Shown here one piece after another: positions 1-50,247 of a stretch of DNA of 50,247 nucleotides. The notes beneath the pieces were generated by a model. It saw only the letters and a program-made list of their open reading frames with translations, was not told the origin of the DNA and did not search any database. The position numbers and the translations under genes are program-made. Position 1 is the first letter of the stretch. Every line of letters starts with the position of its first letter. The DNA comes from an uncultured Porphyromonadaceae bacterium (lineage in GTDB: Bacteria; Bacteroidota; Bacteroidia; Bacteroidales; UBA12481). The DNA lies in assembly GCA_964416825.1 (NCBI GenBank), contig CAYQFT010000004.1, positions 1 through 50,247 of the forward strand. The letters run 5' to 3'.

Positions 1-19
1 CCTTGAAACACTTACCGGA

Positions 20-142
20 TGCCCCGGTTTATACCGGGGATACGCACAGAATCTTATTTTTTTTACGTGTAGAGGCCTTTAAAGGCCTCTACACGTAGTG
101 ATTGTGAACATTGCCCTACCCCCGGTTTAAAAACCGGGGCAA
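20..142. repeat. Palindrome cluster: two CCCCGG-N-CCGGGG hairpins in inverted arrangement around a 34-bp perfect GTAG-type palindrome
   Basis: ccccggtttataccgggg (22-39); tacgtgtagaggccttt|aaaggcctctacacgta (64-97, perfect); ccccggtttaaaaaccgggg (120-139). Lies just downstream of the 157..2310 stop. Confidence 0.85.
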
Positions 143-156
143 CATGTAGGAGCTCC

Positions 157-2310
157 TTATAGTTTTTCGCATATTATCCCTGCCACGCAGGCCGACAACC
201 GCATGATCTCAACCGGTGCTCCGGTGTAGCAGACAATCGGGAGGATCCACTCGAGCAAGGCCAGGTAATAGGGCCTGATGTCGGGATTACCCGATGTGGT
301 TTGCAGGGCATATTGCCTCATTTTGAGGGTCATCGCCAGGTTTCGCTGCATCTGTTCCGGCGAGGTGCCGGTCCATTCCACGGCAGGCAAATCATCCAGG
401 CGGTCACGGTCATAGAACAGGGTGGTGAGCTCAACCATCTTCCGGCGGTTCTCTTCGGAATCCAGCACCGCGTGCTCAATCATAAAAATGGCCTCGAGTC
501 GGGCAAAATCGGAGATGGCCGACCGGGGTTTTGTCTCGGAGAAATCAATCAGGTACACGTTCATCTCCCGGTCGAGAAGGATATTCTGCATGTTCAGGTC
601 GCCATGGCAAACGGCGGCAGGATAGCTGACTGGCCAGTCGCGGCGTTCGGCAAACCGGTGCTTCAGAAACCAGTACGGGTTGGTTCGCGTTTCGCCCGTT
701 TCGGCAATGGTAAAAACCGGCTCATCGGATGAAATACCCAGCACCTGTTCAGCGGTCTCGCAAAGGGTTTTGAAAAAGACGGCCCGCGGGTCATGGTCAC
801 GGTAGGGATAGAGGGTTGTGGTCACCGGCTGGCCATACCAGGGCTGCAGTATCTGCATGAAAATCTTGTCGAACAGCGGCTCCAGCTTTTCGGCAGGCCA
901 TTCCCTGTAATAGTGGGCCAGCCACCTGAGCTGGGTCTGCTCCCCTCCGATCCCCACGAAATTATAGCGCAGGGCACCCATATCGGAATAAAAGACGGTC
1001 CCCAGCACCTGTGCGCTGTTATTCATAATGTAGGGCAGCGCATACTGGCGGCACCGCTCCGACTCGCGCGAGATCATTGCGCGGCTGCCGATCTTCAGCA
1101 CGGTGGGCCGCAGTTTACGGCCCTCTGCATCGAAAGATTCCACCTGGAACGTCTGGGCCGAATAGCCGCCGTGCAGCGGCTTCACCACCAACCGGCGCGA
1201 ATCGGAATAGAGCCTGCGGGTCACGAAGATTTTCCAGGGCTCCAGCGAATCACCGGCCGACTCCACCCGGATACGGCTGGTCTCAGCATCTTCAATTATT
1301 TCAGGCGCAAACAACCAGATCACGGGACAAGCCAGGATCGCATCAGGATTCACCTCCTCCACCGACTCAATGGTTTCAAGTGTTAAGGAACGGGCCAGGT
1401 AATCCATGAACGTTTCACCCGGCTGAGTTTCTGTCAGTTGATTGAGAATAAAAACGATTCCCCTGTTTTCGGTTGTTAATCCCGATATAGATGGCCGGTC
1501 CGGATGGAAATCAGCAACCACCAGGGAGACTGCGCTTCCGGTTTTGCCGGTTATCGCAGGAAGAAGCCCGGTCAGTTGGGAGATTTTCAATTCCTTAGCC
1601 TCTATCAGCTCCATCCGGCTGGCGGGTTCCATCCCGAAAGAGTGCGCCTCCTGCACAAAGATCCCGCCCTCGGACGGATCCCGGACTACCCGAAAATCGG
1701 CTGACTGCTCTGGATCCATCGGGATAAAACCTGCACAACGGCCCATCGTAACGAAGAGTCCGCGGCTCTCAACATCTTCAACCAGCGATCCTGCCGGCGA
1801 CCCGGTTCCTATACCAAATCCCATTTCATTATACCCCACAATCCCGGATCTCTCCCAATGGAAGCCCCTTCCCCCCTCCATCCCGATACCCGAAACCCCG
1901 GACCCCATACCCCAAACCCTAAACCTCATACCCCCCGCCTCAACGTTTGTTTCTCCCCCGGCACGCCCGGTGGCACGCGCCACCTCCTCCTCCGCCGCCC
2001 CCTTATCCGCAAAGAGTTGGAAGACACTCCGGAGTCCGGTCATCTCTATCACCTGGAAAACCTCCGGCGGCAGGCTTGCAAGGAAAAGGTCCCCGCCCTT
2101 GCTTTTAAGCTTCTTGGCCGCCGAAATCAGCAGCCGGATGCCGGAACTGGACAAATAGTTGCACTGGCTGAAGTCGATGATCAGGAATTTTTCCTGTTCA
2201 AGAAGTGGCTGAAGTTCCCGGTCGAAAACAGGAAAACTGAGCGTATCGAGCTTGCCCTGCGGGATGATGCAGCAAGCCTTTCCTTCTTTCAGAATAGTGA
2301 CGGTAAACAT
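157..2310 (-). CDS. STAS (anti-sigma factor antagonist) domain fused to an APH/TCAD9-like phosphotransferase domain
   Basis: N-terminus has STAS motifs (GKLDTLS; IIDFSQCNYLSSSGIRLL; VFQVIEMTGL). C-terminus has kinase-fold motifs: HGGYSA (Gly loop), VLKIG, CHGDLNMQNILL, YLIDF. Confidence 0.8.
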   Translation of the reverse strand: MFTVTILKEGKACCIIPQGKLDTLSFPVFDRELQPLLEQEKFLIIDFSQCNYLSSSGIRLLISAAKKLKSKGGDLFLASLPPEVFQVIEMTGLRSVFQLFADKGAAEEEVARATGRAGGETNVEAGGMRFRVWGMGSGVSGIGMEGGRGFHWERSGIVGYNEMGFGIGTGSPAGSLVEDVESRGLFVTMGRCAGFIPMDPEQSADFRVVRDPSEGGIFVQEAHSFGMEPASRMELIEAKELKISQLTGLLPAITGKTGSAVSLVVADFHPDRPSISGLTTENRGIVFILNQLTETQPGETFMDYLARSLTLETIESVEEVNPDAILACPVIWLFAPEIIEDAETSRIRVESAGDSLEPWKIFVTRRLYSDSRRLVVKPLHGGYSAQTFQVESFDAEGRKLRPTVLKIGSRAMISRESERCRQYALPYIMNNSAQVLGTVFYSDMGALRYNFVGIGGEQTQLRWLAHYYREWPAEKLEPLFDKIFMQILQPWYGQPVTTTLYPYRDHDPRAVFFKTLCETAEQVLGISSDEPVFTIAETGETRTNPYWFLKHRFAERRDWPVSYPAAVCHGDLNMQNILLDREMNVYLIDFSETKPRSAISDFARLEAIFMIEHAVLDSEENRRKMVELTTLFYDRDRLDDLPAVEWTGTSPEQMQRNLAMTLKMRQYALQTTSGNPDIRPYYLALLEWILPIVCYTGAPVEIMRLSACVAGIICEKL
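1884..1939. repeat. Degenerate 7-bp tandem array inside the CDS
   Basis: cgatacc cgaaacc ccggacc ccatacc ccaaacc ctaaacc tcatacc ccccgcc; encodes the low-complexity stretch GGMRFRVWGMGSGVSGIG. Confidence 0.7.
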
Positions 2311-2331
2311 GTACTCAGATTATTTTGATAT

Positions 2332-3345
2332 TCAATGCCACCCGGTATCGATGGTCCCGTTCTTAATCCCGGCTTCAATCTGGGATAGCGCCGTCCGGAT
2401 GCTGTCGGGGATCACTGCCTCAAAATCATGGAAAGGCGCCAGGCCTACCCCTCCGTTCAGGAGATTTCCCTTCACCGCGGTACTCCCTTGCCAGCTCCCG
2501 GCATGATAGGTTTCCAGCACATCAAACAATATCTGTCCGAGGTTCTTCATGCACGAGGTTAGCAGCACAGAGCCCACCTGGGGGATCGAGATATATTGGT
2601 CGACATCCACGCCGATGGCCCATTTTCCGGCCGCTTTAGCCTGATATAACGCCCCGTTGCCCGTTTGTCCGGCAAAGGCGAAGATCACCGATGCCCCCTG
2701 CCGGATGGCGCTGTCGGCCAGCTGGGCACCCATCAGGGTATCGATAAAACTGCTGGCAAAGAATCCCGACACCTCAACACTCCTGCTATATTTTGAATTA
2801 AAATATTCCACTCCTTTCACATAACTCTGTGAAAACTGCAGAATTTCCGAAATAGCCGGCCCTCCTACGAACCCTGTGCGCGGGGCACCCGGATTCTCCT
2901 TATTGGCCCACCAGGCAGCCAGGAATCCGCAGGGAAAAGAGCTCTGGTCCACCTCAAAAGTTACGCACTGTATGTTCGCCACCGGTTCTTCATACACATA
3001 ATCGAGAATCACAAAATCGATATCCGGGTTGGCTTCCGCGGCGTGCAGAGTAGGAACGGCCGCATGGAAGCCGCAGGTGATGATCAGGTCGTACCCGTAA
3101 GCGACCAATACCCCGATGTTGGTGGCAATGTCGCCTTCCAGGTCGCAGGCCAGGGCATCGCCTTCGAATCCGAATTCCTCCTTGGCTTCCATAAATCCGG
3201 CAAGGATATCCTGGTTAAAACCCCGGTCATCGAACCCGCCCAGGCCGCTGACGAGGCCGATTTTTGGGGCCGGCGGATCAGGGTGGCAGGAGGAAAGAAG
3301 AAAGAGAAAAGAAGAAAGAAGAAAGAGGGAAGAGGAGCGTTTCAT
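2332..3345 (-). CDS. BMP (PnrA/TmpC-like) family substrate-binding lipoprotein
   Basis: Lipobox LSSC; GGFDDRGFNQ, AGQTGNG, WAIGVDVDQ and LTSCMK motifs typical of the BMP family. Confidence 0.9.
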   Translation of the reverse strand: MKRSSSLFLLSSFLFLLSSCHPDPPAPKIGLVSGLGGFDDRGFNQDILAGFMEAKEEFGFEGDALACDLEGDIATNIGVLVAYGYDLIITCGFHAAVPTLHAAEANPDIDFVILDYVYEEPVANIQCVTFEVDQSSFPCGFLAAWWANKENPGAPRTGFVGGPAISEILQFSQSYVKGVEYFNSKYSRSVEVSGFFASSFIDTLMGAQLADSAIRQGASVIFAFAGQTGNGALYQAKAAGKWAIGVDVDQYISIPQVGSVLLTSCMKNLGQILFDVLETYHAGSWQGSTAVKGNLLNGGVGLAPFHDFEAVIPDSIRTALSQIEAGIKNGTIDTGWH

Positions 3346-3378
3346 GGAGATACTATTTGAACAAATAAAGATAAGGAT

Positions 3379-4152
3379 TCAGTTCGAGTCCTCATTCTCA
3401 AAATGCCTCCTGAGATCCGGCTGCCGGTGGATCATGTCGAACCTCCATTCGCAAAGGATCTTGAGCCTGTGGATCACATTGGATGTAAAACGGTTATGCA
3501 CGGTCTGCCATATGAGGTTGACAGGGCCCTTTTTCGCCCAGCCTTTCCGGCCATAAAAATTAAACCCGACGATGATAAATAGCCGCGTGGATTCAGCCTC
3601 GCCGAGTTCCGGGATCGAGGTTCTGACATACATCGAGAAAAATCCGATCGGGTATCCCCCGCTGCAACGGTAGAGCAGGTAACGCGCATTGTCGAAATCG
3701 AAGGAGTCGGGAACGGTCTTGAAGCGCATGGCCGTAAGAAGAAAGAGCGGAATCAAGTGAAATCCAAAAAGACTCTTCATTCCGAAGGGATATTTCGCCC
3801 AGCCAAAAGGCAGTATCCTGATGTTTTCGAGCTTGTCATCAATCCGGTCGACCCGGGCCAAATGGTTGGGCCAGCAAGTAGATTCACCGCTCCACTTGAG
3901 CAATTCGTTGAATACATAGCTTGGGGGCGCCTCCACCCCGATATGGTGAATGTTCAGGATCGTGTATTCATCAGGCTGGATTCCAAGCCTCTGCAATATC
4001 CTTTTGTTGTAGTTTTCGCGGTCATCCTCAGTGGCGAAACGCAGCAGCGTGGCCGGTTCCGGCCGGTTAAACAGAAAATACCTGATATCGGTCAGCAGGT
4101 TCCTGCTCCGTTTGGGCGGCTTCCGGTGAATGGGTTTATCAGGTACTGTCAT
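3379..4152 (-). CDS. Hypothetical protein (257 aa)
   Basis: Long ORF with ATG start, co-oriented with and close to the BMP gene; no family recognised. Confidence 0.7.
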   Translation of the reverse strand: MTVPDKPIHRKPPKRSRNLLTDIRYFLFNRPEPATLLRFATEDDRENYNKRILQRLGIQPDEYTILNIHHIGVEAPPSYVFNELLKWSGESTCWPNHLARVDRIDDKLENIRILPFGWAKYPFGMKSLFGFHLIPLFLLTAMRFKTVPDSFDFDNARYLLYRCSGGYPIGFFSMYVRTSIPELGEAESTRLFIIVGFNFYGRKGWAKKGPVNLIWQTVHNRFTSNVIHRLKILCEWRFDMIHRQPDLRRHFENEDSN

Positions 4153-4190
4153 TAGATTTCAATCCTTACGAGCTAAATTTAGTAATTTAG

Positions 4191-4260
4191 CGTGACGCAT
4201 GATCCGTAATCCGTGATCCGGAAGAATTGACAATTGACATCGGAGCTAGGAGGTGGGAGA
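4191..4260. repeat. Ten consecutive heptamer-register units of changing sequence
   Basis: cgtgacg catgatc cgtaatc cgtgatc cggaaga attgaca attgaca tcggagc taggagg tgggaga. Confidence 0.6.
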
Positions 4261-4430
4261 AAATCCCCGGCCTGAAGGCCGGGGTTACTGATGAGTAACC
4301 TTCTACCTTGCTGTATAGAATTATATATTAAAGCAAATCATTGATATTTAACACATTATAAATCTTTGGGGTGACCAGATAAACATCTTCGACAGACATT
4401 AGTAACCCCGGGTTTCAACCCGGGGGTTTT
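4261..4430. repeat. Inverted pair of REP-like hairpins around an AT-rich spacer (REPIN/MITE-like)
   Basis: aaatccccggcctgaaggccggggttact (4261-4289) matches the reverse complement of agtaaccccgggtttcaacccgggggtttt (4401-4430). Confidence 0.75.
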
Positions 4431-4482
4431 ATCCCAGCCCCCTTTCTGTCCCACCCCCCAACATAACCGAAAACAAGCCCCA

Positions 4483-7400
4483 ATGAAACCAACCACCCTC
4501 TTTATCTTGGTGATCAGCGCCGTCCTTTTCGGTTGCACCAGAGACAATCAGCTTTCTGTCAGTGAGTTCAAAAACCTGCAGTCCGGGTTCAACATTCCGG
4601 CCGACACCAATAAGGTATGGTGCTATTGGTACTGGCTGAACGATGATATCTCAAAAGAGGGCGTAACGAAGGACCTGGAAGCGATGAAGGCGGCCGGGAT
4701 CGGCGGGGCGTTTATCGGGAATATCAATCCCGATGAGAAAGACGGGCCGGTACCGCTGTTCTCTGAATTGTGGTGGGAAACCATGGTTCATGCCGTAACC
4801 GAAGGCAAGCGGCTGGGAGTCGATATCGGGGTATTCAACTGCCCCGGATGGAGCCAGTCGGGCGGCCCCTGGGTGAAGCCCGATATGGCAATGAGGCATC
4901 TGGTATACTCTGAAACCCGCGTCACAGGCGGATCAAAAATCGGGGTAACCCTGCCGAAACCCGCGGATCTTTTTCAGGATGTATACGTGCTGGCCATCCC
5001 GCGGGAGGAATCAAAGTATAAGACGATCCACTGGCCCGATGCCGGGGGAATTGAAACCAATACGGGCAAGAGCTTTGAATTTGATTGCTTCACACCCCCG
5101 CCGTTTAAAGCCCACACCCTGGTACTCTATCCGTCGAACACTCCGTTAAGAGCTGATTGCGAACTGCTTGCATGGCAAAATGGCGAATACAAAACCATCC
5201 GAACCTTCGTCTATGACCGGAGCAACGCGGCCCTGAATGTGGGTCCCGATCCCATGGGGCCGGTGACCATCGCCCTACCGGGCGTGGAAGCGGGGAAATT
5301 CAGGCTGATCGTACGCAATCCCTCAGGCGGCGGGCCGAAATCAGGCTTTGCCGGAATCACCCTCACCGAAGAGGTGCTGCTGGAAAAATATGTGGAGAAG
5401 CAGCTCGGAAAAATGCACCCCGATCCGTTCCCGGCCTGGGGAACCTACCTCTGGGACCTGCAAAACAACGGCGAGGCAGGAAAATCAGGGATTGGCACAG
5501 ATCAGGTGACCGACGTGAGCCGGTTTATGGATGCGGGCGGGAACCTGTCGTGGGATGCCCCGGCCGGGGAATGGACCCTCCTGCGATTCGGGATGACCCC
5601 GACGGGCACGCAAAATTCGCCGGCGGCTCCGCAGGGAAAAGGATATGAGATCGACAAGGCCAACCGGAAACTGATTGAATTTCATTTTACTAATTACGTT
5701 GGGGAGCTCCTGAAACGCATACCGGACGGGAGCCGTTCGGCACTGAAATATGTGATTGCCGACAGTTATGAAATGGGTTCCCAGAACTGGACCGACGGAT
5801 ACGCGGAGATCTTCGCCAGGCGGTATGGGTATGATCCGATGGAGTATTTTCCGGTGCTGACGGGCCGGATCGTGGGAAGCGTGGAGGAGTCGGAGCGGTT
5901 TCTCTGGGATCTTCGCCGCGCGGTTGCCGATGATGTGGCCTATGAATATGTGGGGGGATTGCGGAAAATCAGCAATGACAACAACCTGAAAATCTGGCTT
6001 GAAAATTACGGCCACTGGGGATTCCCGTCGGAATTCCTGATGTACGGCGGCCAGTCGGACCTGGTTGGAGGCGAGTTCTGGAACGAAGGCACGCTGGGCA
6101 ACATCGAATGCAAGGCAGCCTCCTCCTCAGCCCATACTTACGGGAAGCCGGTCACCTCTGCCGAGGCCTTTACGGCCTCCGGGAATGCCTACCTGCGGTC
6201 ACCGGCTCAGCTAAAGCGCCGGGGCGACTGGGCCTACACGGAGGGAATCAACCATTTTGTGGTGCATGTCTATATCCATCAGCCTGACGATCAGCGTAAC
6301 CCGGGCGTCAATGCCTGGTTCAGCACGGAATTCAACCGGCACAACACCTGGTTCTCCCTGAGCAAATCCTGGTTCGATTACCTGCGCCGCTGCCAGCACA
6401 TGCTGCAGCAGGGGAAATACGCCGCCGATGTCTGCTACTTTATCGGCGAGGATGCCCCGAAGATGACCGGCGCCCGGATCCCGGAACTGCCAGCCGGCTA
6501 TTCGTATGACTATATCAATGCCGAGGTGATCCTCAGCCGGCTCTCCGTGAAAGAGGGCCGCCTGGTCCTCCCCGATGGCATGAGCTACGGCATGATGGTG
6601 CTGCCTCCGCTGAAAACCATGCGCCCCGAACTGCTGGAAAAAATCCGCAGCCTGGTTGAAGCGGGCGCTGTGATCCTGGGTCCGAAACCCGATAGTTCTC
6701 CCAGCCTGCAGGGATTTCCGGGATGCGATGACAAGGTCAGGAAACTTGCCGGCGAACTCTGGGGTCCGGAAGCCTCCGCTAAAATCCATCCATTCGGCAA
6801 GGGTCTGGTATTAAATAACATGGGCACAAAAGAAGCCCTGGAGCAGATTAATTTGTCAGAAGATTTTTTTGCCGGCGGGGATTACCCTGTGCTCTGGACC
6901 CACCGGACGAAGCCGGGACTGGATATCTGGTTCCTCACAAATCAGGGGAAAGAGCCGGTAACATTCGAGCCCTCCTTCCGGGTTGAAGGCAAACAGCCGC
7001 AGCTTTGGGATGCCGTAACCGGGAGCATCCGGTTACTGAAGGAATTCCGGGTTGAGGACGGGCGAACCAGGGTGCCGCTAACCCTGGAACCGGGGCAGAG
7101 CTATTTCGTTGTTTTTTCGGATCGGAAAACCGGTATCTCCGATGAAGGATTCATGGCCAACTTCGAGGAGATGAGAACACTCTCGGAAATCAAGGGACCC
7201 TGGAGGCTGGATTTCGCCAACAAGGTTATCGGACCATCCGCACCGGTTCAGTTGGATTCCCTGATGGATCTTGCCCGGATGGAACCCGAAAACATCCGCT
7301 ACTATTCAGGCACCGTGACCTACACAGCTGAATTCACGCTGGATCCGGTTCCGGAAGGGAAAAGCCTTTATCTCGATCTGGGTTCCGTGGGAGTGATGGC

Positions 7401-7680
7401 CCGTGTAAAGATCAACGGTTCAGATGCAGGGACACTTTGGATGTATCCCTGGACTCTGAATATCAGTAAATTAATAAAACAAGGTGCGAACACCATTGAA
7501 ATCGAGGTTGCCAACCTCTGGCGAAACCGGCTGATCTATGACAGCCGCCTGTCGAAGGAGCAGCGTTATACCTGGACGATCGTGTCCGATATCCGGCAGG
7601 ATGAAATTCCGCCGCCATCGGGATTGATTGGGCCGGTGCGAATCGTGACGCGTGATGCGAAACACGATTTGTGCCCGTAG
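4483..7680 (+). CDS. GH106-like glycoside hydrolase (alpha-L-rhamnosidase family), lipoprotein
   Basis: Lipobox LFGC; WCYWYW..ISKEGVTKDLEAMK, GWSQSGGPW, DSYE, GEFW, SAEAFT; C-terminal GH2-like sugar-binding domain (LDLG..VKING..PSGLIGPV). Confidence 0.88.
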   Translation: MKPTTLFILVISAVLFGCTRDNQLSVSEFKNLQSGFNIPADTNKVWCYWYWLNDDISKEGVTKDLEAMKAAGIGGAFIGNINPDEKDGPVPLFSELWWETMVHAVTEGKRLGVDIGVFNCPGWSQSGGPWVKPDMAMRHLVYSETRVTGGSKIGVTLPKPADLFQDVYVLAIPREESKYKTIHWPDAGGIETNTGKSFEFDCFTPPPFKAHTLVLYPSNTPLRADCELLAWQNGEYKTIRTFVYDRSNAALNVGPDPMGPVTIALPGVEAGKFRLIVRNPSGGGPKSGFAGITLTEEVLLEKYVEKQLGKMHPDPFPAWGTYLWDLQNNGEAGKSGIGTDQVTDVSRFMDAGGNLSWDAPAGEWTLLRFGMTPTGTQNSPAAPQGKGYEIDKANRKLIEFHFTNYVGELLKRIPDGSRSALKYVIADSYEMGSQNWTDGYAEIFARRYGYDPMEYFPVLTGRIVGSVEESERFLWDLRRAVADDVAYEYVGGLRKISNDNNLKIWLENYGHWGFPSEFLMYGGQSDLVGGEFWNEGTLGNIECKAASSSAHTYGKPVTSAEAFTASGNAYLRSPAQLKRRGDWAYTEGINHFVVHVYIHQPDDQRNPGVNAWFSTEFNRHNTWFSLSKSWFDYLRRCQHMLQQGKYAADVCYFIGEDAPKMTGARIPELPAGYSYDYINAEVILSRLSVKEGRLVLPDGMSYGMMVLPPLKTMRPELLEKIRSLVEAGAVILGPKPDSSPSLQGFPGCDDKVRKLAGELWGPEASAKIHPFGKGLVLNNMGTKEALEQINLSEDFFAGGDYPVLWTHRTKPGLDIWFLTNQGKEPVTFEPSFRVEGKQPQLWDAVTGSIRLLKEFRVEDGRTRVPLTLEPGQSYFVVFSDRKTGISDEGFMANFEEMRTLSEIKGPWRLDFANKVIGPSAPVQLDSLMDLARMEPENIRYYSGTVTYTAEFTLDPVPEGKSLYLDLGSVGVMARVKINGSDAGTLWMYPWTLNISKLIKQGANTIEIEVANLWRNRLIYDSRLSKEQRYTWTIVSDIRQDEIPPPSGLIGPVRIVTRDAKHDLCP

Positions 7681-7726
7681 GGGCGCCCGGTGGGCGCCCG
7701 TGTAGGGGCGGACCCGTGGTCCGCCC
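7677..7726 (+). repeat. Two tandem GTAG-type REP palindromes
   Basis: GTAG-gggcgccc-ggt-gggcgccc (7677-7699) and GTAG-gggcggacc-cgt-ggtccgccc (7702-7726). The TAG of the first is the stop codon of the GH106 gene. Confidence 0.8.
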
Positions 7727-7728
7727 GA

Positions 7729-7752
7729 AAAATGAAAATGAAAATGAAAATG
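7729..7752. repeat. (AAAATG)4 tandem hexamer
   Basis: Four exact aaaatg units. Confidence 0.9.
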
Positions 7753-7758
7753 AACGTT

Positions 7759-7799
7759 GAGATTCGAACACAGAGTGTTGAATGTTGAAAATGAGATCC
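7759..7799 (+). repeat. Solo copy of the ~45-bp GAGATTCGA..CAGAG..AGATCC motif
   Basis: gagattcgaacacagagtgttgaatgttgaaaatgagatcc, close to 9729-9769. Confidence 0.75.
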
Positions 7800-7813
7800 A
7801 AGTCAAGACAGCC

Positions 7814-7837
7814 GGTCCCCGCGTTCGCGAGTATGAC
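7814..7837 (-). repeat. Degenerate GTCAT..-type palindromic repeat
   Basis: ggtccccgcgttcgcgagtatgac is similar to the reverse complement of gtcatccccgcgaaagcggggaccc at 22084-22108. Confidence 0.65.
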
Positions 7838-7839
7838 AA

Positions 7840-7865
7840 GTAGAGACGCATATATGCGTCTCTAC
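7840..7865. repeat. 26-bp perfect REP palindrome GTAGAGACGCATATATGCGTCTCTAC
   Basis: Identical copy at 14639-14664; one-mismatch copy at 20848-20873. Confidence 0.92.
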
Positions 7866-7866
7866 A

Positions 7867-7901
7867 AACCGGTAACCGGTAACTGGCAACCGGCAACTAC
7901 T
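7867..7901. repeat. AACCGGY heptamer array
   Basis: aaccggt aaccggt aactggc aaccggc aactact; same family at 13456-13497, 13532-13559 and 14735-14769. Confidence 0.85.
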
Positions 7902-7918
7902 TTTAACCAGTAACCCCC

Positions 7919-9487
7919 ATGAAACTCCCCCGCCTCCTAAAAACCCTCTTGATCCTCGCCGCGATCCTGCTGCTGGTCAACGTTTTAGCCACCGTGCTGG
8001 CTGGGCCATGGGCCGGGAAAAAAATCATCAACCTGCTGAATGAGAAGAGCCTGGCTTATACGTTTGAGCTGCGAAACACCCGGGTATACCTGATACCAAC
8101 CCGGATCACCCTTACCGGAATCAGCATGAAGCCCAGGGTGGAAACCACAGGCATCCGCTATCTGAATGGGGAAATCGGATCGGTAAAAATCATGCGGATC
8201 AACCTGTGGAAAGCCCTGTTCAAAAAAGAGATCGATATCCGGGAATTGAGCATTTCGCGCAGCAGGATTTCCGGAAAGATCCCTGAATCCAAAGGAGCTA
8301 AAAAACCACTGATCCTGCCGTTTGACCTCCGGATCGGAACGCTTGTTTTAGATCACCTCGATTTGTCAGTGGAAAGCGCTGCCTCAAAGCAGGCTTTTTC
8401 AGTTAAGGATGGCACTCTGAAAACCTTTGATATTCAGGCAGCCAAACTGGATACCGTTACCGCTGCACTCATAGAGAAATTCGAATTCGGGGCGGATGAA
8501 ATCCTAACCATTTCATCCGACAGCCTCTACACAAATTCGGTAAAAGAGATTGACTATTCATCAGCAACCGGAACTCTAACGGTGGGCCTGTTATCCGTTC
8601 AGCCCAATTACACAGATGCTGCTTTCGCCGCGAGACATCCCTATCAGTCGGACCGGTTCGATGCAGATTGCAGAAACATTACCCTGCGTGATTTTGACGC
8701 ACCGGTGTTTCTCGCCTCGCGTAATCTTTCAAGTACCTGTATCGAAATTGAAAAACTTGAACTGGACGTTTTCCGCGACAAGCGAAAGCCCTTCAACAAC
8801 AAGGTTAAACCGGTGTTTCAGGATATGATCCGCAATTATAAAGGACTGCTAAACATCGATTCGATCCTGCTCACCAAAGGAAACATTACCTACAGGGAAC
8901 ATGCGGAAGAAGCCAACGATCAGGGATCAATACGTTTTACCGAGTTGCATGCCGGGATTTATAAAATTACCAACGATCCGGCTCAAAAATCGGAAAAACC
9001 CGTGCTTCAACTCAAGGGCGAAGCCCGGCTGATGGGCAAAGGTAAAATGACTATCCTGCTGAAAGCGGGATTATTCGACCCATCCCGTACCTTCCATTTA
9101 AGCGGAAGCCTGGCCGGCATGGATGCTGATGCATTAAACCCGATGCTTGAAAACAGTGCTTTTATCCATGTGAATTCAGGTTCCATTGATGCCATGAAAT
9201 TTACTTTTTCAGCAAACAACACGATTTCCACAGGTCAGATGACCCTCCTGTACCACGGCCTGGATGTTGCCATGATCAATAAGAAGACCGATGAAACCAA
9301 GGCATTTAAAGAGAGGCTCATATCTTACATTGCAAACAGGAAATTACTGGATTCGAACCCGTTACCTGATCAGGAAGTGAGAGTGGGGAACATAAGTTTC
9401 GAAAGGGATCCTGAGAGGTTTCTTTTTAACTATGCCTTCAAGTCGATCCTTTCGGGAATGAAAGCCAGCCTGGTCAAAGGGGGATAG
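7919..9487 (+). CDS. Membrane-anchored AsmA/DUF748-like hypothetical protein
   Basis: N-terminal TM helix, beta-strand-rich body, C-terminal ERDPERFLFNYAFKSILSG typical of Bacteroidota DUF748-like proteins. Confidence 0.7.
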   Translation: MKLPRLLKTLLILAAILLLVNVLATVLAGPWAGKKIINLLNEKSLAYTFELRNTRVYLIPTRITLTGISMKPRVETTGIRYLNGEIGSVKIMRINLWKALFKKEIDIRELSISRSRISGKIPESKGAKKPLILPFDLRIGTLVLDHLDLSVESAASKQAFSVKDGTLKTFDIQAAKLDTVTAALIEKFEFGADEILTISSDSLYTNSVKEIDYSSATGTLTVGLLSVQPNYTDAAFAARHPYQSDRFDADCRNITLRDFDAPVFLASRNLSSTCIEIEKLELDVFRDKRKPFNNKVKPVFQDMIRNYKGLLNIDSILLTKGNITYREHAEEANDQGSIRFTELHAGIYKITNDPAQKSEKPVLQLKGEARLMGKGKMTILLKAGLFDPSRTFHLSGSLAGMDADALNPMLENSAFIHVNSGSIDAMKFTFSANNTISTGQMTLLYHGLDVAMINKKTDETKAFKERLISYIANRKLLDSNPLPDQEVRVGNISFERDPERFLFNYAFKSILSGMKASLVKGG

Positions 9488-9513
9488 AAACGTAAACAAC
9501 TAAAACCGAAATA

Positions 9514-9717
9514 ATGGACGGCAAATTAAGAAGCAATGTCAAAATCGGATCACGGGTTCAGATCGTCCTGAAGGCAGATCAGCGATCCGGAAAACTCACC
9601 GAAGGCATCGTTAAGGATATCCTGACCAACTCTCCCTCCCATCCGCATGGAATCAAGGTGCGGCTTACGAATGGACAGATTGGAAGGGTACAGGAGGTGG
9701 CTGGTAATGAAGGATGA
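9514..9717 (+). CDS. YwbE family protein (DUF2196)
   Basis: IVLKADQRSGKLTEGIVKDILTNSPSHPHGIKVRL..GQIGRV signature. Confidence 0.9.
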   Translation: MDGKLRSNVKIGSRVQIVLKADQRSGKLTEGIVKDILTNSPSHPHGIKVRLTNGQIGRVQEVAGNEG

Positions 9718-9719
9718 AA

Positions 9720-9870
9720 CTGAGCGAATAGATTCGAGCGCAGAGTGTTGAGTTTTGAAAATTAGATCCAGTGCCGATTCCTTTTACAGAAGGACGATGG
9801 ACGACCAATCCCGGACCCTGAATCTGTAATTTCAGCACTCGAAACTCTGCGCTCGAATCTCTTCGCTCAG
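9720..9870. mobile_element. 151-bp MITE-like element with ~50-bp imperfect terminal inverted repeats
   Basis: Left arm ctgagcgaatagattcgagcgcagagtgttgag..agatcc (9720-9769). Reverse complement of the right arm is ctgagcgaagagattcgagcgcagagtttcgag..agattc (9820-9870). Fills the gap between two convergent stop codons. Mobility is inferred, not shown. Confidence 0.6.
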
Positions 9871-9872
9871 CC

Positions 9873-11636
9873 TCAATGGATTGCCCTTGCTACCGGGTAA
9901 CGCCCCACCCACTTGTTGGCCAGTCCGCACTGGGTATAGACAAAATACATCTGGGCAGTGCGGTTTTTTGCCATCTCCGGATGCGCTGCAATGGCATCGT
10001 CAAGCTTCTTGCGGGCCTCGGGGTTCTCGGTCAGGTACTTGTAAATGCGGTCTTCGAGCACCGGATGCGGTGAGAACCATTCCCGGTCCTCCAGGCAGGG
10101 GTCGAAGAAGTTCCACCTGAAATAGGAATCGGCGGCTTCGGGCTCCAGCATGTTCACGATGAAATAGTTGGTCTCCTGATTGACCCTGATCAAGTAATCT
10201 CCTGCATAGTAGGGAATCGTCTGAATCTCCTTCCGGGTCGAGAAGTTGTCATGATAATGATGCCCGTTGCTGGATTGGGTAGCCCATACCAAGTTCTCAA
10301 TGTAATAGACCTCAACCTGAAGAAGAGTGTCCTTTGGAAGGCGCTCCATGATGACCCCGTTGATTTTCAGGCGCTCAACCACTTCGCTCCAGGCCTGCGG
10401 AAGAATATAATGATCAGGTGCTGTAACGGTTTTGGCAGGCTTGAAATGATCAAAGAAGGGAACCTGGACAGTAAAAGGCTTGGAATAATCATAGATCGGA
10501 CGATCTTCGCCGGTAAGGGGACTCTTATCGAACCCCCTTTCAAACCCCTTGAACTCAATCATCCGGAACTTTGTGGAATCGGTTTTATACGTCAGCGCAA
10601 ACACTTTCTGTGACTTTACCTGCTCTTTCGATTCAGCCCGCACTTCGCTGATCCGGGTACCATTCTCCTCGGTGAACTCTATCAGGTGATACATGAAAAG
10701 ATAAATCGATTTAACCCGGTCCACATAAGGCTTATAGCAGTGGTTTTCGATCATCTGGGTAAATGTGTGGAAAAGAAGGGTATAGCCTGTTGAATAGCGC
10801 GGTGATTGAAAATAGTTCTCGATCCCCTTCTCCGGAGAGTCATTGGTATATTCGGCATACGGAATCATCTCATAGGGCGTGGCCCGCATTTTCTCATAGA
10901 GCGCAGGAATCATGGTTTCGGAGAAATAGTCACCCACCTTTTCAGGCATGCTGTTATGCTGGGCCGGAAGATAGGTGATCACATACTGATGGTCGGATCC
11001 GTTGGTGGTGTGGGTATCGAGGAAAACATCGGGATCCCACTGGCGGAACAGCCTGGCAAAGGACCGGGCATTCTCCGTATCCATCTTGACAAAATCGCGG
11101 TTAAGATCGAGATTCCTGGCATTGCCCCGGTACCCGGGATTCAGCGGCTCCGGCTGGTTGGTGCGGTGCCAGCGATTCTGGTAAAGCAGCCCGCCAACGC
11201 TGTACACCGGTATGATACAGACCACCGTATTCTCAAGCAGCTTGCGCATTCCATTGTGATTCCGCAGAATATCATCGGCAATCATCATGCCTGCCTCAAT
11301 TCCTTCAGGCTCGCCGGAATGTATGCCGTTGTTGATCATGACGATTCGTTTTCCCGATTTTCGGATCTGGATGGGATCAAACTGCCGGTCAGAGCTGATC
11401 ACAAACAGGTGCAGGGGCTTGCCGCAATCCGTAAGTCCGCCTTCCAGCAGCTGAGCCTCCGGCCAGGCGCTGTCGAGCTTCTGGTAATTCGCGATCACCT
11501 CCGGATAGGGGGTGCTGAGTTGCTGATCGTATTTCAGATGAACAAGCGACTCCCTTTCAGGGATATTCTGACTTGAATTCTCACAACCCATTATTAATAA
11601 AATGGTTGCAATCAGTATGAGCGGCGATCTGAACAT
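9873..11636 (-). CDS. M14 family zinc carboxypeptidase, probable lipoprotein
   Basis: NGIHSGEPEG (HxxE), NLDLNRD, FLDTHT; signal peptide ending IMGC. Confidence 0.88.
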   Translation of the reverse strand: MFRSPLILIATILLIMGCENSSQNIPERESLVHLKYDQQLSTPYPEVIANYQKLDSAWPEAQLLEGGLTDCGKPLHLFVISSDRQFDPIQIRKSGKRIVMINNGIHSGEPEGIEAGMMIADDILRNHNGMRKLLENTVVCIIPVYSVGGLLYQNRWHRTNQPEPLNPGYRGNARNLDLNRDFVKMDTENARSFARLFRQWDPDVFLDTHTTNGSDHQYVITYLPAQHNSMPEKVGDYFSETMIPALYEKMRATPYEMIPYAEYTNDSPEKGIENYFQSPRYSTGYTLLFHTFTQMIENHCYKPYVDRVKSIYLFMYHLIEFTEENGTRISEVRAESKEQVKSQKVFALTYKTDSTKFRMIEFKGFERGFDKSPLTGEDRPIYDYSKPFTVQVPFFDHFKPAKTVTAPDHYILPQAWSEVVERLKINGVIMERLPKDTLLQVEVYYIENLVWATQSSNGHHYHDNFSTRKEIQTIPYYAGDYLIRVNQETNYFIVNMLEPEAADSYFRWNFFDPCLEDREWFSPHPVLEDRIYKYLTENPEARKKLDDAIAAHPEMAKNRTAQMYFVYTQCGLANKWVGRYPVARAIH

Positions 11637-11756
11637 AATCTGTGCTTTATAGTTAATCAGGCCTTACACATCTTTGATTCATCGAGCAGGCCTTCCGATT
11701 TAGCAAGGATGATGGAGATTGCGGACCCGATTTTTCATAGATAGGGATTGAAAAGC

Positions 11757-11764
11757 CAAATATA
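11757..11764 (-). promoter_or_regulatory. Putative Bacteroidota sigma-A -7 box (TAnnTTTG)
   Basis: TATATTTG on the minus strand, about 120 bp upstream of the M14 start. Confidence 0.45.
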
Positions 11765-11800
11765 TAGTAAGGCCCTATTTAATCTATGACATTGGAAAGA

Positions 11801-13315
11801 TTATTTGCGGCCCCGGTTCGGTGTCCTGCCAATTGGGGCAAACTGCTCTATTTTTCCAGTGGCTGCCTTGTATTCTTTCATCTGCCGCGTAGGCTCGATA
11901 ATCGAATAGCCTTTCCAGATCGCATCGGAATAGGCACTTATTTTATCGGGTTTAACTCCCTTTTCCTGAATCTTTTTAAAAGCCTCTGCACTGCTTTTCT
12001 CGCGCATCACCACCAGGGTCTCGTAGCAGGCTTCCTGCCGTCCCTGCAGATTCAGGCGAAAGGATGCCTCATTCAGCTTCTTGTTCAGAACCGGCCGCTT
12101 TTCCTTTCTCATGATCTCAAAGGGGCGGTCGACACCATACCGGGTTGAAGTGTTATGCATGGCGTATTTAAGATAATATCCCGACGGGTCTTTTTCATAA
12201 AGCACCAAACCCTCATCCTTTTCCTCCTGGTAGGTAACTCCCAGCAGGTCTATGTCCTTGCCTTTATTCACCCTCTGTGTGTATTCGATTCTCAGAATCG
12301 CGTAGCTGCCGGCAGATATATAAATCATACCCTGATAATCGCCCCGGGCTTTACCCTTGAAACTGATGGCCCAGGCATCTTCTCCATCAATCCCGATAAT
12401 ACCCTTCTTTTCATATACGTACCGGCTGGTCTTTTTAATAAAATCCCAGTCCCAGGTCAGATCTCCCGGCAGGACATACAAGCCTGGCAGGGCTTTCAGG
12501 TAGGTGCTGTCGGGGGGCTGGTTTACTACCCTGACATTTTTTTCACCAAAGGTTATGGGCCCTGTTCTGTATCGCCAGAAGGTCTGGTCGTCCTTCTGTT
12601 GAACAAACAAATCAAAGATGGTCTTATTGATATTCTCCAACCCGCCTCCGTTGTCCTCCTTGAGCACCACATCCTTTATTCCGATAACCTTTTTCCGTGT
12701 TTTTCCTGAATCGGCCGGAACCGAGTAAAGGGTATACAAATAATCCTCGTACCACCTCGTATATCGGGGTATACTGTCGATCATCTCCCTGACCAGTTTC
12801 TTATCTATTTCCGGGATATCGCTCTTCTTTAAGGAAATATCGAACGACTGGATGTAGGCGGCTTTGTTGGTGCGTTTGAACACCTCCCTTTTCTGGGCCA
12901 TTGCCGGGTAGTTTACCGCTCTTCTTTCCACCGCTTTTTTTATCAGTCCCTCCGCCGACAGTTGTTTGGCAACAATGGTTATGCTTTTCAGGTCGATCCT
13001 CTTTTCTTTCAGGCGGACAGTCATTCCGTCCTTCAATCTGTCACGGGTGATTCCGAAATACTCATACCCCAGGCAATGAAAAGTGATGGAGTCGGATGGA
13101 TTGAGCTTATCGAGGTTCAGCGAGAATTCTCCGTTCTGGTTGCTGACAGTTCCGTAGGTTGTGCCGGCCACGGCAATGCTTACATACGGAAGGGTTTCAC
13201 GGGTTGCAGCATCTATGACCAGTCCGCGGACCTGCTGCTGAGCCGGTAGGTTCCCGAAGAAACCCGGCAGCAGAAACCCAAAAATCAGGATAGGTAAAAG
13301 TCTCGGAATTCTCAC
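11801..13315 (-). CDS. Carboxypeptidase-like regulatory domain (CarboxypepD_reg) containing secreted protein
   Basis: GTG start, signal peptide, then VRGLVIDAATRETLPYVSI..GTVSNQNGEFSL..LGYE. Confidence 0.85.
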   Translation of the reverse strand: MRIPRLLPILIFGFLLPGFFGNLPAQQQVRGLVIDAATRETLPYVSIAVAGTTYGTVSNQNGEFSLNLDKLNPSDSITFHCLGYEYFGITRDRLKDGMTVRLKEKRIDLKSITIVAKQLSAEGLIKKAVERRAVNYPAMAQKREVFKRTNKAAYIQSFDISLKKSDIPEIDKKLVREMIDSIPRYTRWYEDYLYTLYSVPADSGKTRKKVIGIKDVVLKEDNGGGLENINKTIFDLFVQQKDDQTFWRYRTGPITFGEKNVRVVNQPPDSTYLKALPGLYVLPGDLTWDWDFIKKTSRYVYEKKGIIGIDGEDAWAISFKGKARGDYQGMIYISAGSYAILRIEYTQRVNKGKDIDLLGVTYQEEKDEGLVLYEKDPSGYYLKYAMHNTSTRYGVDRPFEIMRKEKRPVLNKKLNEASFRLNLQGRQEACYETLVVMREKSSAEAFKKIQEKGVKPDKISAYSDAIWKGYSIIEPTRQMKEYKAATGKIEQFAPIGRTPNRGRK

Positions 13316-13455
13316 GATACAATTTTAGGTGATTTAATTTTCATTTTTGGGCACGAGGGGGGAGCGACAAAAAAGGCGAAAGAAAAAAGGCGAAAGGCGA
13401 AAGAAAGAATTAAGATGGTAAGATTTTAAGATAAGGTATGTCTAATGTACCCTTA

Positions 13456-13497
13456 CCAGCAACCAGTAACCAGCAACCAGCAACCAGCAACTGGCTA
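13456..13497. repeat. CCAGCAA heptamer array overlapping the dehydrogenase stop codon
   Basis: ccagcaa ccagtaa ccagcaa ccagcaa ccagcaa ctggcta. Confidence 0.85.
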
Positions 13498-14550
13498 CAT
13501 CTCGATCATCGCCTTCATCACCGTGCCCCCTCCGGCAACCGGTAACCGGCAACCGGCAACCTTCTCAAACGCCTCCTGCGTTTGGCTGAAGGGGAACCGG
13601 TGGGTAGGCATGCGGCTTACATCAACCTTTGATTCCTGAAGCAGCTCCAGTGTCTCCTCAAGCGAATGGTTCTGCCGCCTGACGTTCTGAATGCTGATCT
13701 CCTTGTGGCGGAGCTTGTCCACGGGAAAGGACCAGCGGTCGAATTCGGGAATTCCGATAATCATCAGCTTACCGCCCGGCTTAAGCATGTCAATAGCCTG
13801 ATCTGTTGCATCTTGCTGGCCGCAGCATTCGAATACCAGATCGAGCAGCGCCTCCTCCCGCTCCTTCACGGCAGCCACCACATCCTCTTTCAGGGGGTTG
13901 CCGGTCCAGGCTGCGCCGCATGCCTCAGCGATCGCCAGCCGCCCGTCAATCTTGTCGGTGACGTAGATCTTTCCGGCACCTTTTTGCAGGGCAGGCAGCA
14001 AAACGCTCATTCCGATGGGGCCAAAGCCCAGTATTCCGATCTTTTTTCCGGCCAGATCCATCTGTGCCAACCGGGTTGCATATACTCCGATGGCGAGCGG
14101 CTCCGAGATCGCGGCTTCGTCATAGCTCATCGAATCGGGGATCTGAAAACAGCTGGTTTCGGGCATCACAATGTATTCCGATAAACACCCCTCTGCCTGA
14201 CCGGGAGTTCCGAGAAATTTCAGCTTTCGGCAGGTATGCGGCCTTCCGGCCAGGCACTGGTCGCAGGCAAGGCAGGGCATCGCCGGATCGATGGCAATGC
14301 GATCGCCCGGCTTCACGCGGGTGACACTTCCGCCCACTGCAACAACCTCTCCCGCCCCCTCATGCCCGACTGCAAAAGGATAGCTCACCACCTGGCTGCC
14401 GATCCTGCCGGTTGTGTAGTAGTGGATATCACTGCCGCAAACACCCACCACCTTCATCCGGATCAGAACATCGGTATCCTTTGTGATCGCCGGCACCGGC
14501 CGTTCAACCAACTCCATCCGGCGGATGCCGGTAAGTACTGCTGTTTTCAT
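13495..14550 (-). CDS. Zn-dependent medium-chain alcohol dehydrogenase (sorbitol/L-iditol dehydrogenase-like)
   Basis: GVCGSD, GHEGAG, CLACDQC..C structural Zn site, GFGPIG. Start reassigned to ATG 14550 (MKTAVL) because the longer ORF simply reads through repeats. Confidence 0.9.
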   Translation of the reverse strand: MKTAVLTGIRRMELVERPVPAITKDTDVLIRMKVVGVCGSDIHYYTTGRIGSQVVSYPFAVGHEGAGEVVAVGGSVTRVKPGDRIAIDPAMPCLACDQCLAGRPHTCRKLKFLGTPGQAEGCLSEYIVMPETSCFQIPDSMSYDEAAISEPLAIGVYATRLAQMDLAGKKIGILGFGPIGMSVLLPALQKGAGKIYVTDKIDGRLAIAEACGAAWTGNPLKEDVVAAVKEREEALLDLVFECCGQQDATDQAIDMLKPGGKLMIIGIPEFDRWSFPVDKLRHKEISIQNVRRQNHSLEETLELLQESKVDVSRMPTHRFPFSQTQEAFEKVAGCRLPVAGGGTVMKAMIEM

Positions 14551-14623
14551 AAGGCTGCGCAAAATATCAGAAAAGGATAAAAGTAGGTGATTCCGGTGGA
14601 TGGATAAAGAGCTCCGGCGAATC

Positions 14624-14769
14624 GTCATGTTCGGGAAAGTAGAGACGCATATATGCGTCTCTACAATCGCGGGAATGACAATGCTCCGAGGCAGGGGATC
14701 CTGACTTTCGTCAGGATGACAGTTCTGGCGAAATAACTGGCAACCGGTAACCGGTAACCGGCAACCATC
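14624..14769. repeat. Composite repeat cluster (GTAG-REP, GGATCCTGAC-TTTC-GTCAGGATGAC palindrome, heptamers)
   Basis: REP 14639-14664; atcctgactttcgtcaggatgac 14698-14720; aactggc aaccggt aaccggt aaccggc aaccatc 14735-14769. Confidence 0.85.
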
Positions 14770-14832
14770 CAAATGTGTGAATCATGCAAGTTATTGATAG
14801 AATGATGTAATGATCCGGCGATCCGGGGTCCC

Positions 14833-14840
14833 TAATTTTG
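14833..14840 (+). promoter_or_regulatory. Putative -7 box for the mla operon
   Basis: TAATTTTG matches TAnnTTTG, 22 bp before ATG 14863. Confidence 0.55.
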
Positions 14841-14862
14841 AGCAAATGTTAATTGCTCTATA

Positions 14863-15729
14863 ATGGCAAGCAAAGGGACTGTTAAAATTAAAAATAGTAT
14901 TCCTGTAATAAAGGTCAGGGAGTTTGCGGAAGGAAAATCCGTTCTGCTCGTTGATACGGCACTTGCCACCACAAGTAAGGCCGGTATTTTCTTTAAGGAT
15001 GTTGCTGATGTAACCCTTTTCGTGATGGGCATTATCAGGGAGATCTTTTCGCCAAAATTTGAGTACAGGGAATTCTTTCATCAGTGTTTTAAAATCGGAT
15101 ATAAGACGGTTCCGCTCATTTCGATCACCGGAGCCATCATGGGACTGGTTCTGACCATTCAGACCCGGCCTACGCTGGATGACTTCGGAGCGGTGGCGCT
15201 GCTGCCGGGAATGGTAACCGTATCCCTGATCCGCGAAATAGGCCCGGTTATCACGGCTCTTATCTGTGCCGGTAAAATCGGTTCGGGTATGGGCGCTGAG
15301 CTGGGATCGATGCGGGTGACCGAGCAGATTGATGCCATGGAGGTTTCAAGCACCAATCCCATGAAATTCCTGGTTTCCACCCGTGTTCTGGCTGCCACTC
15401 TGATGGTGCCACTGCTGGTCCTGTATGCGGATGCCCTGGGCATTTTCGGAAGCTGGGCAGGCGCGAATATTAAAGGAGACGTAACCTTCAGCCTCTTTTT
15501 TGCACAGGCTTTTAACTACATCGGGTTTATCGATCTGCTGCCTGCCATCATAAAAACATTCTTTTTCGGAGCCGTAATCGGGATTGTGGGTTGCTATAAA
15601 GGCTACAATGCCGGGCGGGGAACCGAGAGCGTGGGGGTTGCTGCCAATTCAGCGGTTGTGGTCGGATCACTCCTTGTGATCATCATCGATATGATCGCCG
15701 TACAATTTACCGATATGCTGGTCGTATGA
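14863..15729 (+). CDS. mlaE: MlaE family ABC transporter permease
   Basis: REIGPVITAL, GAELGSMRVTEQIDAMEV, CYKGY..GTESVG. Confidence 0.93.
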   Translation: MASKGTVKIKNSIPVIKVREFAEGKSVLLVDTALATTSKAGIFFKDVADVTLFVMGIIREIFSPKFEYREFFHQCFKIGYKTVPLISITGAIMGLVLTIQTRPTLDDFGAVALLPGMVTVSLIREIGPVITALICAGKIGSGMGAELGSMRVTEQIDAMEVSSTNPMKFLVSTRVLAATLMVPLLVLYADALGIFGSWAGANIKGDVTFSLFFAQAFNYIGFIDLLPAIIKTFFFGAVIGIVGCYKGYNAGRGTESVGVAANSAVVVGSLLVIIIDMIAVQFTDMLVV

Positions 15730-16460
15730 AAACGGAAACCGTCATCGAAATCGACAATCTGAAGAAATCCTTCGGAACACAGGTGATTCTGAAAGATATT
15801 TCACTGAAGCTTTATAAAAGCGAAAACCTTGTGGTACTGGCTAAATCGGGCAACGGAAAATCAGTATTGATAAAATGCATTGTCGGGTTGCTTAAACCCG
15901 ATGGAGGTATCATCCGTGTTTTCGGAAAAGATGTGTCCACCCTCGACAGAAAGGGAATGGGGGAATTGCGGAAAAAAATCGGATTCCTGTTTCAGAGCGG
16001 CGCCCTGTATGATTCCATGACGGTAAAGCAGAACCTGGAATTTCCCTTGCGAAGAATAAAAAGAGATTTAACAGAAGCCCAGATCCGGGAAAAAGTAGAG
16101 GAGGTACTTGTGAATGTTGGCCTGCCGGATACCCTGGATAAAATGCCTTCACAGCTTTCAGGCGGCATGCGGAAGAGAATCAGCCTGGCTCGCACCATTA
16201 TTGTCGATCCGCTGATCATGCTCTATGACGAGCCCACCACCGGACTCGATCCAGTCACATCTGATGAGATTATCGACCTGATCAATGTGGTTCAGGAAAA
16301 ATATAAGACCTCTTCAATCATTATTACGCATGATATCCGTTGCGCGAAAAACACAGCAAACCGGATTGCTATGCTTTCGGAGGGAATGGTACACCAGGAG
16401 GGGACGGTTGATGACTTTGTGAAGTCGGATGACCCCCTGATTAAATCTTTCTTTTTATAG
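15726..16460 (+). CDS. mlaF: MlaF family ABC transporter ATP-binding protein
   Basis: Walker A variant AKSGNGKS, FQSGALYDS, LSGGMRKR, YDEPTTGLDP, ITHD; 4-bp overlap with mlaE. Confidence 0.92.
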   Translation: MKTETVIEIDNLKKSFGTQVILKDISLKLYKSENLVVLAKSGNGKSVLIKCIVGLLKPDGGIIRVFGKDVSTLDRKGMGELRKKIGFLFQSGALYDSMTVKQNLEFPLRRIKRDLTEAQIREKVEEVLVNVGLPDTLDKMPSQLSGGMRKRISLARTIIVDPLIMLYDEPTTGLDPVTSDEIIDLINVVQEKYKTSSIIITHDIRCAKNTANRIAMLSEGMVHQEGTVDDFVKSDDPLIKSFFL

Positions 16461-16486
16461 GATCGGAAACTTGAAAATTCAAAGAA

Positions 16487-17197
16487 ATGGAAACACATAC
16501 ACAAAAATTTAAGGTGCGGCTGGGGCTCTTTGTCGCAGGAGGAATCGCCCTTTTTACCATTGCAATCTTTATTATCGGAAAACAGAAAAACATGTTCAAT
16601 CCTGTTTTTAAGCTGACATCTACTTTCTACAATGTCAGTGGTTTGCAGGTTGGAAATAACATCCGGTTTTCGGGCATTAACGTGGGCACCGTTGACAACA
16701 TTAAGATTATCAATGATTCTACCGTACGGGTAGACCTGATGGTAAGAAAAGAGATCAAACAGTTTATCAAGTCCGATAGTGAAGTCACGATTGGCTCCGA
16801 GGGGCTGATCGGCGACAAACTCATCAAGATTACCCAGGGCAGCGATGGGGCTCCTATGGTAAAAGAAGGACAGGAGCTTATATCGATGGAACCGGTTGAA
16901 ACCGATGATATCATGGCAAGCCTTGAGGTGACGGCAGCTAATGTGGAAGTCATTACGCTCCAGCTTGCAGAAATCATGATAAAGGTGAACAGCGGGGAAG
17001 GAACTCTGGGCCGGCTGATCCAGGACACAACCATCGCTGAAAACCTGGATAAAACGATTTTGAATCTCCGGCGCAGCTCAAAAGGGTTAAATGAAAATAT
17101 GGAAGCCGCCAAGGACAATATCCTGCTGAAGGGTTATTTCAACAAAAAGTCCAGAGCGGCTGAGAAAGCTAAAAGAGATACTTTAAAAAATGAATAA
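16487..17197 (+). CDS. mlaD: MlaD/MCE family protein
   Basis: N-terminal TM helix; VSGLQVGNNIRFSGINVGTV; GLIGDK. Confidence 0.92.
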   Translation: METHTQKFKVRLGLFVAGGIALFTIAIFIIGKQKNMFNPVFKLTSTFYNVSGLQVGNNIRFSGINVGTVDNIKIINDSTVRVDLMVRKEIKQFIKSDSEVTIGSEGLIGDKLIKITQGSDGAPMVKEGQELISMEPVETDDIMASLEVTAANVEVITLQLAEIMIKVNSGEGTLGRLIQDTTIAENLDKTILNLRRSSKGLNENMEAAKDNILLKGYFNKKSRAAEKAKRDTLKNE

Positions 17198-17309
17198 TCT
17201 ATTCAGAGGTCTGTTTGCAGGCATCGGAGCCTGGAAATTAGGCGGTGGCTGTTTGGGCACCATCGTAGTGTTTATCCTGCTTTGGGTATTGCTCGGGCAA
17301 TGCCAATAG
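17190..17309 (+). CDS. Small hydrophobic protein (39 aa), absent from the ORF track
   Basis: MNNLFRGLFAGIGAWKLGGGCLGTIVVFILLWVLLGQCQ*. The ATG overlaps the mlaD 3' end by 8 bp; it has a TM-like C-terminal half. Confidence 0.7.
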   Translation: MNNLFRGLFAGIGAWKLGGGCLGTIVVFILLWVLLGQCQ

Positions 17310-17328
17310 CAACGATTTCAATGCCCTT

Positions 17329-20300
17329 TTAGGGAGCACCATGAGTGCGGAGCAGTTTCCTTTTGGAACCTGCTAGCCACCTGGTGGTGTAATCTGGGCC
17401 GCTGACTGCCACCCGTCCCCCATCCTTTCCGCCCCCCGGCCCCAGCTCAATAACCCTGCCAGCCCACTCCATCAATAGTGCCTCATGGGTTACACAAACG
17501 ATCGTATTCCCGGCATCGGTAAGCTCACGGAAAAGGACCAGTAAGCGCGCGATATCCGTGGAGTGCAGTCCGCCCGTGGGCTCATCGAGCAGAAAAAGGG
17601 TGTTGTTGCCATGCAAAGCGGAGAGACCGGATACGAGCTTAAGCCGCTGCAGCTCGCCGGCCGATAGGGTTTTCAGTGACCGGCCGCATGCCAGATGGCC
17701 CAGACCGGTTTTTTGAACCAGGCTCAAAATTTTCTCCGCCTGGCTTTTCGTCTTACCGTGAATATGGCCCTCAAATACCCGGGATAGCTCACTGAACGGC
17801 ACCCCCAACACCTCACTAATCCCCCTATCACCTATACCTCTATCACATTTCACTTTTCCACATTCCACTCTTTCAAGGTCGCCTCTATCACTAATCCTCA
17901 CCTCCATCACCTCCTCCCGGAACCCGGCGCCTCCGCATCGTTCGCACGGCGAAACCGCGTCGGCAAAGAAATCCATGCTCACGCTGTTGATCCCGCTACC
18001 CTCGCAGGCCGGGCAGCGGCCTTCCCTGGACCCGGGGGTAAAATGGGCAGCCTTAAAGCCCAGGGCCTTACTTGCCGGCAGTGCCGCAAATATCGTGGCA
18101 ATCAATCCCGATAATCCAAGCATGGAGCCCGCCGTTGCCGTGTACCCCTTGCCGGGCAAGGGCTGCTCAATATATATGAGATCACTGAAATGCTCAAATC
18201 CCGATATCGATTCACACCCAACTGCCCGTCGCGCCATATAGCTCGGATAGATCACCCTATCCAGCAAGCTCGTCTTCCCGCTCCCGCTTACCCCGGTAAC
18301 GACGGTTAGCGTTCCCGTGTTTATTTCGAGGTCTATGTTGCGGAGGTTGTTCGCGTGAGCTCCGAGAATAGACAGATGACCGATGACGGACGACGGATGA
18401 TGACGGATGACCGATGACCGACGACCGATGGAAGATGACGGACGACCGAGGACGGACGACGGATGATGACGGATGACCGATGACCGACGACCGATGGAAG
18501 AGGACGGACGACCGAGGACAGACGACGGATGAATCGCATCCCCCATCGTTGGTCGTCCGTCATCCGTCATTCGGCGTCTGTCCTCGTCCGTCATCGGTCG
18601 TCGGTCGTCGGTCTGCGGTCCCTGAAAGATGATCCTTCCTCCCACCGCCCCCGCACCCGGCCCGAGCTCAACCCGGTAATCTGCGATCTCCAGCAGCTGC
18701 GGGGAATGGTCCACCAGGATCACGGTGTTTCCGTGACGGTTCAGGTCGAGGATCAGGTCGCTGATCCTGCTGATATCTTTCGGATGGAGACCGAACGACG
18801 GCTCATCGAGAATATAGGCCACGCCGGTGAGCGGCGCACGCACGAGACCAGCCAGCTGCAGCCGCTGGAACTCGCCGCCCGAGAGGGTTCCCACGATCCG
18901 GTCGGTGGAGATGTAGCCCAGACCTGCTTTTTGAAGGGCTTCGAGCCTGCCGGCAACATCATCCGTGAAGGCCGCAGCAATCTTCTGTTCCAATACGTTA
19001 CTGCGGGATGCGCTGAAAAATTCACCGAACCAAACGGCTGCCTCATCGGCCGACAAAGCGGTTACCTGACCGATATGCAGACCTCCTACCCTATATTCCA
19101 GCATCCCGGGCTTGAGCCGGTAACCCCTGCAATCGCTGCACACTTCGCTTTTCATCAGGTCGAGCATGGCCTCGCCCCGGGCATCCGCATGCTTCCGGAT
19201 GTATTCCGTTTCAACCAGGCTGAGGAACCCTGGCCAGGTGGTTTTCAACCGGTGAACCCCCTTAACGTTGCCTCGCTTATAGCTCCAGTCAACTGTAAAT
19301 ACCTCATCCCCGCAGCCCCTCAATGCAATCCGTATAGCCCTGTCATCCAGTTCTTTACAAGGGACCGAAAAATCAATCCCCTTCTGTTGACCCACGGTCA
19401 GCAGCGCTGCCACATACTGGCCATACGGATCGCCATAAAAACGTCCGGTCTTGCTGCCGTCGAGGGCTCCCGCAATGAGCGCCTTTGAGGGGTCCGTGAC
19501 CAGCCGGTCAGGGTCACAAACCGTCAGGGTTCCGAGCCCCTTACACAACGGACAGGCACCCTCCTCGCTGTTGAAGGAAAAGGCGTTTGAATAGGGCCGG
19601 TGCAGCCCTTCTGCGTGTTCAGCCATCCGGCTGAAAACCAGCCGGTATAAGTCGTACAGCCCCGTATAGGTGGCAATCGTCGACCGCGGATTCCGCACAG
19701 GGGTTTTTTTCTGCAAGGCAACCGATGGAACCAGGCCGCGGCCTTCGCGCAGCACCGGAACACCCGCTTTCACCGAATGCTGCCGGCTGTAGGAAGAAGT
19801 CCCCTCCATAAACCTCCGCTGGCTTTCGGCATACAGCGTTCCATACACCAGCGAACTCTTGCCGCTCCCCGAAACCCCCGTCACCAGCGTAATCCCATCC
19901 ACCGGAAAAGAAACATCAATGTTTTTCAGGTTATTCGTCTCCACCCCCAACAACCGAATCGCCCCACTCCCCACCTCCTCAACTCCCTTAACTCCCTTAA
20001 CTCCCTTAACTCCCTTAACTTCCTCAACTCTCCCAACCTCCACCACCCTCTCCGCCTCCCCAACAAACTGCTCATCATTCTCCACACAAATCAGCGTATG
20101 CCCCCTGGCGGTCAACTTCTTCAAAGCCTTCACCAGAATCTCCACATCGGCCATGTGCAGCCCGGTGGTGGGCTCATGGAGGATATACAGGGTGTTGCCG
20201 GTGGCCGGGCGCGAAAGTTCGGAGGCCAATTTTACGCGCTGGGCCTCGCCTCCCGACAGGGTCGTTGAGGGCTGGCCGAGCCGCAGGTACCCAAGTCCGA

Positions 20301-22296
20301 GTTCCGACAGGATCCCCGTGATGGCGGTAATCTTTTTCTCTCCCTCAAAAAACCGGTGCGCCTCATCCACCGTAAGTTCCAGAATATCATGAATATTCAG
20401 GCCCCGATAGCGTATTTCAAGCGTTTCATCCGTAAACCGTTTCCCCTCACACACCTCACAAATCACATCCACATTTCCGAGAAAATGCATCCCGATTTGC
20501 TGCACCCCGGCGCCACCGCAGCTTTCACAGCGGCCGCCCTTCACCACAAAGGAAAACTGACCCTTTTTATACCCACGCCTGTGCGATTCGGGCTGGGCTG
20601 CCAGCAGGTCGCGTACGTAATCCGACAATCCTGTGTAGGTGGCCGGGTTGCTCTTTGGGGTCCGCCCGATCGGGGATGAATCCACGGCAATCACCTTCCC
20701 CGGCCATAATTTATTGGCTATTATGTTGTTAACCAGGCTGGTCTTCCCGGATCCCGAAACCCCGGTAATCACATTCAGGCCGCCAATCAAAAATCGGGAT
20801 AAACTATTTTCAGACTCTCTCCCGTTTCCTGGTCTTACCGTCTTAGGGCAGAGACGCATATATGCGTCTCTACGGAGGTACGTCCAGGTCAGATTATCGG
20901 GGTGGTCTTCGCCAAAAAAGGCGGCGGCCGGTCCGTTGAACAATACCCGTCCGCCGGCTGCTCCGGCGCCCGGACCGATGTCAATAATCCAGTCGGCCTC
21001 CCGTATAGTTTGCTCATCATGGTCGACGACTATCACGGTGTTCCCGCCCGTTACCAGCGACCGCATGACATCGAGCAGGTCGCGCTGTTCAGAAGGATGA
21101 AGCCCGACACTGGGTTCATCGAGAATATACAGCACATTCCGGAGTCCGCCCATGGCCTGGTTGGCCAGTTTGATCCGCTGGGATTCGCCGATACCGAGCG
21201 ACGGAGATCCGCAGTCGAGGGATAGGTGTCCCGCACCCAGCTTTATCAGGAGATTTGTGCGCCTCAGGATCACCTCACGAACCGGATTCACAACGTAAGC
21301 CTCTGCATCAGAAGGAGTAAGCCCGATAAAAAAAGTGTGCAACTGCCGGATACTCATTGCAGCAAATTCAGAGATATCCTTGCCCCAGAGCTTTACCGAC
21401 ACAGCCTGATCGTTCAGCCGCCGGCCCCCGCAACCCTCACAGGTTTGCGACCGGGCAAACCGCATGATATTCGGGTTCCGGTCGCGTTTGAGGATATCCT
21501 CCATCACCGGCAGGATACCCTTGTAATAATCCTCATCGCGGGGCTTGGCCGTTATCCCGGTCCATTTCAATCTTGATTCCAGCGGATGCTTGCCGAATAA
21601 TACCTTGATTTTTGCGGAGCCATTCAGCACCACATCTTTTTGTTTATCAGTCAGTTCATTCCAGGGTATATCGACGGTGAATCCCTCGGCCCGGCACACC
21701 TGATCCAGCACGGCCATGGTCACCTGCGAATAGATGATATAATTGTTGGGGGTAGTCAGAACAAAGGCGCCCTCCCGGATGGTTTTGGCCGGATCCCCGA
21801 TCAGGAGTGACGGATCGATATGGTCCTGCACACCCAGTCCTTTGCAAACGGGACAGTACCCATCGGGATGATTAAAGGAAAACAGGCTGCGATGCAGGTT
21901 TAGTCTGGAAATTTCAGATTTGCCCAACCGGGCAAACAACAGCCTCAGCAAATCGTACAGTTCGGTGAGAGTCCCCACCGTCGACCGCGGACTGCGTACC
22001 ACACTGCTCTGTCCGATCACCATCACGGGAAACAACCCCTCGATCCGGTCGGCTTTCGGCCTGCTAAGTAGGCCCGGTGCGTTGTCATCCCCGCGAAAGC
22101 GGGGACCCCCACCCGTAAAGCACTGCGCCATCAACCTCCTCCCCTCAGCCGCCAGCACATCATAAACCAGGCTGGTCTTTCCGCTTCCCGACACGCCGGT
22201 AACCACAATCAGCTTATAATGAGGGATCCGCAGGGAAACTTCCTGGAGGTTGTTTTCCCGGGCGTTTTCTATGATGATCTCTCGTACTGGGTTCAT
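17329..22296 (-). CDS. uvrA: Double-length (tandem-fused) UvrA-like ABC ATPase apparently lacking UvrB-binding domains, with in-frame repeat inserts
   Basis: Four GVSGSGK Walker A motifs, FSFN..CxxC zinc fingers, four signature/Walker B sets. Start reassigned to ATG 22296 (MNPVREIIIENARENNL), 1 bp after the MFS stop. Confidence 0.88.
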   Translation of the reverse strand: MNPVREIIIENARENNLQEVSLRIPHYKLIVVTGVSGSGKTSLVYDVLAAEGRRLMAQCFTGGGPRFRGDDNAPGLLSRPKADRIEGLFPVMVIGQSSVVRSPRSTVGTLTELYDLLRLLFARLGKSEISRLNLHRSLFSFNHPDGYCPVCKGLGVQDHIDPSLLIGDPAKTIREGAFVLTTPNNYIIYSQVTMAVLDQVCRAEGFTVDIPWNELTDKQKDVVLNGSAKIKVLFGKHPLESRLKWTGITAKPRDEDYYKGILPVMEDILKRDRNPNIMRFARSQTCEGCGGRRLNDQAVSVKLWGKDISEFAAMSIRQLHTFFIGLTPSDAEAYVVNPVREVILRRTNLLIKLGAGHLSLDCGSPSLGIGESQRIKLANQAMGGLRNVLYILDEPSVGLHPSEQRDLLDVMRSLVTGGNTVIVVDHDEQTIREADWIIDIGPGAGAAGGRVLFNGPAAAFFGEDHPDNLTWTYLRRDAYMRLCPKTVRPGNGRESENSLSRFLIGGLNVITGVSGSGKTSLVNNIIANKLWPGKVIAVDSSPIGRTPKSNPATYTGLSDYVRDLLAAQPESHRRGYKKGQFSFVVKGGRCESCGGAGVQQIGMHFLGNVDVICEVCEGKRFTDETLEIRYRGLNIHDILELTVDEAHRFFEGEKKITAITGILSELGLGYLRLGQPSTTLSGGEAQRVKLASELSRPATGNTLYILHEPTTGLHMADVEILVKALKKLTARGHTLICVENDEQFVGEAERVVEVGRVEEVKGVKGVKGVKGVEEVGSGAIRLLGVETNNLKNIDVSFPVDGITLVTGVSGSGKSSLVYGTLYAESQRRFMEGTSSYSRQHSVKAGVPVLREGRGLVPSVALQKKTPVRNPRSTIATYTGLYDLYRLVFSRMAEHAEGLHRPYSNAFSFNSEEGACPLCKGLGTLTVCDPDRLVTDPSKALIAGALDGSKTGRFYGDPYGQYVAALLTVGQQKGIDFSVPCKELDDRAIRIALRGCGDEVFTVDWSYKRGNVKGVHRLKTTWPGFLSLVETEYIRKHADARGEAMLDLMKSEVCSDCRGYRLKPGMLEYRVGGLHIGQVTALSADEAAVWFGEFFSASRSNVLEQKIAAAFTDDVAGRLEALQKAGLGYISTDRIVGTLSGGEFQRLQLAGLVRAPLTGVAYILDEPSFGLHPKDISRISDLILDLNRHGNTVILVDHSPQLLEIADYRVELGPGAGAVGGRIIFQGPQTDDRRPMTDEDRRRMTDDGRPTMGDAIHPSSVLGRPSSSIGRRSSVIRHHPSSVLGRPSSSIGRRSSVIRHHPSSVIGHLSILGAHANNLRNIDLEINTGTLTVVTGVSGSGKTSLLDRVIYPSYMARRAVGCESISGFEHFSDLIYIEQPLPGKGYTATAGSMLGLSGLIATIFAALPASKALGFKAAHFTPGSREGRCPACEGSGINSVSMDFFADAVSPCERCGGAGFREEVMEVRISDRGDLERVECGKVKCDRGIGDRGISEVLGVPFSELSRVFEGHIHGKTKSQAEKILSLVQKTGLGHLACGRSLKTLSAGELQRLKLVSGLSALHGNNTLFLLDEPTGGLHSTDIARLLVLFRELTDAGNTIVCVTHEALLMEWAGRVIELGPGGGKDGGRVAVSGPDYTTRWLAGSKRKLLRTHGAP
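17821..17895. repeat. Degenerate short-period repeat insert within uvrA
   Basis: cctatca cctatac..tcacatt tcacttt tccacat tccactc; cctctatcac occurs twice. Encodes ISDRGDLERVECGKVKCDRGIGDRG. Confidence 0.55.
18375..18620. repeat. Two inverted GAYGACS heptamer arrays, in-frame in uvrA
   Basis: Left arm 18375-18531 (gatgacc/gacgacg..., with a 66-bp higher-order duplication); right arm 18544-18620 (ggtcgtc/cgtcatc...), the reverse-complement unit. Confidence 0.92.
19973..20044. repeat. 9-bp tandem array (ACTCCCTTA x4 plus degenerate flanks), in-frame in uvrA
   Basis: Encodes VEVGRVEEVKGVKGVKGVKGVEEV at the junction of the two UvrA units. Confidence 0.9.
20848..20873. repeat. GTAG-REP copy in-frame in uvrA
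   Basis: gcagagacgcatatatgcgtctctac; encodes RRDAYMRLC. Confidence 0.9.
22084..22108 (+). repeat. GTCATCCCCGCGAAAGCGGGGACCC palindromic repeat in-frame in uvrA
   Basis: Hairpin tccccgc-gaaa-gcgggga preceded by GTCA; encodes GPRFRGDD; related copy at 7814-7837. Confidence 0.8.
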
Positions 22297-22297
22297 T

Positions 22298-23563
22298 TCA
22301 ATTTTCTGGTATGCCGGGTAAAATTCCCTTGGTGATATAGATTGGGTGAATCTGTTTCCTGAGCGCACCCAGGTTAAGGAAAAACCAAATCCCTGCAATC
22401 AGGGTAACGATCCCGCAGATCAAAAGGGTATGCGGAATACCGATTCCGCTGGCCAGCGATCCGGTCAGCAGGTTACCGATCGGGGTGGTCCCCATCACAG
22501 CCATCGCATAAAAGCTCATCACCCGGCCCCTTTTATCCTCATCGGTGAGGGTCTGGAGAAGTGTATTAATGGCGGAAAGCAAAAGAATCATCGATAACCC
22601 GCCAAAAAAGCAGGCAACATAGCTCAATGCCCGGCTGTGGGAGAAGGATGCCAGCACGATGGCCATACCGAGAATTCCGATGCTGCCGGAGATAATTTTT
22701 CCAAGACCTACCACGGTTTTGCGCGAGGCCATATAGAGTGCAGACAGTAAAGCTCCCGCCCCCAGGGACGACATCAGGTAGCCCAGCGTATCAGACCCGC
22801 CCTGTAAAATCTCCTTAGCATAGGCGGGAAGCAGTACGATGAACGGCAGTCCGGCCAAACTCAGGACGGCCAGCAGCAGGATCAGGGTGCGGATCGGCAT
22901 CGACTGAAAAGTATATTGAAATCCTTCCCGGAAACTCTTTTGGAAGTCCTGATTTGCGGTCCTGACAGGCCTTGGCGGAATCCGGATCTGCAGGAGGGCC
23001 CCGATAACCGCCAAAAAACTCAGGCTGTTAAGCAGAAAACAGACGCCCTCACCCAGGGCTGCGATTGCAATACCGGCGATGGCAGGCCCAACCAGCCGGG
23101 CACCGTTGAAAATGGCTGAATTCAGGGCAATCGCGTTGCCCAGATCATCGGGGTTATCAATCAGATCGATCACCAGCGACTGCCTTGCAGGTGCATCAAA
23201 AGCCGTGACAATTCCATTAAAAACACTCAGGACCACAATGTGCCACACCTCAATCTGGTTCATCAGCACGAGAATCGTCATCGCCACAGCCTGCATCATA
23301 TAGCAAACCTGGGTCAGCGTCATGATCCGGAGCCGGTTAAACCGATCGGTCAGGACTCCGGTGAAAGGTGCCAGAATAAAGGTCGGTATCTGGCTCAGAA
23401 ACCCAACCAGCCCAAGCAGGAACACCGATCCGGTGAGCCGGTAAACCAGCCAGCTCAGCGCAATGTTCTGCATCCAGGAACCGATCAGGGAAATCCCCTG
23501 CCCGATAAAATAGAGCCTGTAGTTCCGTGAATGGAGCGATGAGAAAATCTGTGTTATCATCAT
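22298..23563 (-). CDS. MFS transporter (MFS_3 / EntS-like exporter)
   Basis: RNYRLYFIGQGISLIGSWMQ, GVLTDRFNR (motif A), AIALNS..ARLVGP, RGRVMS; about 12 TM helices. Confidence 0.92.
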   Translation of the reverse strand: MMITQIFSSLHSRNYRLYFIGQGISLIGSWMQNIALSWLVYRLTGSVFLLGLVGFLSQIPTFILAPFTGVLTDRFNRLRIMTLTQVCYMMQAVAMTILVLMNQIEVWHIVVLSVFNGIVTAFDAPARQSLVIDLIDNPDDLGNAIALNSAIFNGARLVGPAIAGIAIAALGEGVCFLLNSLSFLAVIGALLQIRIPPRPVRTANQDFQKSFREGFQYTFQSMPIRTLILLLAVLSLAGLPFIVLLPAYAKEILQGGSDTLGYLMSSLGAGALLSALYMASRKTVVGLGKIISGSIGILGMAIVLASFSHSRALSYVACFFGGLSMILLLSAINTLLQTLTDEDKRGRVMSFYAMAVMGTTPIGNLLTGSLASGIGIPHTLLICGIVTLIAGIWFFLNLGALRKQIHPIYITKGILPGIPEN

Positions 23564-23571
23564 GATTACGG

Positions 23572-23579
23572 CAAAAATA
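23572..23579 (-). promoter_or_regulatory. Putative -7 box for the MFS-uvrA operon
   Basis: TATTTTTG followed by CCG on the minus strand, 8 bp before the start codon. Confidence 0.55.
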
Positions 23580-23682
23580 ATGCATCGGTTAAGGAATCAG
23601 CGTTAACCGCCATAATTAAACCCGGAACTGGCTTGAAAAGATAATTGGCTAACTTTAGTCTCTATTCCCCAGCGGCTATCAT

Positions 23683-25797
23683 ATGAAATCAACCCTGTTT
23701 TTTTTCCTGATTCTTTTCTCTTTTTCCCCTGCCTTTCCCCAGCAAAAAGCATCCTGGATCTGGTATCCCGGCGATTTTGAAATCTGGCTGCATACCGAGG
23801 TAGGCGGCAGGCGGCAGGAACGCGGGCAGGTCTATCCTCCCTTCTGGCGTGTGGACTCCCCATACGGACTGGTTCAGTTTGAAACCAACTACGAAATACC
23901 GGAAGCGGAAACCGTGCAGGTTTATTCCGATGGCCGGTTTAATGTCCGGATCGACGGCGAGATGATCTATGATTTTGATCCCCTGAACGTACCCCTTCCG
24001 GCTGGCAAGCATCACCTGCTGTTCCTGGTTGAGAATTTCAAAACCTTTCCCTCGATACTGGTACAGGGTAAAAGTGTCAACAGCGGCAAGGATTGGCGCG
24101 TGACCAACCAGAACAAAAAATACAATACGGTTGGAACCGGAAATTTTCGGGATCCCCTCAGCCCGCCGGCCCGCTTTTCTTTGGAATATACTCCGATACC
24201 GGCCCGGGTCATTCAGCAGGAAGCCAACAAAACCCTGGTAGATTTCGGCAAGGAGACTTTCGGAAAGGTGATCGTAAAAGGATTGAAAGGTACCGGAAAA
24301 ATCAGGCTTTATTATGGCGAGACAAAGCAGGAAGCCCTGGCCGAGACTCTGGCGGAAACCTATGAATACCGGGCAGTCAACCGAAGCATCGCAGCCAATG
24401 ACACCATGAATTCAAGAGCCTTCCGCTACATCCTCGCCCACGCCGACCCCGGTGTTACCTTCGATAAAATTGAAGCCCTGTACGAGTATCTGCCCCTTAC
24501 CATGAAAGGGGCTTTTACCTGTTCCGACAGCCTGCTGAACAGAATCTATGACGTTTCCCTGTACACACTGAACCTGAACACGCGCGAATTTCATCTCGAC
24601 GGGATCAAGCGCGACCGGTGGATCTGGAGCGGCGATGCCTATCAGAGCTACCTCATGAATTTCTACACCTGGTTCGATGAGGATGTCAACAAGCGTACCC
24701 TGTGGGCGCTGCGGGGACACGATCCCGTTGAGACCCACATCAACACCATCCTTGATTATTCATTTTACTGGATGATTGGCATTTACGACCATTTTCTCTA
24801 TACCGGCGATACCGCCTTCGTGAAACAGGTTTACCCACGGATGAAAACCCTAATGGATTTCTGCCTGGCCCGGACCAATGCCAACGGGTTTGTAGAAGGC
24901 CTGCCGGGCGACTGGGTATTTATCGACTGGGCCCCGATTGATAAATCAGGGGAGGTGAGCTTTCAGCAATTGTTGCTGGCACGAAGCCTGCAGGCCATGT
25001 CGCTGAGCGCCCGCCTGGCGGATGACCCGGAATATGGCCGGAAGTGCGGCGATTTATCGGAAAAAATCAGGGCAAAAATCTTCGACACCTTCTGGAGCGA
25101 TGAAAAAAATGCGTTAGTCCACAGCCGGAAAAACGGGGTCCTGTCTCCAACTGTAACCCGATATGCGAACATGTTTGCCATCCTCTTTGGCTATGCCGAT
25201 CCCGCGATGAAACAGAGAATCCGTGATCATGTTATACTCAACGACAGCATTCTCAAGATTACCACCCCCTACATGAAATTCTATGAGCTGGCTTCCCTGT
25301 GCGAGATCGGGGAAGAGGAAAAAGCGCTGGAATTCGTGAGGGATTACTGGGGCGGCATGCTGAAACTCGGCGCCACATCGGTTTGGGAAGCCTACGACCC
25401 GGAACAGAAGGGTGATGAACATTACGCCATGTATGGTCACCCCTTTGGGAAAAGCCTCTGCCATGCCTGGGGAGCCAATCCGGTCTACCTTTTCGGGAAA
25501 TACCTGCTGGGCGTAAAACCTACCTCGCCGGGTTATGCCACCTATATCATTGAGCCTGCGCTTGCCGGGCTGGAATGGATCAAGGGGAAGGTCCCCACAC
25601 CAAACGGCACCCTTGAACTTTACATGAATAAAAAGGAGATCCGGGTAAAAACCGCGCAGGGCAAAGGAATTCTGCGGATTGAAAGCACCAGGAAACCAAA
25701 GGTGGAAGATGGGGTAACCCTTACGCAGACCGGTGAAAAAAGCTGGGAAATTGATCTGGTTACTCCGCTGAAAGAATATGTAGTCCGGTATTGGTAA
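23683..25797 (+). CDS. GH78 alpha-L-rhamnosidase
   Basis: Signal peptide; DFGKE, LDGIKRDRWIWSGD, GATSVWE, SLCHAWG. Confidence 0.9.
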   Translation: MKSTLFFFLILFSFSPAFPQQKASWIWYPGDFEIWLHTEVGGRRQERGQVYPPFWRVDSPYGLVQFETNYEIPEAETVQVYSDGRFNVRIDGEMIYDFDPLNVPLPAGKHHLLFLVENFKTFPSILVQGKSVNSGKDWRVTNQNKKYNTVGTGNFRDPLSPPARFSLEYTPIPARVIQQEANKTLVDFGKETFGKVIVKGLKGTGKIRLYYGETKQEALAETLAETYEYRAVNRSIAANDTMNSRAFRYILAHADPGVTFDKIEALYEYLPLTMKGAFTCSDSLLNRIYDVSLYTLNLNTREFHLDGIKRDRWIWSGDAYQSYLMNFYTWFDEDVNKRTLWALRGHDPVETHINTILDYSFYWMIGIYDHFLYTGDTAFVKQVYPRMKTLMDFCLARTNANGFVEGLPGDWVFIDWAPIDKSGEVSFQQLLLARSLQAMSLSARLADDPEYGRKCGDLSEKIRAKIFDTFWSDEKNALVHSRKNGVLSPTVTRYANMFAILFGYADPAMKQRIRDHVILNDSILKITTPYMKFYELASLCEIGEEEKALEFVRDYWGGMLKLGATSVWEAYDPEQKGDEHYAMYGHPFGKSLCHAWGANPVYLFGKYLLGVKPTSPGYATYIIEPALAGLEWIKGKVPTPNGTLELYMNKKEIRVKTAQGKGILRIESTRKPKVEDGVTLTQTGEKSWEIDLVTPLKEYVVRYW

Positions 25798-25798
25798 G

Positions 25799-27133
25799 CT
25801 ACTTTTCCGGTGCCATTGATTCTGAAGGCTTCTGAGCCATAACAGGCTCAATTCCGATGGCCGGCCGGTCGAGTTCCAGAACGAGGATCAGATCCTGCGT
25901 TTTTTCATCATTGGCTGGCAGGTTTATGGAAACTCTGTCCTCGGTCTGCTCAAATATCACTTTTCCACCTTTCAACAGTTCCACTCGTTTAATACGTGCC
26001 GGAATGCCCGGCAGTTCCATGACGTCCCCCGGACGGTTCAGTACATGGATATAAACGGTGCTGCCCATACAGGTTGATACGCCAAAACGGGCCGGTTTCC
26101 AAGGACCTCCGCGTGTTCCGTAGATCGATTTACCATTTGCTTTCAGCCAGGCTCCCAGTTCCCGAACTACTGCCTCCTGCTCCGGTGCAATCCGGCCGTC
26201 GGGCATCGGACCCACATTCAATAGCATGTTGCCGTCACCTCCTGCGCACCGGATCAGCATTTCAATGCATTGAGATGCCGGTTTCACCCCATCGGAATGG
26301 CCGCCCCATGACCACTGGCTTCTTTTCGATACCGTCATGCAGGATTCCCACGGCCGCCGGTCGAAGCCACCCACTGTTTGCTCCGGGGTATGAAAATCGG
26401 CCCGCGGACCGATCACCCCTTCGTTCCATCCGCCCTGGTCACCCAGGTCCAGTCGTTCATTGATGACAATACCGGGCTGAAGCTTCCGGACCAGGCTGTA
26501 GGTGGTCTCCGCATCCCATGGCGCTGATTTGCCGTCGGTGTCGAACCAGAGAATATCGATCTTGCCGTAATTTGTCAGCAGTTCGGTGATTTCCGCCTGC
26601 ATACGCTTAACAAATTCCGCATTTTTCTCGTTACGGCAGTCGGGGTCGCGCCAGTCCATCGGCGAAAAGTACCACCCTATCTTCATCCCTGCCTCATGAG
26701 CCGCTGCGGCCAGCTCGGCGCACACATCGCGCTTAAAGGGCGTGTTCATGATGTTGTAGGAATCCACCTTTGAATCCCACAAAAGAAATCCGTCACAATG
26801 CTTTGCCGTCAAAATCATGTATTTCATTCCTGAAGCCTTCGCAATTTTCACCCATTCCTTAGCATTGAAATTCACCGGGTTGAACTCCTTGTATAAGTTA
26901 TCATACACATCGGCCGGTGTGGGCCCCTGGTTCGGGCACTTGGGATTCGTATTCGCCCGCGACCAGCTGATCTCCTTTTCGTTGATGCTTACGGGCCCCC
27001 AATGGATGAACATGCCCAGACGCGCCTCGCGCCAGCTTTGAAGCGATTCGGGGGTTGCCTTCTGCGCCATGCTGGAGTTGAAGATGATAGAGAGAGACAG
27101 CGACAGGATCAGGATAAAGAATGATTTTTTCAT
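25799..27133 (-). CDS. GH29 alpha-L-fucosidase
   Basis: GMFIHWG, TAKHCDGF, ILWFD, WESC, LLNVGP, SIYGTR. Confidence 0.93.
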   Translation of the reverse strand: MKKSFFILILSLSLSIIFNSSMAQKATPESLQSWREARLGMFIHWGPVSINEKEISWSRANTNPKCPNQGPTPADVYDNLYKEFNPVNFNAKEWVKIAKASGMKYMILTAKHCDGFLLWDSKVDSYNIMNTPFKRDVCAELAAAAHEAGMKIGWYFSPMDWRDPDCRNEKNAEFVKRMQAEITELLTNYGKIDILWFDTDGKSAPWDAETTYSLVRKLQPGIVINERLDLGDQGGWNEGVIGPRADFHTPEQTVGGFDRRPWESCMTVSKRSQWSWGGHSDGVKPASQCIEMLIRCAGGDGNMLLNVGPMPDGRIAPEQEAVVRELGAWLKANGKSIYGTRGGPWKPARFGVSTCMGSTVYIHVLNRPGDVMELPGIPARIKRVELLKGGKVIFEQTEDRVSINLPANDEKTQDLILVLELDRPAIGIEPVMAQKPSESMAPEK

Positions 27134-27218
27134 GTTTATGTCATTTCCATTGCAAACATCCAGATAAAGATAAATCCTACCCGGATTTACTTCAGTATTT
27201 CAAAACTAACACAGTGGG

Positions 27219-27250
27219 AATTATGTAACAATTTCTGTAAATTATGTAAC
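27219..27250. promoter_or_regulatory. 11-bp direct repeat AATTATGTAAC with 21-bp period (possible regulator site)
   Basis: Copies at 27219-27229 and 27240-27250 in the divergent fucosidase/OmpA intergenic region. Confidence 0.45.
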
Positions 27251-27332
27251 TCCATTCATACAAGGCTATTGATCTTTGTTTATTGAACAAATCTATAGCA
27301 TATGCTAATCAATGCCTATTAAATAAAACGTT

Positions 27333-28790
27333 ATGAAAAGAAAAATTTTACTCCTGTTTGCAGTCCTTTCGCTCGGCATCGCCGCATCGCATGCCCAGAA
27401 TGCCGATCACAAGTGGGGATTTGGCGGACACTTTGGGGTCATGGAATACAATGGAGACATGACCAACCAGTTCTATTCCTTCTCGCAGGGTTACGGAGTC
27501 GGGGCAAGTATCTCCCGCTACCTGAACCCCTCATTCGACCTGATGCTGCACTTCTTTTATGATGGCGAACGCTCCAATGATGGCGGGCGTTTCGAACTGC
27601 CAACCTGGGCCAGCTTTTATACTCACATGTTCAACACTAACCTGTTGGTCAAGTATAAATTCAACAACGGCTATATCCTGAAAGAAACCGCCTTCTTTGC
27701 CCCTTATCTGCTGGCCGGTGTGGGCGGCAATTACGCAAACTCATCGGGCGTTAACGAGACTGGCCCTTTTACCAATAAATTCATGACTCCCAACGCTTAT
27801 GCCGGCGCAGGAGTTAGTCTCAGGATCTCGGCCGCCTTAAGCCTCGTGGCACAAACCGCACTGATGTATCCGTTTACCGATAAGGTGGATGGCATCGTCG
27901 GAAATACACTGCCGACCTCCCACAAGGGGGACGATTTCTTCCTGGAAAACTCGGTAGGGCTCTATATCACCCCCGGAAAAGCCAAGATTAAGGACGCCGA
28001 CGGCGACGGAGTTGCCGACAAGCTGGATAAGTGCCCCGACACTCCCGCCGGAGTAGTGGTGGGTCCCGACGGCTGCCCGCTCGATACGGATGGTGATGGT
28101 ATTTATGATTATCTCGATGATTGTCCGAAAGTTGCCGGCCTGAAACAGTTTAAGGGATGCCCCGATACTGATGGTGACGGAATTCCTGACAATAAGGATG
28201 AATGCCCCGATGTAGCCGGCCTGGCCGCACTGAACGGATGCCCCGATAGTGATGGCGACGGAGTAGCGGATAAGAATGACAAGTGTCCTGATACCCCCAA
28301 GGGAGTTCAGGTTGACCGCAACGGCTGTCCGCTCGATCGCGACAAGGATGGAATTCCCGATTACCTGGATGGTTGCCCCGATGTGGCCGGTACAAAAGAA
28401 CTTAATGGCTGCCCGCCGGCAAAAATCGCTGAAATTGAAAGCATGAACCTGCAGATGGATCCGATCCTGTTTGATTTCGACAAATATTCACTGAAACCGG
28501 CAGGTATCGTAACCCTCGACAAGATCTTCAACACATTGTCAGACCACAAAGACTTTGGCGTTCAGTTCGATGGGTATGCTGACTTTGTAGGTACCGAAGC
28601 TTACAACCTTCGGCTTTCCGAAAGAAGAGCCAACTCGGCCAAAGATTATTTGCTGAAAAAAGGTGTAGGAGCCAACCGCATCCGCCTGCAATACTACGGA
28701 GAAGATAATCCGGTTAAGAACAACGATACCGAACAGGGCAGGGCCCTGAACCGCAGGGTTGAATACACGCTATTCGAATTGGGTAAATAA
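27333..28790 (+). CDS. OmpA family protein with thrombospondin type-3 (DxDxDG..CP) repeats
   Basis: N-terminal beta-barrel, five DxDxDG..CP repeats, C-terminal FDFDK..NLRLSERRA..NRRVE. Confidence 0.93.
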   Translation: MKRKILLLFAVLSLGIAASHAQNADHKWGFGGHFGVMEYNGDMTNQFYSFSQGYGVGASISRYLNPSFDLMLHFFYDGERSNDGGRFELPTWASFYTHMFNTNLLVKYKFNNGYILKETAFFAPYLLAGVGGNYANSSGVNETGPFTNKFMTPNAYAGAGVSLRISAALSLVAQTALMYPFTDKVDGIVGNTLPTSHKGDDFFLENSVGLYITPGKAKIKDADGDGVADKLDKCPDTPAGVVVGPDGCPLDTDGDGIYDYLDDCPKVAGLKQFKGCPDTDGDGIPDNKDECPDVAGLAALNGCPDSDGDGVADKNDKCPDTPKGVQVDRNGCPLDRDKDGIPDYLDGCPDVAGTKELNGCPPAKIAEIESMNLQMDPILFDFDKYSLKPAGIVTLDKIFNTLSDHKDFGVQFDGYADFVGTEAYNLRLSERRANSAKDYLLKKGVGANRIRLQYYGEDNPVKNNDTEQGRALNRRVEYTLFELGK

Positions 28791-28806
28791 TCCCGGAAAT
28801 TGTACG

Positions 28807-28845
28807 AAAAATAGAGGCGCAAATATTTGCGTCTCTATTTTTTTT
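28807..28845 (+). terminator. Intrinsic terminator (REP-derived stem)
   Basis: aaaaatagaggcgc-aaatattt-gcgtctctatttttttt between convergent genes. Confidence 0.8.
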
Positions 28846-28850
28846 ATTCT

Positions 28851-28891
28851 GAGATTCGAACCCAGAGCTTCGAATATTCTAAATCAGAATC
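28851..28891 (+). repeat. Degenerate copy of the GAGATTCGA..CAGAG motif
   Basis: gagattcgaacccagagcttcgaatattctaaatcagaatc. Confidence 0.55.
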
Positions 28892-28904
28892 AAAGTCTCC
28901 TTTG

Positions 28905-29729
28905 TCACGCAATTTCCTCCAATTCGCGTATTACGGATAGCAGTTTCTTTTTGTTGAGGCCGAGGACATCGAGCGCTTCTTTCTTTGCGAGCAGCCGGGC
29001 GCAGGTAACAAATCCATGCTCCATCAGGACCATTTTCTCCTTTTGTGATAACTTACTGATCACCGTAACCGGATATACCCTCTCCCTGGCGATCAGTTCT
29101 TTCAAACCGGCCCCTTCCGGATAGTCCCAGCCGAGCAGTTTAAGCCCGCTGCATCTGCCGAATTGGGTGGAATCAGGCGAAAAACGGGTGTTGGTCACTA
29201 CCCAGCCGGTAAATGTGAACCCCTGATAATCTGGCATTTCCCGTCGATGCCGAATGATATCGTCCATCCTCGACCGCACATATAGGGGAACCTGAACACT
29301 GACATTCTTGCCCTGCTCCTGCGAATACTTACACTCCATCAGGTTTTGGACTTTAGCGCCCGTTGCAATCACATCAACTTCATGCGTAACGCAATAACCT
29401 TCAATAATTTGGCCTACCTGAACCTGATATCCCTGCTTTTCAAAAATTTCGCCGATCAACCTTTCAAATGGAAAGCCCGTGGGGCCCATCTCCATGATCG
29501 CCTGCTTGAGCCTGTAACGGATCCCCGAATACAGCTGACTCCTGTTTAGCAGGGAAAAAGCACGGTTATAAATCTTTTTCGTGGTGATGCCTTCATAGAT
29601 CCAGCCCCGGATATCGGCGAGGATCTCATCGATAAGGGCATCGCCGGCACCAGCATTCCGGAGCGACCGCTCCAGCTTTTCAATCGAGAAGGATTCGGTT
29701 TGACCGGATGCCTTGGTTACCTGAATCAT
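28905..29729 (-). CDS. ATP-cone domain plus Mrr-like PD-(D/E)xK endonuclease
   Basis: VTKASGQTESFSIEKLERSL (ATP cone); GFPFE, HEVDVIA..MECK, VTNTRFS (Mrr_cat-like). Confidence 0.85.
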   Translation of the reverse strand: MIQVTKASGQTESFSIEKLERSLRNAGAGDALIDEILADIRGWIYEGITTKKIYNRAFSLLNRSQLYSGIRYRLKQAIMEMGPTGFPFERLIGEIFEKQGYQVQVGQIIEGYCVTHEVDVIATGAKVQNLMECKYSQEQGKNVSVQVPLYVRSRMDDIIRHRREMPDYQGFTFTGWVVTNTRFSPDSTQFGRCSGLKLLGWDYPEGAGLKELIARERVYPVTVISKLSQKEKMVLMEHGFVTCARLLAKKEALDVLGLNKKKLLSVIRELEEIA

Positions 29730-29732
29730 CGG

Positions 29733-30473
29733 TTAAAATGTAAAATAGTTCACCTTATTAATCGCCGTTCCCATCTTGGCGCGCGGCAGGGTGATGGTCC
29801 GCTTCTCGCTCTTTCCCAGGGCAACGGTGGTCATCACCGTTTTACCTCCCTTGGCATCCTCGCTGGTCATCTCCATCACGAAACCCTCGCCCGACAGGGT
29901 ATTATGCAGCGCGGCCATTTTTGCAGCACGGAAAATCCCATAGTCATTGGGAAGCTTAACCTCGGCGGTAATCCAGGCCGACCCGAAGATCTTCTTATAC
30001 ACGTAGGTGTACTTTTTACACGTATGGCCAGCAATCGTGCGGGTTTCATCGGTGGGCACCAGCTCCAGCTTCTTAATGGCCTCCCCTTCCGGGAACTTGA
30101 ATCCGCCGGCATTATACATGGGTTCTGCTGCATCGCTTCCGAAAATCTGGACAGCCACCTCGTTCGTCATGTCAAAAATAGTCTCAATATCACTGCCCTT
30201 CTGGGGGGCATCCATCAGCACGCAGAAGTTGCCTTTTGGAACCTTCAAGCCTCCGGTCGTGGTTGTCACCTCAGCATCAGAACCGGTATACCACGTCTTA
30301 TATTGATAAGTGCGCATCAGTTCATCGCCCTTTGCGAAGAAATCAATCTTCATCTCATTATACCGGTCAAAACTATAGCTATCAGACCATTTCACACCCG
30401 GAGCAGTAATCTGAGCCGATAGCTGCCATACGCCACACAAAATCGTAATCAAGGAAAACAGTAGCTTTTTCAT
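29733..30473 (-). CDS. Secreted DUF4412-like protein
   Basis: Signal peptide; TDETRTIAGHTCKKY..SAWIT..GFVMEM. Confidence 0.75.
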   Translation of the reverse strand: MKKLLFSLITILCGVWQLSAQITAPGVKWSDSYSFDRYNEMKIDFFAKGDELMRTYQYKTWYTGSDAEVTTTTGGLKVPKGNFCVLMDAPQKGSDIETIFDMTNEVAVQIFGSDAAEPMYNAGGFKFPEGEAIKKLELVPTDETRTIAGHTCKKYTYVYKKIFGSAWITAEVKLPNDYGIFRAAKMAALHNTLSGEGFVMEMTSEDAKGGKTVMTTVALGKSEKRTITLPRAKMGTAINKVNYFTF

Positions 30474-30580
30474 AACGAACTAGTTTTACTCAAAAATCAG
30501 CAAAATTCTTCGTTTCAACCGGGCACGTGAAAATAATTTTATCTTCACGGCGAAAGCCTCTTTTGTCAAAACACAACATC

Positions 30581-32203
30581 ATGCCAATCAAATCGTTCCT
30601 TTCCCTCACCCTCCTCTGCCTGGCCACTGCCGTCATCGGTCAACCAGAACAGGCGGGCACGCCGGGGCTGAATTTCAAGGTATCCTTCGACAAGTCGGTT
30701 GGGCAAAGCGAAATAACGGGCCGCGTTTATGTAATGATATCCAGGAACAACAACCGCGAACCCCGGTTCCAGGTTGGCGAAAACGGGGTTCCCTTCTGGG
30801 GCATGAACGTTAGCCGGATGGCCCCGGGTGCAGGCGCCGTAATCGGCGATACCGTTTTCGGCTATCCCCTTGAGAGTATCCGGGATATTCCCGCCGGTGA
30901 CTATTATGTGCAGGGATTCATCAACCTGTACACCGAATTCCGGCGGTCGGACGGGCACACCTTATGGATGCACAACGACAAATGGGAGGGCCAGGACTGG
31001 CTCCGCGGGGAAGGAAACCTCTACAGCGAGGTGCGGAAGGTGCATATCGATCCCGCAAAGGCGGAAACGATCGAACTGATTTGCACGAAAGCTAATCCGG
31101 CAGTAAAAATTCCGGATGACACGAAGATGGTTAAGCGGGTCCGGATCCAGAGCAAATTGCTGTCTGCGTTCTGGGGGCAGCCGATGTACCTGGGCGCCAC
31201 GGTATTGCTGCCCAACGGATACGACGTGCATCCGGATAAATCGTATCCGGTGAATTACCAGCACGGGCACTTCGGTTTAGGGGTCCCGTTCGGTTTTCGC
31301 GACCCGACAGGCCCGGCGACCAATTCGGGCAGGCCGGATTCGGGCTTCACCGGGTTCTGGATGTCAGACAGTTGTCCTCCGATGATCGCGATAAACATCC
31401 TCCATCCGTGCCCCTACTATGATGATTCGTACGCGGTGAATTCACCCAATGTGGGCCCGTATGATGATGCCATCATGCAGGAACTGATCCCCTACCTCGA
31501 AACAAAATTCCGGATCATCAGGCAGCCGTATGCCCGCATCCTATCCGGAGGATCAACCGGCGGCTGGATCGTCCTCGACCAGCAGATCCGGCATCCTGCC
31601 TTCTACGGCGGGGCCTTCTCTTTATGCGCCGATCCGGTTGATTTCCATTATCATCAGATAGTCAATATCTATGAAGATGAGAACGCCTATTATGTTGATA
31701 ATGAGTGGACCCGTGTCGACCGGCCCAATACCCGCCGCACCGATGGGAATGTGAGTTCTACGATGAGCAGCGAGAACCTTTTCGAGCTGGTTGTTGGTGA
31801 TAAATCCCGCTCCGGTGGGCAGTGGGACATATGGGAGGCCGCTTTCAGCCCGATTGGTGCGGATGGTTATCCGATGCGTGTGTGGAACAAGCGGACAGGG
31901 GTTATCGATCATGCCGTTGCGGAGCAATGGAAGAAGTATGACCTGCATGTATATCTGAAAGAAAACTGGCCGGCAATAGGCAATGACTTGAAGGGCAAGC
32001 TGTTCATCTACATGGGCGATATGGACACATTTTACCTCAACAATGCCATGGAACTGATGGCGGATTTTCTGAAAACTACCCGGGATCCCTATTTCGACGG
32101 AGTGATCGAATTCGGCCGTAAAAAGCCGCACTGTCACGGGCCGAGGGGCAAGGAGCTGGTGAAGCTGATGGCTGCTCAGGTAGAGCGGAACAGCGGCAAG
32201 TGA
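30581..32203 (+). CDS. Secreted alpha/beta hydrolase (putative esterase family)
   Basis: Signal peptide from ATG 30581; VLLPNGY, ELIPYLE..F, GGSTGG nucleophile elbow, GDMD, C-terminal His. Confidence 0.82.
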   Translation: MPIKSFLSLTLLCLATAVIGQPEQAGTPGLNFKVSFDKSVGQSEITGRVYVMISRNNNREPRFQVGENGVPFWGMNVSRMAPGAGAVIGDTVFGYPLESIRDIPAGDYYVQGFINLYTEFRRSDGHTLWMHNDKWEGQDWLRGEGNLYSEVRKVHIDPAKAETIELICTKANPAVKIPDDTKMVKRVRIQSKLLSAFWGQPMYLGATVLLPNGYDVHPDKSYPVNYQHGHFGLGVPFGFRDPTGPATNSGRPDSGFTGFWMSDSCPPMIAINILHPCPYYDDSYAVNSPNVGPYDDAIMQELIPYLETKFRIIRQPYARILSGGSTGGWIVLDQQIRHPAFYGGAFSLCADPVDFHYHQIVNIYEDENAYYVDNEWTRVDRPNTRRTDGNVSSTMSSENLFELVVGDKSRSGGQWDIWEAAFSPIGADGYPMRVWNKRTGVIDHAVAEQWKKYDLHVYLKENWPAIGNDLKGKLFIYMGDMDTFYLNNAMELMADFLKTTRDPYFDGVIEFGRKKPHCHGPRGKELVKLMAAQVERNSGK

Positions 32204-32299
32204 TGATTTGTGTAAAGTAAGGAAAATCTTCCAGTGGAAGATATTGCCCAAACAGGGTAAAAATGATAGCTGTTTCTATCCGACAAAATCCTGATATTT

Positions 32300-35200
32300 A
32301 TGGCTATGAAGAAAAAACAACCTCTGATAATCATGGGCGCCCTGCTGTTCGCCCTGGTTCTTGTTTCGGCTTCCTGCACCAATGCGGTGAAAGTGAAGCA
32401 AAACGGCGATGTGACTACCCTTAAAAATGAGTTGGTGGGTCTGGATTTTAACCTGACAACCGGAACCTACAACATCAGGAACTTAACGGGCAATACGACA
32501 CCGATCCGTGACGCAGCGCTGAAAATCAACAACTGGTCATCCGACGCTGAAAACCAACGGATCACCTGGAAGAAATCAGCGGTTTCGGATGAACCGGGAA
32601 AAGGAATGGCCTTAACCCTGAAAATCGAATCCGACAATCAGCCGGTGATGATTTTCTGTTTTACCCTCTATGAAAACCAGGGATACTTCACGGTCTCCGG
32701 TGGAATCGAAAATACAACGGCCGAAAGCATTCAGGTAATGGAAATCCATGCACTGACCGGTGCGAAGGCCTACGGCGGAACGGAGTTCCCTGATAACTTC
32801 ACCATGATCGACGGTTTCAGCGCCGGAGAGCCGCTCGAATACGGTGAAAGGATGTATTCCCCCCTCACCAGGGAGTACGCACTTAAATCGCGGAATAACA
32901 TTCTGCTGACGTTCGGTACGGGCCAGGCGCGGCAAACCCTGGTGATGGGTGGGCTCTCCTATTCGGATTATGAAAAATTTGCTGTGCTGGAACAGAGCCG
33001 GCAAGTGGAACTTGAAAAAGGTCCGGATGGCAAAAGCAGCCTCCTCTGCTACCTTAACCTGCCTGATGATAAACTGGATGAGTCGGCCAGCGGGGAGAAG
33101 CTGGAACTTGTGCAAGGCAGTCAGAAACAAACCTGGCAGAACAATGAATTCCGATGCACGGAAACGGCCACATCAGCCAAGGATCCTGAGAAAATCATCC
33201 TGGATATTAAAAACCTCGACAAGGGAAAACCATACTTCCTGGGTTTCTCGTGGTGGAGGGGTCTGTGGCATGGCGACCGGAAAGATCACAGGCAGTCGGT
33301 TTTTGTACAGTTCATAAAAGAGGGTAAACTTACCCGGATTGCCCTGTTGGAAAACCAGCTGCTCCCGCGTTTTGATGGCGTGAAAAAGGAGGACGTTGAA
33401 CAGGTGGAACTGCCTGTTCCCATTGAGGCAGTGAGGGCCGGCGAATTTCAATTGCTGGTGGAGCGCCCTTCGGCCGACTATGAAAACAACGCGAAGGATC
33501 CGAATGTATATCTGAGTGAGCTGTGGCTGCGCGATGGCACGGGAAAGCCCCTGCTGACGGATCGGCTGACGCCGGTGAATGAATGCGTCAGGCCAAGAAG
33601 GGAATATACGGCCCGTCTTTATGCTTTGGATCCTGTTGGCAAAAGAGTGGATCCGGGGACGACCTATATCCCGGATGATCAGTTTTATATCGATGTCACC
33701 TGCCCCGATCCTTTCGAAGCCCTGGAACAATACGCACGGCAGGTTAGCCAGGCCCAGCATATCGAGCTGAGCATGTATGATTTCCCATCGGTATGCCTCT
33801 GGTACGCTCAGGTTAGCGGTTATGGGGGAGGTGCAGCAGATAATACAACCCTCGGGGCCGTCAGGGAGATGGACATTATTGCCGAAAGCGGATTCCTTAA
33901 ATATAGCCGGGCTGCCGTGCGACTGGTGCCGGATTCCTATTTGCCCAACAACCAGCAGGGCTGGTGGGACGACAAGCACTGGCAGATGGAGGAAACGGAC
34001 CAGAATGCCAGTAAGAACGGACGATATGTTGAGCCTTACGAGACTTCTGAGAAATGGGGTAAGGCAGTGACCGATCGCGGCGGGATACCCCTCACCTATG
34101 TTCAAACCGGCTTCCGGTCGGAGGATTATGCAATAGCGTTCCCCGGTCATATGCTTTTCAATAGTTCCTATGCCTGGAAGGGGGAACCGCAGGATACCTC
34201 AGGCGATTTGTTTAAGACATGGAACCAGGCATGGGCGCGGCCCCGGTACGTGTGGGGCTATGATTATACCGATCCTGATTTTCTGAGCCATCTGAAGGAT
34301 GTATATAAAAACCTTGCATCCGGCGGCATCAAAGGACTTATGTTCGACTATCCGTTCTCGGGATGGGCATCCGGCGGAGGCATGGAGGATCCGTATTCAA
34401 CAACGGCCGCAGCCTACCGGAATATCTTCCGCATGCCATACGAAGGCCTGGGCCCGGGATCCTATGTCGATGAACGCAATATGGAGAAGGGAAGTGATGT
34501 GACGATAGGCTACGTGGCTTCCATGCGCACAGAGAATGATACCGACCTGATGGATGAAGTTACGGTTACCCGCTGCGGGCTCCGATGGTACAAAAACAGG
34601 GTCCTTTACAACCAGGATACGGATTCGAAGAATATTGCCCGCCTGCAGGGAAGCAGGGACCAGGTGCGCTCCGTGGTGACCATGGCATATGTGACTACCG
34701 GCCGGTTTCTTCTGGCCAACAGCTTTTCCCAATTTTCTGATGAAACATTCCACGACCTTACCCGCACTTTCCCTTATCCAACGGAAAACCGGTCGGCGCG
34801 GCCAATAGATGCCTTCGTAAGCGAATACCCAATGGTTTACGATTTCAAGGTGGATGATGGCTGGCACCAGGTGACCTTCTATAATGGCGATTTTGAGAAG
34901 GAAAACAACATCGGCATCAACCTCGCCGGCGAAGCCGTGGACGGTGCACTGGGACTGGATCCCGCGAAATCCTATCATGTTTACGATTTCTGGAATGATC
35001 GGTATGTGGGGATTTATAAAGGATCGGCCCGGCTCGAGCAAACAAACAGGCCGGGAGAGGCGCGAATGCTTTCAGTGAGGGAAGTGACGCCACATCCCAG
35101 GGTGTTATCTTCTGATCGCCATATCATGCAGGGTTACCTCGACATGAGCGATGAAAAATGGAATGATGGAACGAAAATCCTTTCCGGAACCAGTAAGGTG

Positions 35201-35377
35201 ATAGGCGGTGATCCTTATATACTGACCAGCACATCCAGTGGTTTTGACCCGGAGAAGGTCTCCACCGCAACCACGGATGCAAGGATTTCCCTGATTAAAA
35301 GCGAAAATGGCTTAATCAAAATAAGAATCGAATCCGACAGTAACTCTACCGTTAAATGGCAAATATCTTATAATTAG
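32300..35377 (+). CDS. Large lipoprotein, putative glycoside hydrolase (GH27/GH36 clan-D-like, unclassified)
   Basis: Lipobox SASC; YDYTDP..GIKGLMFDY and MRTENDT as candidate catalytic Asp motifs; C-terminal YHVYDFW..Y.G domain seen in alpha-galactosidase-like proteins. Confidence 0.55.
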   Translation: MAMKKKQPLIIMGALLFALVLVSASCTNAVKVKQNGDVTTLKNELVGLDFNLTTGTYNIRNLTGNTTPIRDAALKINNWSSDAENQRITWKKSAVSDEPGKGMALTLKIESDNQPVMIFCFTLYENQGYFTVSGGIENTTAESIQVMEIHALTGAKAYGGTEFPDNFTMIDGFSAGEPLEYGERMYSPLTREYALKSRNNILLTFGTGQARQTLVMGGLSYSDYEKFAVLEQSRQVELEKGPDGKSSLLCYLNLPDDKLDESASGEKLELVQGSQKQTWQNNEFRCTETATSAKDPEKIILDIKNLDKGKPYFLGFSWWRGLWHGDRKDHRQSVFVQFIKEGKLTRIALLENQLLPRFDGVKKEDVEQVELPVPIEAVRAGEFQLLVERPSADYENNAKDPNVYLSELWLRDGTGKPLLTDRLTPVNECVRPRREYTARLYALDPVGKRVDPGTTYIPDDQFYIDVTCPDPFEALEQYARQVSQAQHIELSMYDFPSVCLWYAQVSGYGGGAADNTTLGAVREMDIIAESGFLKYSRAAVRLVPDSYLPNNQQGWWDDKHWQMEETDQNASKNGRYVEPYETSEKWGKAVTDRGGIPLTYVQTGFRSEDYAIAFPGHMLFNSSYAWKGEPQDTSGDLFKTWNQAWARPRYVWGYDYTDPDFLSHLKDVYKNLASGGIKGLMFDYPFSGWASGGGMEDPYSTTAAAYRNIFRMPYEGLGPGSYVDERNMEKGSDVTIGYVASMRTENDTDLMDEVTVTRCGLRWYKNRVLYNQDTDSKNIARLQGSRDQVRSVVTMAYVTTGRFLLANSFSQFSDETFHDLTRTFPYPTENRSARPIDAFVSEYPMVYDFKVDDGWHQVTFYNGDFEKENNIGINLAGEAVDGALGLDPAKSYHVYDFWNDRYVGIYKGSARLEQTNRPGEARMLSVREVTPHPRVLSSDRHIMQGYLDMSDEKWNDGTKILSGTSKVIGGDPYILTSTSSGFDPEKVSTATTDARISLIKSENGLIKIRIESDSNSTVKWQISYN

Positions 35378-35400
35378 ATAGTTGCGATACGCCGGTCAGG

Positions 35401-36795
35401 CTAAAGCTCTCTCTTCCTTCGGTTGAGGATTAGAAACACCGGAATTCCGAGCAGGATTAAGACCAACCCGATACCTGCTTCCCGAGGTTTGGTTGCTATC
35501 GTATTCACAAACAGCCCTATACAAAACAGGATGTAAATTGCAGGCACCACCGGGTATCCCCAGACTTTATAAGGCCTGTGTGCATCCGGCATTTTACGGC
35601 GCAGGATAAACACTCCGAGGGATGTAGCCCCATAGAAGATGAACACTGCAAAAATAAGCATGTCGGTCAGCTGATCGAAACTCCCGGAAAGCACCAGCAC
35701 GGAGGACCAGATTCCCTGAAACAGGAGGGAATTTCCGGGGACATTAGCCTTGTTAAGTTTGGCGATTCCCTTGAAGAGCATTCCTTCGCGGGCCATCGCA
35801 TAAGTGGGCCGGGCTCCCGTCAGGATGCTGGCATTGGTGCATCCCAGCGTGGTCACCAGGATAAGCAGTGAGATAAACAGTACGCCGCCTTTTCCCCAGA
35901 ATACCCGCACCGCCTCAACGGCCGCAATCTGGTTTCCTGCCGCATGGATCTGCTCGAGCTGCGGGATCGACAGTAGTTTAAGATAGGTCAGATTAACCAG
36001 CAGGTAAATGGCAATCACCGCAAAAACCCCGATGAGAATTCCCCTGGGAAGATTTTTATTGGCATCCTTAACCTCGCCCCCGATAAACCCTACGGAGGCC
36101 CATCCCTGATAAGCCCAGAAGGCCGCAAGCATTGCTGTAAAAAAGGCTGAAACGGTCACAGGTCCAGCAGTTATTGCACCCATGGCAGCCGGCACAGCAG
36201 GTCTCTCAACATGACTGGTGAGTCCGAAAATAACAATGACCGCGAGTCCGGTAAACACCATAAAGAGGATTGCTTTGCTGGTTCCAGCTCCGCTCCGGAG
36301 GCTTGTGATATTCACGAAGGTCAGGATCAGGATCAGGAGGATCGCTGTCAGCTTGATTCCGAAATCCTTGAACGGAAAAAACACGCCTCCTATCGTGAAA
36401 TCCTGCAGGGAGGGCAATACTTCCGGTATCGGAACAATGCTGTTCAGCGACTGGGTAAACACGTAGGCAAGGGAGGCAATGGTTGCGGTCTGGATCACCG
36501 TGAACAGCGACCATCCGTATAAAAAGGCGAAAAACCGGTTATAAATCTTTTTAAAGTAGGCGAAATCACCTCCCGTATCTGCCAGCATCCCGGCAACTTC
36601 GGCGTTGCTGAGGGCTCCGAACAGGGTGATGATCCCCCCTGCCACCCAGGCCAGCAGTATCCATTCCGATGAGTGCAGTTCAGCCGCCATCGGAGCGATC
36701 TTTTTGTATACTCCCGACCCAATGATGTTGGCAATGACAAAAACGACCACATACCCGACCCCGAAGGTCCTGACCAGCGCTCTCTGATTATTCAT
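35401..36795 (-). CDS. APC family amino acid permease
   Basis: IIGSGVY, AEVAGML..TGG, WAYQGW, RPYKVWGYP. Confidence 0.92.
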   Translation of the reverse strand: MNNQRALVRTFGVGYVVVFVIANIIGSGVYKKIAPMAAELHSSEWILLAWVAGGIITLFGALSNAEVAGMLADTGGDFAYFKKIYNRFFAFLYGWSLFTVIQTATIASLAYVFTQSLNSIVPIPEVLPSLQDFTIGGVFFPFKDFGIKLTAILLILILTFVNITSLRSGAGTSKAILFMVFTGLAVIVIFGLTSHVERPAVPAAMGAITAGPVTVSAFFTAMLAAFWAYQGWASVGFIGGEVKDANKNLPRGILIGVFAVIAIYLLVNLTYLKLLSIPQLEQIHAAGNQIAAVEAVRVFWGKGGVLFISLLILVTTLGCTNASILTGARPTYAMAREGMLFKGIAKLNKANVPGNSLLFQGIWSSVLVLSGSFDQLTDMLIFAVFIFYGATSLGVFILRRKMPDAHRPYKVWGYPVVPAIYILFCIGLFVNTIATKPREAGIGLVLILLGIPVFLILNRRKREL

Positions 36796-37073
36796 TCCGT
36801 TTTGTTTTCATGGTGACCCGGTTCCTTTTTCTTCTTTTTGAACCAGTTTCGGGGATTAATATAGGACTTGTATTTGGAAAAAAGTTCCTTCCCCACAAGA
36901 AATCCCCCGCCATAGAAGGTAACATTGCCGATAATGATCAGGATGGTGGTTATTACCAGCTTAGACTTAGTAGCAATGGGCAGGAAGGGAACAGACAGGA
37001 TCATCGGGGTGGTCGACAGCGACAGAATCAGGATGATTATTCCCGCTTTAAGCTTCCAGTTGAACTTTTTCAT
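36792..37073 (-). CDS. Small two-TM protein (transporter suffix domain-like)
   Basis: KLKAGIIILILS..PFLP..FYGGGFLVGKELFSKYK; overlaps the permease start by 4 bp; start reassigned to ATG 37073. Confidence 0.72.
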   Translation of the reverse strand: MKKFNWKLKAGIIILILSLSTTPMILSVPFLPIATKSKLVITTILIIIGNVTFYGGGFLVGKELFSKYKSYINPRNWFKKKKKEPGHHENKTE

Positions 37074-37105
37074 ACCCGAAACCGGCACCATCCGGCCGCT
37101 TTACA

Positions 37106-38632
37106 TCATGCGCTGATAAAAAGGCTTTTGCTTGAAAACTCCGGATCGCAGGTCAGGTTGACCTTTAGTTTCCGCAGCCCGGCCTCATCTCCGGGGGTGG
37201 GAATATGGGTAAGGTGAACCTCGCAGTCGCGGAGCATTTTCAGGTTTTCCAGGGCCATCTGCGCAGCTGGATTGGACAAGGCGCTTATTCCCAGCACAAT
37301 GAGGGTTTCGTCCACATCGAGGCTCACCATTTTCCCGTTCAGGATATCTTTCTTCAGATAGGCTACGGAGTCAATGATGTTTTGTGGGAGGAGGCGCATG
37401 CTGTCGGGGAGGCCGGCCAGATGCTTGGCTGCATTTAATATCAGGCTTGAAGCGGCATGCATAAGGGGTGAGTTTTTACCCGTGATCAGCGTACCGTCGT
37501 GCAATTGAATAGCCGCCCCGCAATACATTCCGGCATTTCCCTTCCCGCTGGTTACGGCATCTTTTGCAGCCGCCCTCGCGGGCAGGACCACCTTCCGGTC
37601 TTCCACCCTGACCCCTGTTTTTTCCATGATCCGGATGGCGCGGTCAAGGGTCTCCTGATCGGTCAGCCCCACTGCATACTCCACAGCGCAACGGCAATAC
37701 CGCCGGATAATCTCCTGCCGGGATGCTTCAACAATGACTTTGTCATCCACGATTCCCTTGCTGGCCCGGTTCACGCCCATATCGGTCGGCGACTGGTACA
37801 TCGATTCGCCTCCGGTAATTTTCTCGACGATCCGCTTAAGCAGGTGAAATGCCTCTATATCACGATTATAGTTGACAACCTCAAGATTGTAAGCCTTTAG
37901 GTGATGCGTATCAATCAGAACCTCGTCATTCAGGTCGACTGTTGCTGCCTCGTAGGCGATGTTGACCATGTGGTCGACGGGCAGGTCCCAGATGGGAAAG
38001 GTTTCAAATTTCGCGTAACCGGCCTTAACGCCCCGCTTGTACTCATGATACAGGTTGCACAGGCAGGTGCCGAGCTTCCCGCTGCCCGGGCCAGGTCCGG
38101 TAACAATGACGATGGGATGCGTGGTCCTGATGTATTCGTTGGCTCCGTAGCCCTCGTCGCTGACAATCCGGTCCACGTCGGTCGGGTATCCGAGGGTTGG
38201 ATAGTGCAGATAGACTTTTACCCCCCGCAGCTCCAGCTTGTTTTTAAAAGCCCGGGCAGTGGGCTGGCCCTGAAACCGGGTAATGACAACGGCCGTTATG
38301 TCCAAACCCCATTCACGGAAATCATCGATAGTTTTCAGGGCATCGGCATCGTAGGAGATCCCAAAATCGGCCCGTACTTTTTTCCGTTCAATGGCACCCG
38401 CATCGATGCACATGATGATATCGATCTTATCCTTCAGCAGCTGCAGCAACCGCATCTTCACGTTCGGATCGAAACCCGGCAGAACACGGGCTGCATGGTA
38501 ATCGAACAGGATCTTGCCGCCAAACTCCAGGTAGAGCTTGTCGTTAAACCTCCCTACCCGCTCCAGGATTGCGGCAGTCTGTTCCTTCAGATATCTCTCA
38601 TTATCAAATCCGATGCGGTTTGTAACATCCAT
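37106..38632 (-). CDS. DUF1846 (UPF0371) family protein
   Basis: KLYLEFGGK..DYHAARVLPGFDP, GPGPGSGKL, YAKFETFPIW, YQSPTDMGVN. Confidence 0.92.
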   Translation of the reverse strand: MDVTNRIGFDNERYLKEQTAAILERVGRFNDKLYLEFGGKILFDYHAARVLPGFDPNVKMRLLQLLKDKIDIIMCIDAGAIERKKVRADFGISYDADALKTIDDFREWGLDITAVVITRFQGQPTARAFKNKLELRGVKVYLHYPTLGYPTDVDRIVSDEGYGANEYIRTTHPIVIVTGPGPGSGKLGTCLCNLYHEYKRGVKAGYAKFETFPIWDLPVDHMVNIAYEAATVDLNDEVLIDTHHLKAYNLEVVNYNRDIEAFHLLKRIVEKITGGESMYQSPTDMGVNRASKGIVDDKVIVEASRQEIIRRYCRCAVEYAVGLTDQETLDRAIRIMEKTGVRVEDRKVVLPARAAAKDAVTSGKGNAGMYCGAAIQLHDGTLITGKNSPLMHAASSLILNAAKHLAGLPDSMRLLPQNIIDSVAYLKKDILNGKMVSLDVDETLIVLGISALSNPAAQMALENLKMLRDCEVHLTHIPTPGDEAGLRKLKVNLTCDPEFSSKSLFISA

Positions 38633-38722
38633 CTAATTGCTGATTTAGTATGGCAAAGCCAAACGAATATCAATATTACAGTAAAAAGCCTGATTGAAAA
38701 AACGGAATGGGACCTACTCCGA

Positions 38723-39211
38723 TTAAAAAGCCGGGCTGGCTTTCCATTCGCCGACCATAAATATGTATAACAGCCCGATGATCCCGACACTAACGGCTAA
38801 TGTGCTTCCGCGCAAAGCAGCATTTGAGTTTTGGGGATCCTTGGCTTTCCTGGCAACAATAATCTGAGGAACCACAAATCCCAGGACTGTTCCCGTTACC
38901 AGGCCCGCCCAGCCAACTGCGGTTCCCATATTCATGACCTCACCGCCAAGGTATCCGGCACCCACTCCACCCAGACATCCCAGTATGCCGCCAAGGGCTC
39001 CGGTACGGAAGTACTTCCGGGTGCTCCCCTGAACCGAATCTCCCGCGAAAGGCGCTGCAAAACAATTCTCACAGGGGCCGATTGTAGTCTCGTTGATGGT
39101 TTCCAACATACACCGGACCTGTTCCCGGTCGTAATCAAAAAACCGGCTCTCCTGGGCTTCTGCATCAAGGCACCACAGGCAGATCAGAAGGGTTATCCCG
39201 ATACTTTTCAT
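38723..39211 (-). CDS. Hypothetical Gly-rich membrane protein (paralog of 43483..43950)
   Basis: Signal peptide from ATG 39211; FDYDR, Gly-rich TM helices, GFVVPQIIV. Confidence 0.7.
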   Translation of the reverse strand: MKSIGITLLICLWCLDAEAQESRFFDYDREQVRCMLETINETTIGPCENCFAAPFAGDSVQGSTRKYFRTGALGGILGCLGGVGAGYLGGEVMNMGTAVGWAGLVTGTVLGFVVPQIIVARKAKDPQNSNAALRGSTLAVSVGIIGLLYIFMVGEWKASPAF

Positions 39212-39279
39212 GGTTGATCGTAATTCACTGAAAGGTAATGAACTGTATGAAAATAACCAAAAAAAATTCTGAGTCCACG

Positions 39280-40248
39280 CTATATCGCCCCCTCCCTGCA
39301 CCGGTCGCTGCACCGGTTGCACTGGATGCAATCGTAACTGGAAACTTTCTGAATTTCCTCTTTCTTACTGATGGTGATCGCCTGCGTGGGACACGATTTT
39401 ACACAAAGGCTGCAGGAGGTGCATCGGGTTTTGTCGATCCGGCGAGGCTTCCAGGCCACCATTGAAAAGAGCCCGAGGATAGCAGAATAGGGGCATAAAA
39501 GGCGGCAAAAGGGTCTTTCCACCCAATAGCCCGCCAGCAGGGTGACCAGGAGGTACCCCCAGCCGAAAAAACTGAAACTCAACAGGAGTTTCGGCTCCAT
39601 GGGAAACCCGATCAGCCAGGCGATCCCCTGTTCAAACCAGGCTTTCCCGGTAAAGAAAACCGGCTTGTAGGGATCCAGCTCGCAGCCCAGGTAAAGGGTT
39701 CCGCTGATCCCAAAGTACACGGTTGCGATCAGCACCAGGATGGGCGCAATTTTCAGGTACCGGTTGACCTTCACCGGCAGCTTGTACGATTTTTTCTTCT
39801 TGTAAAACAGATGCTGGATGGCACCAAGCGGACAGCCGGCCGTGCAGAAAACCCGGCCCCAGATCAGCGCAATCACCAGCGGAGCCAAAAACATCACAAG
39901 TCCCACCAGCCCGATCATATAGGGCAGGATGATGCCCATAACCATGTTGGTGGTGAGTCCCATCGGACAGATGCATCCGCCGCGGAGAAGCCCCAGATAG
40001 GCAAGTGTGATAATCGCCAGCCAATTCATCCACCGTGCCGGTTTCCGGGTAACCACAAACCACGAGCCGGCCAGCATCAGGAGAAGCAAAACCCCCAGAT
40101 CCGCATAAACCAGCCACTCAGGCAGCGGCAGGTACTCCTGCGGAATCCATTTATCCCTGAAAGTCGCAATCTCGCTCAGGGCAATCTGCTCGGGAGTATA
40201 ACAGACCGTATCAGCCTGCTGGGCAAGCTGTTGAAAAGGAAAAATCAT
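39280..40248 (-). CDS. Membrane polyferredoxin (NapH/MauN/NosR-C-like 4Fe-4S binding protein)
   Basis: Multiple TM helices; CICP, GRVFCTAGCPLG, RPFCRLLCP; two CxxCxxCxxxC motifs at the C-terminus. Confidence 0.88.
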   Translation of the reverse strand: MIFPFQQLAQQADTVCYTPEQIALSEIATFRDKWIPQEYLPLPEWLVYADLGVLLLLMLAGSWFVVTRKPARWMNWLAIITLAYLGLLRGGCICPMGLTTNMVMGIILPYMIGLVGLVMFLAPLVIALIWGRVFCTAGCPLGAIQHLFYKKKKSYKLPVKVNRYLKIAPILVLIATVYFGISGTLYLGCELDPYKPVFFTGKAWFEQGIAWLIGFPMEPKLLLSFSFFGWGYLLVTLLAGYWVERPFCRLLCPYSAILGLFSMVAWKPRRIDKTRCTSCSLCVKSCPTQAITISKKEEIQKVSSYDCIQCNRCSDRCREGAI

Positions 40249-40901
40249 CCGCCCTGCTCCTTTCGTCCCGAAAAATCAAAACTCTTGTCCGCGGGATCCT
40301 CCCTTTCGAGTTCCCAGATCCCCTTGAACTCATCTTCCGGTCCGATAAATACTTTGTCCACAGCCTTTTCCGGACAATTGACAGCCACATTGCAGCTGTT
40401 GCAGTTCAGGCATAAATCGGGGCGAATGATCAGGAACATCGATTTGGTGCCCTTCTTGGTGCATTGCGCAACGCAAATCCCGCAGCCATCGCACTTGTCA
40501 TCGTCAATTTCATAAACGAAATAGCCGTCGGGCCTGCCTGAGTAGTCGATCCGGATAACGGCATCCTTTGGACAAACCCGCTTCCCTTCTGACATGATCT
40601 TGTCGGAGGCGATGCGCTTATTCGATATATGCCCGTAGCAAACCACGCAGAACGAACATTTTTTCTGGTCATTGACCGCTTTCACGGCGGAGGGCTTTCT
40701 CACGCACAGGGTCTTGCACCCGTCGCACCCGATGCATTTATTCGGATCGATCTGCCAGGCATGGCGCGTGCGGGGACCTGCCTCATCCTCGTTGAGATGC
40801 GTTCCGACCACGCGGTAAACCACGCCTCCCAGCGCCAGTCCGCAAACCGCCCGGCCTGCCATGATGATAAACTTCCGCCTTCCGGCTTCCATCGGACTCA
40901 T
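40245..40901 (-). CDS. Multi-cluster 4Fe-4S ferredoxin with twin-arginine-like N-terminus
   Basis: GRRKFIIMAG followed by a hydrophobic stretch; CIGCDGCKTLC, CSFCVVC, CDGCGICVAQC, CLNCNSC..CP; start reassigned to ATG 40901. Confidence 0.85.
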   Translation of the reverse strand: MSPMEAGRRKFIIMAGRAVCGLALGGVVYRVVGTHLNEDEAGPRTRHAWQIDPNKCIGCDGCKTLCVRKPSAVKAVNDQKKCSFCVVCYGHISNKRIASDKIMSEGKRVCPKDAVIRIDYSGRPDGYFVYEIDDDKCDGCGICVAQCTKKGTKSMFLIIRPDLCLNCNSCNVAVNCPEKAVDKVFIGPEDEFKGIWELEREDPADKSFDFSGRKEQGG

Positions 40902-40902
40902 T

Positions 40903-41754
40903 CTATTTACCGGTAAAAGGTTTGGGATTCCAGGGTATGGGTTTGATAAAACCCTTGCTGGCAAAACTTTCGGGGATACTCTTTTCCGATATTTCGAGCA
41001 GTGCTTTTTGCAGCCTTGCCGCATCGCCCCTGCCCACCCGCTTCAGGTTGACCACCACGGAGCAGAGCGGGATATCTTCGGTTTTCCAGATCGTACGGAA
41101 AGTATCTTCCCCGGCAAAATCCACGGCGCAGCTGGCTATCAGGGCATAATCCGATATCACCGCAACATCGGCTTCATTGTCGAGAAGCGCGTTGATTCCT
41201 TCGGTGCAGCCCGATTTCCGCGTAATCCTTGAGGGCTGAATGCCCTTCTCCTTCAGCTGCCTCATGGCCAGGTGGTATTTTTCGTAGGAGTTCTCCTCGC
41301 CCATGGTCAGGACTTTGCCGTTGATATCCTCGGGACTCATCAGGGGAGACTCTTTCTTAACAATGAATATCCCTCCCACCAGACCGTTATCAAAAGGATC
41401 CAGCACGTCGGCAACACGTTCGGGCTTCATCCCCTTTGCCTGCATATTTCGTAAGGCAAACCAGGGCTTGCAGATGGCGCCGTCGAAGTTCCCGCTCCGG
41501 ATCGAATCTTCGAGATCCGATTCCTCGAGGCAGTAAACCAGCTCGAGGCCGATGTCATACTTGTCCCTCAGAATCTCAGCAACCTCCTCATATTCACGGG
41601 AGGCCAGGTACTGGATGCATGCGCAGGCAGTTGCACTGCAATAGGTATCGTTCACCGCCAGCCTCAGGGTAAGGGGTTTGGTCCTGCAACCCGCCAGAAT
41701 CAGGCAAAACAGTACGATGAACACAAGGGGAAGCCCCGTTTGTCTGAACCTCAT
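40903..41754 (-). CDS. PhnD-like (phosphonate-binding fold) periplasmic binding lipoprotein with a Cys cluster
   Basis: Lipobox LAGC; IFIVKKESPLMSPEDINGK, EADVAVISDY, IWKTEDIP; N-terminal YCSATACAC. Confidence 0.75.
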   Translation of the reverse strand: MRFRQTGLPLVFIVLFCLILAGCRTKPLTLRLAVNDTYCSATACACIQYLASREYEEVAEILRDKYDIGLELVYCLEESDLEDSIRSGNFDGAICKPWFALRNMQAKGMKPERVADVLDPFDNGLVGGIFIVKKESPLMSPEDINGKVLTMGEENSYEKYHLAMRQLKEKGIQPSRITRKSGCTEGINALLDNEADVAVISDYALIASCAVDFAGEDTFRTIWKTEDIPLCSVVVNLKRVGRGDAARLQKALLEISEKSIPESFASKGFIKPIPWNPKPFTGK

Positions 41755-41755
41755 G

Positions 41756-43345
41756 CTACGGATGCTTTGGTACCGGAATGCATTTAACGATGCCCGAGTT
41801 GGCCGAAGCGAGATACAGGTTATTCTTGCTGTCGGTGGTCATGGGGATGTATGCGCAGCCTTTCACCAGCTCCTGGATCCCTTCAATTTTTTTGGCCCCC
41901 GACTGGGTAAAGACCTTGATCCGGGTGGGGTCTTTTTCAACTGTGACAACCGCACCGTTATTCAGAAAGGTGACGTTGACCGGATTGCAGCATCCGTGGA
42001 AATCATTCAACCCCTGGCCGCGCTTGCCGAAGGCATACTTGATGGTGCCCGAATAATCAAACGCCTGCACCCGGAATGCGCCCAGGTTGGCAATGAGGAT
42101 CTCCGACTTGTCGTTAACCCCAAAGTCGAGGATGCCGCAGCAGGCCCGAAGGTCCTTGATCGACGACTCCATTTTGCCGGTTTCAAGATTATAGATTGCC
42201 ACCTTTCTCTGCTTGACGTCTGCCACCAGCAGCTTGCCGTTGACCACCTTCGCTCCGGTCGCAGTTTTGACATCCGGCAAGGTGAGGCTGCGAATCTGAG
42301 TCCCCTTGGAGTCATAAACCTGGCACTCCACACCCTTCTGCTCTTCAATCTGATAAACTTTTCCCCTGACTTTCGTCTCCTTCATCTCGGTAAGCGTACC
42401 CAGAACATAAATGGCACCGGTGGTCTGGGCAATGGCTATGGCCGACGGCTTGCCCTGCAGGGCAGCCTTGAATTCGCTGATCTTTTTCCCGGTTGCATCG
42501 AAGATCCAGACACTTCCGTCGCGCTTCAGCCCGCAAACCTGGTCATTGGGAAAAGAAGCCAGATAAGCCATGTTCGTCAGGGTGCCGCCGGCAAACGCCG
42601 GGTCGAGCTGGTACTCCATATCCGGAGCCTGGTTGGTAAAAGCCTCAACCTTCACATCGGTGTTCTTCAGCATCTCGATATTATCCCGAATATCCTGGAC
42701 AATTTTCGATTCTTCCAGGGAGGCATCGAGGACCGCCAGGTTTTTTTCAATTTCCTCGGCGCTGAGCCCGGAGGACATCCGCTCCACCAAAATGGCGGAA
42801 TAATAGGACGCCGGATTCTGCCTGATAAAATCCTGCTCCCATTGTTCGGACTCCTTCGTCAGGATATCACTCACGCTGTCGATGACGCGCATGTCCGCTT
42901 CATTCCTCGACTTCTCATAAATCTTATAGAGAGAATCCAGTTTGTGTTTTTGATAAAGCTTGCTTAGTCCCTCGCCGTATTTTTTATCATCCTCATTAAT
43001 CTTTCCTCCCCTGACCTCTGCAGCATAGAGCGTATCAATATGGCCGGTGAGGGTCATCTTTGCATTCTCTGCATAAAAATAGACGGGATACTCCCTGTCT
43101 TCAACCATGAGGTAATACTGGCCGGGTTCGGGCAGTTTACCTTTAAAAACGAATTGGCCATTGGTTATCGCTACGGTATCGGAATAGGGGTCGTCCGACT
43201 TGATTCCGGACAAAATGGCCTTCCCTTCGGTAATACCGGCCAGGGTTCCTTTCAGTTCGAAGGAGGCCTCTTTCGGCTTACACGAACCAAGAAATAGGGT
43301 AACACACAGAATAATAGATAATTGAATCAAAGAGTTTGGTTTCAT
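41756..43345 (-). CDS. Lipoprotein: DUF4369 N-terminus plus NHL-like beta-propeller with ACCG and GCCNP motifs
   Basis: Lipobox LGSC; FELKGTL..DTVAITNGQFVFKGKLPEP..FYAEN (DUF4369); C-terminal blades LLVAD, ILIANLGAFRV..FGKRG, VVTVEK..RIKVF. Confidence 0.75.
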   Translation of the reverse strand: MKPNSLIQLSIILCVTLFLGSCKPKEASFELKGTLAGITEGKAILSGIKSDDPYSDTVAITNGQFVFKGKLPEPGQYYLMVEDREYPVYFYAENAKMTLTGHIDTLYAAEVRGGKINEDDKKYGEGLSKLYQKHKLDSLYKIYEKSRNEADMRVIDSVSDILTKESEQWEQDFIRQNPASYYSAILVERMSSGLSAEEIEKNLAVLDASLEESKIVQDIRDNIEMLKNTDVKVEAFTNQAPDMEYQLDPAFAGGTLTNMAYLASFPNDQVCGLKRDGSVWIFDATGKKISEFKAALQGKPSAIAIAQTTGAIYVLGTLTEMKETKVRGKVYQIEEQKGVECQVYDSKGTQIRSLTLPDVKTATGAKVVNGKLLVADVKQRKVAIYNLETGKMESSIKDLRACCGILDFGVNDKSEILIANLGAFRVQAFDYSGTIKYAFGKRGQGLNDFHGCCNPVNVTFLNNGAVVTVEKDPTRIKVFTQSGAKKIEGIQELVKGCAYIPMTTDSKNNLYLASANSGIVKCIPVPKHP

Positions 43346-43482
43346 CGGGTATAATCTATCGGGTTTAATAATCCAGCTTAAAGATTATAAAAACCAGCCA
43401 GATGAATGACAGCCCAGCTGACTTATTTACGATTTTTCGTACATGCCGGCAATACGGTTCTGGTTAATTTACAGAGCCGCTT

Positions 43483-43950
43483 CTACTGACTTTCTCCGAT
43501 AATGATCAGGGCCGCTAACAGGACCAGATCAACGCCCAGGCCGGCAAGGCTTCCCAGGGCCGCCTTTCCGCAGGCCTTAGGATCGCCGGTTTGGCGATAA
43601 ACGATGATCTGCGGAACCAAAAATCCAAGACCTACTCCCACAAGGGTGGAGGCCCAGCCAAAGGATTCCTTGAATTTGAGAACCTCGGCTCCAAAGCCGC
43701 CGATGGCCAGACCGGCCAGCGGGCCTGCAAATCCTCCTATGGCACCGGCCCAGAATGATTGTTTGTAATTCATGGCGGGATCTGTTGTACTCATCAAACT
43801 GTAACCGGCATAAACCGGGCGAAAACCGGTCGGGTTGCCGGTTACCATCATCCTCCCCACCGCTCCGCGGTTGTAATCAAAAAGACTTTGCTGACTAAAG
43901 ACCGACAGGCTCAGGGCTGATACCACGATAAGAAGAAGAAATCGTTTCAT
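43483..43950 (-). CDS. Hypothetical Gly-rich membrane protein (paralog of 38723..39211)
   Basis: Signal peptide; FDYNR, GAIGG, GFLVPQIIV..DP. Confidence 0.75.
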   Translation of the reverse strand: MKRFLLLIVVSALSLSVFSQQSLFDYNRGAVGRMMVTGNPTGFRPVYAGYSLMSTTDPAMNYKQSFWAGAIGGFAGPLAGLAIGGFGAEVLKFKESFGWASTLVGVGLGFLVPQIIVYRQTGDPKACGKAALGSLAGLGVDLVLLAALIIIGESQ

Positions 43951-43989
43951 GGCAGCACGTATTTTGAGGAAAGTTAAGAAAATAAAATG

Positions 43990-44574
43990 CTATTTTCTTT
44001 CTTTCAGTGCCTGCTCAATATTCTTATCGGGGATAAGCCAGATCACTGATACAACGAAAAAGATGGCTCCGGAAAAATAGGGGCTTACAAAAGCTAATGG
44101 TATTGACAGGAAATAAAGTATGGTTGATATTATTCCTTTCTTATTCATGATCACAAACGCTTTCCTCAATGCTTCCAAATCATGGGAATTGCGCTCTACG
44201 GCCCGCATCAGGACATAAAATGCGAGACCGGTTATCAGCAAAAGCGTAGCATACGCAGCAACCGTGTTGGTGGCAAAATGATTTTCACCCATCCATCCGG
44301 TCACAAACGGAACCAGCGACATCCAGAAAAGCAGGTTAAGGTTGGCCCAGATCATCCCTGAAGAAACACTCGCCACCGAATGGAGCAAATGATGGTGGTT
44401 GCCCCAATATATCCCTATATACACAAAACTCGCCAGATAGCTGAGAAGTGTTGGAATCAGCTCCCTCAATTCTGACCAATCACTGGTGTGCGGGATTTTC
44501 AATTCCAACACCATGATTGTAATGATAATGGCCAGGACACCATCGCTGAATGCTTCCAATCTCGACTTATTCAT
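43990..44574 (-). CDS. TMEM175 family potassium channel (DUF1211)
   Basis: RLEAFSDGVLAIIITIMVLE, YWGNHH, NLNLLFWMSLVPF; start reassigned to ATG 44574. Confidence 0.92.
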   Translation of the reverse strand: MNKSRLEAFSDGVLAIIITIMVLELKIPHTSDWSELRELIPTLLSYLASFVYIGIYWGNHHHLLHSVASVSSGMIWANLNLLFWMSLVPFVTGWMGENHFATNTVAAYATLLLITGLAFYVLMRAVERNSHDLEALRKAFVIMNKKGIISTILYFLSIPLAFVSPYFSGAIFFVVSVIWLIPDKNIEQALKERK

Positions 44575-44730
44575 GGCGGGTTTTGTTTTTTTTAAGGGTA
44601 ATGAATTCAGATCCTGAAACAACGCAGATAAACCATTTGTTTCACAGGAGTAAATCGATATTTGCAAAATACGGGTAAAAAGCATCGAAAAAAGTCGTAA
44701 CATAGACCGATTGTTTTCAATACCTAACAC

Positions 44731-46434
44731 ATGAAAAGCAAACTGATATTTCTCCTATTACCAGCAGCGACCATACTTTTTGGCCAATCGGTATCGGGAC
44801 AAAACTCCGGAACGGCTACTGATCAAATGAAACAGATGCACCGTGAAACCCTGGACGACCCCTATCTGCCCAATGCCTACAACAACCAGCGGACCTCTCC
44901 GGCATACCGCTACACTAACCGGGTTAAATCAAACCCGCAGCACAGCAGCATCCGCACAACGCAGGTAAATGTCAATGCAAATGGTCAGAACATCCTGGGC
45001 GATGCGGCCAACGAACCCAGCATTGCAGTGAATCCACGTGACGCGAACAATATTGTGATAGGATGGCGCCAGTTCGACAACATAGCGAGCAATTTCAGGC
45101 AGGCCGGCTGGGGCTATACCATGAACGGCGGGGAAAACTGGACGTTTCCCGGTGTGATTGAACCCGGGATTTTTCGCTCGGATCCCGTTCTCGACTGGGA
45201 TGCCGACGGGAACATTTTTTACAACAGCCTGACGAACAGTCCTGACTATTTCTGCAAGGTTTTTGAATCCTCAAACGGAGGGGTCGCCTGGGATGCCGGA
45301 ACCGATGCACACGGGGGCGATAAGCAGTGGATGGTCATCGACCGGACCGATGGAATCGGCCGGGGAAATATTTATTCCACCTGGTCCTATTACTTCAGCA
45401 CCTGCGTGCCCGGGTTTGCCACCCGTTCGGCGGACCATAACCGGCATTATGAAAACTGCTTCACCGTTGACGGCAGTCCTTACTGGTGTACGATGGCCAT
45501 CGGGAATTCCGGTGAACTTTACATTGGCGGAGCCTCCGGAATGGGCGACAGCCTCGTGGTGTCAAAATCGGTGAATGCGAACGTCCCTGATTCCGCGGTC
45601 ACCTGGAACAAGCGGGTAATGGTCTATATCGGCGGCACCCCGAACGGCTGGTCCAGTATCAATCCCGTGGGCCTCCTGGGCCAGATCAGCATTGATGTGG
45701 ACCACTCCGAAGGCCCCGGCCGGGGAAATGTCTACCTGCTGGCTCCTGTTACCCGCGCCTCAATCGGCGATCCCTGTGATGTAATGTTTACTCGGAGTAC
45801 GGATGCAGGACTTACCTGGAGCAATCCCATGCGGATTAACGACGATGAGTCGGTCACCAACACACAGTGGTTCGGCACCATGTCGGTGGCCCCCGATGGA
45901 AGGATTGATGCCATCTGGCTCGATACCCGCGACGCACCGGCCGGATCGGATTCATCGGCTCTGTATTATTCCTTTTCAACAGATCAGGGAAAAACCTGGT
46001 CGGTGAATGAAAAGCTCTCCGCTTCCTTCAATCCGCATGTGGGCTATCCCAACCAGGATAAGCTCGGGGATTATTTCGACATGGTTTCCGACAATTCCGG
46101 CGCTCACCTCGCCTGGGCCAATACCCTGAACGGTGAGCAGGATGTCTATTACAGCCGGATTATTCCATACTCCTCCACCGGAGTCAATGAGATAACCCTT
46201 CAAAATACTCTTTCGGTTTTTCCGAACCCGGTAAGTGGCACCATGATGATCCGGGGCCTGAAAGAGGGCTCCAGAATTGAGATATACTCCTTGTTGGGCA
46301 GTAAAATTCATTCGGACAGTTCAATGGAAACAGAAGTTGAAATGGATATCTCCGCCTACCCGGCAGGCATTTACTCATTGAAGGTCATAAGTCCTGATGG
46401 GTCAATCACGATTAAAAAGATTATCAGGAAATAA
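44731..46434 (+). CDS. BNR/Asp-box sialidase-like beta-propeller protein with T9SS type-A sorting domain
   Basis: Asp boxes (SSNGGVAW, STDAGLTW, STDQGKTW), DKQW, GDY; C-terminal VFPNP..IYSLLG..GIYSLKV..KIIRK. Confidence 0.88.
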   Translation: MKSKLIFLLLPAATILFGQSVSGQNSGTATDQMKQMHRETLDDPYLPNAYNNQRTSPAYRYTNRVKSNPQHSSIRTTQVNVNANGQNILGDAANEPSIAVNPRDANNIVIGWRQFDNIASNFRQAGWGYTMNGGENWTFPGVIEPGIFRSDPVLDWDADGNIFYNSLTNSPDYFCKVFESSNGGVAWDAGTDAHGGDKQWMVIDRTDGIGRGNIYSTWSYYFSTCVPGFATRSADHNRHYENCFTVDGSPYWCTMAIGNSGELYIGGASGMGDSLVVSKSVNANVPDSAVTWNKRVMVYIGGTPNGWSSINPVGLLGQISIDVDHSEGPGRGNVYLLAPVTRASIGDPCDVMFTRSTDAGLTWSNPMRINDDESVTNTQWFGTMSVAPDGRIDAIWLDTRDAPAGSDSSALYYSFSTDQGKTWSVNEKLSASFNPHVGYPNQDKLGDYFDMVSDNSGAHLAWANTLNGEQDVYYSRIIPYSSTGVNEITLQNTLSVFPNPVSGTMMIRGLKEGSRIEIYSLLGSKIHSDSSMETEVEMDISAYPAGIYSLKVISPDGSITIKKIIRK

Positions 46435-46463
46435 TCACGGCTTCATTGTCGTTTCATATTCCC
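46433..46463 (+). repeat. 31-bp direct repeat, copy 1
   Basis: aatcacggcttcattgtcgtttcatattccc; 2 mismatches to 49141-49171. Confidence 0.85.
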
Positions 46464-46503
46464 AAAAAAAACCGGCAACCCCTGATGGAGTTGCCGGTTT
46501 TTT
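46464..46503. terminator. Bidirectional intrinsic terminator
   Basis: aaaaaaaaccggcaac-N10-gttgccggtttttt between convergent genes. Confidence 0.88.
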
Positions 46504-46524
46504 CATGTCCCGCAAGGCAGATCC

Positions 46525-47652
46525 TTATTCTTTCCCCTTGAGAATATTGAATCCCAGGCCCAAAGAGTAATACGATCCGCTGAACGGTGCAGCCTTCAGC
46601 GCCAGATTGAAACGGCCCAGGTTAAACTGAAGGGCTATCCCGTACAGGAATCGTTTTACCTGCCGGTCTACATCGATCAGATTATTAATCTGATAGGTAT
46701 CAAATCCCTCACTGATTGATGAATAAAAGGATTTGGCGACTTTAACATCAAATCCCCCCTGATTAAACAGCCGATAATGGGTCTGGTTAAAAGAGGAAAA
46801 CAGGGTTAGGTCGAGAAATCCGAACTTCTTGGTCAGAAGCGCTTCAAAGCCAAAGCTCGACGACCGGTATTCCAGGCCGGTGAGATTGTTGGTCACCTCA
46901 AACTTGTCACGGCTGGGAGTATCCAGGTTCCCGATCAGATCAGGGCCAATCGTTGCACCGATGTTGAGCAGGCTGTATTGAACACCCAGGGAGAATCCGA
47001 AATTATGATCGTGCAGCCAGGGAATCCAGTGAAATACATCATGCCTTGCACCAAACGAGGCCATAAAATCACGATCCAGGGAGAATCCATCAACCAACCC
47101 TTTGGTTGCCAGTCTGATAACACCGGGAAGAAATCCCACTGAAACTTCGGTTCCGTATCCTATACCCAGGCTGAAAACAGGCAGTATAGCCGGCGTTAGG
47201 CCGATGGATGTTCCCATTCCCGGAAACAACGGCAGACCAAAGCCAAGGTCCTCACCATTAGAAGGATTGACCAGGGGAAGACCGGTCTCCTCATCGATGA
47301 ACCGGAAGGACATCTTACCCGGAGATTGTGATCCAAACAGGGTCGGTGTTCCGCCTTCAAGGGTGAAATTATCTGAAAAATCGCTGAAGCCGTATTCCGA
47401 CGAAAGGAGACTGGTTCCGGCTTTCAGGGAAAAAATCAGTTCCCATTGACTGGCCACACGGCCGGTGGTATTGATGTTATTCAGGAAAGCAAATCCCTGA
47501 CGGGAAGTAAGGTCTTCCATGTACCCATCCACATACAAGGAAAAATTGCTGCTGATAGAGCCGAGCTGGTTTCCAATATTGGTTTGTGCCTTAATCGGGG
47601 TAAATACCAAGCCAAGGAACAGGCTAAAGGTTAAAAATGTCTTTTGTTTCAT
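46525..47652 (-). CDS. Putative outer-membrane beta-barrel protein (DUF6588-like)
   Basis: Signal peptide; TPTLFG, SLGIGYGTEVSVGFLP, GARHDVFHWIP; C-terminal YSLGLGFNI. Confidence 0.65.
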   Translation of the reverse strand: MKQKTFLTFSLFLGLVFTPIKAQTNIGNQLGSISSNFSLYVDGYMEDLTSRQGFAFLNNINTTGRVASQWELIFSLKAGTSLLSSEYGFSDFSDNFTLEGGTPTLFGSQSPGKMSFRFIDEETGLPLVNPSNGEDLGFGLPLFPGMGTSIGLTPAILPVFSLGIGYGTEVSVGFLPGVIRLATKGLVDGFSLDRDFMASFGARHDVFHWIPWLHDHNFGFSLGVQYSLLNIGATIGPDLIGNLDTPSRDKFEVTNNLTGLEYRSSSFGFEALLTKKFGFLDLTLFSSFNQTHYRLFNQGGFDVKVAKSFYSSISEGFDTYQINNLIDVDRQVKRFLYGIALQFNLGRFNLALKAAPFSGSYYSLGLGFNILKGKE

Positions 47653-47686
47653 GATTTTCTATTGCCATTTTGCGAATTGAATTCAA

Positions 47687-48511
47687 TTAATCAACAGGTT
47701 CCAAAACCAGGAAGCCAGTCTTATTTTTCTCAGTTACCTTCAGTATCACCCTACCAAAAGTGGATTCGGTCACTTCTACTACACGTGTGAGATTTGGGAA
47801 TACCAGAGAAAGCTTATTTCGGCTTAGCCCCGCAGTAATGTTAACAAAACTGTAGGTCCCGTATACGACATCGTTTTTAGGATAGGTGCCGAATATTTCC
47901 TCTTCTTTTTCCGTCCGCTTTTTTCCAACTGTAAGCACAAATCGATCTGTTTTCTCAAATCTCATGGTATTATCGGTATAGCTCACCCAGTCAGGATCAT
48001 TGGAGAGATCCTTCCCTTGGTCATCAATGATAGCCTTGGCTTTCCAGGTTCTCCCGGGTCTTGTCCCCTTAACATTTTCATCCCAAGTCCTCAGGCAAAG
48101 ATGCAGGTGAGCCGGTGGGCTATTGAGGTAGATTAGTAAGGATGTCCTCTCATCATAATAATAAAAAAGATCACTAAAATCTCTGTTAGACCAAGCTAGA
48201 CCGGGAGCAGCACGAGATCCGGGATTTGACCAGTTGGATTGACCGTTTGCCAGTCTGTAATCCACAAAGGATATGGGAAAACCATGAGGGATATGGTCTC
48301 CCTGAAAAAAGTGATCTCCTTTAAAAACCGTTTGAAGATTTACAGTGTCTTTTCCCACCAGAAAATTATCATAGGTGCTAAAAAACTTAAAGAATCCACT
48401 ACCATTTCTTGGTTCCAAATCATAACGAATATCGTCAACTTCACAGGAAGTAAAAAAGACTAAAGAGGCCGCGATTATTGATCCGCGGAGGAAAATAAAT
48501 AACTTTCTCAT
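47687..48511 (-). CDS. Hypothetical lipoprotein
   Basis: MRKLFIF..VFFTSC lipobox; visibly more AT-rich than neighbouring genes. Confidence 0.75.
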   Translation of the reverse strand: MRKLFIFLRGSIIAASLVFFTSCEVDDIRYDLEPRNGSGFFKFFSTYDNFLVGKDTVNLQTVFKGDHFFQGDHIPHGFPISFVDYRLANGQSNWSNPGSRAAPGLAWSNRDFSDLFYYYDERTSLLIYLNSPPAHLHLCLRTWDENVKGTRPGRTWKAKAIIDDQGKDLSNDPDWVSYTDNTMRFEKTDRFVLTVGKKRTEKEEEIFGTYPKNDVVYGTYSFVNITAGLSRNKLSLVFPNLTRVVEVTESTFGRVILKVTEKNKTGFLVLEPVD

Positions 48512-48738
48512 GGATAAAGGTTTTAAATTCAATTAGTAAACCCACAAGTGGGAAAATTGTTCAGGCAATTTTTGATGAGAAGAGGTTTCCGGGTGTAAAA
48601 CGGCTCCTGCAGAGAATACATTGGTTAAAAAAGTTATCAAAAAATAAGATTGCTAGAGGGTTTTTCGTAACTTAGCCTATTCTTCGTTAGTCCCCCTGAA
48701 GAAGAATCGATTACGTGTCTGATTCAAGGAGGCTTATT

Positions 48739-49119
48739 ATGAAAAAACTTCTGATCCTCGCCGCAGCCCTGATTTCATTCCCCGCTTTAACTTTCGCACA
48801 AACACAACCCGTAAGTCCAAAGCATAATAAGGTTCCCCTGTTCATCTGGCTGGCGGTTCAACGGGTTCAACCCCTTGTGAAGCGCCCGCCTCTCATGGTG
48901 CAGCATTCCTATCAGGGTGTGAGCAACATTGACCAGGACGAGTACAATTATCACTACGGGATAGTCCCGCTCCCAAAGGATTTTCAGTCAAACATGCCTG
49001 TAATCCGGCCGGATCCAAACGTCTGGTACCCTTCTGTTAACGAGCGGTATAACCGTATGCACCAACTGCCGGGCAAGCGAATCCCAGACAAAGAGCGCCC
49101 TGTGGTGATCACCCGGTGA
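48739..49119 (+). CDS. Hypothetical secreted Pro-rich protein
   Basis: MKKLLILAAALISFPALTFAQ signal peptide; AAGGAGG 6 nt upstream. Confidence 0.7.
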   Translation: MKKLLILAAALISFPALTFAQTQPVSPKHNKVPLFIWLAVQRVQPLVKRPPLMVQHSYQGVSNIDQDEYNYHYGIVPLPKDFQSNMPVIRPDPNVWYPSVNERYNRMHQLPGKRIPDKERPVVITR

Positions 49120-49140
49120 TGCCGCTTCTATATCAGAAAA

Positions 49141-49171
49141 AATCACGGCTTCATTTTCGCTTCATATTCCC
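49141..49171 (+). repeat. 31-bp direct repeat, copy 2 (contains CTTCAT-N5-CTTCAT)
   Basis: aatcacggcttcattttcgcttcatattccc, upstream of the 49214 gene. Confidence 0.85.
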
Positions 49172-49213
49172 GCATTACCTATGTGCCATAATTAATTCTA
49201 AAAAAAGTAAAAG

Positions 49214-49618
49214 ATGAAAAAAATGAATTTAAAAATCGCACTGGCTGCCCTTCTGATTGCGATCGGAGCTCTGGGCCTTCAGGCCCAGAACGGACGCGGA
49301 AGCGGAAACGGCCTGGGTAACGGTATGGGCAACGGAACAGTTAATGGGAATTGCACTACCCAACTGACAAGCGAACAGAAAGCCATTATTGAGGAGATGC
49401 GCCTGGAATTTCAGGCAGAGATGGAAGTTCTAAGGGCTGAAATCCTGGCAGCCAACACTCTGGCCGAAAAAGTTGAAATCTTCAAAGAGATGAAAGCCCT
49501 GCGGACTGCTCACAAAGAGGCAGTGAAGGCCCAGCTGGCTGAATGGGGTATTACCACCAATGACGGCAAGGGACACAAAGGGAATGGGAAAAAACACCGC
49601 GGTGGGGGAAGAGGCTGA
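49214..49618 (+). CDS. Periplasmic helical protein, LTxxQ (Spy/CpxP/ZraP-like)
   Basis: Signal peptide, Gly/Asn-rich stretch, LTSEQK, helical charged body, Gly/His/Lys tail. Confidence 0.65.
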   Translation: MKKMNLKIALAALLIAIGALGLQAQNGRGSGNGLGNGMGNGTVNGNCTTQLTSEQKAIIEEMRLEFQAEMEVLRAEILAANTLAEKVEIFKEMKALRTAHKEAVKAQLAEWGITTNDGKGHKGNGKKHRGGGRG

Positions 49619-49636
49619 TCCTCAGTGATTAAAAAG

Positions 49637-49672
49637 AAAACCGGCAACCCATTTTAGGTTGCCGGTTTTTTT
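49637..49672. terminator. Bidirectional intrinsic terminator
   Basis: aaaaccggcaacc-catttta-ggttgccggttttttt; same stem as 46464-46503. Confidence 0.88.
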
Positions 49673-50074
49673 ACAAAACGAACGGAATTAAGACCTTACG
49701 TCCGGCCGGGTAGTTCTCAAAATGCTGCTTGTACCATCTGTGATGTGATATAGCCCGCGGAACCAGGTTGGCGACTGTCCAGACCAGAAAAGAAACGGTA
49801 GCCAGGTTCCAGCACATAATGGCAAACCCGGTCCATTCGATAATTTCCCCCAGAAGATTGGGACAGCTGACATACCGGAACAGGCCACCTTCCGGAATCT
49901 TATATCCGGTTTCCCCGGGCTTCCGCAGGTGAATCAGCCGGTTGCTGATCTGCGGACCCCATTTCGACGAGGTGTGTCTCCCATACGGTGCGGTTACCTT
50001 AACAATATCAGGAAAATCAAGGCCGCAATGCCCATCCAGACATAATTCAGGTGCTGGAAAGTTGTGTAAGTCAT
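49671..50074 (-). pseudogene. 3-oxo-5-alpha-steroid 4-dehydrogenase (steroid 5-alpha-reductase family) pseudogene
   Basis: MTYTTFQHLNYVWMGIAALIFLIL, then a frameshift near 50001, then KVTAPYGRH..WGPQISNRL joined directly to IHLRKPGETGYKIPEGGLFRYVSCPNLLGEIIEW..NLVPRAISHHRWY..F..YP..RKVLIPFVL*. The central TM region is missing. Confidence 0.85.
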
Positions 50075-50247
50075 GGTCGGGATTTTTTCAGATATCCCGC
50101 ATTCTGAAACCATTGAATGGTATCACTGATGGTCTCATGCAGGGGCCGGGGATTGTATTCCAGCTCCCGGATAGCCTTATTGCTGCTGATATTTTTATGC
50201 CCGTTTGCAATGGCTTCGATGGATTCCCGGGTGTAAAACGGCTCCTG
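50071..50247 (-). CDS. 3' end of an NAD-dependent epimerase/dehydratase (extended SDR), truncated by the window edge
   Basis: QEPFYTRESIEAIANGHKNISSNKAIRELEYNPRPLHETISDTIQWFQNAGYLKKSRP*; stop overlaps the next ATG (ATGA). Confidence 0.8.
   Translation of the reverse strand, partial: QEPFYTRESIEAIANGHKNISSNKAIRELEYNPRPLHETISDTIQWFQNAGYLKKSRP

Follow-up and report, generated by a model that had tools for sequence, protein, structure and literature searches.

Five in-frame repeat-derived inserts in a tandem-duplicated UvrA-like gene of an uncultured Bacteroidales bacterium

The window analyzed here, that is the whole stretch of 50,247 nucleotides at positions 1 to 50,247 of contig CAYQFT010000004.1 of an uncultured freshwater Porphyromonadaceae bacterium, contains an ORF that extends from stop to stop over 17329..22398 (-) and encodes 1689 aa. 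From its likely start codon the frame is unbroken over 1655 codons, as anticipated by the first-pass annotation, which had been made from the sequence alone and had described a uvrA-like gene with an intact frame over about 5 kb. The features of the gene, together with two repeat loci elsewhere in the window, are the following:

17329..22296, minus strand: CDS of a tandem-duplicated UvrA-like ABC ATPase with four NBDs (likely ATG at 22296, 1655 aa)
22084..22107, minus strand: insert 1, NTS/SRM-type hairpin p1, encoding GPRFRGDD (24 nt, aa 98-105)
21163..21201, minus strand: NBD-I signature motif, changed from LSGGE to LGIGE in this genome and G017 only
20794..20886, minus strand: insert 2 in the NBD-I/NBD-II linker, the GTAG palindrome p2 with a decayed array of palindrome-arm-like units
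20155..20193, minus strand: NBD-II Walker B with an Asp-to-His substitution (LYILHEP), confined to this genome and G017
20068..20097, minus strand: NBD-II H-loop, His changed to Asn (CVENDE), also in G017, G024 and G001
19963..20043, minus strand: insert 3, 9-nt array between UvrA unit 1 and unit 2, with GGAGTTAAG units (VKGVKG...)
18370..18620, minus strand: insert 4, two inverted heptamer arrays in the NBD-III/NBD-IV linker, of the GACGACC / GATGACG type and complement
17833..17892, minus strand: insert 5, local short-period duplication in a turn of NBD-IV (20 aa)
14639..14664, no strand: exact consensus form of p2 (GTAG...CTAC), upstream of an alcohol-dehydrogenase-like gene
7815..7897, no strand: intergenic repeat island with a p1-like hairpin, p2 and an AACCGGC heptamer array side by side

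The assignment to UvrA is supported by profile scores of 1264.9 bits against TIGR00630 (UvrA; cut-off 729.8, the two tandem units summed) and 1259.6 bits against PRK00349 (cut-off 1147), by a UvrA_DNA-bind domain detected in a profile search, and by the two ABC NBDs of each unit with their Walker A, signature, Walker B and H-loop elements. The score against PRK00635, an 1809-aa excinuclease ABC subunit A, is 754 bits and lies far below its cut-off of 3054. The top PDB match is 2r6f (8.7e-169), in which residues 137-280, the UvrB-binding domain that separates the NBD-I halves of canonical class I UvrA, are without a counterpart, with query position 126 abutting 134; 2vf7 aligns to residues 9-530 as a single stretch. 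Walker A motifs occur four times in the one ORF, at aa 66, 544, 839 and 1367. The gene product is a tandem-duplicated UvrA paralog comprising two class-II-like units, each devoid of the UvrB-binding domain, with four NBDs in a single reading frame. We take "class III" to be the label for this tandem form, of which we know of no member with a tested function. Each half resembles the class II UvrA paralogs (Deinococcus UvrA2, DrrC and Ecm16; for class II proteins see PMC9328131) in having two ABC NBDs, the zinc modules and the UvrA DNA-binding domain while missing the UvrB-binding domain, and the present protein differs from both the class II and the tandem forms in that one of its ATP sites is degenerate and five inserts derive from repeats. 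By homology the product is predicted to be a DNA-binding ABC ATPase, which probably assists in repair or in the tolerance of compounds that bind DNA.

Orthologs are 1581-1653 aa long. A contig scan with the alignment as query recovered distant full-length tandem relatives of 1.6-2 thousand aa in Geothrix, Fibrobacteres, Planctomycetota and a Prolixibacteraceae MAG, the last being the nearest named relative (51%); the same scan with the single protein as query confirmed no relative. A T9SS sorting domain encoded in the genome points to Bacteroidota. An MFS_3 transporter gene situated 1 nt upstream was considered as a drug-resistance operon partner and set aside, as a homolog lies upstream of no ortholog locus examined, including that of G017.

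Alignment to 14 orthologous sequences shows that each of the five inserts is an insertion or a replacement relative to the orthologs, and a re-check of the ORF, the palindromes and the output of Tandem Repeats Finder (TRF) places all five where the first-pass annotation had put them. Insert 1, in the loop that follows the NBD-I Walker A helix, carries the GTCAT-type palindrome GTCATCCCCGCGAAAGCGGGGAC at 22084-22106 (predicted DNA fold -8.8 kcal/mol); of 12 orthologs with coverage of the site, 11 lack exactly these 24 nt, and G017 alone shares the insertion. In insert 2, the p2 palindrome at 20848-20873 encodes RRDAYMRLC and ends in ...CTGC in place of the consensus ...CTAC (the DNA fold of the insert is -9.8 kcal/mol, z -5.75), and NBD-II is without its first beta strand (GAxxNNLxxIS). 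Insert 3, resolved by TRF as six copies of period 9 at 19977-20030 with 91% matches, stands in place of about 50 aa comprising the C-terminus of NBD-II and the inter-unit linker, and its unit family AACTCCCTT is found at 15 loci genome-wide. The two arrays of insert 4 (TRF: 18371-18532 and 18544-18620) contain a 66-nt higher-order unit in 2.5 copies, duplicated in this genome only, and form inverted arms of 70 nt that are 76% complementary (18423-18492 and 18551-18620); their unit families each occupy 15-28 loci in the genome. Insert 5 (aa 1503-1522) is missing from all 11 orthologs that cover its site and contains two copies of period 15 at 17844-17874. In all, three inserts replace native sequence in the ortholog alignments, which bears out the proposal that some inserts do more than lengthen a linker.

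In the AlphaFold models, pLDDT drops below 50 at each of the five inserts, between domain elements modeled with confidence (model residues 62-77, 476-500, 755-781, 452-526 and 694-710 for inserts 1 to 5, respectively), in keeping with the earlier placement at loops and linkers. The substitutions in the NBD-I signature and in the Walker B and H-loop of NBD-II affect one ATP site, and the remaining three sites retain all motifs. The end strands of NBD-II, whose ATP site has lost key residues, have been overwritten by repeats in this lineage. This coincidence of the replacements with the decay of one ATP site suggests that relaxed constraint is enough to explain them. The gene is nevertheless under purifying selection: dN/dS against G017, the nearest relative, is 0.12, and equally so in NBD-I, NBD-II, NBD-III and the N-terminal part of NBD-IV. 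These values derive from this one pair of genomes, the other pairs being saturated (dS above 1.3) and unused. The ratio in NBD-II is no higher than in the other domains, implying that NBD-II as a whole is still constrained.

Comparison across the genus indicates the age of the inserts. Inserts 1-4 are also present, in diverged form, in the independently assembled G017 (85% identical), and hence are older than a split with dS of about 0.65. The p1 hairpin has changed at only 1 of 24 nt between the two genomes and at none of its 8 third codon positions, a small sample; such near-constancy at dS of about 0.63 is not predicted by plain tolerance and hints at DNA-level conservation or homogenization. 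The p2 copy of G017 has decayed. Arrays occupy linker A in G006, G018, G015, G017, G001 and G014, and linker C in G006, G009, G007, G015, G017, G001, G004 and this genome, with units that vary from species to species. Linker C is non-repetitive in G018, G024 and a second copy from the present assembly, and three family-level outgroups are free of arrays at both linkers, bar one weak 14-nt repeat. The first NBD-II strand has also been lost in G001 and G014, where a different array is present; this represents either two separate events or a consequence of an unresolved genus tree, the genus being a polytomy in the NBD-III tree. The deletion boundaries are unlike among this genome, G017, G001 and G014, as independent deletions would give. 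The present assembly (G000; 353 contigs, 89% complete, 4.3% contaminated) also includes a partial second copy of the tandem UvrA gene on contig C325, 67% identical and without arrays, which may be contamination; given the polytomy, the NBD-III tree fits a paralog and a contaminant alike. G017 has only the copy type described here. In X3, a close strain from another lake metagenome, insert 2 shows length differences of +24 and +15 nt, and a contig spanning insert 1 shows a net gain of 24 nt whose position was not located; each variant is represented by one contig of about 5-7x depth, and all three length differences are multiples of three.

The palindrome of insert 1 is, on sequence criteria, a hairpin of the NTS/SRM type belonging to the recently described Ssn GIY-YIG nuclease system. 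Of the 28 positions of the NTS consensus CGTCATTCCCGCGMAVGCGGGAATCYRG, the in-gene copy agrees at 22, with one of the changes being a compensatory stem pair, and it forms a hairpin with the oriented GTCAT flank. PMC11893778 sets out both this consensus and the NTS-ssn-NTS arrangement, and states that Ssn cleaves single-stranded DNA beside NTS and reduces transformation by NTS-bearing DNA in Neisseria. A comparable layout is apparent in this genus: 5 of 7 small GIY-YIG genes examined (in G000, G018, G006 and G017) have p1 or a close variant on either side, that of G000 a 4-mismatch variant rather than p1 proper. Thus, looking for GIY-YIG genes between copies of one repeat, as had been suggested, proved fruitful for the GTCAT palindrome. 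The GIY-YIG proteins of the genus, candidate members of the Ssn nuclease family (cd10448), are single-domain forms of 94-97 aa, which score about 60 bits against PF01541 and have a weak group I intron endonuclease match in NCBIfam; sequence searches of the PDB found no solved structural relative. Across the phylum, 48 of 301 genomes contain the core pattern of p1. The main text of PMC11893778 does not discuss Bacteroidota.

The p2 palindrome and the 7- and 9-nt arrays are dispersed, genus-restricted families that adjoin each other genome-wide. The genome has 1345 tandem-repeat clusters, including 659 with period 7, and 662 period-7 arrays fall into just 77 unit families, the dominant heptamer family changing between species of the genus. 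Heptamer-type arrays lie inside ORFs in 177 of 772 cases, as against 77% of random positions, and p2 is likewise dispersed and mostly extragenic, with 4 of its 35 loci inside ORFs of at least 200 aa. Reading both palindromes backwards as a control gave 0 matches in each of 41 genomes. The intergenic palindrome copies previously noted in the window were recovered, with p2 at 7840-7865 (next to a GTCAT-like copy at 7815-7837) and at 14639-14664. Palindromes and short-period arrays are close neighbors: no more than 30 nt separates the two in 12 of 29 and 12 of 35 cases, compared with 4% for random positions, and the array beside the GTAG palindrome consists of copies of the palindrome's own arm. 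The first-pass view that the repeats stem from unrelated processes is not borne out.

These families bear resemblances to several known repeat systems. In Rickettsia, palindromic elements of about 100-150 bp occur in frame within proteins, persisting as peptide segments in surface loops while the host protein is kept; the repeats described here similarly derive from dispersed palindromes, but are 24-26 nt long, belong to another lineage, and combine several families and arrays in one gene. With REP/REPIN elements and their RAYT (REP-associated tyrosine transposases; PMC3116915) p2 shares the GTAG start, the perfect palindrome and the occurrence of doublets between genes. The RAYT-like genes of the genome are each flanked by their own REP family, and RAYT as a mobilizer of p1 or p2, which the first-pass annotation had proposed to look for, was rejected for the genomes examined: no RAYT-like gene in eight genomes of the genus is flanked by either (hits examined: four in G000, five in G018, seven in G011 and one each in G006, G017, G010, G005 and G007). 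A literature search for the exact p2 string returned a single match, an unrelated IRF4 preprint. The arrays qualify as dispersed short tandem repeats (STRR/LSSR) by virtue of their 77 unit families and the 15-28 loci of the insert 4 units. The heptanucleotide STRR and TAACTGA repeats of cyanobacteria, treated in PMC4679880 (citing Mrazek 2007), are comparable in having many heptamer arrays but few unit families per genome, a mostly intergenic location and a patchy phylogeny; those of the present genus differ in their units, in the species-specific dominant family, in their tie to palindromes and in the roughly one quarter found in ORFs.

The notion of the gene as a hotspot survives by one measure and fails by another. 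The six repeat features in the ORF, against 0.56 expected (Poisson P = 2.6e-5), rank it second of 3104 ORFs by count, but its density of 1.18 features per kb is exceeded by several shorter ORFs with 2.1-2.8, and other multi-domain proteins carry an equal load per kb. As the count exceeds the expectation for uniform landing, there is still room for targeting of the gene; we read the repeat load as reflecting tolerance and selection for frame, not templated patching. The explanation that we favor, with moderate confidence, is that landing repeats have been tolerated, that selection has acted on the frame, and that the arrays have been turned over by slippage. A repeat pool of the genus, consisting of the NTS/SRM-type hairpin with its Ssn-like GIY-YIG genes, the 26-nt GTAG...CTAC palindrome and lineage-specific 7-9-nt arrays, would supply copies that land throughout the genome, and within genes only frame-keeping copies in disordered loops and linkers would survive. 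This gene provides three long inter-domain linkers and, with one ATP site devoid of the Walker B Asp, the partner signature and the H-loop His, the end strands of NBD-II may have become dispensable. The arrays would then expand, contract and turn over through slippage in whole-codon steps, and deletion of adjacent dispensable coding sequence could give the appearance of replacement. The data show what the gene is, where the inserts lie, how old and how disordered they are, that selection is purifying, to which families the repeats belong and that arrays go with palindromes; that slippage and deletion are the mechanism, that tolerance underlies the hotspot and that the dead ATP site is dispensable are points that we infer. 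The five in-frame repeats represent a new example of a known phenomenon and no new mechanism.

It is unlikely that the repeats are functional additions, for instance as NTS/SRM hairpins that flag the gene so that Ssn cuts single-stranded DNA as it enters, which would restrict exchange of the gene through transformation, or as peptides selected as flexible linkers or interaction sites. The near-constancy of p1, the effect of Ssn on NTS-bearing DNA in Neisseria (PMC11893778) and the arrays at the same linkers in most orthologs of the genus are in its favor, but both array units and peptides vary among species, linker C is non-repetitive in three copies, the p2 copy of G017 has decayed and the inserts are predicted to be disordered. 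A dedicated, repair-like process writing repeats over damaged or deleted stretches of the gene, as advanced by the first-pass annotation, appears very improbable. Such templated patching would account for the replacement of native sequence by three inserts and for the excess of features, and the arrays by p2 that copy the palindrome's own arm are as template switching at a hairpin would give. Against this, a second genomic copy was found neither for the non-repeat flank of insert 2 nor, in a blast search whose sole match was the insert itself, for insert 5 as a whole; the differing deletion boundaries fit independent deletions; the load per kb is equal in other multi-domain proteins; and neither the arrays nor p2 could be tied to a candidate enzyme, with no RAYT gene next to p2 in the eight genomes.

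That the gene is a decaying pseudogene-in-waiting, redundant with a repeat-free second copy, with the inserts marking lost constraint, is quite improbable. It would fit the degenerate ATP site, the absent end strands of NBD-II and the array-free copy on C325; yet the frame is intact, dN/dS is uniformly low in every domain, three ATP sites keep the full motif set, G017 has this copy type only, and C325 itself may be contamination. An assembly artefact, with repeats mis-joined or mis-counted in a metagenome-assembled genome, is extremely improbable. The assembly is fragmented, and Logan short-read contigs (four runs, 2-7x) break at the arrays, with none bridging inserts 3 or 4, which leaves the array copy numbers as those of the assembly, but inserts 1-4 recur at the same places in G017, a different species assembled independently, contigs from X1 and X3 cover inserts 1 and 2, and the reading frame is unbroken throughout. 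Logan "skip" joints at 18428-18587 have sides of just 22-26 nt, too short to inform.

Tolerated landing with selection for frame, as favored above, makes this gene a well-resolved natural case of dispersed repeats entering proteins, with the age, boundaries and structural placement of the inserts and the selection on the gene all defined across a genus, and the decaying composite ATP site with its repeat-overwritten end strands illustrates how relaxed constraint might be filled by repeats. A more far-reaching reading, which we consider unlikely, is that the Ssn hairpins, the GTAG palindrome and the palindrome-seeded arrays constitute one active single-strand-based system that remodels linkers in frame and possibly overwrites dispensable strands, the in-gene hairpins being held as nuclease-recognized sites. 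Were this true, Ssn/NTS systems would be writers of protein-coding diversity, beyond regulating transformation. The locus could serve to test whether Ssn systems disseminate motifs of their own. The in-gene palindrome connects the protein to the Ssn/NTS system, described in 2025, and shows that such hairpins can sit within coding sequence; the words intragenic, intergenic and in-frame are absent from the main text of PMC11893778, to which the search was confined. In this genome the hairpin lies in frame in the UvrA-like gene, and copies are also present in at least three other proteins, among them a MiaB-like radical SAM protein, a PdxB-like dehydrogenase and the linker of a glycosidase.

A single open frame runs across the region on the minus strand (17329..22398), and with the ATG at 22296 as the start, the position at which the orthologs also begin, the gene comprises 1655 codons. 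Both Pfam and NCBIfam recognize its product as UvrA: TIGR00630 gives 1265 bits where the cut-off is 729.8, and a UvrA DNA-binding domain is present. Four Walker A motifs show that the protein is made up of two tandem UvrA-like units, a form also labelled "class III" UvrA. The best alignment, to the Bacillus UvrA 2r6f (E = 8.7e-169), leaves residues 137-280 of the latter, which hold the UvrB-binding domain, unmatched, so each unit is akin to the class II paralogs of PMC9328131. Tandem relatives in the same genus are of the same length (1581-1653 aa), and more distant ones are found in Geothrix, Fibrobacteres, Planctomycetota and one Prolixibacteraceae MAG. The C-terminal tail of roughly 24 residues (window 17332-17403; aa 1666-1689), which is non-repetitive and predicted to be disordered, is absent in the genus orthologs. 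An MFS_3 transporter gene (22298-23563, minus strand) stops a single nucleotide short of the uvrA-like start codon; upstream of the orthologs examined there is no MFS_3 homolog, which makes the pairing recent. A partial second tandem-UvrA copy with an array-free linker, 67% identical to the window gene, lies elsewhere in the same assembly (C325:302-1684, locus L034); it may be a paralog or assembly contamination, the tree being undecided between them.

All five repeat features that the first-pass annotation had placed in this gene were recovered at their reported positions, and its claim that both palindromes also occur between genes of the window is borne out by copies at 7815-7865 and 14639-14664.

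Repeat-derived inserts of the uvrA-like gene (17329..22296, minus strand)
22084-22106: insert 1, GTCAT-type hairpin (p1), 23 nt, GTCATCCCCGCGAAAGCGGGGAC
20848-20873: insert 2, GTAG palindrome (p2), 26 nt
19977-20030: insert 3, array of a 9-nt unit, 6 copies as assembled
18371-18532 and 18544-18620: insert 4, heptamer arrays with a 66-nt higher-order unit, 2.5 copies as assembled
17844-17874: insert 5, duplication of period 15

These were compared in a protein alignment of 14 sequences, drawn from 13 related genomes and the second contig of the same assembly, in which G017, an independently assembled genome of a different species, is the nearest relative (85% identical). Insert 1 adds exactly 24 nt in the window genome and G017 and in none of the 11 further sequences that span its position. 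Insert 2 sits in the linker between nucleotide-binding domains (NBD) I and II. Here NBD-II of the window genome and G017 has lost its conserved first strand (GAxxNNLxxIS), with the palindrome and arm-like units in its place; the same strand is lost in G001 and G014, but with a different array. At insert 3 the array stands in place of some 50 residues from the C-terminus of NBD-II and the inter-unit linker, again only in the window genome and G017. Insert 4 occupies the linker between NBD-III and NBD-IV, its heptamer blocks being mutually inverted copies (arms of 70 nt, 76% complementary); it is shorter in G017, and the 66-nt duplication is confined to the window genome. Insert 5 is a 20-residue insertion lacking in 11/11 sequences covering the site, the G017 contig stopping short of it; it is single-copy in the genome and apparently arose by local duplication.

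Several studies have yielded lake and freshwater metagenomes that contain the stretch, and short contigs from four runs cover most bins of it. A close strain in another lake metagenome (X3) has an additional 24 and 15 nt at insert 2 (20829, 20852), and its contig over 21661-22400 has a net gain of 24 nt relative to the window, at a site not located exactly. All three length differences are divisible by three, and each is seen in one contig only, with a depth of about 5-7x.

AlphaFold2 models of the two units, built from a 12-sequence alignment (mean pLDDT 69.7 and 75.6), place the inserts in residues 62-77, 476-500 and 755-781 of unit 1 and 452-526 and 694-710 of unit 2. All five thus fall in segments with pLDDT below 50, in keeping with the earlier proposal that they occupy loops and linkers, and the flanking domain elements are confidently predicted. 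The models contain further low-confidence segments that are not repeat-derived, so that disorder, although necessary here, is not specific.

Comparison with G017, the remaining pairs being saturated, gave a dN/dS of 0.12 (Nei-Gojobori; dS 0.63-1.04) in each of the first three NBDs and in the N-terminal part of NBD-IV. The ratio near 1 that the first-pass annotation had named as refuting its view is therefore not seen, and the gene is no pseudogene. In the ATP-binding motifs, the window genome and G017 alone have LGIGE in place of LSGGE in the NBD-I signature and HE in place of DE in the NBD-II Walker B; the NBD-II H-loop His is replaced by Asn in these two, G024 and G001; and the NBD-II Q-loop Gln is Ser throughout the genus, though not in outgroups. 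In UvrA these elements jointly form one composite ATP site (for proximal and distal naming see PMC6486640). Every motif of the other three sites is intact, and it is this one site that is decaying. Inserts 2 and 3 are the two that delete native structure, and they bracket exactly NBD-II.

The description of the gene as a repeat hotspot holds by count, with 6 features (arrays, p1 and p2) against 0.56 expected (Poisson P = 2.6e-5), but not by density, since several shorter ORFs exceed its 1.18 per kb. Among the 3104 ORFs of 200 aa or more it comes second, and it leads those in which Pfam domains were confirmed; other ORFs with a heavy load encode genuine multi-domain proteins. Only one ORF outranks it, with 7 repeat features: an open frame of 842 aa that has no Pfam domain (C96:4499-7024, L120) and is probably a repeat island open by chance. 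Another frame (C110:8788-10533, L139) joins NuoC-like and NuoD-like domains with four internal tandem-repeat clusters; this may be a fusion filled with repeats or else a spacer between genes staying open by chance. The two intra-unit linkers of the uvrA-like protein carry arrays of differing units in most genus orthologs, and none in three family-level outgroups except for one weak repeat.

Of the 1345 tandem-repeat clusters in the genome, 659 have period 7, and its 662 period-7 arrays belong to just 77 unit families. Each unit of insert 4 recurs at 15-28 loci, and that of insert 3, the 9-mer, at 15. AACCGGC, the commonest family, is plentiful in this genome, G017 and G011, and scarce or undetected in those other genomes of the genus that were searched, so array families burst within individual lineages. 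Within ORFs arrays are under-represented (177/772, versus 77% of random positions), and an array lies within 30 nt of 12/29 p1 and 12/35 p2 loci, versus 4% of random positions.

With up to 3 mismatches allowed, the genome has 29 p1 loci, of which 14 are exact. When no more than 2 are allowed, p1 is present in 16/18 other genomes of the genus (at most about 157 copies) and 3/6 other-genus genomes of the family, and in 0/16 genomes from other families of the order; a degenerate pattern matches 48/301 genomes sampled across the phylum, and its reversed control none. In its core p1 is the same as the Neisseria NTS, CGTCATTCCCGCGMAVGCGGGAATCYRG, apart from a compensatory change in the stem. The NTS, according to PMC11893778, is the target of the GIY-YIG single-strand nuclease Ssn and typically flanks the ssn gene. 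The suggested search for GIY-YIG genes flanked by the same repeat succeeded for p1: across four genomes (that of the window, G018, G006 and G017), 5/7 small single-domain genes have p1 or close variants on both sides. One 97-aa example in the window genome (C161:5092-5313, L148), with two copies of the variant GTCATCCCGGCGAATGCCGGGAT per side interleaved with a second hairpin family of the GTCATCCTGACGAAAGTCAGGATCC type, has the NTS-ssn-NTS layout. Further in-protein copies of p1 in the window genome, read in different frames, lie in a MiaB-like radical SAM domain, a PdxB-like dehydrogenase and a glycosidase linker. The copy in the uvrA-like gene differs from that of G017 at 1/24 nt and at 0/8 third codon positions, with dS at 0.63.

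The p2 palindrome, found in 12/18 other genus genomes, has 35 loci in the window genome at up to 4 mismatches. Four of them fall in ORFs of 200 aa or longer, the one in the uvrA-like ORF alone being clearly internal. Array units beside p2 are often copies of the palindrome arm, as at insert 2 in the window and more clearly in G017. The parallel search for RAYT genes flanked by these repeats found none: the RAYT-like genes examined in 8 genomes of the genus lack p1 and p2 on their flanks, each having its own REP family.

The simplest account of the inserts is a filter and not a writer. Dispersed repeats would land widely over the genome, and within genes only in-frame copies at disordered places would persist; the uvrA-like gene would offer unusually many such places and one domain losing its job, with arrays turning over by slippage and adjoining dispensable sequence being deleted. 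This filter does not fully cover the count excess, the retention of the p1 hairpin and the coupling of palindromes to arrays, which keep alive a more active, single-strand-based mechanism, to which we assign a low probability.

In-frame palindromic inserts have reportedly been seen in proteins of Rickettsia. REP/REPIN systems (PMC3116915), heptamer repeat families (PMC4679880 and work cited there) and the Ssn/NTS pair (PMC11893778) are already known; literature searches turned up no publication other than PMC4679880 on heptamer repeats of this group, and none with the p2 sequence. What is new is the host lineage, the convergence of several repeat families on one gene, the overlap with an ATP site in decay and, relative to the main text of PMC11893778, an NTS-type hairpin within coding sequence.

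Further heptamer arrays of different units occur in the window at 1882-1934, 3290-3336, 7867-7897 and 14734-14766, with several consecutive at 13369-13561. The genome has four RAYT-like (Y1 transposase) genes (C38:6088-6429, C177:6507-6677, C147:5072-5242 and C335:9-284), 3/4 of them flanked by their own REP families: CCCCCGAATTTATTCGGGGG; GGGCGGACCnnnGGTCCGCCC; GGGCGCCCACCGGGCGCCC.

Follow-up and report, generated by a model that had tools for sequence, protein, structure and literature searches.

Four genes on the minus strand

Positions 39280-43345 of the window, the whole 50,247-nucleotide stretch of DNA analysed here, hold an operon of four tightly packed minus-strand genes, which we call A, B, C and D. 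The genes and their main Cys motifs are:

Gene A, 41756-43345, minus strand: 529-aa lipoprotein, DUF4369 and NHL propeller
Gene B, 40903-41754, minus strand: 283-aa Cys-rich PhnD-fold lipoprotein
Gene C, 40245-40901, minus strand: 218-aa Tat-signal ferredoxin with 16 Cys
Gene D, 39280-40248, minus strand: 322-aa NapH-like membrane polyferredoxin
ACCG, 42134-42145, minus strand: A residues 401-404, vicinal Cys402-Cys403, from the translation
GCCNP, 41981-41995, minus strand: A residues 451-455, vicinal Cys452-Cys453, from the translation
YCSATACAC, 41617-41643, minus strand: B residues 38-46, Cys-rich loop after the first strand, from the ORF sequence

A 1-bp gap separates the stop of A from the start of B, one base lies between the TAG of B (40903-40905) and the ATG of C at 40901, and the ATG of D overlaps the TGA of C by 4 bp (ATGA, 40245-40248). 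The open frame of C spans 40245-41024; read from the start codon it covers 40245-40901 and encodes 218 residues beginning MSPMEAGRRKF. The ORF coordinates bear out an earlier sequence-only reading of this DNA, which described four co-oriented genes with 1-bp gaps or a 4-bp overlap, and its positions for ACCG and GCCNP match the translation of A exactly. None of the four proteins scored high enough to pass the cut-off of a curated family. We scanned 12 neighbouring ORFs of the window and found no ABC permease or ATPase and no nitrate reductase or amine dehydrogenase, in agreement with that reading, which had remarked on the missing transporter genes near B and the missing enzymes in the window. 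The window has no SusC/SusD, TlpA or DsbD gene beside the operon.

Two lipoproteins with invariant Cys

A consists of a signal peptide with a lipobox (Cys22), a DUF4369 domain at residues 29-119 (56.7 bits in the family profile search), a helical linker (120-237) and a propeller (245-526), which is six-bladed in the AF2 model (pLDDT 89.8). The earlier description of A as a lipoprotein beta-propeller with two vicinal Cys pairs holds. Residues 1-235 match lipoproteins that combine DUF4369 with AhpC/TSA (27% identity over residues 9-235, E 1.7e-21); these have the lipobox, DUF4369 and helical linker in common with A, and their thioredoxin domain starts at about residue 247, as the propeller of A does. 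By this alignment, A is built on the scaffold of TlpA-type lipoproteins, with an NHL propeller in place of the thioredoxin domain. Unlike the TlpA-like proteins, it carries CC pairs on that propeller instead of a thioredoxin-fold CxxC domain.

The best structural matches of the propeller are NHL domains, in both Foldseek and VIA. Brat/TRIM NHL domains top the VIA list (Brat, Z 28.1), which also includes PAL (Z 24.9) and soluble glucose dehydrogenase (Z 19.7), both of them enzymes built on a six-bladed propeller with the active site at its centre. All eight propeller Cys are conserved across the paralogs; in the alignment of A and its paralogs the ACCG Cys occur in 43/43 non-gap rows and the GCCNP Cys in 43/43 rows. 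DSSP of the AF2 model places ACCG in the loop directly ahead of the inner strand of blade 4 and the GCCNP pair before the inner strand of blade 5, and taken from this blade register only, the Cys would cluster near the central channel. As blades 4-6 are far more conserved than blades 1-3 (0.73-0.85 vs 0.50-0.59), the Cys may well be the functional core of A. Eight is an even number, and all of these Cys could be structural disulfides. The invariant residues E470 and K471 adjoin the CC pair and could be catalytic.

B has an LAGC lipobox (lipobox Cys23) and matches the phosphonate-binding family PF12974 with 67 bits; together with YCSATACAC and further Cys at 75, 95, 183, 209 and 231, this confirms its earlier description as a Cys-rich PhnD-fold lipoprotein. 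It scored 21.5 bits against PhnD (TIGR03431), where the cut-off is 261, and the family profile search gave no match to a MoxJ-type family. Its Foldseek matches are HtxB, PtxB, ArrX, AioX and PhnD, with TM scores of 0.59-0.65. Cys44, 46, 183 and 209 are present in 14/14 aligned sequences and Cys39 in 13/14, and the loop after the first strand has the consensus NDTYCxxTACxC, with Y38, A43, C44 and C46 invariant. The AF2 model (pLDDT 82.8) is confident apart from the Cys loops, falling below 50 at residues 39-52 and 208-211. In the ligand cleft, invariant Cys stand where residues of this fold usually bind the anion. B thus shares its fold and PF12974 with the PhnD, PtxB, HtxB, AioX and ArrX binders, but differs from them in having no ABC or sensor partner and in the invariant Cys of its first-strand loop and cleft.

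An Fe-S protein pair

C matches several Fer4 families and carries a twin-arginine motif, RRKF, at residues 8-11. Of 14 orthologs, 13 keep the motif, as RR[KNS]F, and all 14 have the full 16 Cys, which upholds the earlier view of C as a Tat-like multi-cluster ferredoxin. By count, these Cys would be enough for four [4Fe-4S] clusters. D contains Fer4_5 (PF12801, 40.2 bits) and a C-terminal dicluster (2x[4Fe-4S]). Its motifs are GGCICP (C92, C94), two CX3CP (C135/C139 and C248/C252) and C189, and fifteen Cys are present in 15/15 aligned sequences. Hydropathy and charge suggest a protein with about five TM segments.

The RR motif and 16 Cys of C, with the Fer4_5, two CX3CP and dicluster of D, support the proposed likeness of the pair to NapG/NapH- or MauM/MauN-type conduits. 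NosG/NosH also share this combination of a Tat four-cluster ferredoxin with a membrane polyferredoxin, and, as in NapG/NapH-type systems, the C and D genes are adjacent and translationally coupled. The curated models nevertheless scored far under their cut-offs: 15.3 bits for C against NapG (NF007012, cut-off 269), and for D 54 against NapH (NF007013, cut-off 234) and 60 against NapH/MauN (TIGR02163, cut-off 213). Unlike NapH, D has a predicted extra N-terminal TM segment, and its conserved C92, C94 and C189 are predicted to face the periplasm.

Conservation and genomic context

The A-B-C-D set is a conserved, co-inherited unit of anaerobic Bacteroidota and their relatives. B is present in exactly the five of 41 related genomes that have a full-length A and in none of a further 400 sampled genomes of the phylum, and it was found once each in 10/10 genomes whose A loci had no B. 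About 40 loci, belonging to two phyla, show the four genes in the same order. This order is kept in 4/4 same-genus loci despite differing flanks, and in B-anchored metagenome loci the neighbours of B are A (23/28), C (28/30) and D (19/22). This high adjacency and kept order sustain the suggestion that the four genes belong together, and GCCNP, CCG and CxC, whose conservation had been in question, are invariant or nearly so in the alignments.

Variants of the set occur. One locus reads A-A-C-D with no B (L021), B-C-D stands without an adjoining A in L059, L060, L065 and three Marinifilum loci (L119-L121), and no C or D was seen in two B loci (L078, L085). Of 39 A-anchored loci, 13 have B-C-D and 26 do not.

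The motif FxGCCxP marks a wider family of propellers, whose genes likewise pair with ferredoxin and NapH-like genes. The best 150 matches include 130 non-giant proteins, of which 125 have GCCxP. Of the Cys pairs of A, only that of blade 5 recurs in the paralogous 321-aa propellers (13/13), and the joint alignment has F449, C452, C453, P455, T468, E470, K471 and K477 (A numbering) as invariant. The 321-aa paralogs adjoin ferredoxin and NapH-like genes, an arrangement syntenic in 11/12 relatives' loci. That this pair is shared with paralogs beside such genes is a further reason to see the Cys as the probable functional core of A. The third NapH-like gene of this genome adjoins a secreted AhpC/TSA protein, and that pair is intact in 4/7 relatives' loci.

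A paralogs and B-C-D are found in SusC/SusD loci that also contain genes for thioredoxin-fold lipoproteins and DsbD. SusC/SusD or thioredoxin-fold genes are found in 29/39 A-anchored loci, where all 22 TlpA-like and all seven Trx403 neighbours have CxxC, and many A paralogs have SusC-type TonB-dependent receptors with ECF sigma/FecR regulators for company. In L016, L031 and L065 a full DsbD comes after D, where the three Marinifilum loci have a gene labelled DsbD. A DsbD_N-like gene lies ahead of B in L034, L049 and L065, and the gene before B in the Marinifilum loci is so labelled. Where A does not adjoin B (L059, L060, L065, L119-L121), a TlpA/Trx gene does. Thioredoxin-fold proteins, DsbD, peptidases and a peptide transporter are steady companions in related loci. 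We saw no DsbA/DsbB-type oxidising partner in this company, and permease, ATPase and kinase genes do not regularly adjoin the set. The neighbours classified in related loci included no ars, mer, cop, arr or aio gene, and those classified or Pfam-scanned, among which many singleton ORFs carry no annotation, included no nap, mau or nos gene.

Discussion

A to D may form one extracytoplasmic redox module, with an Fe-S conduit feeding a periplasmic reductive system of the thiol/disulfide type, a reading for and against which we find the case about evenly balanced. D would be a NapH-like polyferredoxin in the inner membrane and C a Tat-exported four-cluster ferredoxin, together forming an Fe-S wire from the cell's electron pool to the periplasm. 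The electrons could come from menaquinol, or from a cytoplasmic donor through the cytoplasmic clusters of D. We infer that the wire hands them to A and B, the Sec-exported Cys-rich lipoproteins. B, with invariant Cys in its ligand cleft, might act as an adaptor or co-substrate carrier, and A would present a Cys crown on blades 4-6 that includes the vicinal pair of FxGCCxP. The module would lie on the reductive side, its electrons going to thiol/disulfide (or persulfide) chemistry done by A, and it may act on material imported by SusC/SusD-type importers, alongside TlpA-like thioredoxins and DsbD.

Three considerations constrain this reductive scheme. A and B are Sec lipoproteins, which excludes Fe-S clusters of the kind inserted in the cytoplasm. 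Menaquinol does not readily reduce ordinary disulfides, and quinol-driven reduction would therefore be thermodynamically uncomfortable unless D uses a lower-potential cytoplasmic donor. In several loci B-C-D already has DsbD next to it; the need for a second supply of reductant is therefore not evident, and the module may have another task.

One such role, which we think unlikely but worth keeping in view, is the handling of thiophilic metals or metalloids, with B binding the ligand, A holding it on the Cys crown and C/D reducing or oxidising it. The candidates would be As(III), Sb(III), Cu(I), Hg(II) and Se or Te species, in uptake, detoxification or respiration. Precedents for such binding by vicinal Cys pairs are ArsD, for As(III), and MerA, for Hg(II); CcoG, which is related to NapH, is a cupric reductase. 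The arsenite- and arsenate-binding proteins AioX and ArrX are among the nearest solved folds of B, as are PhnD, PtxB and HtxB, but the TM scores to AioX and ArrX (0.61-0.62) are no better than those to the phosphite/phosphonate binders. B has five invariant or nearly invariant Cys at the anion-binding positions, and only these loops are of low confidence in the AF2 model, as would be expected of a site that needs its ligand. The TonB-dependent receptors with ECF sigma/FecR beside many A paralogs would also suit metal handling. The classified neighbours, however, include none of the metal genes named above, and the thioredoxin-fold proteins, DsbD, peptidases and peptide transporter point to thiol and peptide chemistry instead.

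The electrons could also run the other way, which we consider rather improbable: A would then be an oxidising enzyme of the periplasm, a dehydrogenase or thiol oxidase, and its vicinal disulfide would pass substrate electrons by way of B and C to D and on to the quinone pool. This scheme corresponds to the methanol-dehydrogenase-like picture of the sequence-only reading without the PQQ. According to the available text of PMC8238504, NapH-like conduits also lie beside periplasmic oxidases such as ExaA. PAL and soluble glucose dehydrogenase are structural neighbours of A, and E470/K471 beside the CC pair could serve catalysis. Yet the best structural matches of A are non-enzymatic NHL domains, A gives no PQQ family signal, and the genomic company is that of the reductive branch (DsbD, DsbD_N and TlpA-like proteins with CxxC), with no DsbA/DsbB-type partner seen.

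It is very improbable that the four genes are not one machine, B being an ordinary solute-binding part of a sensor or transporter, A a structural or binding lipoprotein of Sus-like loci, and C/D unrelated. B does belong to PF12974, and PhnD-fold domains also act as sensors, for instance in the AioX/AioS pair and in the periplasmic part of TtrS; in one locus (L051) a chemoreceptor and a response-regulator/kinase gene adjoin the set, and A paralogs occur without B-C-D in two thirds of the A-anchored loci (26/39). Against this, B is found only in genomes having A (5/5 among the 41 relatives, 10/10 others) and nearly always in order with C and D, its classic ligand-binding residues have given way to Cys, and permease, ATPase and kinase genes are not regular neighbours. 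It is hardly credible that the four genes are what is left of a nap, mau or nos operon, as the architecture of C and D might suggest. The curated models score far under their cut-offs, and the synteny data contradict this reading: the four-gene order recurs across two phyla, and the neighbours classified or Pfam-scanned, many singletons being unannotated, include no gene for nitrate reductase, amine dehydrogenase or N2O reductase.

The preferred reading, a reductive module fed by an Fe-S conduit, resembles several known systems in part. In contrast to NapG/NapH-type systems, there are no napA/B/C, mau or nos genes in the window or among the related-locus neighbours scanned, and the clients here would be Cys-rich lipoproteins. 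In the available text of Meheust et al. 2021 (PMC8238504), NapH-like proteins are modular conduits for varied periplasmic reductases and oxidases, most of whose reactions are unknown. A modular conduit attached to varied periplasmic redox partners is what A-D have in common with those extracytosolic systems. As far as that text goes, however, those are defined by an ApbE-flavinylated FMN-binding domain, of which the family profile search detected none in A-D, and here the Tat ferredoxin C would take the periplasmic relay role.

In Sus-like loci A has TlpA-like proteins and DsbD or DsbD_N genes as neighbours. Unlike the DsbD pathway, with its Cys-relay membrane protein, the adjacent electron supply of A would be an Fe-S wire. 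An NHL propeller is joined with thioredoxin-type redox biology in NHLRC2 also (PDB 6g7w, 6gc1), to whose propeller that of A aligns with Z 22.1. The available text of PMC6107167 describes NHLRC2 as a thioredoxin-like domain with an NHL propeller; there the domains are fused, whereas in A the propeller stands in place of the thioredoxin domain.

The sequence-only reading had likened the set to PQQ methanol dehydrogenase with MxaJ/XoxJ, which likewise combine a vicinal-Cys propeller with an orphan periplasmic partner of binding-protein fold. We rejected this analogy: the propeller of A has six blades of NHL type where a PQQ propeller has eight, with Brat/TRIM as top matches (Z 28) and no PQQ family match, while B has the PhnD fold and no MoxJ-type family, and there is no cytochrome partner.

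A search of literature and databases, outside which lay the supplementary tables of PMC8238504, found neither a paper on the four-gene set nor a database name for it. The A-B-C-D set looks like an undescribed route to thiol-based chemistry outside the cytoplasm.

The operon and its surroundings

The ORF list and a direct reading of the DNA agree on four co-oriented genes, as the sequence-only reading had it.

Genes of the operon and the small paralogs beside it

41756-43345, minus strand: A, DUF4369 lipoprotein with a propeller (ORF, 529 aa)
40903-41754, minus strand: B, Cys-rich PhnD-fold lipoprotein (ORF, 283 aa)
40245-41024 as a frame, start ATG at 40901, minus strand: C, Tat ferredoxin (ORF and DNA reading, 218 aa)
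39280-40248, minus strand: D, NapH-like polyferredoxin (ORF, 322 aa)
38723-39217 and 43483-43950, both minus strand: small paralogs of the signal-peptide, glycine-rich membrane type, one on each side of the operon

C is given 218 aa because its ATG at 40901 comes one base past the stop of B. In the DNA the spacing between A and B is 1 bp, and the TGA of C shares 4 bp with the ATG of D. The small paralogs are 33% identical to each other and have no Pfam family. Other neighbours in the window are a DUF1846 protein, an amino-acid permease, a TMEM175-like channel and a T9SS-sorted BNR protein; no SusC/SusD, thioredoxin/TlpA-like or DsbD companion stands next to A-D there. A 1025-aa ORF at 32300-35377 on the plus strand also has no Pfam family (E <= 1e-4).

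Bacteroidota promoters follow motifs other than the sigma-70 type. Scans for terminators and for sigma-70-type promoters, whose motif may not be this host's, returned about as much as shuffled sequence would. One RNA library (run X24) held four 151-nt contigs of at least 99% identity over genes C and B. These are a weak hint of A-D expression, because DNA carry-over is possible and contigs hide strand and operon structure.

A conserved, co-inherited module

A-D is a real, conserved and co-inherited four-gene module. A occurs, full-length or truncated by a contig end, in five of 41 related genomes (G000, G004, G007, G013 and G017), the remaining matches being other proteins that share with A either its DUF4369 half or its propeller half alone. 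The genomes with B are exactly these five, and a sample of 400 others from across the phylum yielded no B (E <= 1e-20). The four other A-bearing relatives keep the order A-B-C-D, with the window's four flanking proteins not nearby in any of them. This recurrence bears out the proposal that the genes co-occur.

A scan anchored on A and limited to a single genome for each species found 39 loci, by record title from Draconibacterium, Marinifilum, Ancylomarina, Puteibacter, Carboxylicivirga, Saccharicrinis and Sunxiuqinia, several Bacteroidales MAGs and one Pontiellaceae MAG. B-C-D or C-D lay beside A in 13 of them. Ten genomes were chosen whose A loci came without B-C-D. All ten held exactly one B; B, C and D were consecutive in nine, and in seven of the ten they adjoined a copy of A. 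In the tenth (locus L116), B and D lie around a C-sized slot where the ORF filter retained an overlapping ORF on the opposite strand.

A B-anchored scan of metagenomes gave 37 loci. Of the 28 that include 300 nt or more upstream of B, 23 have A directly upstream; C was downstream in 28/30 and D in 19/22; many of these A proteins are propeller-only, without DUF4369. There are exceptions. One MAG has A-A-C-D without B at one locus (L021) and A-B-C-D at another (L022). A TlpA-like gene takes the place of A upstream of B in L059 and L060, and a DsbD_N-like gene lies directly upstream of B in L065, with TlpA and Trx genes farther up. A was unseen in L072 and L085 and C/D in L078 and L085, while L073 has C with D unseen. 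A rival reading is that A-D do not work as one unit; the co-inheritance weighs against it. In L073 the gene just ahead of a propeller-only A encodes a radical-SAM/BATS-domain protein (589 aa, 145-1914), a single case.

The module is accessory within this genus, carried as a cassette. At 89-91% nucleotide identity G011 is the closest relative; its sequence runs collinear with that of the window as far as 39268, collinearity resumes at 44833, and none of 39269-44832 is present. Missing from G011 are the TMEM175 gene, the four genes A-D and the small paralog upstream of them; of the two small paralogs it keeps only the downstream one. In G006, another relative, the DUF1846 and BNR genes adjoin each other. 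Near-identical contigs over most of the window occur in two metagenome runs, one labelled freshwater and one lake water. In DNA run X3 one contig joins 43403 to 43807, skipping 403 nt, the greater part of the upstream small paralog, and therefore comes from a related population that lacks this piece or carries a replacement.

Domains and cysteines of A

A carries DUF4369, the TlpA-like N-terminal module, at residues 29-119 (PF14289, 56.7 bits, cut-off 25) and no further Pfam family (E <= 0.01). No AhpC/TSA, Redoxin or Thioredoxin match was obtained with Pfam, so A lacks a C-terminal CxxC thioredoxin domain by this measure. The lipobox Cys22 is kept in 44/44 alignment rows. The AF2 model (pLDDT 89.8, built on a 43-sequence alignment) has a beta-sandwich, then a helical linker, then a propeller of six four-stranded blades at 245-526. 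This propeller matches the six-bladed NHL domain of Brat over 252 residues (VIA Z 28.1, rmsd 2.5 A); peptidyl-hydroxyglycine lyase (Z 24.9) and the NHLRC2 propeller (Z 22.1) are further matches, and Foldseek also ranks NHL domains best (E 7.5e-15). The NHL family PF01436 is not matched by the window's A at E <= 0.01; some homologs have a precomputed match to it.

The best matches of residues 1-235 are TlpA-like lipoproteins (E 1.7e-21). AhpC/TSA spans 247-365 of the matched protein (locus L006), and its start coincides with that of the propeller in A. A is thus a TlpA-type scaffold in which a propeller has taken the place of the thioredoxin domain.

The two vicinal cysteine pairs lie exactly where the sequence-only reading had placed them, ACCG at 42134-42145 (residues 401-404) and GCCNP at 41981-41995 (residues 451-455), and both are present in every non-gap row. 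Counted over 43 paralogs and the window copy, with gap rows excluded, Cys271, 402, 403, 452, 453 and 497 are invariant, Cys341 is found in 41/43 and Cys522 in 42/43. In the blade register of the AF2 model CC402/403, CC452/453 and C497 directly precede the innermost strands of blades 4, 5 and 6, and the cysteines are predicted to form a central crown. Blades 4-6 are also better conserved than blades 1-3 (majority fraction 0.73-0.85 vs 0.50-0.59).

A Carboxylicivirga MAG has a second A paralog in two overlapping frames (L036, 5912-7458), split at about residue 325, likely a frameshift or an assembly error. The idea that A or B is a selenoprotein was dropped: in-frame stops were unseen in orthologs, and this split breaks away from any Cys.

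B and the Fe-S pair C/D

B belongs to the PhnD fold at the level of the domain (PF12974, 67 bits, cut-off 27) and falls far short of the PhnD equivalog (TIGR03431, 21.5 bits, cut-off 261.1). Its AF2 model is PhnD-like (pLDDT 82.8), the only low-confidence stretches being the Cys loops at 39-52 and 208-211. Cys44, 46, 183 and 209 are present in 14/14 orthologs and Cys39 in 13/14, in line with the motif conservation expected for B. Foldseek returned HtxB, PtxB, ArrX, AioX and PhnD, all at probability 1.00 (TM 0.59-0.65). A search of PDB sequences with a B profile reached E 0.012 at best (PtxB) and found no close solved relative, and the ESM Atlas gave nothing beyond generic phosphonate-binding clusters. 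No fusion of B was found at E <= 1e-10 among proteins of 556-2000 aa, which the tool rates as weak evidence. The sequence-only reading had noted that B has no transporter partners: the window ORFs scanned include no ABC permease or ATPase, and neither is a regular neighbour of B in other loci.

C matches only generic 4Fe-4S families (NapG NF007012, 15.3 bits, cut-off 269). It has the NapG-like layout of a twin-arginine motif and four [4Fe-4S] Cys groups: RRKF stands at residues 8-11, with RR[KNS]F in 13/14 orthologs, and all 16 Cys are kept in 14/14. For D, NapH/MauN TIGR02163 gives 60 bits (cut-off 213.05), in an alignment confined to residues 220-321, and NapH NF007013 gives 54.2 bits (cut-off 234). 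D matches Fer4_5 PF12801 (40.2 bits, cut-off 22) and, at 270-322, C-terminal Fer4 families. All 15 of its Cys are kept in 15/15 orthologs, among them C135/C139, C248/C252 (CX3CP) and eight C-terminal Cys, the NapH-type architecture. Judged by a sketch of hydropathy and charge, D probably has five TM segments; its K-rich loop and Fe-S domain would be cytoplasmic, GGCICP and Cys189 outside. C/D is thus a NapG/NapH-type Fe-S pair, and by their profile scores all four A-D proteins fall outside the curated families.

As the sequence-only reading had it, the window neighbours scanned include no nitrate reductase (napA) or amine dehydrogenase (mauA/B) gene; there was none either among the related-locus neighbours classified or scanned, where many singleton ORFs are unannotated. 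A remnant of a nap, mau or nos operon is excluded because of the conserved synteny, with no such gene among those neighbours.

A wider family of FxGCCxP propellers

The vicinal pair in blade 5 of A (GCCNP) belongs to a motif, FxGCCxP, of a wider propeller family. The window's genome has a paralogous operon on another contig, C112.

Genes of the C112 operon (locus L091, 615-9298)

Gene 1: BamB/PQQ_2-like propeller, 487 aa
Gene 2: TM-anchored NHL propeller with FSGCCGP, 321 aa
Gene 3: ferredoxin, 192 aa, 36% identical to C
Gene 4: NapH-like protein, 418 aa, 33% identical to D
Gene 5: second BamB-like propeller, 637 aa
Gene 6: NuoF-like protein, 779 aa

Its synteny is kept in 11 of the 12 relatives' loci retrieved. 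Pfam and NCBIfam gave no match for the 321-aa NHL protein. The blade-5 CC is the only Cys pair that A and the C112-type propellers have in common (13/13), and F449, C452, C453, P455, T468, E470, K471 and K477 are invariant in a joint alignment. A profile search of 1.84 billion representatives gave about 1200 matches at E <= 1e-30, counted as sequence clusters. In the top 150 of these, GCCxP is present in 33/35 proteins of A length, 92/95 under 440 aa and 2/20 giant NHL proteins.

Contig C33 of the same genome (locus L127, 2178-3807) has a third NapH-like gene (334 aa, Fer4_5), divergent from an adjoining secreted AhpC/TSA thioredoxin-fold protein (173 aa), and the pair is intact in 4/7 relatives' loci. 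Each of the genome's three NapH-like genes therefore adjoins a periplasmic Cys-based protein.

Links to Sus, thioredoxin and DsbD genes

Clustering the neighbour genes of the A-anchored loci, followed by a Pfam scan, showed that the module is linked systematically to periplasmic thioredoxin/DsbD biology and to SusC/SusD import loci. The recurring layout runs from an ECF sigma factor, FecR anti-sigma factor, SusC and SusD through one to three DUF4369/AhpC-TSA (TlpA-like) lipoproteins to a thioredoxin-domain protein of 400 aa; A comes last, in some cases behind a DegP-like protease. SusC/SusD is present in 18 of the 39 loci, a thioredoxin-fold gene in 21 and either in 29; three have neither of these nor B-C-D. 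In L016, L031 and L065 a full DsbD follows D. Ahead of B in L034, L049 and L065 lies a DsbD_N-like gene that stands alone, and L018 and L065 have an M16 peptidase further along. Three Marinifilum genomes share the arrangement SusC-SusD-Trx-Trx-TlpA-SRPBCC-DsbD_N-B-C-D-DsbD-M16, the retrieved stretch of the third (L121) ending ahead of the M16 position.

Six other Marinifilum loci (L033, L037-L041) have an A paralog followed by a 124-aa protein without a family and, further on, GlpA/GlpB/GlpC-like genes (FAD oxidoreductases and a CCG-domain Fe-S protein) and a POT-family peptide transporter. L026, L042 and L052 each have, within a few genes of an A paralog, a thioredoxin and a CoA-disulfide-reductase/rhodanese fusion; these are probably one independent observation, as the three loci are syntenic.

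Discussion

The sequence-only reading proposed a periplasmic redox module likened to a PQQ dehydrogenase with MxaJ. Its core stands, in a conserved module with a NapG/NapH-type pair; the likeness does not. A PQQ methanol or ethanol dehydrogenase is rejected, as A matches no PQQ family (PF01011 or PF13360) at E <= 0.01 and its NHL propeller has six blades, not eight.

With two Sec lipoproteins carrying invariant Cys beside the Fe-S pair, we infer a reductive thiol/persulfide module, fed by Fe-S proteins and acting through A and B. C/D would connect A and B to an electron pool of the membrane or the cytoplasm, the vicinal cysteines of FxGCCxP may be the redox-active centre, and the substrates could be disulfide- or persulfide-type compounds, or peptides, imported by Sus-like systems. 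Several points count against this reading. Menaquinol is weak at reducing disulfides, several loci already have DsbD, the eight Cys of A may be structural, and the contacts and activity of A-D are putative. A system for thiophilic metals or metalloids is a rival explanation, favoured by the presence of AioX and ArrX among the fold neighbours of B. So is an oxidative system, passing electrons from a dehydrogenase to quinone.

A broader proposal joins three claims: that C/D with B is a thioredoxin-independent Fe-S route, a third beside DsbD and CcdA; that the FxGCCxP NHL propellers are vicinal-disulfide reductases of disulfides or persulfides imported by SusC/SusD; and that the larger membrane-anchored FxGCCxP family is the housekeeping version. 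We consider it unlikely that all three hold together.

The nearest published framework is a 'NapH-like' class of extracytosolic electron transfer (PMC8238504), defined by flavinylated FMN-binding domains; A-D differs in having no such domains. We found no description of the A-D set in the literature, the supplementary tables of that paper lying outside the search, and the papers found on DUF4369 do not treat its function. Homologs are named in the databases only as 'DUF4369 domain-containing protein', 'hypothetical protein' or with generic PhnD/SsuA labels. A-D is an undescribed module, a variation on the NapH-like conduit with new Cys-rich clients.

NapH-like polyferredoxins are common and their clients mostly obscure. 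Loci of SusC/SusD with a thioredoxin lipoprotein are likewise frequent in Bacteroidota, and unexplained. With this module the NapH-like conduit gains one well-defined group of clients, made up of two uncharacterised families of Cys-rich proteins, the FxGCCxP propellers being one, and this group is tied to those loci. As Marinifilum, Ancylomarina and Puteibacter are cultured carriers, the question is directly testable. If A-D is indeed an Fe-S-fed thiol/persulfide reductase, it would be a new path for reducing power across the inner membrane and a clue to the cargo of Sus-like loci.
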